Below, in pieces: positions 1-64,000 of a stretch of DNA of 64,000 bases. Within the stretch, counting starts at the first letter, position 1; every line of letters starts with the position of its first letter. Where the stretch lies: assembly GCA_965112155.1 (NCBI GenBank), contig OZ218100.1, one strand, 5' to 3'. The stretch is from Podarcis liolepis (Eukaryota). The notes beneath the pieces were generated by a model that did no database searches, had not been told where the DNA came from, and saw only the letters and a program-made list of their open reading frames with translations. Both the position numbers and the translations under genes were made by a program.

Positions 1-894
1 CAAAAAAAGGAGAACGGGACCTCTTGCTCGCGCAATGTTTACCTAGCTTGGGTGAGGTCATACATGTAATACGTTTGCCTACGCTCGGATATTGTTCAGA
101 ACGCTTGCTTCTCTTTCTGCATCCGCGAGGGGTCGCCTTTTGCAGAGCGAAGCTGCTCTGTCCTGCAACCGTTGTGCAGGATTCATATACAATGTCGGAA
201 GCCAAGGAGGGGGGCGAAAGACGGATGTACACAACTGGAGAGGCTCGGGGAATTTGGGGAGGCGGGGTGCATTATTTATTTTACCCTCAGCAGCCCCAGG
301 GTAAACCTCTTCCGCAGGCACTTGTCCGTTTAAGGACGAAGAAGCTGCAGCTTCCCTCTTTCTCCCGTACTACGCAATCCCAGGTCAACGCATACTTGCA
401 ACAAAGCCTGAGACAAAGCCCAGGCAATTATCGTGTTCCACCCCACCCACCACCTCTCTCTCTCCCTGCTTCCTTCTGCAAAATTCCTCGCCTGAACGGA
501 AGCTTTGCAAAATAAAATAAAAATCTTGTGCAAAAAATTAAAATAAAATACATTGGGGGGGTGGAAGAGGGCAGGATGACACCGGGAAGGAGGCGGGCGC
601 TTGTCACGCACGGCGTTTATCTTCAATGAGGAGCTGCTCCCTGCGAGGTTTGCTCCCGAGTAAACTTGCACCTAGATCCACCAGGTCGGTTGGCATTGCC
701 AACTGGTGGTGCGGGGGGGGGGGAGAGAGAAAGAAAGAAAGAGAGACGCCTCCTCTCCTTTGCAAAGTGCGCGACCCACCCACGATCAGGCGGCGGAGCA
801 AAACCCAGCGGGAGTGCGCGTCGGCGGCTTTGCATTTCTTTTGCAAGCGCCTCTCCTGCCGCCGCTTTGCAAAGAGAAGAAAAGAAGAAGCAGA

Positions 895-1090
895 GGGGAT
901 TTTGGCGCCAAATGCCTGGCACCTCCCCTGCTTTTATGGAAATCAGGGGGGTGGGGTTAAGGCTGGATCTCTCCCTCTCTCTTCCACTCCCCCCCTTTTC
1001 CCTCCCCGGGTGTGTCAGGATTTTTTTGATTTTTTTTTCTTGGGTAGTTAATAACATACAAGAGCTTCAAAGCCCACTCAGTGACAGTCA
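895..1090 (+). promoter_or_regulatory. MYCN: MYCN core promoter with palindromic E2F site (TTTGGCGCCAAA, 901-912), CT-rich tract and TATA-like GTTAATAA (~1047)
   Basis: GGATTTTGGCGCCAAA...CCTCCCCTGCTTTTATGGAAATCAGG...CCCCGGGTGTGTCAG...GAGCTTCAAAGC...GTGACAGTCATCTGTCTG closely matches my recollection of the human MYCN proximal promoter and mRNA start. Confidence 0.8.
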
Positions 1091-1286
1091 TCTGTCTGCA
1101 AGCAAGGGTGGATGCGGAGGCTTAAGCCCGGCTGGAGGGTGGGGGGGTCGACCGGGCTTGCTGGTGCTCTGGAAAGTGCAAGGACATCCTCGGGCTTAAC
1201 TCGCGCGCCCCCCACCCCCAGTCCTCTCTCCCTCGCCCCCCACGCACCCACCCATTTTCCGTGCAGCAGCCACCGCCATCCAGCAG
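1087..1286 (+). other. MYCN: MYCN exon 1 (5' UTR; contains upstream ATG at 1112)
   Basis: Begins GTCATCTGTCTG like the human mRNA; ends at a strong donor CAG|GTAAGA (intron starts 1287). TSS position approximate. Confidence 0.75.
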
Positions 1287-3054
1287 GTAAGATGTGCCCG
1301 GGTGCGCGCGCGCAAAAAGAGCCACTTGGGAGAGGGGGGAAAAAAGAAGAGAATAAAATCTTGTCTTAACCGATGCAGCCCAAGCCTCAATTTGGAGAGG
1401 TGGGGTGCCGTTGGGTGTGTTGTGTTGTGTTTTTTTTTGTTTTTTGTTTTTGTTTGTTTGGAAGGATACCTAGTGTCTCCTGATGGCTGGCGCGTTGTCT
1501 ATGCGTGTGTTGTTGTTGTTTGTTGTTTCCCTCATTCATCGCAAGCCAACCATGCTGCGGTTTATTTTTATTTATTTCCGCCGCCTCCCCCCCCCCGCCC
1601 TCCCACCGCGCGCTTAAAACTGTTGATGTGGCTGCGCGAGGAGCTTGCGCGCGTCTGCGCTTTTGTGCCCTTTGCTGCGTTCCGCGCGAAGAAATTTAGC
1701 AAGCCTTGGGTGGAGGTGAAATAATAATAATAATAAATAGTGGCGATCTCTCGTGTACAATAGTGGGAGCGATCAGGGGGGCGGGGCAGGCGAGAGCAGC
1801 AGCTGGGATGGCTTCGTATCCGCGGTGTGGGTTGCTTCGGCGAGCTCCGGTCGGGAAAGCTTTTCCGTTCCGAGCAGTTATTATTGCTATTGATCCCGGG
1901 CTTCATTACAGAAAGGGGGGGGGGAGAAAATCTCCCCCGCTTTCCTCTCCTCCCTCCCCTGCTTTCCTTTAATATCCCGGTGCCCGCGACGTCCATTCAG
2001 CATGGACGGGGTTTTTGTTTTGTTTTTGCTTTGGTGGAAACCTATTGCAGACTTTTACATGTCTGGACTGGCGCGATCCTGCTTTTTGCGCGCAGAATGG
2101 AGAGGTGCGCTTCGGTGCGTGTGTTGTCCGTTTTAAAATATGCCTGCAAAATCGTGGATGCCTGGGTTGGAACTTGTAGTGTTTTTCTGTTTAATTTTTT
2201 TCGCAATTTACAGCGCAATATATATATTTCCCCCCCTTCCTCCCCAACCAGCCTGCCTGCCCACAATCAGTGTGGCGCAAAAACTTCCTGTCGCCTATAC
2301 TGAGAGGCTGTGTTGGTGTGTGTGAATGAATTTCATTCTGTTGCATAATGCTGCTGCTGCTTTGGGAGACTTCCTAGTTCGCCTTCCTACTCCCCTCTCT
2401 GCGTGTGGGTTTCTGGAAGCGCGCTTGGGAGTGAACGGAATGGCAATTTGCAAAGTAGCGCCGAGCGCGCCTCTCCCCTCCATTCCCCCCCCCCAACATC
2501 CGTCGTCCTCCTTTTCCCTCTCTCTGCGTAGCCTGCAGATGACAAAAGAGGGCAGAAACTTCCTCTTACTTTGCTCGAATATCCAGAGGGTGGGTGGGTT
2601 CTTCCCCCCCCCCCCACGGTGTCTGCCGCTGGATGAATTTCTCCCTGCATCTGTGAACATTTCCTCCCCTCCCCGGATTGAAGGGGGTGCGCCCCAAGGA
2701 ACAGACTTGAGAGACAGCAGCATGCAGGAGTTGAAGACAAGTCCTTGTACATTCATATAGCCCTGTTCAGATTTTCCTGCTGTTTCTCTACAGAAGGTAG
2801 AAGAAACCCGGGAACTGTTGCTGTATGTGGGTGGAGAGCTTTTGTTTCTGTGGGACTGTATCACAGGATAGGTGTGTGTTTCTGATTTTTTTTTTAAAGT
2901 CTAATTTGTTTTTGTTTTTTCCCCCCTCCCACTTCTCTCCTGCTTAGTTTGTGATCCTGCCTGGAAAGGCGATTGGGGGGGGTGCATCTCCTTTCACACC
3001 AAGTGGGGAAAAAACAAAACACAAGATTTCTTCTCGGAAGGAAAGTACGCAGAG

Positions 3055-3871
3055 ATGCCAGGGATGGTCAGTAAAAACCCAGATCTTGAATTCGACTCCT
3101 TGCAGCCTTGCTTCTACCCGGACGAAGATGATTTTTATTTGTGCGGTCCTGACTCTGCTCCCCCGGGGGAGGACATCTGGAAAAAGTTCGAGCTACTGCC
3201 TACACCTCCCTTGTCTCCCAGCCCGGCAGGTCTGCAAGAAAACCCCCCCGGGGGAGCCCCCGTTTCGAGTTGGGGCGGGGCGGGGACTCTAGGGGGGTTC
3301 CGAACCGCCGACCCTCTGGACTGGGCTTCGGAATTGCTGCTCTTGCCCCCGGAAGCGGACCTGTGGGGCGGCGGCGATGGAGGGGACTCCTTCGAGACCG
3401 GCTTGGGGGAGAACAGCAACCTGAACGCCATCATCATCCAGGACTGCATGTGGAGCGGCTTTTCCGCCAGCGAGAAGCTGGAGAGGGCAGCGGCTAACGA
3501 GAAGCCGCAGAGCAAAGGAGGAACAGCTGTCGCGCCGGCCACAGCTGGGTCTACAGCCGCCGCTGCTGCCGCCGCCGCCACCACCACCGCCAGCAGCTCT
3601 GCGAACAATGGCAGCAGCAGCAGCAGCCAGGCGCAGCTGAACAACTCTGTATCGGAGTGCGTGGATCCAGCCGTGGTTTTCCCCTTCCCTATGAACAAGA
3701 GGGAGCCGGCTGCTCCTGCTGCAGCGGCTGGGATCCGGGGGAACCTTGGCGGCGGCAGCGAGGCGGTTCCAGGGGTGGCGGCTCCTGCTCAGCACAGCGG
3801 CTGCCACCCAAGCGCAGCCAGTGACAGCCGGACCGGCAGCAGCTCTGGCGATGACACGCTCAGCGATTCCG
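3055..3871 (+). CDS. MYCN: N-Myc proto-oncogene protein, coding exon 2 (transactivation domain: MB0, MBI, MBII, MBIIIa)
   Basis: [28 protein letters not shown]; [20 protein letters not shown]; [14 protein letters not shown]; MBIIIa [12 protein letters not shown]; ends DDTLSDS with phase-1 donor G|GTAAAT at 3872. Likely exon acceptor after polypyrimidine tract TGCTTAG|2948. Confidence 0.97.
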
Positions 3872-4014
3872 GTAAATAGCCACATGCTTTCCCGCTCCAT
3901 TGGGAGGGGGTGTGTGTTTCGACTTGCAACGCTCTTCCCCCTGCCCCTCACAGCAAGCCAGCACAGTAGCACAGCTGCCTTGCTTCAGTTGTGCCACCAG
4001 CCAGAGTGGCGACA

Positions 4015-4147
4015 GCTATGCCTGGATAGCTCAGTTGGTTAGAGCAGGGTGCTGATAACTCCCGGGGTTGCAGGTTCGATCCCCGTATAGGACAGCTGCA
4101 TTGCAGGGGGTTGGACTTAAAGGTCCTCAGGATTATGATTCTGTGAA
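4015..4147 (+). mobile_element. tRNA-derived SINE with CR1-like 3' tail (Squam2-like) in MYCN intron 2
   Basis: A box TAGCTCAGTTGG, B box GGTTCGATCCC, then GCATTGCAGGGGGTTGGAC...ATGATTCTGTGA; related copies at 4450-4572(-), 36098-36240(+), 43876-44003(-), 54825-54978(+), 56228-56328(-). Confidence 0.7.
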
Positions 4148-4449
4148 TCGATAGGAAGCTGGGTGGGTGATCACCAGTGGTTGGGTGGCTGATCACCAAC
4201 GCTGTTGAATGATCCCAGCTCCATTAGGCTGGTGCATTTGGACAGAGCTGCCTCTTTACCTAGAGAACAAGGAAATGATATCTTCCGGTTGTTTTGTTTT
4301 GTCTCCCAGGCTGTAACCTTTTCCTTCCTGCATCCAAATCATAGCTAAGGCTTACTCCTCCCCCCCCCCTTTACACACCAAACCAAAGTATGCAGATCTG
4401 TATATCTCAGGTCATGTCTCAGTAATAGTAAGACTGAGTGGAAGTTACT

Positions 4450-4572
4450 CACAGAATTCTAGAGCTGGAAGGAACCTTGTGGTTCTTCCCTGCAATGCAG
4501 GAATATGCAGCAGGATTGAACCTGCAACCTTGGCGATTTATCAGTACAGCACTCTTAACCAATTGAGCTATG
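4450..4572 (-). mobile_element. tRNA-derived SINE (same family as 4015)
   Basis: Reverse-complement A/B boxes (AACCAATTGAGCTA, GGATTGAACC) and CR1-like tail. Confidence 0.6.
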
Positions 4573-6151
4573 CCCAAGGTGGCTTGATCTCGAGGTGAAC
4601 CTTCTGCTACAAAGCAATAAGGTGGAAAGAGAGGTTTAAAGCAGAGGTGGGAGGGGGAGACACCGGGAACGAGAGAGGCCATTTGACTCCTGTGGAATTG
4701 AGGGAGGGGTAATGAATGCTGCTGATATTTATGCCCAGGAGCTCTGCAAAGACAGGATACATAGGGCTACTGTGTTTGTTTCATAGGGAGAAAATGCTTG
4801 TAGAATGTAGTCTGCTTGCATTATTATTATTATTTTTTAAAAAGATTAATAAATAATAATCTAGACTGGCTTTCCAAACTGGTAGGTGAGTTTAATTGCT
4901 TCCCTGCTAGAAAATTACAAAGCTTGACCAGTAGGTGGCAGGGTACATGCCTCTCTCAGATCATTATTCTTATCAAAAAAGTTTCCCTTGGGGACTCCCG
5001 TTCCAGACAGTTGTATGGGTTCCTCCTACCTTACACACAAACTTTGCAGTGCTGATGATGGATGGATGGAAGAAATTCATTTTAAAAAATAAATCTGCAA
5101 ACCTACAACATATTTATGCTAAACATCACTGCAGTTCTGCAGCTGGTTCCATTTCTGCTGCCATATATACTATATACAAGTTTTGCATGCAACAGCGTAT
5201 TGTGAAAACACAAGAGCGATTTGCTCTTTTGTGCTGGGCATGGATTGTTTATTTTGCACGAGGCATCAAAAATTCATGCTTTCCCTCATCGTCCAGCAAT
5301 TTAGCAGGTGTTTTAGAAGGGCGGTAATAAAAAATGCTGAGCTACAAGTTAAGTGAAACATTTACACTCCTGGTGGGAGAGAGGGATGGTAATAAACACA
5401 GCTTCCCATATGTAAATGAGAGTATCCCTATGACCAGAATCATAAAGTTGACGAACAGCCTCCTGTTTCAAAACACTCGCTGCTCCCTTCATGTCTGCAT
5501 CTTGACAGCTTTGAGTGAAGGAGCATTTCCTCCCAACAGCTGTCTTCCTGGCAGTAAACCAAAACTTTGGCTACCAACTGGAAGAGCTCTGCATTCCCTG
5601 TTAGAACAAATCCAGCTATTGTTTGGTTTCCCAGTCCCTTTTCAGTCAAGCAAGATGTGCGTGTGTGTACATTTAATGTGCATTGTGTGCCTGCTTGTAT
5701 TGTCCGTGCAATTTAGAGCACAGACTGGTAGCTTAAAATGCAAATTAGGGTATTTCGTTTCCAGATTTATTTTCATCCTCCTATGATTATTTGGGTTGCA
5801 AATTTATTTGCTTTCCTGCACAGCTTGAAATCCAGTGCTTTGTGCTATTTCTTGTGGATCTAGAGCTACATCTTGGTTACAAGACCTGCAGAACTATATA
5901 GCATAGCATGTAGCCTCTAAGGCACATGTATACAAAGTCCTTTCTCTTTTACCTTTAAATGCTGTTTCCCTGCTTCCACTGCCTCTTTTGCGTTGCTTAA
6001 ATATTTATACATGGGCATTTGCCTTGGGAATTGCTTTCATTTCGTACACATATATGCTAATTAATGCTAAATGCTTGAGAGCCTTCTGGTGTGCTTTCCT
6101 GAGATGATAACATCTCCCTGTTTCTTCTCTCTCTCCCCGATGTGTTAAAAG

Positions 6152-6750
6152 ATGAAGATGACGAAGAGGAGGAGGACGACGAGGAAATTGACGTGGTCAC
6201 CGTGGAAAAGAGGCGGTCCTCATCCTACAAGGCCGTGACCACCCTCACGGTTGCAACGCGCCCCAGAAGCGCCACCTCCTTTGCCTCCGTGAGAACTCAG
6301 CCAAACGAAGTCCTTCTAAAGCGCTGTGCCCCTATTCACCAGCAGCATAACTACGCCGCGCCTTCGCCTTACATCGAAAGCGAGGAGGTGCCGCCCCAGA
6401 AAAAGCTAAAAACTGAAGCGCCCCGTCCCGTCAAAGCCATGACCCAACCCAAGGCCAAGAGCTCCAGTCCCCGAAGCTCCGATTCGGAAGACAGCGAGCG
6501 CCGGCGTAACCACAACATCTTGGAGCGCCAGCGGCGCAACGACCTGAGGTCGAGTTTCCTCACGCTTAGGGACCATGTGCCGGAACTGGTGAAAAACGAG
6601 AAGGCGGCAAAAGTCGTCATCTTGAAAAAAGCCACCGAGTACGTTCATTCGCTACACGCCGAGGAGCACAAGTTGTTGCTAGAAAAGGAAAAACTGCAAG
6701 TCAGACAACAGCAGCTGATAAAAAAATTGGAGCACATGCAGACTTGCTAA
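6152..6750 (+). CDS. MYCN: N-Myc proto-oncogene protein, coding exon 3 (acidic region, MBIIIb, MBIV, NLS, bHLH-LZ)
   Basis: Phase-1 acceptor AAAG|AT gives GAT with exon 2; [77 protein letters not shown], leucine zipper, TAA ending 6750. 817+599=1416 nt = 471 aa + stop. Confidence 0.97.
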
Positions 6751-7670
6751 AAAAAAGAGATATTAAAAAAATAAATAACAGCGTTGTTTTTTTGTTTCGT
6801 TTTTTAAAATTGTCTGATCTGGACAGCCACTGCCACTTTGCACATTTTTGATTCCTTAAAGAGAGTTATGTTTTTTGACGTTAAGAATGTTGGTTTTACT
6901 TTTCAATCCAGTCTCCGAATTGGAAGAGACTGCCAAACCGTGACGGGGATGCCTTTTGTATTTCCTCTTAGAACTGTATATGTTCTTTATCATTGTTGTG
7001 AGCCTTTGGATCTGCTTATGACATCCAGTTCAGTTTGGAAATATTCATTCCTTTTTAAATGGTGCTTATGTTCTACCAGGTGTTATGGGGCAAAACCATT
7101 TTGTACCCGGGGGGGGGGGAGGGCGGGGAGAGAGTGGGGAACAAGCCACACCTCTGTAAATAAAATACACACCCACACTTGCCTTTTGTACATGTCTTGG
7201 GTTATGAGAGGTGACNNNNNNNNNNNNNNNNNNNNNNNNNNNNNNNNNNNNNNNNNNNNNNNNNNNNNNNNNNNNNNNNNNNNNNNNNNNNNNNNNNNNN
7301 NNNNNNNNNNNNNNNNNNNNNNNNNNNNNNNNNNNNNNNNNNNNNNNNNNNNNNNNNNNNNNNNNNNNNNNNNNNNNNNNNNNNNNNNNNNNNNNNNNNN
7401 NNNNNNNNNNNNNNNNNNNNNNNNNNNNNNNNNNNNNNNNNNNNNNNNNNNNNNNNNAGAAAACTTTTGTAAAGAAAATTTACTATATATGCCTTTTTTT
7501 CCTAGCCTGTTTCTTCCAGTTAATGTATTTGTTAATGTTTGTTGCATAGAACTGGGTAATTGCAAAGTTCTGTGTTTAATTTCTTCCAACGATGTACATT
7601 TAGTGCTGCATCTTTATAGCACTTTGAAATACCTCATGTTTATGAAAATAAATAGCAGTTAAATGATGTG
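6751..7670 (+). promoter_or_regulatory. MYCN: MYCN 3' UTR with miRNA seed sites and distal polyA signal AATAAA (7647-7652)
   Basis: CACTGCCA (miR-34, 6828-6835), TTTGCACA (miR-19, 6837-6844), TGGTGCT (miR-29, 7060-7066), GCACTTT (miR-17 family, 7619-7625), TACCTCA (let-7, 7630-7636); terminal ~190 nt matches my recollection of the human MYCN 3' end. Confidence 0.85.
7216..7457. other. Assembly gap (242 N) within the MYCN 3' UTR
   Basis: Run of N. Confidence 1.
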
Positions 7671-7814
7671 TTATACTTGCTGCTTTTTATAGACATTTCT
7701 CTACGTTATTTCCGTCCCTTTCATTGATAGAAAATAATGCCTGCAAAAAATGTAATACAACTTAGTATTGCCTGTAATAAATTGCTTGCTGAGCAAACTT
7801 GAGATAGAATTCAA

Positions 7815-7935
7815 TGCTTCCCAACCTTGAGTCTCGGTCTGTTTTTGGACTACAATTCCCATCATCCCTGATCTTGTTAGCTAGGGATGATGGGAGCTGT
7901 AGTCCAAAAACAGATGGCGACTCAAGTTTGAGAAA
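7815..7935. mobile_element. Palindromic hAT-type MITE (GGACTACAATTCCC...GGGAGCTGTAGTCC family)
   Basis: Internal inverted repeat; same family at 9635-9890, 23453-23580, 49393-49503, 52553-52604. Confidence 0.65.
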
Positions 7936-8293
7936 CAGAGTTAGATTTTGGACCAGGCCCGGTATATGAGGTTGGATCAGGCATGGGGTAATGAGTTCAA
8001 TGTAGATTTTCATCAGGTGATCTTTAGAATTAAAAATCAACAGGAACTGTGTTTATCTGAATCATATTTTGCCTATGACCATTCTCAGATTAGCCAATAG
8101 GGATTTTGGACCTTGACTTCCTGCATTTAGGATTGCTATTCTGGTCAGCCTGTTTAGTACCAATTCTGATTCTGGAATGTGCATTTGAATATAACAAAAG
8201 AAATTACAATAGCTATCCCATTGACTTTGGTAGGGATTACTCCTAAGGAAGCCCGCACATGGTGGCAGGCTGTTTACTTGGGAGCATGGCCTG

Positions 8294-8620
8294 GGCGTAG
8301 CCAAGGTGGGGCAGCTGCCCCCCATCAAGTAAAACAATAGCAATACAGTCTTACCTTGGATCCTGAACTCCGCAAACCTGGAAGTGAGTGTTCCGGTTTG
8401 CCAATGTTCTTTGGAACCCGGACATCCAACAGGGCTTCTGATTGGTTGCAGGAGCTTTCTGAAGCCAATTGGAAGCTGCACTTTGGTTTCCCAGTGTTTT
8501 GGAAGTCGAAAGGACTTCTGGAACGGATTCTGTTCAACTTCCGACTGACCAATCATGCTGATTCTGCCCCTCCCTTAACAAAAGTCCTGCCCCACCCTTA
8601 ACAAAAATCCTGGCCATGCC
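8294..8620. mobile_element. Non-autonomous DNA element containing a Tigger-like fragment
   Basis: GGGCGTAGCCA...TGGCCATGCCC termini; internal TACAGTCTTACCTTGG...CCTGGAAGTGAGTG resembles the MITE at 14262. Confidence 0.5.
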
Positions 8621-11600
8621 CATGGAACATGGCCTGTAAAGCTCATAGTATTTACTGCACATGATTAGAACTCTAGGTCAGGATCAAGACTGCCCTGCTG
8701 AAAGGAGAGCAGTGGGAACGAGAGATTTTGAAACACAACCCCTTTCTCCTTTGGGCTTCCCACAGTAGTGTGGCTCTTGAGCCTAGCATTTCAGGCATAT
8801 AACAAAAAAACACTTCTCACAAAGCCCAGTCGGGTTGAGAAAAGAAACTGCTTTCCTCTTAACAGTGGTGCTGTCCTCAAGATTTCTCAGTGCTTCAGTA
8901 AGAACATCTGAACTCTTCCCTATGTGCAGAGATGATCCCCACAGCAAGTTAGCCATTTGCAACTTTGCGTTGCCCACAATATAAAGCACCCAGAACCTGT
9001 TTATTAGTAGGTCTCAACGAGACTCTACAGATTCTCAAACGTAGCTTGGCTAACTTAGCTTGGGTAAACTGGGTGCCTTAAAACTGCAATTCTGACAACG
9101 AGGAAGTTTGTGCTGCCAAATACAGCTTTTTGTGGGCTTTTGTATTTTGCAGTGTTTTTGTATCGCCTGAATCCAGGACATAGGCACTTCAAATTTCACC
9201 CCCCCCCAATAATAATTATACTAATTGTATATTCATTTCTAAGTTCATCTATGCTCGTTGAGTTTAAACAGGGACATTTTTTTTGTTTGTTTACCTTTTG
9301 TTCAGGAGAATGACAGTTCATTGTACTTGTGTGCAGTTGGAACAGCAGTGATTTTTCAGCATAATTGTGCTCTAAAGATCCTGGAATCTGTAGGCAGGTG
9401 TTGCTATTTCAGGATAACAGCCACTGCAGCAGTGGAAGTATAAATGAACCCTGTATAATCAGCTAGGCTCTTATTCATGCTGATGTTTTTTAAATGGAAT
9501 ACCAAAAGACACTAAAAAGTGTTACCCATTTTATAACTTAATATTTTTATGCTAATTATGAATGACCGGTTGAAGACATGTAGCGATGTATTCCTACTAG
9601 CAGGGCCACAATTTTGGAAGTTCCTTACCTTAAAGCAGGGTGGGGACCCTGAGGCCCTTCAGACATTAGACTACGGTTCCCATCATCCCTGGCCATTGGC
9701 CATGCTGGCTGGGGGTGATGGGAGATGGAGTCAACAACATCTGGAAGGCCACATGTTCCCAATGCTTGTCCTGGAGCATGTTTCCCAAACTTGGGTCTCC
9801 AACTGTTTTTGGACTACAATTCCCATCATCCTTAGCTAGCAAGACCAGTGGTCAGGAATCATGGGAACTGCAGCTGGAGACCCAAGATTTCTATCTGCAG
9901 GCTCTCTGACGGTCAGTTAGCAGACTGCAAAAGTGGGGAAACCTCCATTGACCTTCAATTCTCAATTTATTTAAGTGGGGCTTGCACTTTTGCTAAAATT
10001 CTGTCTAGGGGACTGTTCTATTAGGCCAGAGATGGAAACCCCAGACAGCATGGCCAAAGGTCCAGTGGATGGGAGCTGGGAATCCATATGTTATGTGGAG
10101 TTGTATTAGGCCATGCACATGTCATTTTCTTGAAGGATAACTTCTTGTACTTCACTTAGAGACTCTGTTTTGCAGCATACCTGAGCAGCACTTTGCTGAT
10201 GAATTCAAACAGGGATCCAAGAGCCTGGTTGTTGTTTTTTTAAAAAGATGCTAAAGGAGATCTCTTTTTTAAAAAGATACTACAGATACTTCATGATATC
10301 TGCAATAAATACTCAGTGTGTCACATTTTTTCACTCCAGAGGCACAATTAATAAAAGCCTTACTCTGTATAGGGCAGAAAGTTGCCCTATAGTGAGTAAG
10401 GCAATTGCGTACCCTCCAACATTTCTCCGATGAAAATAGGGATGCCCTATTCCACTATTATTATTATTATTACTCCCCTGCCCATCAGACTGGGTTGCTC
10501 CCAGCCACGCTGGGTGGCTTCCAACATATATGAAAACATAATAAAACATTAAAAAATTAAAAGCTTCCCTATACAGGGCTGACTTCAGATGTCTTCTGTA
10601 GGTTGTATAGTTACTTATCTCTTTGGCTTGTGGGGGTCGCATAACTCCATACCCTCCAACATTTCTCCAATGCAAGTAGGGGCAGGAAAAGCAGGACATT
10701 CTGTGATCAAATCAGAAACCAGGGCGGTTTCTGTAAATCCAGGACTATCCCTGGAAAATAGGCTGCAATTGCTCCATCTAGCTCAGTATTGTTTACAATG
10801 CCTTGCAGTGGTTTTCTGGGGTTTCAAATAAGGAACATTCCCAGCGCTACCCAGAGATGCTGGGGACTGAACCTGGGACCATTTGCATGCAAAAGAGACA
10901 CTCTGCCACCAAGCTAATCAAACACTGGCCTGGGACTCTTCAGTCTCTATGAGAATAGCCTGCAACCCACTTCTAGGACTCCCAAGGGTCTTGCTCTTCT
11001 GAGCTTGATATGCTCCCGAGTACACCAAGGTGGTGTGGAAAACCCAATAATCTTGGCTTGCTGAAGGATTCAGAACATCTAAGGCTGCCGTGACAGGCCA
11101 CAACACGTCCATCTCGCACGTGTTCCTTGCAGAATAGAACCAGAACCCTGGCATCTCTTCGTAGGCTTGTTCCAGAAGCACCTCTGCCTGCACCAGAACC
11201 TGTAGTTTTGGACCACATTCCACTTGGGGGGTCCCTCTCCTCACCCCTATTTCACTTGCAATCAGGCAGAACAAACTCAGGAGGCGATTTGCGACATTTT
11301 ACGGAGGACGTTCAAAGATGTGTTTGGATCAACTTAGATCATCGCACCGTAGCATAACTATTTTCTGGACCAAGCTGTGTTTAAGCTGCACGCTATTCCA
11401 TTCTTCACTTCACCCCGTTACTAGGTAGTTTGTTGTCATCCCCTTCCTCTCCCATGGGACTGTATAATCATTTGTGTTTTCTACTGTTTAAGCAAACCGC
11501 ATGCTGGGCTGTTATGCAAAGGGTGGATTGCTTTATTGTCACTTCAGCTTGTCTCCTCCTCCTCCTCCTCCTATTCTTCTTGTGGATATCCTGGTTTACA

Positions 11601-11888
11601 CCTAGTCTGTAAACCTTCTGGGAAATGTCTGGTTTCTTAGTGGGCTTTATAGCGCCTATGTCTGATCCTGAATAAAGATAGCCTCCACCCCTTTTGACTG
11701 ATTCCTTAATTGTCTCAGCATGATGAACTGGGCAGAAACACACTTGCCATCTGCGCTGCTCCTTAGCTAGGTGCGTTTAGGGGTGATACCTAAGAAACCA
11801 CCCCCCTTTCCTCAAGGAAGAACTGAGAAAACTACTTGTGAAAGATCACACTCTGTTTCAGACAATACAAAGTGTGTGTGTGTGTACA

Positions 11889-13150
11889 TCATACCCTCCA
11901 ACATCTCTCCAATGAAAATATAGACATCCAAGTCATTATTATTATTATTATTATTCCCCGCCCATCTAACCAGGTTGCCCCAGACATCCTGGGTGGCTTC
12001 CAATATGTATAAAAACATAATAAAACATTAAACATTTAAAAACTTCCCTAGACAGGGCTGCCTTCAGCTATCTTCTAAAGCAGTGTTTCCCAACCTTTTT
12101 TGGGCAAAGGCACACTTGTTTCATGAAAAAAATCTCGAGGCACACCACCATGCCAGATGGGGAAAGGTCACTTTTTACTTATGTAAAAAAAAAAAAAAAA
12201 AAATAGTAACAGCATAGAAGGTAATGGTTAGGCTAGCATCCCTCTTCCAAATATGCTAGGTTTTTATTTGCAGGGACTGTTCTACATGGGAAAGCATTCA
12301 GCACTGTCATTCTCCCATCTGCCGTCTGAATTGGTACTATTCTGGGTCAACTTACTCTGCTGCATGTGTAGATGAAAATGGCACCAAGTGTGGGGGAGGG
12401 GGCAGAACAGGTTTCAGATACAGGATATTAAGCATACACGTACTTCAGATTGAACTGGTTGCTTTGCAAGTTTTCATTTCCCAAATGACTGCCTTGGCAA
12501 GAGCAATACCTACCAGGCTCAACGCCGGTCTCGCGCTGCCGCTTCCCGCGCTCTCAAGGACCCGGGAGGAGGAAGGCGTGAAGGGAATCCCGAAGGCGCG
12601 AAAACCTCGCGCATGCGCAGGCCTTCCGCCTGCGACAGCCCAGTAGGCCGGCCGAAGCGAGCGGCGATGGGATGTGGGAGGGAGCTCGCTCGCCGCCCCG
12701 CGTGTGCCTATGTGGGGCACGTTACAGCCCCGTGACGTCAGCGCCACGCAGGCAGCCAGGCAGGCAGACGGCGAGAGCCCCGCGCTGGGCGGCCTCTCCT
12801 CGCCGCCGCCGCCCCGCCTCTCGCCGCCCGACTCGCCCGCCTCCCTCCCACGGCACACCAGGAAACGTCTCGCGGCACACTAGTGTGCCGCGGAACACCG
12901 GTTGGGAAACACTGTTCTAAAGGTTATCTACTTATCTCCTTGGCCCGGTGTGTGTGTGTCGCATAACTCCATAACCTCCAACATTTCTCATTTGAAAATA
13001 GGGACGTCCTACCATGCCCTCCAATATTTCTCTGGTGAAAATAGGGACGTTCTAAGGAAAAGTGGGACATTCTGGGATCAAATCAGAAATGGGAACGGCC
13101 TCTGTAAATCTGGGACTGTCCCTGGAAAGTAGAGACACTTGGAAGGTCTG
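11889..13150. mobile_element. Composite MITE (CATACCCTCCAAC ... TTGGAAGGTCTG) carrying an L2 3' tail fragment, itself host to the hAT at 12081
   Basis: Same CATACCCTCCAACATTTCTCC.ATGAAAATAGGGAC motif plus inverted L2 tail also at ~10408-10760; partial copies at 16480-16566, 16770-17200, 28442-28482. Confidence 0.6.
12081..12914. mobile_element. Non-autonomous hAT transposon, copy 1 (with CpG-rich cargo)
   Basis: TIR CAGTGTTTCCCAACC / GGTTGGGAAACACTG; perfect 8-bp TSD TTCTAAAG (12073-12080, 12915-12922). Confidence 0.92.
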
Positions 13151-14261
13151 GCACACGTACGTGTGCATAAACCTTTGTATTACTAGTATTGTTTCTTTTA
13201 AAAAAAATTGTCCCACCTTGCAGTTGATTAAGCATAGCCAGAGTGACTCACAGAAATATGTAACTATATATTCACAAAAGCGAACAAACAAAGCAGTGAA
13301 AGAACTGGGAAGGCCCTTCTTTGATCCATAATATGTCTAGGTAGGGGTTGGTAAGATTCCTTGCTTGAAATCCTGCAAAGAAATCCTGCAAAGCCACTGT
13401 AGACACTACTGATGGTCTGACTCTGTATAAGGAAGCTTCCAATGTTCTCAATGCAGCATTCTAGAATGCAACAGGAGCAACAAAGGTACGACTTATTATG
13501 TGACAGGGGGGCAGAGACCCCGAGAAAGTATTTTTTATTAGAAATGTTTATGATGTTCCCCTGGTAAAGGCATAAATCAATCTTCTCGTAGACCATCACT
13601 GCGATTCCAAACAGGGTAAACGTGTTATTTGGAATGCAATTAAAAACGTGGCTTGTCCCAGATGATGTTCTGAATATCTCACTGCCGGAAACACCCCCAC
13701 TCTAACATTCATAGAAACTGCCCATCGAGTATGAAAAGTTCATGTGTGTTGTTTTGTAGTGCGTTCCATTCAAAAATGCACGTGAAGGACCAGTGGGTTT
13801 TGTGCGCTTGTTCAGGCAGCTTCAAGCAGTACCAGGAGATGGACTGCCCCTTTTGAGACAAGACCTTTTCTCAAGCAGAGCTTTCCTTGTAATTTACTTA
13901 CCTATCTATTTATTTTAATGAGGAATATAGATCGGGTGGCCAGTTCTACAAAAAAGGGGATCTGCATTGTCAAGAACATGGATGGAAGAGGATGCAAATT
14001 TGCATAAAATACTGCATACGGTGCAGCAGAGATGTAAACTGAGAAACAATTTCTGTCATTTAAATAGAAGCGCAATAAATCTATACCATAAGGGGGAAGA
14101 CATCAGGTGACTTGCGGGCTTGCTCAAACTGACCCAGCACTGCTCACGGTTGATGGTCAAATTCAAGGCTTCTGATCTCCCTTTGTATGGTTCCTTATTT
14201 CAAACCAGACATGGACAGGCCAGCCCTCAAATAGATGATATTTTCAAAACAGAAGACTGTA

Positions 14262-14502
14262 CAGTCATACCTTGGAAGACGAACAGCTTGGCATTCGTAC
14301 GTTTTGGCTCCAGAACGCCGCAAACCCGGAAGTGAGTGTTCCTGTTTCCAAACGTTTTTTGGAAGCCAAACATCCAGCACAGCTTCCTAGTGGCTGCAGG
14401 AGCTTCCTGTAGCCAATCGGAAGCAATGCCTTCGTTTCCAAATGTTTTGGAAGTCAAACGGACTTCTGGAATGGATTCCGTTTGGCTTCCAAGGTACGAC
14501 TG
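14262..14502. mobile_element. Tc1/mariner-superfamily (Tigger-like) MITE
   Basis: TIR CAGTCATACCTTGGAAG / CTTCCAAGGTACGACTG with TA on both sides. Confidence 0.8.
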
Positions 14503-16167
14503 TATAGTAAAACACACGACCACCTTAAATATAGAATGGTGTGGAAGCAGGGGCATTGTGTACCCAAAGTTGCCAAAAAACTTTTAAATAACTTTAACAA
14601 AATATTCCTTTCCCCCACACCCCGCCAAAAATGTATATAAGTTTGGTTTCCTCTAGTGCATCCAAATCTCTGGATTCATCCCAGCCCATGTTTTACAGGT
14701 TGCGGTTGGACCTCACCAGGCAAATCATGAAGCATTTAGCTAGGCCTAATTCTGTCCTTTCCTTTTGTAGCAGCTGTTTAAAATGGGAGGGGGCTCATTT
14801 GTAGTTTGCATTTACTGCCTTTTCCTGCAGCTTCCTGCCTCTGCATCGCATCATATACCAGGGGAGTAAGATGTGTCTGTAAACATCCTGTAATATTTTC
14901 CAGTATTAAAATAATGTTGATATGCTATGTTACATTTTTCTTTCTGGAATAAGCAACATATTCAAAGCGAGAAGGTACAAAGCTGGGAGCTGGGAAGTGA
15001 ATGCAAAGGTGCTCAGGGGTAGTTTCCAGCTCACTTCTTGTGCCTAACCCTGTAAGGCTACAATCCTAGGCGGACTGGACTTGGGACAAACCCAAAGAGG
15101 CTTACTCCCAAACTAAGGCACTAACAGCCTACTGAAATTTCACTTCATTCATCTGACCCATGTGGTCTTGAGTCCGCTAAAACCTATGCTGCAATAAATG
15201 TGTTGGCCTTTAAGCATCCACAAAATTCTCTGTTGTTTTCAGTAACAGTCTGTATGTGTTGATCCTCAAAAGAATGTTATTTTCTGTTCATGTGATATCA
15301 GGGCATGGGCTGAGGGGGATTCAGAGGCCGTATCAAGCGTAGAAAGGAATATTTTTGTGGCTGCTAAAGATAGGTCACTCTGTGGAGATAAAGTAAGAAT
15401 GTGGAGAACTATTACTTCAAAGGCTATCTTAATACTACTACATTTCCTATTAGTACTCTTAAAGTTTACATATGGAAATATTTGAATGGGCAATATTGAA
15501 AGAAAACAATATTGATATTCAACATGGTTGGAAAACCAGAAATATCTTAGGCTATGTATATCACGCATTTCAAACACATTTCAAGCACATGACTTCCCCC
15601 AGATAATCCTAGGAAGTGTAGTTTGTCAGGGTGCTGGGAATTGTAGCTCTGTGATGGTTAAATGACAGTTTCCAGTATTCTTTGGGAAAAGCCAGATATT
15701 TTAAATGTGCTTCAAATGCATGGCGTGCACACAGCTGCAATGTCTAATTATATCAAAGGGTGTCCTAAATGTGATGCAATAAATGATTCCTTTATTTCAT
15801 TCTGGCTATTTGTAGCTGAAAGTTTTGTAGGATAGAAAAAACAGCACGTGCGCACACACGTAATAACAGAAAATCGATAGGGTTTGTAATTTAATGTTTG
15901 GTCGGAAGTATAGATGAGAATATCAAGTAACCAAGAGCAGTGAGCTATGACGAGATTTCCTTTACAAAGTAAGACCTCCAATTGTCTGCATCTCAGACCT
16001 CCTATTTCCTCAGAGTAACCCAAAGATATGGTATACGGCATTATGCTTTCTTTCAGGGTTTCTACAATTTGAGGGGGGCGGGCAGGGAGGATGCTCTCCT
16101 TACAATAATAGGGAAATTGAGACCTCTAACAAGTTTGCAGAAAAATGCTTGCAGGAGAAGTTGTATA

Positions 16168-16420
16168 CAGTGGTGCCCCGCAAGACGAATGCCTCGCAAG
16201 ACGAAAAACTCGCTAGACGAAAGGGTTTTTCGCTTTTGCGTTGCTTCGCTAGACGAATTTCCCTATGGGCTTGCTTCACAAGACGTAAATGTCTTGCGCT
16301 TTTTTCTTAAAGCCGCTTGAAGAGGCGCAGTTGCGACGGACCGTGCTTCGCAAGACGAAAAACATCGCAAGACGAAAAGACTCGCGGGACGAATTATTTT
16401 CGTCTTGCGAGGCACCACTG
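16168..16420. mobile_element. Tc1/mariner-superfamily (Tigger-like) MITE, CAGTGGTGCC family
   Basis: TIR CAGTGGTGCCCCGCAAGACGAA / TTCGTCTTGCGAGGCACCACTG, TA TSD; second copy at 62030-62478. Confidence 0.85.
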
Positions 16421-16801
16421 TACTTTTAATGATGATTTCACTTAATCATTTGTGACCAATGTTTTCACAAACGCTTTATAGAACATTCTGGGATCTAATC
16501 AGAAACTGGGACGGCTTCTGTAAATCTGGGACTGTCTCTGGAAAACAGGGGCACTTGGAGGGTCTGGCATTTTAAAAATCACTGGAGAGGAAGATGTTAT
16601 TCATTCCTGTAGGCTAGCTAGAGGCCTTCACTGTAGAGCAGTCTATACATTGTATGTGTGTATATGGGAATAAATAAATACTGGTATCTACTAGAATGGT
16701 TGCAGGTTTCTGACTTTTTTGTAGTGAGAAGAAAGAGTCCTCTAGATCTGGCTCAGGGACTGCATCACTCCATTGCCTCCATCATTTCTCCGATGAAAAT
16801 A

Positions 16802-17113
16802 GGGACAGGGTGGTGCTGTGGGTTAAACCACAGAGCCTAGGACTTGCCGATCAGAAGGTCGCGGTTCAAATCCCCGCAACGGGGTGAGCTCCCATTGCTC
16901 AGTCCCAGCTCCTGACCACCTAGCAGCTCGAAAGCACGTCAAAGTGCAAGTAGATAGGAAGGAAGGTAAACAGCGTTTCCGTGCGCTGCTCTGGTTCGCC
17001 AGAAGCGGCTTAGTCATGCTGGCCACATTACCTTGGCCAATGAAGCGAGATGAGTGCCGCAACCCCAGAGTCAGTCACGACTGGACCTAATGGTCAGGGC
17101 TCCCTTTACCTTT
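16802..17113 (+). mobile_element. Sauria SINE
   Basis: GGGACAGGGTGGTGCTGTGGGTTAAACC...GGTTCAAATCCC...GTCACGACTGGAC...CTTTACCTTT. Confidence 0.85.
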
Positions 17114-17404
17114 AAGGAAAAGCAGGACATTCCAGGATCAACTCAGAAACCTTCTGTAAATCCAGAACTGTCCCTGGAAAATAGGGACCCTGGGGGGTTG
17201 TAGTAGCCAATTAGAAAAGTTTCCGAAGTTGGCAATGGGTGCCTGAGGGCACTGAAAGCAGGACAAGTAGACAGCTTCCATTCCCTGTTCTCCGAATCAG
17301 TAATTCCCATTTGCTGGATGAATCCACCACTCTATATTTGTGATCTCAGAGAGACACAGTGCAAGGTTTATTTCCCACCTCCTCTCTTTGCCATTTTATC
17401 CACA

Positions 17405-17755
17405 GTAAAGTTAAAGGGCCCCTGGCGGTTAAATCCAGTCAAATTTGACTATGGGGTGCGGTGCTCATCTCCGCTTCCCAGCTGAGGGAGCCGACGTTTG
17501 TCCGCAGACAGGTTTCCAGGTCATGTGGCCAGCATGACTAAGCTGCTTCTGGCGCAATGGAACACTGTGACCAAAGCCAGAGCACACAGAAACAGTTTAC
17601 CTTCCTGCCATAGTGGTGGCTATTTATCTACTTGCGCTGGTGTGCTTTCAAACTGCTAGGTTGGCAAAAGCTGGGACAGAGCAATGGGAGCTCAGCCTGT
17701 CGCGCAGATTCGAACCGCTCACCTTACGATCGGCAAGCCCAAGAGGCTCAGTGGC
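17405..17755 (-). mobile_element. Sauria SINE
   Basis: Reverse complement of the same consensus; GTAAAG-type tail at left end. Confidence 0.8.
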
Positions 17756-19651
17756 ACTAATAGAGTCATCATTTTAATTTAGGGAGTAGGGATGAAGTGC
17801 AACAACAGATAGGTGTACAATTAACTGGTATTCAGGAAAGAGTTCTGTCCTTGCACCCAGGCTGGCTGAGAACGAGAGAGGGGTTGCTGACCCCTGGTGT
17901 ACAATTAACTGGTATTCAGGAAAGAGTTCTGTCCTTGCACCCAGGCTGGCTGAGAACGAGAGAGGGTTGAGATGTTCTGGGAGTCAGTATTAATTGTGTT
18001 ATTTTGTACAATGTCAGCTGGAGAGACTTCTAGTAGCTGACTCAGAAAATCAGATAGATAGGTAAGTTTCAATGAAATCCAAAAACCTAATGTGGCCCAG
18101 GTATAAAAAGTTGAGGGAACTTTGCTCTGAGATTGGCTTGCTAGCATCTTCTTATCCCCCCCCCCCCCCGATGGCTGTCTAGCGGGTGATTCGTCGATAA
18201 ACAAAACTAGTTAGAACAAGTACTGTGGGTGGAGGATGAATGGTTGGGGAAGTGATCTGCATCCCTAGTTATGCAGCCCAGCTATGTGCGGGCATTTGTA
18301 GGCATTTAGTCCGCAGGGCTTCTGAAAGGATATAAATAAACAAGTTGTTAACAGTATCAGCAGTCTCTGATGTCTACCCGCCCAATGGCCTGTAATACTT
18401 CGAATAGCTAACTCCTGCTATGTAGCACACATTGATATTTTTTCGGAGGGTGTTGGATGCAGGAGAAATGTCAGCTCTGCCTCTATTTAAAGCTCTGAAT
18501 CATATCTGAAGCAGTGAATCATTTAGAGAAAGTTCAACAAAATAATTTAATATCGCTCAATATCCATTTTGATTCAGAGTGGTGTGGATCTCCTATTTTT
18601 ATCAAGGAAAAAATAATAATTATAGCAATTTATGATGAAGTGGGGGAAATGGTTTCTTTTATTGGTTTTGGTTACAAATTTCTTTTAATTAAAAAGGGTA
18701 TTATATTTTTTTCCTTCTTTTTCCTCCTCTTCCTCCTCCTCCTTCCTCTTCTTGTGATTACAGGGTCTTTTTTTCAATTCTGCTATCAAGTTTTAGCCAA
18801 GAAAATTACCGCAATTAATTTTATGGCACCCCAATCACTCTTGTTTTGTTTTTGTTTTTTTAACGTCAACTTTATTTCCATAAAATAAAATTCATTATTT
18901 AAAGAATTTTATAAGCATTTTTAAATTTGACTTAAGTTCATATAGGTGCATTCAAAATTTCTGATTTGTAGTCCAAAGTGTTTGTATGGAAGCAGTTTGA
19001 TTGCACTCAACTTCTGAGGTCTAGTCTGTATGTATATATGCTTCGGCAATTGAAGCCCATTTTCGTTCCCATTGTGGTAATGGTAACCTATGACTGCTGC
19101 ATTCAAGTTCAACACAATGTCTACTAGACACATTGATACCCTGGGACCTTCTGCATGCACCACAAATGCTTAGCCACTGAGCTACATCCCTTCCCCAAGA
19201 GAGAGACCCCTTCCACTATCTGGGATCCGACTTTGGTCAAGATGGCGACCAGGCAGCTAGCTCTGAAGCAATGTAGAAACGCAATTTTCACTGAGTTTAA
19301 TTGAGTTTTAATGGGTTTTAATTTCTTTTAAAACAATTATTTTATCAACAACTTATGTTTTGGAGCTGTAATGCCAACCGCAATTAAGTTTTAATGAACT
19401 CTACCGTGCTATCGGATGTTGTAGCGTTTTCGGAGCGAAGGCAAGCCACTGGGCGCATAAATCTCAAAGGTGCCGGCTGGTGCTGCGAGAGATAAGGAAG
19501 CTGTTTCTGACCCTTTTTCTCTCTCCCCTGCTGACTTTGAACTGTAGATAGTACACAGCTGACTGTTATCGTCCACCTACAAACAAAGTACAAGCCTGTT
19601 CAATCGACTGCCTGCTTGTTTGTTTGGAAGTAGGGAGAGGTATATAAGATA

Positions 19652-19858
19652 CTGTATTTACTCGAATGTAATGCACACACCCTTTTTGGCCAAATTACAT
19701 CTCAAAAATTAGGGTGCGCATTAGATTGGACGTCGCACTAGATTTGATTGCAAACTTGAAAAACACCGCTGACATAGCAGATACTTTTCTGGTTTCCAGC
19801 TTCTGAAAACTGAGGAGCGCATTAGATTCGATGGTTCATTAGATTCATGTAAATATGG
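19652..19858. mobile_element. Tc1/mariner-superfamily MITE
   Basis: TA-CTGTATTTACTCGAATGTAATG ... CATTAGATTCATGTAAATATGG-TA imperfect TIR; internal GCGCATTAGATT repeats. Confidence 0.7.
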
Positions 19859-20576
19859 TACTTTGTAATGGCGGTCACCCATCTTCACTCGCAGCGTTTG
19901 CAAGTGAATGGAGCCTGCTTGAGTGGTCAGCAGAGACTACCTAGAATCACCATGAGTGGCTATTACTTGTATGCTGTGAGTCATGTGCCATGCTTTGCTA
20001 CTCTTGTTGATCTCACGATTGGCTCTATTGAAAATAAGGCTGTGTAGAGTTTGATTAATGACTCCATGGCGAATTTGAATCCACTGTCTTGGGCCAAGAG
20101 AAGCAAGTTCAGGAACAAATGGTTTCTCCCGTTTCCAGAAGACTCCAGTTAAGGAGATTGAGCATTAGATGAAAGTCGCAAAAATCGCTTTCCCACCTCT
20201 TCCCCAATTTGGATGTGCAGATTGTTTAGGGTTATCAAAAACTACAGAGGCTTTAAATATCACATTGCCGGGGTAAGATGGGGCTTATCTGCAAATTTCC
20301 TCATCAGATACACATTGAGCCGAAATAACTGATTTCCCGGCACCTGTCCTCCAGTTAAGATATATCATGTGATTTGTAAAAAATATGCTCCTTACTTGTC
20401 TGTTGCAAAAGTAGCACTGTTCACCCAATTGACATTAAAATTAGTCAAAACAAACAAATGAAAACTAGAAAGGACCCCGGAGATCAAAGATAAGCAGCAT
20501 GCTGCCTTGGGAGACAGGTGTAGACGGCTTCTCACCTGCATTTTGATTTCTGCTTTGAAAGAGGTCGAAATTCATA

Positions 20577-22272
20577 GGTTGTCAAGGAGAAAGAGTGCCT
20601 GCTCATCTTCTAGTCTCCAGCCCTCAAAATTGCAAATCAGTTAGGATAATGCAAAGAGCACTTCTTCTTCTCATCTTGCTAGATCTCGGGCTGACTCAAC
20701 TTTCTAAAATGGCACACATTCCCCCAAAGAACCTACAGTATGTAATCCTTCGGGCAAATGTCCAATAATACCTTTAGAAGCAATAGTATTAAAGAGATGC
20801 TTCTTGCAGAATTGGCAAAAGAAACTGCAGCACCTCGAATGAAGACAAGTGCTTGCAATATGCAGGAGGGCCAAGAAAAGTCTGCTCTAAAGAGATCAGA
20901 ACCAAAGCTGGAAACATCCTAGGAGGCTTCTAGGCGTGAGAGCCGTCCGATTGCTGCTTCTGAAGAAACCAGTGAACCTGGATCTCGGGGTACCTCAACT
21001 TCTAGAATTGCAGACACTCCCCAAAAGAAACTACGCATTCATTTAGCCAAAGGTCCAATACCAATAGCTGCCATCAGTGCTAAAGAGAGGTTTCGTGCAG
21101 AATTGCAAGAAGAAACAGCAGCACCCCAAATCAAGACAATTGCTGCAATATATAGGAGAATCAGGAAGAATCTGCTCCAAAGAGATCAGAACCAAAGTGT
21201 ACTGAACTGGCAGGGCAATGGAGAAGAGGAAGAGGGTGCCAGCGAGGGCTGTAGCCGGGAGTGGGATGCACCTGGGCAAGCCGGGGATGGGAAAGCGAGG
21301 CTGGTGCAGGAAGTACTCTTGGGTTGATGGAGGATGATGAGGGGATGGGGGTTAGTGCACAGGAACCAGAGCAGCAGGACCCATTGCCCGAGCCAGAGGG
21401 GGCCCTCCCGCCACAAACACAGCGGGCTCTGAGCCATAGGGAGCAATGGGTGGGGCACTCCAGGAGGCTGGGGCAAGCCACTCATGGTGAGTCCACCTCA
21501 CTAGTTGGCCAGGTGGGGCTCATTAGCTGTTGGGAGGAGGGGTGTGAATACTCAGCTGGATTAGGCTTGGAACAGGTGAGGGTCACATGCCTCATCAAGC
21601 CCAGGGGCTGCCATCAGCAGACAAACTATAAAAGGGAAGCAGAGCTGTGTCTGCTCAACTGCCCATGTTGATGGACCTCAGTTTGGATGCTCTAGGATCT
21701 CCGTGGGACTGTGCTTCCTTTGGAGTTTGGGCACATGGATTAACCCAAGGACAAGGGACTTGACATAGTGACTTAGGTATGCCAGGGGTTCAGGACACAA
21801 AACATCTCTTGGAGGTTTCTAGGCATGGGAGCTGTCGGATTGCTGCTTCTGAAGAAACAACTGAACCTGGGTTGTCAATGAGAAAGAGTACTCAGTCATC
21901 TTCTAGTCTCCAGCCTCCAAAATCGCAAATGGATCAGGATAATGCAAAGGACGCCTCTTCTTCTTGTCTTACTAGATCTCGGGCTGCCTCAACTTCTAAA
22001 ATTGTTCTCCCAAACAACCTATGTAGTCCTTTAGCCAAAGCTCCAATAGTACCTTTAGAATCAACAGTAGCAGTCTGTACTCATGAGGAGCTTCACGCAG
22101 AACTGCAAAAGGAAGCAGCGGCACCCCAAATGAAGACAAGTGCTTACAATATGCAGGAGGGTCAGGAAGAGTCCATTATAAAGAGATCAGAACCAAAGGT
22201 GGAAGCGATCTAGGAGGTTTCTAGGCATGAGAGATGTCAGATTGTTGTTTCTGAAGAAACTGCTGAACTTGG
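20577..22272 (+). pseudogene. Decayed tandem array of three ~400-bp coding-like units (Ser/Glu/Lys-rich), origin unknown
   Basis: Anchor AGAGATCAGAACCAAAG at 20891, 21181, 22182; translations AELAKETAAPRMKTSACNMQEGQEKSALKRSEPK / AELQEETAAPQIKT / AELQKEAAAPQMKTSAYNMQEGQEESIIKRSEPK; in-frame stops and frameshifts present. Confidence 0.6.
21198..21797 (+). mobile_element. Solo LTR (600 bp, probably Gypsy/ERV type)
   Basis: TG...CA ends with inverted termini TGTACTGAAC / GTTCAGGACA, near-TSD CAAAG/CAAAA, TATAAAAG at 21627-21634; cleanly interrupts repeat unit 2. Confidence 0.75.
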
Positions 22273-22630
22273 GCCAAATATAACTCCAGATAGATGCTCT
22301 TGGGGAAGAAAAAATGGTTAGAAAACCGAAAACAGGAGGCAGAACAAAAACAGATCTCGAGGAGGAAGGAAAGCAGAACTTGGGAGACGAAGTTGGAGAG
22401 AGAGGATCTCCTTTCCAAACTGGTACAGGCTTGAGAGATGGAACAAAGAAGAGGTTGTGAGAGGACCACAAGGCGAAGGAGGAGATGTATCCCAAGTCAG
22501 AAAGAGCCCATCTGAGTTTTGAAGTTGGCCCAGCTGAATTTTGAAGCTGGAAGTTCTTGAAGGGCTATTCCACAACACTGTGTTACTTTTTCTCTGTAAT
22601 TTGTTTTTTGGGATGTCTACATCTTCTTGT

Positions 22631-22666
22631 ATAATAATAATGATGATGATGATGATGATGATGATG
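22631..22666. repeat. (ATA)n(ATG)n microsatellite
   Basis: Directly visible. Confidence 0.9.
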
Positions 22667-23452
22667 AAATGATTTGACTTGCAGAAGCTTCTGAGGCTTG
22701 GTAGAGCTTCTAAAGTTTCTTCCATGTGCTCAGGTTGTATTCACCTCTGTACTGTTTTATTTTTCTCTTCCATTCCCTTATAGACAGGAAGGGGGGGCGG
22801 GACCTCACATGAACTGAATATGCCTCATTCTGCTGTATTTTCAGCCTGTGATGAAACTTTATTTTCCACCTTAAAATGGTGAGATTAACAGTAGCATATC
22901 CAATTCCATGGATGGAATGTGAAGCCCAGACATATTTCTACACATCCAGCCCTGCAGCCTTAACCACATATAACACTCTCATTGATGTTTTGAGGCTTGC
23001 AGGAGACCAGGGTGCAATTAGGGAGGAGAGCTTTATGCATGTGGGGGTAAGGCAAGTCCATTTTAGACTTTCCCCCCTCCATAAACACACCTTTCTTACT
23101 TCAGGCTGTTTTTCCTTACCACCTGAGAAACTGAAGATGGGAAAGACTCATTCAAATTTCTGTGCACTGACTGCACATTATTTTACCTTCCATGAATTTT
23201 CTGTGCACTTTTCTGAGGTAGGTTTAAATTTTCAATGTCTACAGGCAGTTCATATAATCGTAAAGGACAGCACCAAAAGTACTGCTGGATTTCCTACTTT
23301 CCTAACCCCCCCAAAATCCTTTGATGGTGGTTGGTTTTTTTGTTTTGTTTTTCTCTAAAGTAGATATATTGAGCACTTTAACTGCACAAATCCAAATTTC
23401 CACTTAAATCCCTCCCACAACATTAAGTCTGGAGGCAACCTATGGTTTACCA

Positions 23453-23580
23453 CAGGCATAGGCAAACTCGGCCCTCCAGATGTTTTGGGACTACAACTCC
23501 CTAGCTAGCAGGACCAGTGGTCAGGGATGATGGGAGTTGTAGTCCCAAAACATCTGGAGGGCCGAGTTTGCCTGTGCCTG
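23453..23580. mobile_element. Palindromic hAT MITE nested in an older palindromic element (~23428-23675)
   Basis: Near-perfect inverted arms CAGGCATAGGCAAACTCGGCCCTCCAGATG...; 8-bp TSD GTTTACCA (23445-23452, 23581-23588). Confidence 0.9.
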
Positions 23581-24036
23581 GTTTACCAGCTTCAGAACAA
23601 AGCCAATGAAATCAACATTAAACCATGATTTTAATATTGGGGCTTGTTCTGAAGCTAGCAACCATAGCTTCCCAGTTTGGGCAAACTGAGAAACTGTGGT
23701 TAGTTGAAGAATTTCTAGCTTGTTTGCTCACACCACAAAGGGAGAGCCGATGGGGCTGGGTTATGTAGGCAAAATACCTAATTGAACAGGCTCAATTTCC
23801 CTCATTCATTGGAATCCGAAATTCAGGATAAGAGCAGAACCAATCGCACAAGTTTCAGGCTGAGACATGGACATTTTTCTAAAGCTATGTCATTGAACCC
23901 ATAACAGGGATGCTTCGTGTCTCAGCCTGTTATCTCTGGTACGTCTTCTGAATCGGAATGGGTGTGAGAAGGCGACATCTCCTGGAAGTCCTCTCGCTGT
24001 ATTAAGTTCTCTAGCACATGGCCACAAAAGCGTAAT

Positions 24037-24265
24037 ATAGTAGATGCTTGGGTTGCGAACGTGATTCATGAGGGAGGCACGTTCGCAAGCCGCTGCGTTC
24101 ACAACCCGCAGTGCCGCGTCTGTGCACGCGCAGGTTGCGATTTGGCACTTCTGCGCATGTGTGAGCGACGAAACCCGGAAGTAACCCGTTCCGGTACTTC
24201 CGGGTTCGGTGCGGTGCACAACCCAAAAATGCGCAACCTGAAGCGTCTGTAATCTGAAGTATGTA
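24037..24265. mobile_element. Tigger-like MITE (GGGTTGCGAACGTGAT family)
   Basis: Shares sequence with copies at ~32927-33157 and 51485-51701. Confidence 0.7.
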
Positions 24266-26640
24266 TTTTAAAAACTGCAACATTGATTATTTCAGATGAT
24301 GTATGGATTGACTGATTTTTATTTCAACGGAGCTGCTGGAGAAATAGCCCGCTAGATATTTGCTAGAGAAGCAGCCTTCCTGCAAGTTGTCCCCCTCCAA
24401 CCATCTCGTAGCCACGGACACCCGCCTTTTCTTTCGCCCTCGCCGGCGTCCCCAATAGAATGAGAATGCGACATTCGCGGGAGCCTTTGTACTAGAAAAG
24501 GAAATGGCAGCAGACCCCCTTGACAATGAGCTCCAGTTCCAACCGAGCACAGCCTGCCCCGTAAAACCCCCACACAGAAGCTCCTCCAGTTCCCCGCGTT
24601 ACTCATTATGCATCCCCGGTGATCGTGCCGCCGATGCGGAAGGGGCAACTGTGAAGGCTCACATTGATTCCCCTTTTCATAGGAGAGGAGATTGTTGGCG
24701 GAAGATCACTGCTAGCAGTCCCCCGCGACAGATTTTTTTCCAGCGCGTTGCAGGCAGGTTGGCCGGCTGCCTGACAATCGGCTGTTGAGTGACATATTTT
24801 GGGCAGAGCCGTGGCAAAATGGGAGCCATGTGGCTGATGTTAGTAAACATTATCCCGCACAGACTGGCAGGACACCGTCAGCAGCGGGAGGGTGAATGGC
24901 TGGCAGGCTGCGTGAACTGGACACACAGGCAGCTAAGCACTACCTAGGAGACGCAAGCCAAGGCCTACAATCCAGCAGCTGCTGCGGTTGCCAGGGCAAC
25001 TAGAGACGAGGGAACAATGAGCTGGAAATCCAGCATGCAAGCTTTTATTGAAAGGTTTCCCCCGCTACCCAGCCCAAGCAAGGTCACACTCCCCAACCCC
25101 CCCCCCCATGTTAAAAAAATGTTTTCGGGTGGCGGCAGCTCGCTGTTGTTGTTTTGGTTATTGTTGCTGCATGGATCAATAGAGATATAGATATAAAGCA
25201 CAAGAAGCAATAGTGTACAGAGCCATTTCCTTTCCAAAGAACGGTGTGCGCAATTGGCGACGTGCTTTTGCTCCGTGTGTGGACTATACAAATGATAGGC
25301 GCACATACAGATCTCCTGCCTTTATATCCATTCCATCATAGTAGGGTGAAGAAAACATGCACGGCGAAAAATAAGAATGAAATTCATCTGAGAGGATACG
25401 TTTTCAAGCAGGAAAACAAAACGATTCTCTCCCCTCAACCCCCCCCCCCCGGGGGGGAAATTACCCCTCGCTTCTCCTTCACACCACAAGTACTAGGCAT
25501 ACAAATCAACCTAACCATGCAAAATATAGTCTTATTACTTAAAAAATGTAGTCTGTAACAGAAAACGCACAGGGTTTTTCAAAATTCATGTTTCGCTCTA
25601 GTTATTTTCCCTGCATTTTTCAGTGTATTAGCGCCTTGTTTCCAAATTAAGATCAGTTTGGCTGCTCTTTTAATTACTGTAGTAAAATCATTTCACAGGG
25701 GACCAGGTATTCTGCCATTTCACTTACAAACCCAGCTAATAACCTCCCTCCAGATTTTTTGGGTTACAGTGGGCCCTAGCCAGGGTTGGAAGAAAGCTAA
25801 CGTTTGTTTGCCTGAACCATTAACCAACCGTGCCAAAAATGAACAGGTAGTTTTTGTTACTACCTGCCTCCCTACATATCGCTGTTATTTGTGGGATAAA
25901 AAGAATAGGGGAGGGGGAACCCTTTTCTAAATCTTTCCTACTTTGTCACAGACAGACAACCAGGCTAGTGGCTATTTACAACCCTGAATTGAAGGCTTTA
26001 TGTGCTGGGCCCAGTTCGTACGGTTGGTGACGAAGAAACATGGAGCATGTGGCCGTGCGTGGACATTTGCACCCTATATTCTTGCAATTAATCTGCCTCA
26101 AGGAAGCGGGGCAAAGATAATAACTAGTAGGTTATTATACTCAACACACACAGTACTGCGAGAATAAATATTTTGGAGTTTTTGACTATGAAAAGCCTAG
26201 CATTATGAATTTAAAGTGCCATTGTTGAAAAAAATGTAGTGGAGCTGACATTTAACATGTTAAACTAAACAGCAATGGGTTAATTGTATTCATAGAAAGA
26301 AGTCATCACGGAACAAGGGCTTTTATGGGGCAGGAGGGAGATAACCTTGAAGCAGAAGCATTTTTACAAAATGCGTATTCTCCCAAGAATGGCTTAGAAT
26401 GCTCATTGAAAAACAAAACGCATTAGAAAGGTATATATAATGCATTGCGTTTTGAGTAAGGTAGAGGTAATACATATTTTCACTCAAGACTGCAATTCAA
26501 GGTAGCCACACCAGAGTCTTTTTGAATCGGTGGTCTGGTCACTCAGAGAATTGCAATTGCAATGCAATGCAGGAATATGCAACTCTCCCATATGGGGACT
26601 GAACTTGCAATCTTCGCATTCTCAGCACTATGCTCTAACC

Positions 26641-27565
26641 CAGTGTTTCCCAACCTTTTTTGGGCAAAGGCACACTTGTTTGATGAAAAAAATCTCGCGG
26701 CACACCACCATTACAGCCCCATGACGTCAGCGCGCAGCGTCACGCCGGGAGGGACGCACGAAAGTGAAAGTTTTCAATTTTTTCCCCTCCCCCTTGCCGG
26801 GGAACCTCCAAGCTTTGGGGGTGGGGGGGGGAGGAGGCAGCAAAGCGAGGGACTGAGGGACCCTAACCCTAACCCTAACCCTCACCGATCACCCGGGAAA
26901 GCATGCGAACGAGGAGCCCCCGTGTCCTGCTCCCGGCAGCGGACGGCACAAAGCGAGGAGGCCTGGACAAGGCAGCACGCTCCCCGCTCTCGCTTTATCG
27001 GGGATTTTCTCCTCCAGGCCGCTTTCGAAGTCCCCTTCTCCGCTCCCAAGAGCCGGAGCCGCTGCTTCCAGGCCCTGTCCGAGCCCCGACTTGTGGCCTC
27101 ACTTCGAGGAGCGCCTGTTGCTGGGGACGGGGCTGCATCCCCCTCAGCCGCCGCCTCGCTTCCTTCCAGGAGACCCGACGGCTCCCCCTCTCCCGCTCGC
27201 CCTCCTGCGCCCGCAGCAGACCGAGACCTCCCCACCCCCGCCCGGCTCGGCCCTACCTGGGCGCCTCCAAGCCCGGCCGGCTCCGCGTCGCGCTCCACGC
27301 CGGGCAGCTACAGCGGGGGCACGCGGCAGCCCGGCTGAGCGCGCCCCGGAGCCGCCGCGCCGTCGCTCGCGAGTCCCTCCGAGAGCCCTCGGGACTGACT
27401 CCGGAGTCGCGAGGCGGCGCGTCGCCCAGGGAAGGGGCGGCTTCCCACAAGTCCTCCGGGAAGCAAACGCCCTCGCCCGCCTCCCTCCAGGCAACATCTC
27501 GCGGCACACCAGGCAACATCTCACGGCACACTAGTGTGCCGCGGAACACCGGTTGGGAAACACTG
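26641..27565. mobile_element. Non-autonomous hAT transposon, copy 2 (with a different CpG-rich cargo), inserted in a tRNA-SINE
   Basis: Same TIRs as 12081; perfect 8-bp TSD CTCTAACC (26633-26640, 27566-27573); flanks rejoin as a minus-strand SINE (GCTCTAACCAACTGAGCTA). Confidence 0.92.
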
Positions 27566-29749
27566 CTCTAACCAACTGAGCTACCCAGGCTGACGCACAA
27601 TTGCAATATACAAAGTTAAGCCCGGCTAAGGCCTTCGTTTCTGTGGGTTTAAGCATGGACTGTGACCTCTGGAAGGTTTCTATGCATTGTGACTTATCTG
27701 CAGCTTATGGGGCAGCTTTCCTTCAGCTCTAGGGTCACACCCCTTTGGGACAGAAAAAAATGGCCTAAAATATGGACCCCATTGAAATGCAATGATTCCG
27801 CAATAGCACAGTATGGATTCTCTGTAAAGGCTGGGTAGGCAAGCTAGGCAGATTCTGGAGAGGAGGACTAGCATGGAAGTAAACGTTGCATTCAGAGGCC
27901 TGCGTCTCTTGAAGATGAGAATCTGGGATTCAGACTAGGGTTTGCAGAGGAAGAGTCTTATTTTATACTTCCTACCTTCTATACTGGCAGACTGCTGTTC
28001 TTTCCAGAATGTTTATTGTCCTGTCAGCTTAGCATAAGTCCTGGTGTGGATTTCCTGGTGTGAGGAAACCCTGGCCTGGATAAAGGAATGGTTCTGGCAC
28101 AAGCATGACAGTAAACCTAGCTTTTCCTAAGAGTTAAAAAGTAATTCCAGGGCTGTGTTTGAGTATAGGAAGATTGTCGGCTCAAAAACGTTAGCTCAGC
28201 AATGTCAAAGAGTGTAGGTAAACTGCTGCCTTTTCCACAGGGATTTTACACGAGGAAAAAGCCAGTCTGTACTCCGATGGCAGAAAGGAAACCCATCAGA
28301 GTTGTTCAATTCTTCCCCCATTAGGTCCCAAGGTGAGTGTGTAATGTTTTGCATGAGATACAGGTAATAGAGATGTCAGTGGTGAGAGATGTCTCTTATC
28401 ACATCAGGCCCTTAGCTAATGGTGAAGTACCACTGTGATATCATACCCTCCAACATTTCTCCAATGAAAATAGGGACATCCTATTTTTACTTTTTGAAAT
28501 ATTGTAACTAGACTCTATATGGAATTTAAGTCCCACCCCCTGATTACAACGTCGGGTTACCTTTGGGGGGATGCAAAGTTGTTGAGCTTTTTGGGCAAAA
28601 TCACTTTTTTAAAAGGCCATTTTAAAGCTCTTTTTAATGGAAAAGCGGCAAAAATGGCACTGCTGACATGGGTTGCAATAAGTCCGGATTTTCCCAGACA
28701 TTTCCCCCCGATTTCCATCCAGACACTGCTGCCGGCTGTGGAATATTGGATATGTCAGGAAGATATGTATGCAACCCTACTCAAACCTTACTCCCCACAC
28801 ACTGCAAACTTTGCCAAATCATTCCCTTCGTAGCCTTCTAAAGGAAAATAGCTCAGTAGGCTACAAAAATTACAAAAAGCTAAGCCCCCACCTCTGTAAT
28901 GTGAGCATTGGTAATTGGAAGTAATCTGGCAGGATCTGAAATTCAGTATAGTCTGTTCTGGTACAGACGGGGAGAATCAGAATAGTTATTGGGGTTAGAG
29001 CATGAGTTTATGGAGGAAAATGACATCTCTGAAGTCAACAGCATGTAGAACTCCTTTTTGCTTTTCATGTGAGTATCCGTATGCAGACATTAGAAAGAAT
29101 ATTTCTGCTTTGATTCAGAGCGTTTGCAGTTATAACGATATGAGCCTAAACAGGTGAACTGTGGTTTGTGACAGCTAGATTGTTATGAGAGAAACTTCTG
29201 AGCCAGAATTATGGTCTCTGGTGAATAGCTCGCCGCAGCTCTGTTTGTGTAGACGTCCAAGGGTGAAGAACACTAATACAGTTGTCCGTGCACAACTGTA
29301 ACAAACAATCTGCTTATTGTGTATTTTAGAAAAGCAATTCTTCATGCTGGCTAACAGGTGGCACAAAGTTACTGTAGGCACACTGTTGGAGAAGAACAAA
29401 CCCCATTTAACGGAGATATTTGCATGGAGAGGCCAAAATTCATTTTTTTTTAAATGATATTGTCAATGCAAACTGTCAATCCCTCATGTTACACAGATTC
29501 CTCCTGTTGCATTCAGTCTGCCTCTGGACAAAAAACACTTCTGCATGAATGTAGGGAATAACAACAACAACTACTACTACAACAATAACAATAATAATAC
29601 AAAGAAGAATGATGACCTCACTCTGGTCTTTTGAATTATGGTTTTCAAGTTGTATTATCAATGCAACACGCGATGCCAAGTTTGTTTTTTGGATGGGGTT
29701 TAAAGTGCGCTATAATTTTTCATACATTTCAGCTTCTCAAGAGGTTATC

Positions 29750-30345
29750 TAGTTATCTCTCACTTGGACTACTGCAATGCGCTCTATGTAGAGCGCCTTT
29801 GAAGGTGACCCGGAAACTACAACTAATCCAGAATACGGCAGCTAGACTGGTAACTGGGAAACGGCCGCCGAGACCATATAACACCGGTCTTGAAAGACCT
29901 ACACTGGCTCCCAGTACGTTTCCAAGCACAATTCAAAGTGTTGGTGTTGACATTTAAAGCCGTAAACAGCCTCGGTCCAGTATACCCGAAGGAGCGTCTC
30001 CACCTCCATCGTTCTACCCGGACACTGAGGTCCAGCGCCAAGGGCCTTCTGGCGGTTCCCTCACTGCGAGAAGTCAAGTTACAGGGAACCAGGTAGAGGG
30101 CCTTCTTGGTAGTGGCACCCGCCCTGTGGAACACCCTCCCACCAGATGTCAAAGATAAAAACAACTACCAGATTTTTAGAAGACATCTGAAGGCAGCCGT
30201 GTTTAGGGAAACTTTTAATGTTTAATAGGTTATTGTATTTTAATATTCCGTTGGAAGCCGTCCAGAGTAGCTGGAGAAACCCAGCCAGATGAGCGGGGTA
30301 TAAATAATAAATTGTTGTTGTTGTTGTTGTTGTTGTTGCTGCTGC
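29750..30345 (+). mobile_element. L2-clade LINE 3' fragment
   Basis: Translates LDYCNALY...LKVTRKLQLIQNTAARLVTG...KDLHWLPVRFQAQFKVLVLTFKA; tail GCGGGGTATAAATAATAA plus microsatellite. Confidence 0.8.
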
Positions 30346-30479
30346 TGCTAACTGAATTGAAATAAATGCCCATGCTTTCAAGCTATATGCATTAATGAAA
30401 AACACAAAGGGTGATTTCATTACAATGTTCTTAAGTCTTAACTTTGCAAGATATTTTCAGGGAGAGTAGGTGGGAAGAC

Positions 30480-31078
30480 ATCAATAGGAGTTGCATCAAT
30501 AGGAGTATAGCATCTAGATCAAGGGAAGTAATAGTGCCACTGTATTCTGCTCTGGTCAGACCTCACCTGGAGTACTGTGTCCAGTTCTGGGCACCACAAT
30601 TCAAGAAGGACACTGACAAACTGGAACATGTCCAGAGGAGGGCAACCAAAATGGTCAAAGGCCTGGAAACGATGCCTTATGAGGAACGGCTAAGGGAGCT
30701 GGGCATGTTTAGCCTGGAGAAGAGGAGGTTAAGGGGTGATATGATAGCCATGTTCAAATATATAAAAGGATGTCACATAGAGGAGGGAGAAAGGTTGTTT
30801 TCTGCTGCTCCAGAGAAGCGGACACGGAGCAATGGATCCAAACTACAAGAAAGAAGATTCCACCTAAACATTAGGAAGAACTTCCTGACAGTAAGAGCTG
30901 TTCGACAGTGGAATTTGCTGCCAAGGAGTGTGGTGGAGTCTCCTACTTTGGAGGTCTTTAAGCAGAGGCTTGACAACCATATGTCAGGAGTGCTCTGATG
31001 GTGTTTCCTGCTTGGCAGGGGGTTGGACTCGATGGCCCTTGTGGTCTCTTCCAACTCTATGATTCTATGATTCTATGA
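30480..31078 (+). mobile_element. CR1 LINE 3' fragment (RT C-terminus, open frame) with (ATTCTATG)n tail
   Basis: [39 protein letters not shown]...[16 protein letters not shown]...[14 protein letters not shown]; CR1 octamer repeat at 31057-31078. Confidence 0.95.
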
Positions 31079-31733
31079 CAGCAAGCTAGCCATACAGATT
31101 GCTCGAAGTCAGACCCCAGTTACTGAGAAGGGTTAATTAACAGTGACCACAAGCTTTGCCATCTCTTATGAGGTTGCTGCAAACAAACTGTTGCAACACT
31201 TGCTTTTTTTTTACTGCCCCTTCCCTGCAAACAGGCACCTTCTGTTTGACTGGAAAACCCTTTTATAAAAAGTAGTCTTTCAGTAGTCAAGGTTCTTCAT
31301 TAAACGACGCTTGCTCTGTTCCAGTTGCGTGTATTCCAAAAAGCTGACGTTCATGTCCCCATTTGGAAACCTGTAGATAAGTATGTCAGAATGACTGCAG
31401 TTTAGGAGATTTGATGGCTGCTTCATTGCATCTAGTCCTTCTGGTACAAGCATGTAGTGTTGTTCAGCCTGCACAGGTATTTCCATTGATTCATCTGGCT
31501 GAGAGACACTTAAGACAAGCACCAGCATGGACTTTTCACTTGGTCAAGGAGACATTGGAAATGAAAGCTCCTTGCCACTTCTAATTGCTCGTCTTGCAGT
31601 TTTGTTTGTGAATTATATTGCAAAACTGGGAGCCTTGTATCAACAACCCTTGATAGAGTTTTGGGTTCAGCCCTTCTTGCTGACATCAGATTGCTGCAGT
31701 TGCAAGTGAAGCATTGTGACTTTCTACTACCTT

Positions 31734-32494
31734 GATGGCAGAAAGTGAGGAGGAATTAAAGAACCTTTTAATGAGGGTGAAAGAGGAGAGCGCAAAATAT
31801 GGTCTGAAGCTCAACATCAAAAAAACGAAGATCATGGCCACTGGGCCCATCACCTCCTGGCAAATAGAAGGGGAAGAAATGTAGGCAGTGAGAGATTTTA
31901 CTTTCTTGGGCTCCATGATCACTGCAGATGGTGACAGCAGTCACGAAATTAAAAGGCGCCTGCTTTTTGGGAGAAAAGCAATGACAAACCTAGACAGCGT
32001 CTTAAAAAGCAGAGACATCACCTTGCCGACAAAGGTCCGTATAGTTAAAGCTATGGTTTTCCCAGTAGTGATGTATGGAAGTGAGAGCTGGACCATAAAG
32101 AAGGCTGATCGCCGAAGAATTGATGCTTTTGAATTATGGTGCTGGAGGAGACTCTTGAGAGTCCCATGGACTGCAAGAAGATCAAACCTCTCCATTCTGA
32201 AGGAAATCAGCCCTGAGTGCTCACTGGAAGGACAGATCGTGAAGCTGAGGCTCCAGTACTTAGGCCACCTCATGAGAAGAGAAGACTCCCTGGAAAAGAC
32301 CCTGATGTTGGGAAAGATGGAGGGCACAAGGAGAAGGGGACAACAGAGGATGAGATGGTTGGACAGTGTTCTTGAAGCTACCAGCATGAGTTTGACCAAA
32401 CTGCGGGAGGCAGTGGAAGACAGGAGTGCCTGGCGTGCTCTGGTCCATGGGGTCACGAAGAGTCGGACACGACTAAATGACTAAACAACAACAA
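31734..32494 (+). mobile_element. RTE-BovB LINE, 5'-truncated
   Basis: LMAESEEELKNLLMRVKEESAKYGLKLNIKKTKIMA...EIKRRLLFGRKAMTNLDS...LWCWRRLLRVPWTARRSN...HGVTKSRTRLND; (CAA)n tail; TSD CTACTACCTT (31724-31733, 32495-32504); one in-frame TAG at 31882. Confidence 0.95.
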
Positions 32495-32514
32495 CTACTA
32501 CCTTAAAAGCCTTG

Positions 32515-32550
<36 letters not shown>

Positions 32551-32926
32551 TTATTAAATTTCACCTGATCCCAGGACGGTTCACAACAGAAAACTATAAA
32601 CTAATATATAATAAAACAAAAACAAACCAATAACCCCCACTTCCACAAGCCCTTAAATGTTACTCAGCAGAGCGTCTGGTGGAAGAGAAACATTTGTAAT
32701 GATGGTGCCAGGCGAGCCTCACTGGGGAGGGCATTCCACAAATGGGGAGCCACTGCTGAAAAGGCCCGCTCTTGTGTTGCCACCCTCCGGATCTGTCTTG
32801 GAAGAGGCACATGAAGAAGGGCCTCAGATTATGAAATCAAGGTCCAGGTCAGTTCATATGGAGAGAGGCAGTCCTCAAGGTATTGTGGTCCTGAGCCATT
32901 TAAGGCTTTAGAGATGAAAACCAGTA

Positions 32927-33157
32927 TAGTGGACACTCGGGTTGCGAACGTGATCCGTGCGGGATGCACGTTCACAACCCGCAGCATTCGCAACCCGCAG
33001 CGGTGTGTCTGCGCATGCGCGGGTTGTGATTCAGCGCTTCTAAGCATGCGCGACCCCTGAAACCCAAAAGTAACCCGTTCCAGTACTTCCGGGTTTTGGC
33101 GGGTCCGTAACCCGAAAAAACGCAACCTGAAGTGTCTGTAACCCGAGGTATGACTGT
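32927..33157. mobile_element. Tigger-like MITE inserted in a degenerate minus-strand L2 fragment (~32520-33175)
   Basis: AGTGGACACTCGGGTTGCGAAC...TAACCCGAGGTATGACTG; flanks translate on minus strand as FISKALNGSGPQYLEDCL. Confidence 0.7.
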
Positions 33158-34021
33158 ACTTCGAATTGGGCCCGTTTAGCCGGTGCTCAGACTATAAGAA
33201 TATTCACAGTTTAGACTTCAGATCAGTTCACATGAACCTACCTGTATCAAGGAGTCTCTAAAACTCCTTGATATTAAATTAAATGCACAAATATACACTT
33301 TTATGAGCGGAGAGGTTGGACGTTGGCCAACAGTTACAAGCAGAAATTTCCTTGAGCTCAAAATTCTAAGTGCTGTAATGCAAGGTGCAAAAGTATTGCT
33401 GAATCGCCATCAGTACTTGAGCCTCACTTATGAAAATCATGATATGTATTTTCTTGGGTAGCCCAGCATAGTTAAAATACTTTCTTTGATATTCTAGTGC
33501 TGTGGGTCCAGTACTGTGACTGCCTTCTTTAAGGTGTTTGATTTCAGCGAGGATGAAAGCTCCGGCCGTACAAAAGAAAGTATGTAGCGTATCAACACGA
33601 GCCATCTAATATAGCTCAGTAAGGGTGGGTTGTTGTTTTTAAGTAATACAATCTAATACTTAAGATAATTTGCTATTATATGTACAAAAATACTTGGCGT
33701 TAGTTTCAGGTGACATGAAACTTGGTCGATTGACCCTATGATGAATTTTAATTCCTTTTCCATACATGCTTAAAAAGTGCCAGCATGTTTTGGAACATGT
33801 ATGCCGGGGTGGACAACCTCTGTCTTGTGGGCCAAATGTGGTCCGCCAGGATGTGTTCCCCAAACTACACCCACCTGCCTCACACCTGATGTCATATGTC
33901 GTCTACAACCGTAGGCTTGGATCTAGAAAGGTATTTTTCCTGTTGCGTAAAATAAAATGGGCATCAACAGAAATGTATATAAAATAGATACATTATATAT
34001 AGATATATAAATATATAGATA

Positions 34022-34516
34022 CAGGGCCGGATTTAGGTTTGATGAGGCCCTAAGCTACTGAAGGTTATGGGGCCCTTTATATGTCCAGCTGTCCTTTGTC
34101 AACAACAAATTGTCACTGTTTCTTGTGCCGAATATATGCTATATGGTAATTTATGCTCCTAATAGGTATCTAAAGCTATTTGCACATAACAAAATATGTA
34201 TTTTATCAAAGTAATTGTTGAACTGAAATACAATTAAGAAGAAGCATATTAGTAGTGAAATACAGCCCTATATAGAAATGAGCAAACCAGTGATGTTTTA
34301 GGGAGCAGGCTAGCAGGTGGGGCTCATTACTTACATCACAGGAGCCTACACAACACAAAACACTGTTGCTGTATGTAGGTTTTATTTTATTTGTTTTTTT
34401 ATCTTCTATTTTGGAAATGTACATCCAGGGTTTTTTTCCTTTAATTTTTTTGGGGGCCCCCAAGAGAGTGGGGCCCTAAGCTATAGCTTGTTTAGCTTAT
34501 ACGTAAATCTGGCACT
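34022..34516. mobile_element. Non-autonomous DNA transposon (CAGGGCCGGATTTA TIR, probably hAT)
   Basis: TIR CAGGGCCGGATTTA / TAAATCTGGCACTG; internally deleted inverted copy at ~43442-43771. Confidence 0.75.
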
Positions 34517-34550
34517 GTAGATATATAGAGATAGAGATATATAGATATAT

Positions 34551-34904
34551 AAGGTAAAGGTACCCCTGCCGTTACGGGCCAGTTGTGTCCGACTCTAGGG
34601 TTGCGTGCTCATCTTGCTTAAGAGGCCGGGAGCCGACGCCGTCCGAAGACACTTCCGGGTCACGTGGCCAGCGTGACAAGCTGCATCTGGCGAGCCAGCG
34701 CCGCACACGGAAACGCCGTTACCTTCCCGCTATAAAGTGGTACCTATTTATCTACTTCCACTTGGGGGGCTTTCGAACTGCTAGGTGGGCAGGAACTGGG
34801 ACCGAACGACGGGAGCTCACCCCGCCGCAGGGATTCGAACCGCCAACCTTACGATCAGCAAGTCCTAGGCACTGAGGTTTTACCCACAGCGCCACCCGCG
34901 TCCC
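34551..34904 (-). mobile_element. Sauria SINE (full length)
   Basis: AAGGTAAAGG tail through CACAGCGCCACCCGCGTCCC; inserted in a TATAGA-type repeat. Confidence 0.88.
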
Positions 34905-36097
34905 TTATATAGATATATAGCATTTTTTAAAAAAACACACACAAACATTCTCTCCAGATATATTGTGACAGATGCAATGAACAATTGTCACAGGATCCGT
35001 GGGAGAACAAAAATGAATATATAAACCTAGAGATGTCTTATGTTGCAGAAGTGCAATCTTTCAACCATATGTTCATAGATGGATTCTATACCTGAGGCAG
35101 TTCTGAGATGGTTAAGCATCTGCTTATACCTTGGTGGATAGATATCAGCATATTCTAATGCAGGTCACAAGTTCTTGATCATCTGCTTTTGCCTAAGGGG
35201 CTCAATTTAAAAAGAGGTCTGAGTGTTTTTCAAGTGGTGTGGCTCAGAGGATTCTTCTTGTAAATATACAAAAATACAGTTGACAGTTTTCTAGTTGCGA
35301 AGTGTGATGCGGAAAAAAGCATTTAAAAGATAAAGAACGGTAATTACAATCCTCAGAATGCATCCTGTTGCTGAACCTTTCACCTGATGAACACACCACA
35401 AACTTGTTTCCCAGAATATGCATTTGGTGGACTGATAGCTAGGCACAACATCCTCATGCAATGTACTATTACATAGGGCTACTGTCTCACTGTGGTTTAG
35501 TTGCCCTCACAAAATCCTAGTACTGTACATTAGGTGATCTGTAGGGTCACATACCCACAATCTGTTAATTCTTAATGATTGATCTGCACTCGTTGTGACT
35601 TGTCTTGCTTTTGCTGCTGTATTTTAAATTTATGGATTCTCCTTTCCCCTTCCATCCACTCCTTAGTTGCCCATCTGTTTGATAGCACTCCTCAACTTTT
35701 TTCTTTCTTTCTCAAGGGCAAGACTTTTGAAATGAAACACTTTCCCCTCTTACACAACTGTATGGACAGAGACACCATTTTCTCTAGATAATTGAGGGGG
35801 TCTGACACGATAACCTGACATCATGCAAGCGGTGTAGCGAGCAGCCAGGGGGCACAGCTATATTATTTGCTAAAACATCTTTTCTTAAAATGGAGCATGT
35901 TTGCAGAACATATGGAGGAAAAATGTAAATGTACCAAGAAATAAAAATCTCCTTTTAAGATTGCATCGTCTATTGCAGAAGAGCACCTCAAGAAAAGGTA
36001 ACCTCCAAACAGTGCCTTTCCCTAAGAAATCAAAGTGTTTCTCAGGCAACATTAGGTCTATGGAGATAGCTGAAGTTACTTTTGGTTCCTTCCATGA

Positions 36098-36240
36098 GCC
36101 GATAGCTCAGTTGGTAAAGCATGAGACTTTTAATTCTCAGGGTTGTGGGTTTGAGTCCCATGTTGGACGAAATATTCTTGCATTTCAGGGAGTTGGACTC
36201 AATGATCCTTGTGGTCCCAACTGTTTGATTCTATGATTCA
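36098..36240 (+). mobile_element. tRNA-derived SINE with CR1-like tail
   Basis: GATAGCTCAGTTGGTAAAGCATGAGACTTTTAATTCTCAGGGTTGTGGGTTTGAGTCCC...GATTCTATGATT. Confidence 0.75.
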
Positions 36241-37880
36241 TATGATCTCATCCAGCCCCTTTCTGGAGTTCTGATAACTCTGCACTTTGGAAATGTTATG
36301 ATTGTCACCTTCTGTTTTGAGCATCATTCCATGACGCAAAGCCAATGGAAAGCACCCTCTGTAATTTCCAAACCCTGGATCGAGCCAAGCGATAATTCTA
36401 CAAAGAAGTATTCACCCGAAAGTAGATTTCAGTTCTACAGCATTCCATACCATTCTTTTGTCCCTAGTTAGGGAGTTCATCATCTTGTGTGTACGCACAA
36501 CATGTAACACATCACTTGCTCTCCATTTGGATGTTTCCCTTGGGGGTTTCTGCATATAGCTTGAGATACATGAAAGGAACAGGGTGTAACAGGAGGCCAC
36601 AGAGTGCTTGCGCCGTCATCAGACGGCCTCTTCACTTAAAAGGATTTATTTATAGGACAAGTCGGTCGGTCGCTGTGTCACATGACCACGTGGGGAAACA
36701 GACCACAACTCAGCTTTAGGAAGAAGGCCATTCCCTGAGGAAATGGATGAATTTTGAATGACCTAGCTGGAGGGCCAAGTTGCTATAGTGATTAAAAGCA
36801 TGGAGGCAACTGAAGAGAGATCATCATTGTTGTGTGATGACTCGGGGAGGACCCAATATTGGAGCATGAATTGCTAATATTTCATCTTTGGGGGGATGAG
36901 GGATGGACTGCAGTCATCGCTCTGAGTAAAACACCGCCAGTCGCAGAACAGTAGCAGAAATGCTGACCACGTTTGCGCTTCTAATAAGCTCTCTCTCGAC
37001 AAATCTAATGCGGACGCTCGCTGCTGTTTCAGTCTCCCTTTTTGTAGTAGAACATTCTTCAGATTTCAATCTCTCTCCCTCTCTCCAATGCCCTGCTAGG
37101 CTACTGGTAATCTACTGCTAATCCTTTCTCCTCAGTAGCCACATAAAGAAATAAAAAGATGCCAGTTTGTGGCTTAGGCAGGCTACATTGAGGAAACCTC
37201 CACATTGCTGCCAAGACTTTCCATCTGCCACCTTACAGGCGCAGGTGCCAGGGAGTCTCCTCCGTACACAAAGCATGATAATAAAACACAAAGGACCAAT
37301 GTGCAGTAATAATTGCTAAACACACAGAAAGAGAGGCAAGAACTTTCTCCTTTTTTATATATGAAAGTTTACTTAAGTCTGCGGAGATTTGCATACAGAT
37401 GGCTAGGTCAGAGCACTGTGTGTGCTGCCTGGCCTACCCAGGGCAGGCTGCCTTTATAAGCACACACGGCTTTTACTATAGCATAGTGTTGTGGAGAGGC
37501 CTCATTCGGCACATACTGAATAGTCATTCAAGTAGCTTGCTTTGAAATGAGAAAAGACCTTGGATGGGAGGGTTGGGGGTGGGGGGGGAGAGGGAGGGAG
37601 CCGGAGTAAAAGAAAGCAAATTCTTTTCTTTGTGAGACAGAGGAGGAGTGTTGGGAAAGGGGCCAGAGGACTTAAAGAATGCGGGTTAGCAACCAGGAAT
37701 TAAGAGGAAAGTTTCTGTGGAGACACACAATTAGATATGTGGCATTCACCCTCTCCTTCTAGTGGGCAACAAGAGCAAGCACATTTCAAAGGGTTCATGG
37801 TGTGCATTAAAAGAGAGAGAGAGAGAGAGAGAGCACCCTGTTTCTTAAGCTATAAAGATAAGTATAACTGCCTGGAAATA

Positions 37881-37916
37881 ACACACACACACATACACAC
37901 ACACACACACACACAC
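37881..37916. repeat. (CA)n microsatellite, with (GA)n at ~37812-37832
   Basis: Directly visible. Confidence 0.9.
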
Positions 37917-40900
37917 GGGTTAACTTAAAAGCAGCAAGAAAGTTCTTCCAGGTGATGGCATAAAGCAAATAATGAACCACCCCAGATTCCATCCTGCCAG
38001 CCCAGGATTTGGGCCCTTGCTGCCTAGCTTGCTTTTGCAAGCGAAGAAATAAATAAGTAAATGATAAAACAGTGTCTGCGATCTGCTGACTTCGCTGAAA
38101 GCATTGTAAATGATGCTTGGTACTGATTTATGAAATGTCTTGTTGGCACATGCTTCCTTGGCAATGACAAGCCAGTATACAAAGGGACTGAGGGTTGCCT
38201 TGTATACTGGTGCCATCGAGAAGGACCCTGCCTTGAACAACCATATGTTGAGCACCTTGCGAACTGGACAAACCTAAGATAGTAAAAAAAAAAATAGGCC
38301 TTATCCCAGGTTTTATCTTCAGTGTTAAAAGTCCATCCAAAGAATCCAGCCAAGCCTTCTCATCGCCTTCCATGTAACAAATGGGCAGTTGCAACAGGTT
38401 TTCCTCCGCCATCTTGTGCAGACTCTGTGAGGGATCTTGTATGAGGTAGCACATAGGGAAAGCACACAAAGGCATTCTGATTTGTTTTTAAGTTTTCAGC
38501 ATGGCTTGGCCAGGCCAGGGGGAGAGTCACTGTATCTTTCATCATCATGAATGGTGTCACAGGTCCTATCCACTAGGTGGACATGACACTCGGCCACATT
38601 CCTCATAGCACTGTCAATGGTTGGGGGGAAAGCATTTTCCTGGGAATGTCAGGACCTAGTGCTGAGAATGTGTGGCGTCTCCAGAACATAAGTGTGCTAT
38701 AAAATGTGCGTTTTGTTATGTTTTTGGCTTTGCGGTTGTCATTTGGCAGACATTTTCTAAGCCTTAAAATCTAGGCGAAGATGAACATTATCAACACCAT
38801 CTGAACAGACCCTTCTTGAGCAAAAAGCAAGGAGCTGTCCATTTCACATATTCACAAGATGCCAAGGTACGTTTCAGGATTTGATTTGTGATTTTGAAAA
38901 GCTTTGATTCTGTTTTCAAAGACACAGCCAGCTCTTACTTAGGCAAAACTAAGCACTTTGCCAAGTCACTGATTTCACTAAACGAATATCCAACTCTTTG
39001 TCTTTCAGGTCCATGAGATCCAATACAGGGTTATCTGGATCATGTCCTTTGGGTTGTATCCAGGTGAAATTAGCTGCGCAAAGGTCCCACTGAAACCAAA
39101 GTGAAAATTATAACCAAGTCTCACTGAACTAAAGGAAACTAAGAGCAGGGAGGAGTGTGAGAATTTGTAGCACAGCAAGCCTAACATTCAACAGCTTGGT
39201 GGCTTGCTAGGGTGAAAGGTGGTAGGAACTTTACTACTACTATTACAATTATTATTATTTATTAGATTTCTTACCCGGCCTTCATCATAAGGTCCCAGGC
39301 ACATTACAACCATGAAAAAACAAAATATTAAAATCAGTTTAAACATTTTTGCCAGTCAGAAGAATGCATTGCATCCGTTAATAAATGTATATGTTCCTGT
39401 GCATATCACTTTCTTCCCCCACCCTGACTACTGTACCCTCGCTTTAGGTGCTGATGAACTCTTTACACAAGGTCGTTGTGAGGATTAGACCAGGAATTCA
39501 GCATTAAAACCCCAAGGCATAATTATGAACCCAGTCTGGAGCAGCAAGCTGCCAAACTATGTTAATTTCCTGGAGAGTACACCCATTTTCTAGGAGTGGA
39601 GGGGGAAAGCAAGGCTAGAAAGGACATCTCTAGTGAAAAGTCAAATAAATCTGAAATTGGTGGTCTGAACGTGACAGGATTGCATTTATATCCATACTAA
39701 AAAAAATTATTTCAAGTTTTAAAATTTGTATGGAAAAAGTAGTATTCCGGGTTAAAAGCTAAGCTAAACAAGAAGCCAGATTTCTTCAAGGTGACATGGT
39801 CATTTTGCATCTAGTTGCTGACTTAGGCATGTCTGCCAGTATCTGATTTATGATTTGCCATTGCGAGTGCCAGGTCTGCGGTTGGTGGAACCATAACATT
39901 AAATTCATTTTGTCACCTTGTTGTGCATAACTGTGTATGCGCTTGGTGTGGTCGGTATCCCAGCGATGCCAATGGCAAACACCACCCCTTGATTTTAGTG
40001 GATCTGGCTTGCGACTGCAATTTCTCCCTGCAAAAAAACCAGGCATATGCCAAACCCAGCCATCGCTTGCTTCTCTGCGGAGCACCTAATGCCCTGGAAA
40101 GGGAACAAATATGGCTTATTTCTGTCCTGAATATATATTTTCATAAACTTTATGGCCGCAATCCTGCATAGCATTATACACACATAAATCCCTTTCATTC
40201 CAGCAACGCTTGCCTATCTGTAACTGTGCACAGGATTGTAGCCTATGACTTCAGGGGGTGTGTTTCCCCCCCTCCCCCCCCCATTCCTAAGGTTAAGTCT
40301 TACATAATCACATAACATTTTACAAGCCATCTGAGTAAGGCAAGAGAAGGGCGGAAGGTGGGGAGGGGGGAGTTAGCCATGGACAAAATCCAGACTCTTG
40401 AATAGTCCTAACTGCTAAATTTCCATATAAATGATCCCTTTAGGAGTTAGGCATTTACTTCCAAGGCCTTCCTGGTCTGTGAGGTCTGAAATTATGCCAG
40501 TCTGGGGTTCAAAGCAATCTCAAGATCTCTAAGAATTTCCTAGAACCATGTGCCCCTGGGCACCGCTGAATACATTAGGGGTGGGGAGGAATTCGTGGCT
40601 TTTCTGTTGTGCTAAAAACACAAACACAGCTTGCCCAACGGAATGGCCTCCCTGCTTCTCTCCCCTTGAATGTTGTTCTGACACCACCACCCCCGAGCAG
40701 ATTTGGGGGGCATACAGGGGGGTGCAGAGGGGGAAAGCTCCATTGTGCTAGCAGGAAACCTTGCACTGGTTTCTGCTAGCGGACCTATTTGGTTGATTCC
40801 AGTTCTGTTTCCCCCAAATCCCACCATATACAGTTATATCTCAAATGTTGCAAAATACTACAAAATTACCCTTTATTTAAAAAAAGTATTCAGGATGATA

Positions 40901-40965
40901 TGTATTATTTTATAAAACTATTTCTCTGCTTCCTTTCACTTCAGAGTGCACTGAGGCAGCTTAAA

Positions 40966-41277
40966 GGTCGTGACTGACTCTGGGGTTGTGGCGCTCATCT
41001 CACTTTATTGGCCAAGGGAGCCGGCGTACAGCTTCCGGGTCATGTGGCCAGCATGACTAAGCCGCTTCTGGCGAACCAGAGCAGCGCACAGAAACACTGT
41101 TTACCTTCCCGCCGGAGCGGTACCTATTTATCTACTTGCACTTTGACATGCTTTCGAACTGCTAGGTTGGCAGGAGCAGGGACCGAGCAACGGGAGCTCA
41201 CCCCATCGCGGGGATTCGACCTTCTGATCGGCAAGTCCTAGGCTCTGTGGTTTAACCCACAGCGCCACCCGCGTCCC
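40966..41277 (-). mobile_element. Sauria SINE
   Basis: Matches the other copies; flanked by direct repeat CTGAGGCAGCTT. Confidence 0.85.
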
Positions 41278-41298
41278 TGAGGCAGCTTTAAACTGGTT

Positions 41299-41800
41299 AA
41301 ATAAATAAATAATACTCCGCCCATCTGGCTGGGTTTCCCAGCAAAATATAAACATTAAAAGCTTCCCGATACAGGGCTGCCTTCAGAAAATTGTGTAGTT
41401 CTTTATCTCCTTGACATCTGATGGGAGGGTGTTCCACAGGAAGGGTGCCACTGCTGAGAAGGCCCTCTGTCTAGTTCCCTGTAACTTCACTTCTCACTGT
41501 GAGGGAACCACCAGAAGACCCTTGGAGAAAGATTTCAGTGTCCGGGCTGAGCAATGGGAGTGGAGATGCTTCTTCAGGTATACTGGGCCAAGGCCGTTTA
41601 GGGCTTTAAAGGTCAGTACTGACACTTTGAATTGTGCTTGGAAACGTACTGGGAGCCACTGAATATCCTTTAGGAACGGTGTTATATGGTCCTCGCAGCC
41701 ACTCCCAGTCAACAGTCTAGCTGCCGTATTCTGGGTTAGCTGTAGTTTCCAAGTTACCTTCAAAGGTAGCTCCATGTAGAGTGCATTGCAGTAGCCCAAG
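41299..41800 (-). mobile_element. L2-clade LINE 3' fragment
   Basis: Minus-strand translation YCNALYMELPLKVTWKLQLTQNTAARLLTG...HITPFLKDIQWLPVRFQAQFK; same family as 29750. Confidence 0.8.
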
Positions 41801-43184
41801 CAGTTCTTTACTGGCGTTCTATGAGCACTGTAAGAAGCCCCACCATATTCTGCACCAGCTGCGAGTCCAAACTTATCATAAGGTATGTGCCAATGAGGCC
41901 ATAAGGTTACCAATGGTCCAGGCTAGAGGTTACCACTATGCTGAAGGTATCTAATGAACATAGCAACCATTGCTGCCCATAGCCACTGATGTCACTTGTG
42001 TCTCTGGTAGCATTGTTGGATCTAGGAGCATCCCGAATTATTCACTTGCTCCTCCAAAACATGTCCACCATTGTATCCAGGCATCAGTTCAGAATATTTT
42101 TGTTTGTGTGTCACACTAATTAAACCCACAACAGTCCCAAAGCAAGACTAAATACCTTCTCAGCTCTTTCACCCGATCTCCCCGCTGTCGTTTTTTGAGC
42201 ATGCTGCGCTTTATTTTCTCATGATAAGATGTCTGAAAAGAATCATTTTCCAGAATGGATTCTCTCCCTTTACACTCTGATGGGGGGAAAGAGTCTGTCA
42301 TGAAAGCAACCGGCAAGCCATGGAAAAGCCTCTTCGTGATTTTTCGCTTAAAATCACAAAGCAATCAGGAATTTGAAATGACAGCCTCTCATTCTTATGA
42401 CTGATTTCACATAAGCGCTGAAACAACTCCAAGTGATGAATTCTATTTTTTAAAGGGGGGGAAATGATGCTTGTTATACAGTAAGTAAGCAAAAGCGAAA
42501 ATCAGATTCCAAACCTTGAGGTACTTAAATAAAAGAAGAATGTACTTGAGTGCAACACCTTGCAAAGGAGATTGCTTTTCCCCACAACTATAACTGAAAT
42601 GTGTAACATGCCTTTCATCGATACGTTATTTAATAGGTAAAGTATCTAGGATGGTTATCACTGTGTTTAGCAGTTGCTGCATTGATGCCATTTGGAGCAT
42701 ATCATCCAGTTTCCAGATGATCTAGCAGCTATGCCAGCATATGGAAATCTGCAGGAGAGGGGATTGCTGTGTGTTTAATTAGTGTGCCACTGGAAAAACT
42801 TAGATTTGCTATATCTAAATGTGAAAATGTGAGGGTGAGATTAAAGATACGGTTACCGGTAAGTCCAGTCAAAGTCTACTATGGGGTTCAGTGTTCATCT
42901 CACTTTTCAGGCCGAAGGAGCCAGTGTTTATAATAATAATTTATTATTTATACCCCGCCCATCTGGCTGGGCTTCCCCAGCCACTGGGGTTTATCCACAG
43001 ACAGCTTTCCGGGTCATGTGACCAGCATGACTAAACTGCTTCTGGCGCAATGGGACGCCCCTCTTTCAGAACTACTGCCATCTCTTTGGATCTCACAGTG
43101 CAAACCTAAAAGTGCTTGTAAAGGTGGTTCAATCCTAGAAGTCTTTTTTGGCTTTAGCCGCATATGCCAAAGTCGGTCCTGAGA

Positions 43185-43290
43185 ATAAAAAAGTTCCTTC
43201 CAGTAGCACCTTAAAGACCAACTAAGTTGCTACTGGAAGGAACTTTTTTATTTTGACTATGGCAGACCAACACGGCTACCTATCTGTAAC
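43185..43290. mobile_element. Penelope-like mini insertion with inverted terminal segment
   Basis: CAGTAGCACCTTAAAGACCAAC and CAGACCAACACGGCTACC resemble squamate Penelope termini (recall); ~25-bp inverted repeat; 12-bp direct repeat TCGGTCCTGAGA at 43173-43184 and 43291-43302. Confidence 0.65.
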
Positions 43291-43441
43291 TCGGTCCTGA
43301 GAGTAATACCTCAAAAGGGCAAATGGTCCGAGCGACTTTATACAAGCTCAGACTATTTGTCTGTGTAGCCCAGCAGCTCTCCAGGATCTTAGGACTTTCA
43401 TGCCTCCTACTCTGTGAGCCTTCAAACTGCAGGTGCCAAGT

Positions 43442-43771
43442 CAGTGCCAGATATAGTATAAGCTTTAGTATAAGCTAAACAAGCTGTAGCTTAGGGCTCC
43501 ACTCTCTTGGGGGCCCCAAAAAAAATTAAAGGAAAAAAACTGGATGTACATTTTCAAAATATAAGATAAAAAAAAACAAATAAAATAAAACCTACATACA
43601 GCAACAGTGTTTTATGTTGTGTAGGCTCCTAGGATGTAAGTAATGGGCCCCGCCTGCTAGCCTGCTCCCTAAAATATCACTGGTTTGTGGTTGACAAAGG
43701 ACAGCTGGACATATAAAGGGCCCCATTACCGTCAGGAGCTTAGGGCCTCATCAAACCTAAATCTGGCCCCG
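43442..43771. mobile_element. Non-autonomous DNA transposon, inverted copy of the 34022 family
   Basis: Reverse-complement identity to 34022-34516 with an internal deletion. Confidence 0.75.
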
Positions 43772-44610
43772 GTGCCAGGGACTGAAGCTGGGACCTGTAT
43801 GCAGAGCTTGGGCTGTGCAACTGAGCCATGGCTCCCTCTCAGAAGCAACAAGTTTTGCTCTCACATTGGAATCCTAGAAATCATAGAATTGTAGAGTTGG
43901 AAGTTCAACTTCCTGCAATGCAGGAACATGCCGCTGTCCCATATGGGGATCAAACCTACAACCTAGGCGTTATCAGCACCCTGCTCTAACCAACTGAGCT
44001 ATCCAGAGCCTGGAAGGGAGAAGGAGTCCAGGAAGAGGGGAGTATACTGGCCTATAGGATGACTTTGTTCCCTGTTGGGTACCTTAGTGTGGATAGCACT
44101 CCTGGAAAGCAGCGTTTTCATCTGGCCAGAGAAAGAAGTGCTTTGTTTTTGTAGCTAGCTGGGAGAAAGGACAGGAGGGCTCACGCCATTCTAGAACTAG
44201 TACACAGCCAGCCTGCATGTCTGCTTGGTCAGCTTGCGTATTTATAAATAGTCCAGGGTTCTCAGAAAGAGAAAGCAGCATGCAAACGACTTCCTGCTGC
44301 TTTTGGGTGTGGGGAGCATGTCATTTTCCTTTGACAAATGGTGGAGGGAATGAAGTAATTTCTGGCTACATGGTCTGCGGCGGCAGCCATTGGCACTGGC
44401 AGTCAGTGGCCGTTTGGCACTGTGCAAGGGGTCCTTTTTTCAGAGGAAGAAAAGTGGAGAGAGTGCCAATGTATTGGGAGGTCCGATGGAATGCTATCGC
44501 TATGCAACCTTATGCCAACAAATCAGGGCATGATCCTGCAACCATGCCACAGCTACGTAGGCCTGGGTTTGGTCACTGCCTCGGCCAGGGAGGGCGGGAT
44601 ACAAATAAAA

Positions 44611-44660
<50 letters not shown>
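44611..44660. repeat. (TAT)n microsatellite at the end of an L2-type tail
   Basis: Directly visible; preceded by GGGCGGGATACAAATAAAA. Confidence 0.9.
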
Positions 44661-44661
<1 letters not shown>

Positions 44662-44797
44662 CTGTGTACAAAACCAGTTTCTGTACTCCACTCAAAGTTG
44701 CATCATGGTAGAAAAGGTGGGATCTAAATGTAAGAGATGTTAAGGAGAATGAGTGTTGTTTAAAGGCATGTAGGTAAAACATCAAAGCTCTTCCTTA

Positions 44798-45154
44798 AAG
44801 GTAAAGGGTAAAGGGACCCCTGACCATTAGGTCCAGTCGTGACCGACTCTGGGGTTGCGGTGCTCATCTCGCTTTATTGGCGAAGGGAGCCGGCGTACAG
44901 CTTCCAGGTCATGTGGCTAGCATGACTAAGCAGCTTCTGGCGAACCAGAGCAGCGCACGGAAATGCCGTTTACCTTCCTGCTGGAGCGGTACCTATTTAT
45001 CTACTTGCACTTTGACGTGCTTTCAAACTGCTAGGTTGGCAGGAGCAGGGACCGAGCAACGGTAGCTCACCCCGTCGCAGGGATTCGAACCGCCGACCTT
45101 CTGATCGGCAAGTCCTAGGCTCTGTGGTTTAACCCACAGTGCCACCCACATCCC
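44798..45154 (-). mobile_element. Sauria SINE (full length)
   Basis: AAAGGTAAAGGGTAAAGGGACCCC to CACAGTGCCACCCACATCCC; flanked by direct repeat GCTCTTCCTTA. Confidence 0.88.
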
Positions 45155-45743
45155 AAGGCTCTTCCTTACTGACTATCAAACAGAACACCAGTGTAGTTCT
45201 TGAAGTGAGAAAGGATTGGTCTCCAGATACTGGAAAGTAATTAACCAAACACCAGTGTAGCAACCTCCACCAGAAAGATTACCCAAAGTTGTTGAGCTTT
45301 CTTGGGGGAGATAACTCTATCCAAGCTGGGCACATGGGAGAGATGGTTGCTTCTGCACCCTAAAGCCCCCGGGCCACCCACCAACACTTTTTTCAAACCT
45401 AATTGCTGGGATGATAGGCAAGTGCATGCTTTTGCATAGTTGCAATATGTGTCTGGTTCTGGTGTTTGCATGCGGCGTCCAGAACAGTTTCTCTGGTTTG
45501 CAAATGTGCCTATGGGTTAAAAACTAAGTTGGCAACCTCTGAATTAAGAGTGTTGAACAAGGGCCAGGGACACCTTTCTGTCCAAATCCTCACACACCCA
45601 TGAAGTTCACTGCTGGTTCAAAACACACTGGAAGAATCTTGAAAAACAAAAGCAGCAACAGAAAACAAACTGGAGTGAAAGTCACATTGAACTCAGTGAG
45701 GTTTACCTTTCAGGAAAACATGCTGTGAACTAGGCTAAATGTA

Positions 45744-45786
<43 letters not shown>

Positions 45787-48362
45787 CGCGCGTATGAGTT
45801 GTACAACAACATCTGAATATACAGTTGTCTTTAGAAAAAGGCCCTTGAGATTTGTTCACCACCACTGTCCGGTCTTTACACACCTTATTTAAGTACGTAG
45901 ATCCAAAGGAAACCCTCAAAACTCTTGCTGCTAATGATGTTGCCTGTTAAAAATTGGGCAATGCTACCTGCAAATGCGCCTCACTAAATAACTGTGGAGA
46001 TGCCAATTTTAAGGTAATTAAAAAAAAAAAAAGCAACTCCACTAATCAGCATCCCCTTTGATCTGTTTAACCCCAAAGGTCAACACATCCTGACCCCATC
46101 AATGCTCTTGCTCTGCAGTTGCCTGGCTTGGGTCATTTCTCCCATTGTTTTATTCATCCCGTATTAACTTCAAAACGAAGCAGCAACGTTCCAGTGTACC
46201 TTGCAAATCCTCCTGATCTCACAATAGGTGAAGGCTCATTGTTTCCCTCCAAATCGGTCCCCATTGTGCCCATTCAGCAAAATCGTTCATTTCCTCAGTC
46301 TAATGACTGCATCCTATTCCAGACTGAAAGCATTTTGTCATTCTGACGGTAGAGGATATTCAGGCCCTTTGATCTTACCTGTTATTGCTTTCAGTTCTTC
46401 AGCTACTGAGCTGGGAAAAGAACTGTGCTTAAAGCTGGAAGCCAGTAAGTAAGTGTGTGTGAGTGAGTGAGAGAGAGGGGGGCTTGGGACTCGCATGAAA
46501 TACCATTTATATACCTTTTTTATTACAATATCATCGTGAAGGTGTAGCCATTGACATGCAGAAGTGTGCAAACTCTTTTTCCCGTTTGAAAGAGGCTTTT
46601 GAAGGTGGAGGTATTCCAAAGTACTTAGTGCGGGCTGACAATCGCCACCGCTGTAATGAGCTCCCATTAAAAGTAAGCCTATTACTTGGGAGAGATGGGC
46701 ACCATCCAGTCAAAGGGAAGCACATATTAAGTCCGACAGAAGCTTGCAGCCAAAAGGGTTTGCTGGCTTATGCAGATCAGCGTGTGAATTTCTGCACCCA
46801 ATTCCCCTTTATCATTGTCAAGTCACACTACCGCATCCATGGTAGAAGCTGCAGCCTTTAGAGTTCTCTCTCTTATGAGCTATATGGACAGGAACATCTA
46901 AATGTTTAGATCTGCCATGCGTATGTCCTTCATCGGGCACAGTACCCAAGTGATATCTTCATAACCTCTTCTACCTGTCTTTCCCCAAGTTTTTTTCCTT
47001 GTTTTGCTCCCAAGTTTGCACTCCCCTGTTTAGCTCTTGGTTGCATAGTACCTGAGGTTTTCACCCCAGCCAAACTGACAATTATCTCTTGCCAAAGAAG
47101 TTTGACTGCAATATTTCATAGCTGATTACTTTGCTTCTTGAACACAGAATAGCCCATAGCATGGCACCAGCTCAGCCAACCAGTCTCAGATGCTTCCCTG
47201 CCACAAAGCCCACTGTGGATGTATAAAATTTGTTGTTCTGAGGTCGCACAAATTATGGCTGTTCTCAAGAAAGGGTAGGGCTACAAAGCATGAGCAGCAT
47301 AAATGTTTCTTACGTCTAAACGCTAAGTCAAACTCTGCGTTTTTCTTATTCCTGCCAGAGATTATGAAAGACATTGCTTTACATGAAAGGAACATCCATT
47401 TGCCGGTTTTGATTCTTCTGTTAAGAATTAAATTGCTCATAATTGAGGTCTTCAAAACAATACCAGGAACTGGGTTTCTCCATATGTAAAAAAGGCTTAC
47501 AATAAATGCTACTCCAATTTCTGTTTTGTAAGTGGCCAGTATCCCAGTGAGGGATTTCAATCTGTGAAATGTGGGACAGGTAATTAAAATATAAACCAGA
47601 ACTGATAACAGAGGGGTGGGAGCCAAGATTGTACTGGCAGGCAATAAATTATTCATTATAAGCTTTTATTTTTTTTTAAAGATGTACTTGTTTTATTCAT
47701 GAGTTTGCTTTTTTCAGATGGTTCCGTTATAACACTGGAACTTGAAAGTAGTAAGCAAAAATAATTTAATTTTTTGCAGGCCTGATGTAATGTTTGGGAG
47801 CATTTAATTCACTTTGCAGGTATCAGTTCGATCTGATATTCTCAAGCTGCATTTTCCCCATTTCTTGGAAAAAAAAGTGAACCAACCCCAACCAATTCTT
47901 ACTGACTGGTTTTTTCGTTGGTTTTTTAAACCAGAACATTTCTCTATTTTGTTATCTGAACATCACTCACAATCCTGAATGCCTGTTGCATGGTAGAAAG
48001 ATATTCACAGAACTAAAATGATAGAATACTTAACACTGGTCAAATGTACAGTTTTCTAGATTCGTAGATTACAAATATTATGTAGAATTGTTGCCTTTTT
48101 AATTGGTATCTATTGAAGCACTGTTAATGGTGGAATTCATAACCACAGTTTAATAGGTGTTTTTACCTTGTATTTTATTCTGCAAGATCTTGTGATGAAG
48201 GGCAGTACATTAACAGCAACAACAACAACAACAGCGATAACAATACAGTAATAGGTTGCTGATCAACTTCATGATCAAAAATACTCAGCCTGATCCTATG
48301 GATATTCACTTACAAGAAAGTCACACTGTCTAGCAGGGCTTACTCACAGGTAAGAGTGTCGG

Positions 48363-48794
48363 TGGAAGAAGATTGGAAGAAATTTAAAGACTATTTACAG
48401 AAATACTGCAAAATTAATGAATGTTAGAATGAGGTTGGATTGAAGTTAAGTGGTTTTTAGCAGCAATGTTAAAAGGAATATGTAAAAATGGGTTGTTAAC
48501 AGGTGATAATTTAAAGTTATTATATTTCAAGATAAGAGATTAAGATAAAATCAAAGAGGGAAAGGATTTGCTGAACTAACTAATTTGAACTGGAATACAA
48601 AAAGGGAGGTGTGAGGAGGTCGGGGAAACAAGCAAATGAAAGATAAGGCATGGAAAGACTAATCTGTTTTTTTTTAAATTGTTTTTATCTTGTATTTTCA
48701 TTTTTTATTTTCCCCCTTTTTTCTTTACTTCTTTTTTTTTGCTTATTTTTGTAATATGTTGAAAATTTAATAAATATCTAAAAAAAAAAAAAAA
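48363..48794 (+). mobile_element. L1 LINE, 5'-truncated (ORF2 end, 3' UTR, polyA)
   Basis: Starts EEDWKKFKDYLQKYCKINEC*; AATAAA and polyA; 11-bp TSD AAGAGTGTCGG (48352-48362, 48795-48805). Confidence 0.85.
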
Positions 48795-49917
48795 AAGAGT
48801 GTCGGGACTGCAGCCTTTCTATGTGGTCCAGATTCTGCTTGGGCAAGCCTATGCTACACAACAAGTGCATTGTTTGATTCCTTTTCTTCCTTCCTTTCTG
48901 TTTTTACCCCACACATGTGCAGAGCAAATTGAAAGTGATCAATTTCATTAATGCCGTGGTATTGCAGAGTTCATTGTTTTGGGAACCCTCTGAATTAGCT
49001 CCACAAAGGAAATTGCTCTTCTGATCTGCTGCACTGATATAGAAATGAATGTGTTATATTTCCAAGAAATAATAGGCCAGCTACCCCCTTAACCCACCTC
49101 TCTCGTTGCCTCTCTTCCTTTAGGGTATGTGGATGAATTAATTTTTGCCCTTCTTTTGTCCTTTACTGCTTCGTGTCCCCCTGGGTTTCATAATTTTAAT
49201 ACCCAGCTTCCGTATTCCTAGGAATATAAATGGTATTTCCTCTTTTTTGAGCCGGCTCCAAAATGCTGTTCTTCTCTTAGTATACAACATTCGTGCTCAG
49301 GAACGCTGCCTTTTGGCATAGCTCTGCTGACCACGGCAAGTATAGTCTGAAACAGAGCAGGCAGTATTTCTCCAATCCAGTCTGACCATTGTGGGACTAC
49401 AGGCATCTTCCAGATGTGAACCCCAGCCAGCATGGCCAATGCTAAGGGGTGATGGGAGTTGTAGTCCAACAACATCTGGCAGGTCGTGGGTACCCTATCC
49501 CTGATCTACTAGGTTAGTCACACCTCACATACAAGCTCAGGAGCAGACCCTTCCTGCTTTCACTGCCCTATCACAGGTTTGGGGGTTCAGGCAGAAATTA
49601 CACCCACTATTTAGCAGCTCTAGAATCTAGCCCTCTTCAGTCTACTCCTGAATAAGTTGATTTTGGGTGTCTCACACATTGGCTCTGCAGAATCTGAGAT
49701 GTAGCCAACTGCTGAACACTTATCACCTATCTCAAAATTGCTTCCTAAACTTTGCATTCCCTTCTCTCCATCCAGCTGGCAGAGGAGGCCATCATTTTTT
49801 AACAGCTTGGCCCTGGCAGTTGCTAGGCCTGAATATCCTGTGGTGGTGGTGGAAGCTTAGAGAGGTTGTGCTCCTTCCACCATGCACATGCCATAACATA
49901 TAAAACATCGATGGATC

Positions 49918-50051
49918 CAGGTCTTTTTCAGCTGGAGCTCGCCAGAACTCAGTTCCGGCACCACTCAGGTGGGCGCCATTGCCATTCTAAGAGAAGGAGG
50001 GAGGTATTCATCGTGAGTTCCAGGACCTCTTTTTCTAGAAAAATAGCACTG
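49918..50051. mobile_element. Short hAT-type MITE
   Basis: Imperfect TIR CAGGTCTTTTT / AAAAATAGCACTG; 8-bp flanks GATGGATC / GGTGGATC. Confidence 0.55.
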
Positions 50052-50067
50052 GGTGGATCCACATAAA

Positions 50068-50343
50068 CACTGAGACCTAGCAGTTTGAAAACACGCCCCA
50101 AAGTGCAAGTAGATTAATAGGTACCACTCCGGCGAGAAGGTAAACAGCATTTCCGTGCGCTGCTCTGGTTTCGGTGTTTCGTTGTGGCAGATGTGGCTTA
50201 GTCATGCTGGCCACATGACCCGGAAAAACTGTCTGTGGACAAATGCTGGCTCCCTCGGCCAGTAAAGTGAGATGAGCACCGTAACCCCAGAGTTGTCTGC
50301 GACTGGACTTACCTGTCAGGGGTCCTTTACCTTTTTACCTTTT
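50068..50343 (+). mobile_element. Sauria SINE, 5'-truncated
   Basis: Body and CCTTTACC tail match the other copies. Confidence 0.8.
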
Positions 50344-51484
50344 AGGGTTTGATAGGATTTTTGTGTGTGGCTAACTGAACGGCTGAACTTTGGTTCAGTT
50401 CTCCTTCATCCCTCCTTGCTGGCTGTACTTCAAACAGGCCTGCCTAACTAGTGACTCACCAAATCACAACAAATTGTTTCCCGACAATGCCTCTATGGTT
50501 TTTGTTCTTTTGCAGTGCCAGGCAGATGCAAGTCATTTACCGGGCTCCTTGCGCACACTCAAACAGGGATGATGGCCTTCATTTGGTTTGGTGGATTATA
50601 AAAGCAGGCAGGCTTGCTTTTGACAGAAAGGGGCAAGCCATACTGGATCATCCTGCAGGCCACCAAACTGTACGGGTACCAATGTGGCACAACGGGTCAG
50701 TGTGTCTGGTCGTTAATCAGAAGGTTGGAGGTTCGAGCCCACTCAGGAACAGCAGTGGGCAGAATTCCTGCATTGCTGACGATCCTTGGGGCCAACTCTA
50801 CAATTCTATGATTTACAAAGGAAACATTTGCAACAGCAATGAAAGTTTCCTGCTCTCCTCCCACTGTTTCTCCTTTAAATCTTTTCTGAGGTCCCCCCCC
50901 CCCCACAATCCTACAGAACAAGTGTGGGGGTAGCATAGGTGGAGGGGGCGATCCAGTTATCCTTTCACTGGTGCACATATTCTTTACCTTGTCTGCAATA
51001 ATTGTTATTTGAGACACCTGTGGTCAACTTTATATGTACTATGCATTTGTGTTTCAAGCAGCTACACTATCCAGTGAGCACTGATCCACTAGCATGGTCC
51101 CCACTAGTATGAATATTTCATTGATAATTATTCGCTATGTACCTCTTTATACATGTATTTTGTTCTACTGTATGACTTACATGCAGGTTGCTCAGTTTTG
51201 TTGTCATTCATTGCTTGCAATGCCTTATATTCCATTTCTAGCTGATGAAGACTGTATTCCGAAACAGTTGAACTATTCCGGATATACTGTCCTTTTGAGA
51301 CTTTTGTGAGACGTCTTCCTTTGAGAGACGGCTTGGCATTCCTCGCTATTCATTGATTTGTTTGATTCTTTGTTTGACTCTGATACATATAACAACTTGT
51401 AGTTACCTGTATATTTTGTGAGATGTGTTGTACGATATATACATCATTTTGAAGTGGCTTCATATCCAGTTATATATTCACTTA

Positions 51485-51701
51485 CAGTGGATGCTTGGGT
51501 TGCGAACGTGATCCGAGCGGGATGCACGTTCACAACCCGCAGCATTCGCAACCCGCAGTGGCGCGTCTGCACACACGCAGGTTGCGATTTAGCGCTTCTG
51601 CACATGAACGAAACCCAGAAGTAACCCGTTCTGGTACTTCCAGGCGGGTCCATAACCTGAAAAAACTCAACCTGAAGCATCTGTAACCCAAGGTATGACT
51701 G
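51485..51701. mobile_element. Tigger-like MITE
   Basis: TA-CAGTGGATGCTTGGGTTGC...TAACCCAAGGTATGACTG-TA. Confidence 0.75.
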
Positions 51702-52604
51702 TACAGTTATTAGCGTTTGCATTTTTGTAGATTCTTACATTTTGCAACACAGGGGTTTGTGTTTGTTCAGATCATTGGAACCAATGGCAGATTCATGCTT
51801 TGATTTCTTGCTTTGAATGAGTCAAATCTAAAGTTTGCGGAGGGGAGAGGCACAACGCATTGTGTGACCAATGTCTTCTGTAGTTCTGAAGGCAAAAAAG
51901 AACTGTGTACGTTTCCCCCCACTCCCCATGTGTATGCTGCTTGTAAATTTGCATGATATAATGAGACTTTGGGGTCAACTACCAGACCCCACAGACATGA
52001 AGTTTTCTAGGATTTCTGGATCCTCTTACATGGCTGGAACCAACTTATTACTGTATTATTGGGAGATTATGCGTCATTCCGATGCTTTCTTTTGCTCTAG
52101 GGTGCTGAATAAAGATGTATATGTCTTTTAAGTCCATAATTAGGTTTGATGGAGCTACAGCTCACTAAGCAGGCATATCTTTCTCGAGGGATACCTAGAG
52201 AATGATGATTTGCTGCTTCTATCTAGAGAGAGAAGGATAGTCAGTGCCAGGAGGAGGGAGAGAGGCATGTAGTTTAGAGCAGAGGGTCAAAAAGGCTGGC
52301 TTCTTTCCCTCCCTACTGTGCCAGTTCCAGGGTAGTACACTAAAGGAGCCAAAAGATCTTGTACCTCAAGGGATCTGTGAAGTTTTGGATTCAGCAGATC
52401 CAAACCCTCACCACCCTGAAAAACCTCGTTTCAGGGTTTTCTACTGAATACTGCTACAGGTTTGGAGAGAATTGGATACCAGCAGAGAAGCAACAGCTAA
52501 TTGCACTGCATAGTGAAAGCTGAACCATTTGTAACCTATGAACCTTCTCAGACAGGCACCCCCAAACTCGGCCCTCCCGATGTTTTAGGACTACAACTCC
52601 CATC

Positions 52605-52832
52605 TGTTAGAATTCCTGCTCCATGATTGCAGTCATGGGATTGTTGTCTATCACATGGCAGTTTATGTTTTGACTCCAGAGTGGGAAGTGACGGAGACAG
52701 GATGTTTGTGTTACTGTGTTCTGTGAAGTGGGACTATTGTCTTTTGTTCTTTTTCTCTTTGCTCTCTGATGCTAGAGAGAGAGGGAGCCATGTTGCAGTA
52801 CTCCGTGTGTGTTTATATGTAAATAAAGTAGC
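52605..52832 (+). mobile_element. Probable truncated LTR inserted into a MITE
   Basis: MITE (52553-52604) breaks off at TGTTAGAATT; segment ends near AATAAAG; no matching CA end or TSD found. Confidence 0.4.
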
Positions 52833-54824
52833 ACCAACTTCTTTCAGTGTGTTAACTGCTAAATATATGAGTAAGTTGTGAATATAACCAGGCACATCTG
52901 TGCTGTGGTTGGGACTTTATACTCATTTTGGAAGTCATGTTGCCTCAAGCTTGAATCATTCTCTGTTTGATACACCATTGAAAAAATCCCCTACTTTGGG
53001 AAATTCTCTGAAGACACATTAGTTGGTGTTACCTTGTATATATTGTATGCCACTTTACTCTGAATGACGATACAATTTAGTAGCTATATACTCTAAAGTG
53101 TTGTAATCAAATTATTAGCCTGTCATGTTGCTTTTAGGTTGCCAGATTTTTCTGTTCGCAACACAGGGGATCTTTGCTGCTAGTTGTCACGATGGCAGAG
53201 AAGGTAGGATTGTTCTCTAGGAAAACCTAGATGTTTATCGACACGTTAAACTGCCTCCAGCCCAGTCTGCTCCAGCTGATAGTAGATCTTGAAGATCTAA
53301 GGTGGACTGGAGAACCTTGAACTGAGAACATCAGGGATCGAACCTCCGATTATCTAGTACCATTTTACACTGATCTGTGCTGCTAGGGCTCAGGGGCCTA
53401 CCACCCTGGTTGCAAAACGGGCTGGGGAAAATGGAAGCAAATGGTTTTGCGGTCATGACAAGACTTAGATTTTTTTAAGCGCAGCATCACAAGCCTCCAA
53501 ACGAAAGAAGCAGCATTGTGGCAGGTCTCTGAAGTGGGCCTTAGGCTGTGCCGCTTCATTTGTATTGGCATATTCATGCGAATTGTTACATGTGTTAACA
53601 ATAAACAAAGGAATCTTTGTGGCCGTAACTAAAACGCAGCTCAAGAAGAAAGCATCTTGCTTGGTGGTGCTTCTTCTACATCTTTTTCTTTTAGAATGTT
53701 TTAAAATAAGTAAATCAAACGCTAGCCTGAAAGCCGCAACGCCGCTGACATCCTTTTGGAGGTGAATTTTTAAAACTGTCCGAATTTGTCAGGCTGTGGT
53801 GCGTCAAGCATCTATTTTCATCGCGTCTTGGTGAGGGGTTGGTGGAAGGGAGTATCTGTGGTCTTGGATAGAAGGAGGAAAGGGCGCAATTTGATCTGAT
53901 TAAATTTGAGAGCTGGTAGACTGATTTATATCGTGGCTGAGAGCTGTGCTAGGCATGCGATTTCTGCGAGTAAATGCATCTAAAATGCCTAAAGCGTTCC
54001 TCTGTTCCTAGTTACAAGGGCAGTCTCCCACTGAAGTCAAGAGGGCTCTCGGTCATGTTACTCTTGGCGGAGTCTGCAGATTATTGCAGACATCTTTCCT
54101 ACACAAGTAAGTAAGACATCACCAAGCAAAGCATTACAGGGCTCACAGTAGGCAAGTCATATGCATTAGATTTAACAAATCATACTGTAATCCATTCAGC
54201 CCCATATTTCTACACAAATGTTCCTGCTGGCACTCAATATGGGATTAGATCCATGCAGGGTGGTCCGAAAGTTAGGCAGTAAATAGGGTAATTTACAGTG
54301 TTCTGCAAGATCCCTTTGGTATGTGACTTTTGAATAGCTTTGTACAACGCTCCCTCAAAAAAAAAAGGGTACAGGATTTCATCACTGTGTCCCTGTATCC
54401 CCAGCAGATAAGACAGTGAACTATGGGAAGGTTTTGCAAGGAATTTCTGCCCTTTGAAAAAGTCATGCTCTTGTGTATCTTTGGTGCTATACTAGCATTC
54501 ACTACTTCTCTGCCTGTGTTTACAATGGGACAGTTCAGATTCAATGCTAAGCAGAATATGGGGAAGATATGGTTCTTGGTTGTTGTTTTTTACAAGGACA
54601 GGGAACCGAAGATTCCAGCATAAGGAGAAAAAGGGAGTTAGCCTCCTGCTGTCTTTTGGTTTGCTCACCCTCAACCTGCGGCTAAGTCATACCATACTGT
54701 AACTATTTTGAATTTATCGCTGTTACACGTTAATTAATCTATGGTTTGGGGTTGTTCTGAATTTGTGAGGCGCCCTGCATATTTTATACAGAAAAGCAAG
54801 GTTCAAATATATGTAATAAATAGT

Positions 54825-54978
54825 CTGGGATAGCTCAGACGGCAGAGCATGAGACTCTTGATCTCAGGGTTTTGGGTTCGAGCCCCGCGTTGGGCAAAAC
54901 GATTCTACATTGCAGGGGGTTGGACTAGATGACCCTTGCGGTCCCTTTGCAACGCTACACTTCTATGATTCAATGATT
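54825..54978 (+). mobile_element. tRNA-derived SINE with CR1-like tail
   Basis: GGATAGCTCAGACGGCAGAGCATGAGACTCTTGATCTCAGGG...GGTTCGAGCCCC...TTCTATGATT. Confidence 0.75.
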
Positions 54979-55643
54979 CTGAGGAGAAAGGGCACCCAAC
55001 CTTCACAACCGCGCTTTCATCTTAATCCACTGGTGGTGGTAGGGATCCTTATTAATGGAGCAAGCCGTAGCAAGTGATGCATTTGCTAAGCACTCATATC
55101 TCTGGCTAGAAGAGAGGCAGTCAAGAAGGATAACTTTTTAGCTTGGGGAAGCAAAGTAATATGGATATCGCAGTGCAAAACTGGACAGAAATGACAACAG
55201 GAGTATATGAATTGAAGGCCTCTCACACAGTAACTAGAGGAACAGTCAGCAAGCTTTGGTTAGCTTGGCTATGGTTACAAAAATCATGTTTGGAGAACTA
55301 TTTATACAAACACATTTTTTTCAGGTGAAAATGAACAGAACTACAGGAAATGTAGATGTGATCATCTACCAAGTTCTGGGACAAAGTTTTTTAAAACAAC
55401 AACAACAACAACGCTTCAAGTATTTATTTATGTAATACAGAGGGGGAAAGAAATGGAAAAGGAACAGTTTCATTTCACTTTCTAATTCAGTGTGTTTTTC
55501 CGGTGATACAGAAGATGCTCCTAGGAGAAGAAATTCTTCCAAAAAAATTCCTTTCCCTCTTTTAGAGGGGGGGAAAAGGAATTTGAAGCTTTCTGCTGCA
55601 ATGGTAAAGGAAATCTTTACAGGTGAATGGTTTGTAACAGTAT

Positions 55644-56005
55644 GGGACATGGGTGGCACTGTGGTCTAAACCACTGAGCCTCTTGGGCTTGCGGATTGGA
55701 AGAATCTACACGATGGGGTGAGCTCCCGTTGCTGTGTCCCAGCTCCTGCCAACATAGCAGTTTGAAAGCACACAGTGCAAGTAGATAAATAGATACTGCT
55801 GTGGCAGGAACGTAAACGCCGTTTCCATGCGCTCTGGCTTCCGTCACGGTGTTCCGTTGTGCCAGAAGCAGTTTAGTCATGCTGACCACATGACCAGGAA
55901 AGCTGTCTGCGGACAAATACCAGTTCCCTCAGCCTGAAAGCAAGATGAGTGCCGCAACCCCATAGTCACCTTTGACTGGACTTAACCATCCAGGGGTCTT
56001 TTACC
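55644..56005 (+). mobile_element. Sauria SINE
   Basis: GGGACATGGGTGGCACTGTGGTCTAAACC...GACTGGACTTAACC...TTTTACCT. Confidence 0.85.
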
Positions 56006-59000
56006 TATAACAGTTCCCTGGAGTAATATAATTGTCCCATTTTAAATTGCTAAAGAGCCACATAGAATCATACATGGTTAGCAAAATGTGTGCGGTGAGT
56101 TATCAGATGGATTATGCAGTTTTGTCACACCACCAAATAACATGGAGATGAAGGACAATGGTAGTGGACCAGGGATGGTTACCAATTTGCTTTGCAAGCC
56201 AACAGCAGAATATGTGGCTCTTCAGAGAATCATAGAATTGTAAGAGAGTTGGAAGCGGCTGCCAGGATCATCTAGTCCAATCCCTTGCAATGCAGGAATC
56301 TTTTGCCCAAAGTGGGACTCAAACCCACGTCTTTTGTACTTCTGTTTTGGAAATAGTCCACAGATAGTTCAAAACAAAACAAAAAGGTTTTGCCGTGTAT
56401 TTTCCCATTTCCATTTCCAGGCTAAAAACCATGCTTTTATAGGAGCTGTAGTATTTCCAAAATAATGAAGGGAAATATGAATGTCTACCATTTCTGTACT
56501 GCTTATGGTCACTGGCAGAGGAGGAGGAGTGCAGGGGGAGTGCAGGGGGAGCGCACCCCACCCTGCAGGTGGCGTGCCACACCCCTAGGACGTGCGCTAG
56601 CCCCGCCCCCACCTGCTCTTCACCCCCCCAGTGCCGGAGCATGAAGCTCTCCCACTGCTTATGGTGTGACAGTTTCTCTCATCTCCCTCTGTTTCCTTCC
56701 AACTTTCTCTTTTCGCTTTTATTTATTTACAACCTGCTCTTCACTGTTCACACATTCCTGGCACTAGAGACAACATTAAAATAGAGTAAAACAATATTTT
56801 ATTTATATACAACTTTAAAAAACCACACACCCAGCAATGTGCTGAAAACTTAACTAGATCATCCATGCAAAGAACATCGTTTACTCTGGCACTTGTGTGA
56901 AAAGCAACATTTTCATGTGGTGTCAAAATGCCATCAAACGTGGTGCTGCTCATAGCCGAGAGTGGAGGGCATTCCAAAGTCAGGATGCCATTATTTAGCA
57001 TGCCCTCTGACGAATCGGTGCAAAGCATATCTCAGAAAGCCATGGCACTCAAAGAAAGACCTCCCTCAGTGATCTCAAAGTCCAGGCAGGTGTGTAAGGG
57101 AGCAGGCAGGCAGTCTTTCAGGTTTCTGGGTCCTTAGACATCACTGCTACATCTTCTTCCCTGATTAGTCACATGAGTGATTCGAGCAAATGATGAATTG
57201 GATTGTGTCAGTGCGGACGTCACTAGGGGCAAACAAAGCGCATTCAGAGCAAGGGCAGTGCATCTTGAACGAGAAATATTTGCCCCCCTTGGAAACAATC
57301 ATTGCCAAAAACAAAAAAGTGGGGGAAGGCATTATTTTACGCTGCTGAATTTTTCCCCCTGAAAAATACCCCCTCTTCTGGCTCAGCTTTAGGTCACGAA
57401 CATTGTCATTCCCCCCCCCCCGTCAGCTCATTTCCTTGTGTGAATTCACGAAGACGATAACAACTACATGTGAAAGAGCCTTCACAGATATAGCATAAGA
57501 AGGGAGACTTTTTGCCTTCCATCAAAACACCAATATTTTTCAGTGGTGCGTGTTCACATCTTCAAATCCCTATTCGCATATTCCATGTGTGTACACTGAA
57601 CGCATGTACACAGGGAGGAGAGAATGCAATCGCACCTGCTGACCTCATCCCATCTAAGTATATTCAGCATCACATTGGCCTAGTGCTTTATACATGTGCA
57701 ATTTCTATGTGTGCAGGCTTTGTGGCAACACTATGCAAACTGCGTGTAAGTAAAGGTCAGGGGTCAGCAAACGTAATCCCAGCTCTCCCCCTGTATATGA
57801 GGATGCACATAGGGCTGATGTTTACGGTAATCAAGTATATATTAATACATAGATGTGTGCATCATCTTCTAGTAATTAGTTGGCAGGTGTCACTCGTTTA
57901 CCAAAAACTGCTATTCTTTTCTCCCTTTCCTCTCCCTAGGTTTTCTGGGTGTTTTATTGTCACGAGGTGCGTGTGTGTTTTAATTGGGAGGGGCAGGTCT
58001 TGTTCACGCAATCCCCCTGCCTCCTGCTCTTGAGGTTATCGTTCAGAAATCAATTAAAATGTAAATTAAAACACAAGAGGCACAACCCCTGGCCGAAGAG
58101 GGCCTGCAATCTATAAACAGGGGTTAGGATAAAAGAGCGGAGGAGAAATTTTGTGCCGGGAGGAACATTCAGAAGCAATACGAGGGCGGGGGCAGGGGCG
58201 GGAAGGAGAATTTGAGCCATTTCCACCCCCCTCTCAATGAGAAAAGGAAAAGACTTTGTAACATGGCAACAAAGAATTAGCAGCAAGACGCATCTTCTAT
58301 AGATAGTGGGGGAAATCCTCTCTAACCTAGTTGTTCCTCAGCAGCTGGATGTAGAAGCAACATCCCACTTGTAGTGTATTCAGCTGACTGTTAAGATTTG
58401 CAAAGTGCCCCAAATTGTGTGAAATGTTATAGGAGTGTGTTTTTTTGTTTCCTTATTGGCTGGACTTCTGGCTACAGTGAGGCTATGCTGAGAGTGTTGT
58501 GACACTTATTAAGAACACGCAGGGGCTGAACAAGTGAATCTTTTCATAATTAAATTGCAAACTTTGGTTTCTCCGGGACCTGCGGATGGAAATATGTTTT
58601 AACAAAACACACACAACACAACCCCTCCCCCCTGACACACAAAACCACAGCAGGCGTAAAGAGACCCGGGCAGTTCGGTGAATGATCATTTAAGAAACTG
58701 ACGCACTTTATATCACATTTACACCGAGCGAGGGATGCAGGTCAAGCATCACAAATGAAATGGCCATCGTAAAAAAGCGAGCCAGCCTCTGCCATCTGCC
58801 ATGGCAGCTCTGAAAGGGGGCTGAGGGAGACCCAGCACCCCAGTGAAGCGAACCCAGCAACAATGCCACCAATTGGTGTGCCACGGCAGAATTAGTTAAG
58901 AGACACGCTTTTCACCAGAGCCTTTGAGGGGTATTGCAAAAAAAGAAAAGGGGAGGAAAAAAACCCCACACACTGCCTGTGTGTTTCTGCCAGTTTCATA

Positions 59001-60619
59001 TACATCTGCAAGAAAGGACTTTTAGCTGTTTTGTGTTTGGTTTTTTTAAAACAACAACAACAACAAGGTAACAATAGCACCCCCTAACAAGGAACCCATC
59101 CTGAATCATTTACTTGGGAGCCTGATTAAGGCAGCTCTCTCTCTCTCCTCTGCTTTGTTTTGAGTCATGAATAAGATGTTCTGTGTGTTGCTTCTCTGCT
59201 GAAGATTTAAATGTCCCCACACATTTTGATCTGTGCAACTCCAGCACAGCTGATGGCAACAAAGGCTGGTTTCAAGCTCATTGTCATCACCATGGAGTTA
59301 TAACAGATGAATGGGTGGCATTGATTCTGATTGGCAGACTCATTCACATGCATTCAGAGCTCATGAATTTTACTTAACACGTCCTCCTATTGCTTATTGG
59401 CTGGGATTTAATTGGAGTGATGTATTGCAGCACTGCTAGATGAAGTGGAACAGTCTCTCTCTCTCTCTTTTTCTCTCTCTCCATTTCCCCTTAGTTAAGT
59501 GGTCCTTTTCTTCCATACCTCTGAGTTAGAGATGCCTGAGGCAAAATATTAATTTATGTCATATAAATGGAAAGTATTTAACTCTTTGTTTTGTGGTGCA
59601 GCTTTCAAAATAACACACAGAGGCGAGATGTGAATGTTGATTTTTGCTATTTGCCACCACACACCTCACCAATAATTTTGCCTTCTCTTTCGACATCAAG
59701 CAAATCAGAAGCCTTTGAGGCTTTCCTAAATTATTTTGGGGAATGTTACACACTCTGATTTCTCCCCACAGGCTTGCCAACCTAAGCATTTTCCCTGGTG
59801 GAGTAAGCTCCGCTGAAATCGGTTGGATTTATCTCAAGAGTAAACCTGCTTAATGGTACAGCCCTAACCCTAGATCTGCTGGGATGAGCAAATTAAGATG
59901 TGACAGGTCTCTGGCTCAGCAAGAGATACACTGGCGTAAGTCCTCCATCATGACTTTGTAAGCTCTGAAAAAAGGGGGAATTTCAGGGGCAGGGACTAGC
60001 AGTGGGAGGACTTACCTTAGTTCCTAGCTCACTTCAGCTCTGTGACGTGACTTAGCAACTCAGTGGCACTTACCGTACATCAGGGGGAAAGGGTGGAAGA
60101 AGTCAAACTCTATTTTAAAGTCTTGTTTCCCCTCTGCCAGGGTTAGGCCAGCTCAGCCTGCAGTTGTGATGGAGCAGAGTTTCAATCTGAAATACCATTA
60201 TGCCTGCTTAACTAAAACCAGTTTAATTTATGGTGGTTCCCCATAGGACTGCACTCTAAAACTGTATGCCTGCAAAGCTGCTTCCAACTTTCCCCAGCCG
60301 TTGAGGTCAGATTACCTCCCAGCTGGCAGCATTTACAGGAGGGGTTCAAGAGCATGCTGAAAAATTAGACTTGTGCCATTGAAGTGCTCTGTCACCCTAG
60401 TGCAACAATTCCATTTTTTAGAAAAGAAAAAAGAAAACTTGCTTTTGTGGTCAGGAAAGTGACGAGGAAATGCCCTGATAGATGTGGGGTGGATAACAGA
60501 AAGGTGTAAAAACACTGTGCAAGCAAATTAGGATGAATGCTTGTAGCGTAACCAACCCACGAACAAAATAAATGCTCAGTTCCATCCAGCCCAGGATCAG
60601 CAAGCTTACTACACTTTTA

Positions 60620-60837
60620 TTTATTTTTTCCAGAATTTTTATTTTATTTTAACAGATATGACATATAAAACTTACAAAAGAAAACACATTACAATACTAA
60701 AAAAGAGAGAAAGAAAAAACAAAAGTAAAAACACATATTCCTTCATTTTAAATTCCATTGTTAACTGACTTCCTCAAATCACCCCTAACTGAATTTCATT
60801 GTATCTCCTTGTAACAGTTCTCCAAAATCATATTTCT
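60620..60837 (-). mobile_element. L1-type 3' fragment with 18-bp TSD
   Basis: TSD AAGCTTACTACACTTTTA (60602-60619, 60838-60855); T-rich decayed tail; TTTT/AA endonuclease-type site. Confidence 0.75.
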
Positions 60838-61706
60838 AAGCTTACTACACTTTTAAGTGATTGCTGATCCATTGCTATTACATGTACCTATGGGGACAAT
60901 CTATTTGCTGATGAAGAATCATCTTTGAAACAGTTCATTTATCCAGGAAAAACTTCTGTTTGCTGTTGTCGTTTGCTGTGCTTGGAATACCTTATTTCTA
61001 CGTTTGGAGCACCTATCACTCCATATTTGCAGGATATTGACTGCTGAAAGGCTTTTTGCCTCCATCTCAGTGTTCTTTGATAGTTTCTGACCACGCCTCA
61101 TATTTCTGTTCATGGAACATTTATTTTACTCCTATTATTTGTGACTTCATGCACGTGTTACATGTTTGCTGTTTATGAATTGTGAAACAATATAATGTTA
61201 TAAATTTATTGTCAGTACATTATTGGCCGCGTGTTGCTTGTGGTTGTTCAGGGTCAGCAAGCAGCAGTTCTTTGGTCTGGCAGCCCACCACCCCCAAACC
61301 AGCTGCTGCACCTGATGCCACAGGAGCACAGAAGCAGTGCTTTCCCCAAGAACAGGCCTCCCAACCCAAAAAGTTCAAAACGAAAACTTCTGATGTACTT
61401 CCTGGAAGTAACAAGGATTCTCCAGCAGGTGCTGTACCAAAGCACATAACAGAAGGCCAGAAGACCATCACTTTAGATAAAGCTGCTAAGATAGAAGACT
61501 TGTTGACAGGTTGCAAGGTTTATGCAAACATCACTGAAGATTCCTATGATATCATAATTCCTGTGAAAGATGAGGCGGATGGGGAACTCTGGTTGGATGG
61601 CATGCCCAGAACATTGGGAAACAATTCTACAATCAGAAAGCCCCTGAAAGTTAAAGCATGAGGATCACTATGAGCTCATAATGGATGGCAAGGTCTACCA
61701 TATATG

Positions 61707-61958
61707 CCATTGTGGTGTAGTGGTTAAGAGCGGTAGTCTCGTAATCTGGGGAACCGGGTTCGCGTCTCCGCTCTTCCACATGCAGCTGCTGGGTGACCTT
61801 GGGCCAGTCACACTTCTTTGAAGTCTCTCATCCCCACTCACCTCACAGAGTGTTTGTTGTGGGGGAGGAAGGGAAAGGAGAATGTTAGCCGCTTTGAGAC
61901 TCTTTCGGGTAGTGATAAAGCGGGATATCAAATCCAAACTCTTCTTCTTCTTCTTCTT
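61707..61958 (+). mobile_element. tRNA-derived SINE with (CTT)n tail (Squam3-like) inside Kaiso zinc finger 1
   Basis: TGGTGTAGTGGTTAAGAGC A box, GGGTTCGCGTCTCC B box, GGGTGACCTTGGGCCAGTCAC core, GCGGGATATCAAAT and (CTT)n. Confidence 0.8.
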
Positions 61959-62029
61959 TATGTAGGAAGGTCTTACGTTTGTCTTACAAGTTTGTGGAGA
62001 CACTTCGACGAGCATTCTTGGGAGAAGTA

Positions 62030-62478
62030 CAGTGGTGCCTTGCAAGACGAAAAGAATCCGTTCCGCGAGTCTCTTCGTCTTGCGGTTTTTTCGCCTTGCG
62101 AAGCCAGCCCATTAGCGGCTTAGCGGCTTAGTGCTATTAGCGGATTAGCGCTATTAGCGGATCAGCTGATAAGCAGTTTAGCGGCTTAGCGGATCAGCTG
62201 ATTAGCGGCTTAGCGGATCAGCTGTCAAGCGGCTTAGCGGATCAGCTGATAAGCGGCTTAGCGGAGCTTAGCGGCTTAGGATCAGTTGATAAGCGGCTTA
62301 GCAGCTTGGGGAAAGGGGGGGGGGAGAGAAAAAAACCCTGCAGGAACTCGCAAGACATTTTCGTCTTACGAAGCAAGCCCATAGGAAATTCGTTTTGCGA
62401 AGCACCTCCAAAACGGAAAACCCTTTCGTCTAGCGGGTTTTCCGTCTTGCAAGGCATTTGTCCTCCGGGGCACCACTG
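62030..62478. mobile_element. Tigger-like MITE (same family as 16168, opposite orientation) with internal minisatellite
   Basis: TIR CAGTGGTGCC / GGCACCACTG, TA TSD at the Kaiso Tyr codon. Confidence 0.88.
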
Positions 62479-62957
62479 TATCCATTTCACTATTGCAAGA
62501 AGCTTTTTCTTCTTGCAGAGTACCGCACCAAGCATGAAATTCATCAAACTGGGGAGCGGCGGTACCAGTGCTTGGCATGTGGCCAGTATTTCATTAACTA
62601 TCAATGGTCATGGATATGAATGTAAGATCAGTTCACAGCCAGGATCCTTCTGGAGAGTCCAGGCTATATTGCTTGCATCCCTGTCGGTCTCTGCAGATCA
62701 GAAATTATGCATAGATTTTGGGTAGTTCCAGCAATATACCTATGGTAAATGACAATGCTCTTGTTTATCCTGTTGACCTTGCAAAAGAAGCCCCTCAAGA
62801 ACCAGCCCCTCAGCTTCCAGCAAAGCCAGTGACTTGGAATGATATCTTGGTTCCTCAGGGAAGTGAATCACTATTCAAACAAAATCCATATGATGCCAGT
62901 ACTGAATTTGCGTTTGTTATAGCAGAATCTTACTGAATCTTCTCTCTGACCGAAGAT

Positions 62958-63160
62958 ATCAAATTTACATCATGTTACAACTTGAAGGAGAATACCATGA
63001 AGATGTTTTACAGGTGGCATCACACCCCGTCAAAACTCGCTAAAATGTACAAAGGTAGTTCACCAACATGTTGGCGATGCAAAAGGAGATGGGATCGTAC
63101 TCTCACATTTGGTGGACCTGCATAAATATAAGCGAATTTTGGAATAATATATATGACGAA
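62958..63160 (+). mobile_element. L1 ORF2 C-terminal cysteine-rich domain fragment
   Basis: KFTSCYNLKENTMKMFYRWHHTPSKLAKMYKGSSPTCWRCK / GSYSHIWWTCINISEFWNNIY (CxxC...H...C; one frameshift). Confidence 0.8.
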
Positions 63161-63729
63161 AAGAAAGAAATTTCTCTCTCTCTCTCTCTCTCTTCTTTAA
63201 ATGGGCTGCTTTAACAAGTCAGTGTGTTAACGCCTAGCCAACAAAAATTATGTTAAGACTAGAATACCTATAAGCTTTCAGAGATCCTTGTGAAATAAAA
63301 TTGGTCAGGGGAAGAAAAAAGCTTCTCTTGAATATAGGAAAAGGCACTTGGGAAGTTAGGTGTTAAATGTGTTTGGCTCATTATCACCGATCAAAATCTG
63401 GTAAAATGATTGCTTGAAAATGTGTGGCTTCTTTACAATAAAGGTAACTCACAACTTATGCATTTATAAAAAGAAAAGAAAAGAAAAGAAAAGAAAAGGC
63501 TCATTGCGGAGTCTGCAGCTCCAGAATCTTCTAGCAAGGAAACAGCTCAAGACATTTTGCTGCCTGAGGCAGACCAGCAGATACTACCTCTCCCATACTA
63601 CCCAAGGCCAGGCCAGTTATTTTGGCAGCTGTGGCATAGCTATCTCTCACAGAACTGCCTCTCTCCCTTCCTGGAAGTAAAAATACAACCAAAGTACATT
63701 AAATGACTAACAACTGACTGCCCTTTCAT

Positions 63730-63948
63730 AGGGTTGCCATATTTCAAACAGAAAAGCTGTTGAGCTTTTTTTTTTTTTTTAAAAAAAAAGAAGCTCTTTT
63801 TATAGAAAATTGGCGAAAATGGCACGGCCAACATGGGCTGCCTCACATCTGGATTTTCCCAGACATTTTTACCGATTTCCACCCAGACACTGCTGCTGAC
63901 TGCAGTATTCTGTATATGTCCTGGAAATTCCGGACGTGTGACAACCCT
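63730..63948. mobile_element. MITE (AGGGTTGCCA / TGACAACCCT termini); related fragment at ~28585-28778
   Basis: Imperfect TIR and shared internal GGATTTTCCCAGACATTT...CCAGACACTGCTGC. Confidence 0.6.
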
Positions 63949-64000
63949 GCCATTCATGCCAACCACTTTGCCCTGCAAACTGTACTTCCATGAGGGCTGA

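Follow-up and report, generated by a model that had tools for sequence, protein, structure and literature searches.

The stretch of DNA analysed here (the window) comprises 64,000 nt of a Podarcis liolepis contig (OZ218100.1; assembly GCA_965112155.1). Its genic context is provided by MYCN-type coding exons (Myc_N and HLH; 3055–6750, plus strand), which end 19.9 kb upstream of a 925-bp non-autonomous hAT element at 26641–27565. The terminal inverted repeat (TIR) of this element, CAGTGTTTCCCAACC, is exact at both ends, and the target-site duplication (TSD) CTCTAACC, of the form nnnTAnnn, is found in identical copies at 26633–26640 and 27566–27573 (plus strand). It thus has the short TIRs (15 bp) beginning with CAG and the perfect 8-bp TSD of a hAT copy, as the first-pass annotation had recognized. 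With up to two mismatches allowed, the TIR is found five times in the 64 kb, against 0.22 matches expected. The insertion splits a repeat (26560–27600, minus strand), the flanks of which (26560–26640 and 27574–27600) can be rejoined and are covered as repeat; an A-box-like motif is interrupted by the insertion, and from this motif the repeat is probably a tRNA-type SINE. The same motif holds a preferred target word, with at least three insertions there (the 26641–27565 copy, L026 and L115), and two further loci, L193 and L199, have the same TSD as 26633–26640. Sequence joins that skip the element fit other SINE copies and are thus no sign of an empty allele at this locus. A second family member, copy 1 (subfamily A, 834 bp, TSD TTCTAAAG), lies at 12081–12914 and is likewise multi-copy, with a TSD in 20/20 loci.

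The element, which we assign to subfamily B, is made up of scaffold, a 15-nt hexamer filler, a donor piece and scaffold. Its left terminal segment (26641–26713, minus strand; TIR at 26641–26655), B 1–73, corresponds to the 3′ end of an autonomous element described below, at 96–97 % identity to six copies. It is followed by a shared CRE scaffold (26714–26861, with TGACGTCA at 26722–26729) that the autonomous element lacks, by the telomere-type filler at the scaffold/donor junction (26862–26876, minus strand), which is in register with a single AGGGTT of the donor, and by a captured host CpG-island piece (26877–27468, minus strand), the donor of which is a 760-bp stretch without TIRs at G000:C19:12302928–12303687. 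Within this piece are a CAG|GTAGG splice-donor-like site (27252–27259, minus strand), a second donor-like motif (26880–26887, minus strand) and two pieces of 26 and 32 bp (26921–26946 and 27407–27438) that match neither the donor region nor the autonomous element. The right terminal scaffold (27472–27565, minus strand), with a 22-bp tandem repeat at 27487–27531 and the TIR at 27551–27565, corresponds to the autonomous 5′ end, and the transposase of the autonomous element would read on the minus strand of 26641–27565. A GC content of 0.70 and a CpG o/e of 0.86 over 26750–27470 agree with the GC- and CpG-rich composition described previously for this span, but its first part, 26750–26861, is shared scaffold and not cargo, since a 555-bp scaffold element, D, matches B 1–221 as well as B 832–925. 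The specific cargo begins at the hexamers, (CCCTAA)3CCCTCA, which are located as claimed at 26861–26884. It is also unlike copy 1, as had been noted, with similarity between the two elements only at the ends and in a 23-bp CRE core.

A 23-mer from the B interior (≤ 2 mismatches) gave 85 matches genome-wide and none with the control, and 40/40 scored matches to the interior were full-length at 96–100 % identity. We fetched 75 of these loci (30 + 45), the other ten being known only as full-length matches. All 75 were element copies and 72 were full, with perfect TSDs in 71 and an intact CRE in 68 of the 72; of the remaining three, one has an internal deletion, one lacks the right end and one, L162, is a longer parent truncated on the left. 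Across five subfamilies, TA occupied TSD positions 4–5 in 155 of 158 perfect TSDs. The capture at 26641–27565 is therefore not independent, as the first-pass annotation had supposed, but one of ∼85 copies of a single capture. Between 70 and 77 % of the words of the B cargo were found under six organism labels, and the B-specific deletion joint was present in DNA contigs of 3/3 other sequencing runs (DNA or unlabelled), all under different organism labels. Capture and deletion thus likely preceded the split of these lineages, or the element spread between them. No RNA data set was listed among those with words of the cargo; one raw RNA run and three presumed-RNA contig sets gave thin cover of it, with no splice joint seen, and we base nothing about expression on this cover. 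At L162 (G000:C3:56612 kb), a contig from run X3 covers the flank and continues unlike the element, a hint of an empty site.

The parent copy L162 retains ∼140 bp missing from B, and a parent-specific 188 bp matched only L162 itself and G000:C19:12302930 (2/2 candidates). The latter is a CpG island without TIRs, and it aligns to B 304–766 at 424/482 positions; the alignment continues through the extra piece of L162, and its leftward extension to the hexamers was better than 2000/2000 shuffles. Over the captured span (window 26877–27468) there are 34 substitutions in 517 columns (6.6 %), and B lacks 17 bp of the donor as well as the stretch of which ∼140 bp survives in L162. The 23-mer count had missed the donor because the 23-mer spans the 17-bp indel, and a junction-exclusion pattern at the right end of B gave 0 matches because the anchor differs in the donor. 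As the 30 closest B copies differ by 0.8 % from their majority, compared with 6.6 % to the donor, the history of the subfamily is one older capture followed by a recent burst. The view that the interior is captured host DNA was accordingly upheld; the further proposal, that it is a mosaic of more than one gene 5′ end, was not, as the specific cargo has one contiguous donor with two pieces unmatched. Nevertheless, B and the donor differ by many indels, which together with these two unplaced pieces makes a second template possible.

The C19 island is preceded, at a distance of 1.5 kb, by the poly(A) signal of a gene with several trypsin domains, which we take to be TMPRSS9, and an LRR coding exon of a LINGO-like gene, presumably LINGO3, lies 35.6 kb downstream of the island on the strand of its GT site. 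The island is likely a gene promoter, and the GT site at 27256, which is present in the donor, likely represents the putative end of a non-coding first exon. A second CpG island is located 7 kb before the LRR exon and could be the main promoter, so the promoter role of the donor island is a putative one. Both donor-like motifs reported earlier do exist in the element, but the one at 26885, although kept in 58 of the 75 B loci, is likely not a captured splice site because the donor reads GC there instead of GT. The trypsin-domain and LINGO-like genes are arranged head to tail on one strand (G000:C19:12290000–12341000), with an LTR retrotransposon carrying long ORFs between them; the human order, we assume, differs from this. 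A small mitochondrial import gene, which we had presumed from synteny to lie at the donor island, was not recovered by a motif scan.

The family also has an intact driver. Via a C-terminal remnant of the transposase we reached an autonomous element of 4.2 kb, which has the ends of the family, TSDs and an ORF of 626 aa and was present in 6 of the 15 stretches fetched; five of the six copies are 99.3–99.9 % alike, and one is 98 % alike over most of its length. A PF05699 search (62 matches; 30 loci and 20 fetched stretches) yielded no transposase with these ends. The 626-aa protein shares 98 % identity with an entry from Podarcis muralis, 85 % with Xenopus and ∼80 % with fishes, and the identity of 76–89 % to frog, fish, snake, tunicate and spider entries suggests horizontal spread of the family. 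Its homologues carry PF14291 and ZBED5/SCAND3-like names, while our own Pfam scan gave only a sub-threshold zf-C2H2_12. Judging from the intact ORFs, the transposase is presumably active. The 2-kb 5′ region of the autonomous element (L418:2801–4900, G000:C8:19986800–19988900) is a patchwork with a GC content of 0.70–0.76 and a CpG o/e of 0.85–0.9. Of this, 227 bp derive from the coding region of an intact host CDK5-activator gene (G000:C1:85620.3 kb, 93 %), a piece that has multiplied in non-autonomous copies as well (33 additional PF03261 matches), and 104 bp derive from the CpG-poor donor locus of copy 1. The order along the element is host-derived GC-rich DNA, a GT donor, a GT–AG intron-like stretch and the transposase ATG. 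A second, unrelated young hAT family was also encountered (L086–L092, e.g. G000:C20:14809436), with open frames of 589–658 aa in several copies.

Matches to a 3′ 26-mer put the size of the family under study at at least 4,485 copies, and at least 2,202 copies carry the CRE scaffold. The scaffold itself (26714–26861) is likely an earlier capture, although no source for it was found. Among 20 exact-match places on contig C1, 19 could be delimited, and 18 of these had CpG-island-like interiors of several unrelated types; this sample is non-random and favours young copies, since it took the leading exact matches to a CpG-containing motif on a single contig and passed over, by eye, places already known to be of type C. 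The remaining copy was a 327-bp AT-rich form, which is itself abundant (40/40 scored matches at 98–100 %). Host donors were found for seven of the nine cargos sought, consistent with the earlier suggestion that capture is routine for this family; by profile five are CpG islands, one is GC-rich coding DNA and one is CpG-poor. Divergence from the donor ranges from ∼1.3 to 6.6 % substitutions. For all four of the rarer types searched by DNA (4/4), the search gave copies and one TIR-less locus each. The L239 type has 39 matches besides its donor, from which it differs by 11 mismatches in 551; that donor belongs to a CUB + F5/8C gene, presumably DCBLD-like, and spans its promoter, its signal-peptide exon, which is in phase with a CUB exon, and the start of the intron. 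The L229 type (16 copies) derives from an island ahead of DJ-1 exons. For the L231 type, with five full copies and two partial ones, the donor is an island 2.6 kb before an RTP801 exon, and the 21 copies of the L242 type combine, in inverted arrangement, two pieces that lie 1.2 kb apart in a single locus, for which Pfam gave no gene name. The seventh donor, of the left 340 bp of copy 1 (A 69–407), is CpG-poor (G000:C2:104376.2–104376.6 kb, o/e 0.06), which means that the bias towards promoters and CpG islands is not absolute. For subfamily E no donor was found among 45 pattern matches and 5 extra loci, two 3-mismatch matches being chance, and none was found for subfamily C, where 40/40 scored matches were copies and the interior motif gave 1,074 matches. 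Overall, subfamilies number ∼6, 16, 21, 39, 43 and 85 copies, and one interior motif has 1,074 matches.

At the sister capture junctions there are 0–5 bp of microhomology, and no TIRs are present at the donors; junction microhomology and the two-piece inverted capture are what template switching would be expected to leave. Modules are swapped and inverted between subfamilies. L194, L198 and L211 are composites with inverted and repeated modules that copy 1 has too, suggestive of recurrent template switching at GC-rich subterminal repeats, and the subfamily of L225:155–1181, L230 and L240 has a stray internal left TIR near the right end, as if repair had copied the element's own end. Subfamily C (L052:1455–2875, 1.42 kb) is the largest cargo type seen, with two minus-strand donor-like sites and promoter-like motifs. 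The L239 type (e.g. G000:C1:17996279–17996799), with ∼39 very young copies that carry a promoter, ATG, signal-peptide exon and splice donor, amounts to a ready-made exon-shuffling cassette for secretion signals.

We next consider the state of these copies in the genome. In 7/7 subfamilies, CpG transitions are 6 to 18 times as frequent as non-CpG C/G transitions. Such an excess is a known mark of germline methylation, and the mutation spectrum thus makes it likely that copies of the family are germline-methylated. The apparent escape of the L239 type (ratio 2.1) was rejected, as its site-based ratio is 6.0 and it is merely younger. In the 26641–27565 copy there are 4 CpG transitions in 188 sites, compared with a mean of 4.85 in the 72 B copies, whilst its bulk CpG o/e of 0.88 is the same as that of the donor piece. 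Methylation-type decay is therefore typical in this copy and the high o/e reflects its youth; the CpGs described as undecayed are so in bulk, but not site by site.

Very probably, the element descends from a single capture of the C19 island, on another chromosome-scale contig, likely through template-switching repair, that was multiplied, likely by the autonomous transposase. Directly established are the ends, the TSDs, the copy number, the TIR-less donor, the autonomous partner and the six further donors of sister cargos. A scaffold resembling the 555-bp D element would have been broken or gapped, and repair would then have copied ∼760 bp of the C19 island in place of the old interior, leaving the 15-nt TTAGGG-type filler at the junction through slippage of the donor AGGGTT or addition by telomerase. 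Later deletions would have produced the 925-bp form, which would have spread in the recent burst by cut-and-paste transposition with gap repair. New copies would become methylated in the germline and begin to lose CpGs, most of them probably being inert. The family would have repeated this cycle with a strong lean to promoters and first exons; probable reasons are that open CpG islands readily serve as templates, that such cargo improves transposition, or both. One 555-bp D copy sits 16 kb from the C19 donor, which would fit template switching during repair (FoSTeST), gap filling or chance.

Two other origins of the interior have to be weighed against this. The first-pass annotation had itself named the competing reading that both interiors are different deletion derivatives of one long autonomous element. 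The autonomous 5′ region is indeed as GC- and CpG-rich as given above, copy 1 has short GC pieces in common with it, and the 327-bp form and 1-kb deletion copies are colinear with the autonomous element. The B interior is not colinear: B matches the six autonomous copies only at 1–73 and 860–925, the autonomous element has no match to the C19 donor locus, and the cargo aligns to an island that lacks TIRs. As only the ends are shared, capture stands and we regard derivation of B by deletion as scarcely credible. For copy 1 the same reading holds in part, in that its GC-rich part shares 80–90 % pieces with the autonomous 5′ region, but its left 340 bp come from the CpG-poor host locus. Highly improbable, if slightly less so, is a local capture assembled from several gene 5′ ends that works as an ectopic CpG island and CRE enhancer for MYCN. 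In its favour are the intact CRE, the bulk o/e of 0.88, the distance of 19.9 kb to the MYCN stop and the two short unplaced pieces; the 85 copies with distinct TSDs, their one donor and the CpG transitions of this copy, typical for the family, speak against it. Moreover, the nearness to MYCN fits chance. With one copy per 351 kb, the chance of a neighbouring copy within 13.7 kb is 7.5 %, such that the presence of two cargos within 15 kb does not speak for any local process. This single copy near MYCN is not in itself special but ordinary within its family, and no observation links it to MYCN control. By sequence, 26750–27470 is a CpG island, but the idea that the family seeds functional ectopic islands was not supported, given the family-wide CpG hypermutation, which points to germline methylation.

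Two further readings concern how the capture of the C19 island came about and why it spread. Capture may have been near-random, with elements that bear promoters remaining open in the germline or early embryo for long enough to transpose more; the cargo would then be a selfish adaptation of the element, a reading compatible with the single C19 capture, and one that we consider possible but less likely than not. A CpG-poor capture exists, the autonomous element has host GC-rich DNA ahead of its GT donor, intron and ATG, and bat Helitrons with promoters attain higher copy numbers according to the available text of PMC4224331. Conversely, the copies show methylation-type decay, the AT-rich form is abundant too and our survey covered multi-copy captures. 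For the hexamers, telomerase may have written the filler onto the donor-side break during capture, and we judge this somewhat unlikely. The filler lies exactly at the junction and extends the donor's single AGGGTT in register with those 6 nt. Its TTAGGG units are exact, which together with this placement gives it the properties of a short interstitial telomeric sequence, and insertions made by telomerase are described in this way in the accessible part of PMC2246262. However, the number of units slips from 1 to 8 among copies, which makes slippage no less likely; further small tandem duplications occur in the element, and four other pairs of capture junctions have no such repeats. In one B copy, L166 (G000:C11:389 kb), the run has grown to 8 units. 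Taken jointly, the boldest account, that a horizontally acquired intact hAT became a promoter thief, with its own transposase driven from stolen CpG-island DNA, its non-autonomous copies multiplied by virtue of the host promoters and first exons that they carry, and one or more junctions sealed by telomerase, strikes us as unlikely. If true, wall lizards would segregate for thousands of mobile promoter cassettes, and some of these would escape methylation and rewire neighbouring genes.

The family is a high-copy, promoter-leaning vertebrate Pack-TIR (Pack-hAT) system with an intact driver. Subfamily B has the features of a multi-copy Pack-TIR element, namely a non-TE interior with a parental host locus, and several loci with distinct TSDs; as regards a parental gene part, this is clear for the L239 type (signal-peptide exon) and the CDK5-activator piece, whilst for B the donor locus is a CpG island that includes a GT site. 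Plant Pack-MULEs resemble the lizard family in frequent multi-copy capture and a GC-rich 5′ bias, and differ in belonging to the Mutator superfamily, in their long TIRs and in their occurrence in plants. In the available text of Tan et al. (2021; PMC8277862), four multi-copy Pack-TIR cases are given for 100 animal genomes, with GC-rich cargo. One of these, Pack-hAT-N8_XT (CAPSL 5′ UTR), is similar in its hAT ends around host 5′ sequence, its distinct TSDs, its donor on another chromosome, its GC-rich cargo and the proposed template-switch origin (FoSTeST), but has three copies (PMC8277862), compared with lizard subfamilies of ∼6–85 copies, nested recaptures and an intact driver; the supplements of that paper may list lizard cases. 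The bat Helitrons (HelibatN3/NUBPL), by which the promoters of 15 genes were amplified to 4,690 copies, share the vertebrate host, the 5′-end bias and serial capture, as far as the accessible text of Thomas et al. (2014; PMC4224331) extends, but are rolling-circle elements without TIRs or 8-bp TSDs and with another capture route, in contrast to the cut-and-paste DDE type of the lizard family. Within lizards, Anolis hobo_AC and orphan hAT-N elements also absorb extraneous DNA and recombine, and hAT-HT3_AC, hAT-N3_AC and SPIN_NA1_AC have similar TIRs and TA-centred TSDs; their cargo, however, is mostly fragments of other transposons, and the main text as available contains neither "promoter" nor "CpG" (Novick et al., PMC3014272). 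The TSD rule nnnTAnnn is that of the Buster group in the available part of PMC3517528. This group is further similar in its short TIRs, ZBED5/SCAND3-like transposase and patchy distribution across phyla. We therefore class the family as a putative Buster-type hAT by the TSD rule and ZBED5/SCAND3-like similarity. The available text of PMC11008031 gives no TIR sequence for comparison. A search of the literature, with Repbase and Dfam outside its scope, found no published account of this hAT family or of hAT promoter capture in wall lizards.

Capture of gene fragments by cut-and-paste transposons in animals was previously thought to be rare and mostly single-copy (four multi-copy cases in 100 genomes, PMC8277862). 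Here, a minimum of seven host loci have supplied DNA, and its amplification is on a scale seldom reported for such transposons in animals. The lizard family thus offers capture at the scale of Pack-MULEs or bat Helitrons, with traceable donors of differing age and an intact transposase gene, and DNA capture by TIR elements and their promoter preference become testable in a vertebrate, through genomes of close species and in cell culture. Additionally, thousands of copies borne by transposons are mixed into the annotation of CpG islands and promoters in these genomes. Elsewhere in the window, we observed a ∼1.3-kb degenerate direct repeat with a purine-rich strand bias (20577–22272) and an 8/24-bp CpG-containing minisatellite (62111–62302) within an inverted-repeat element related to 16162–16425.
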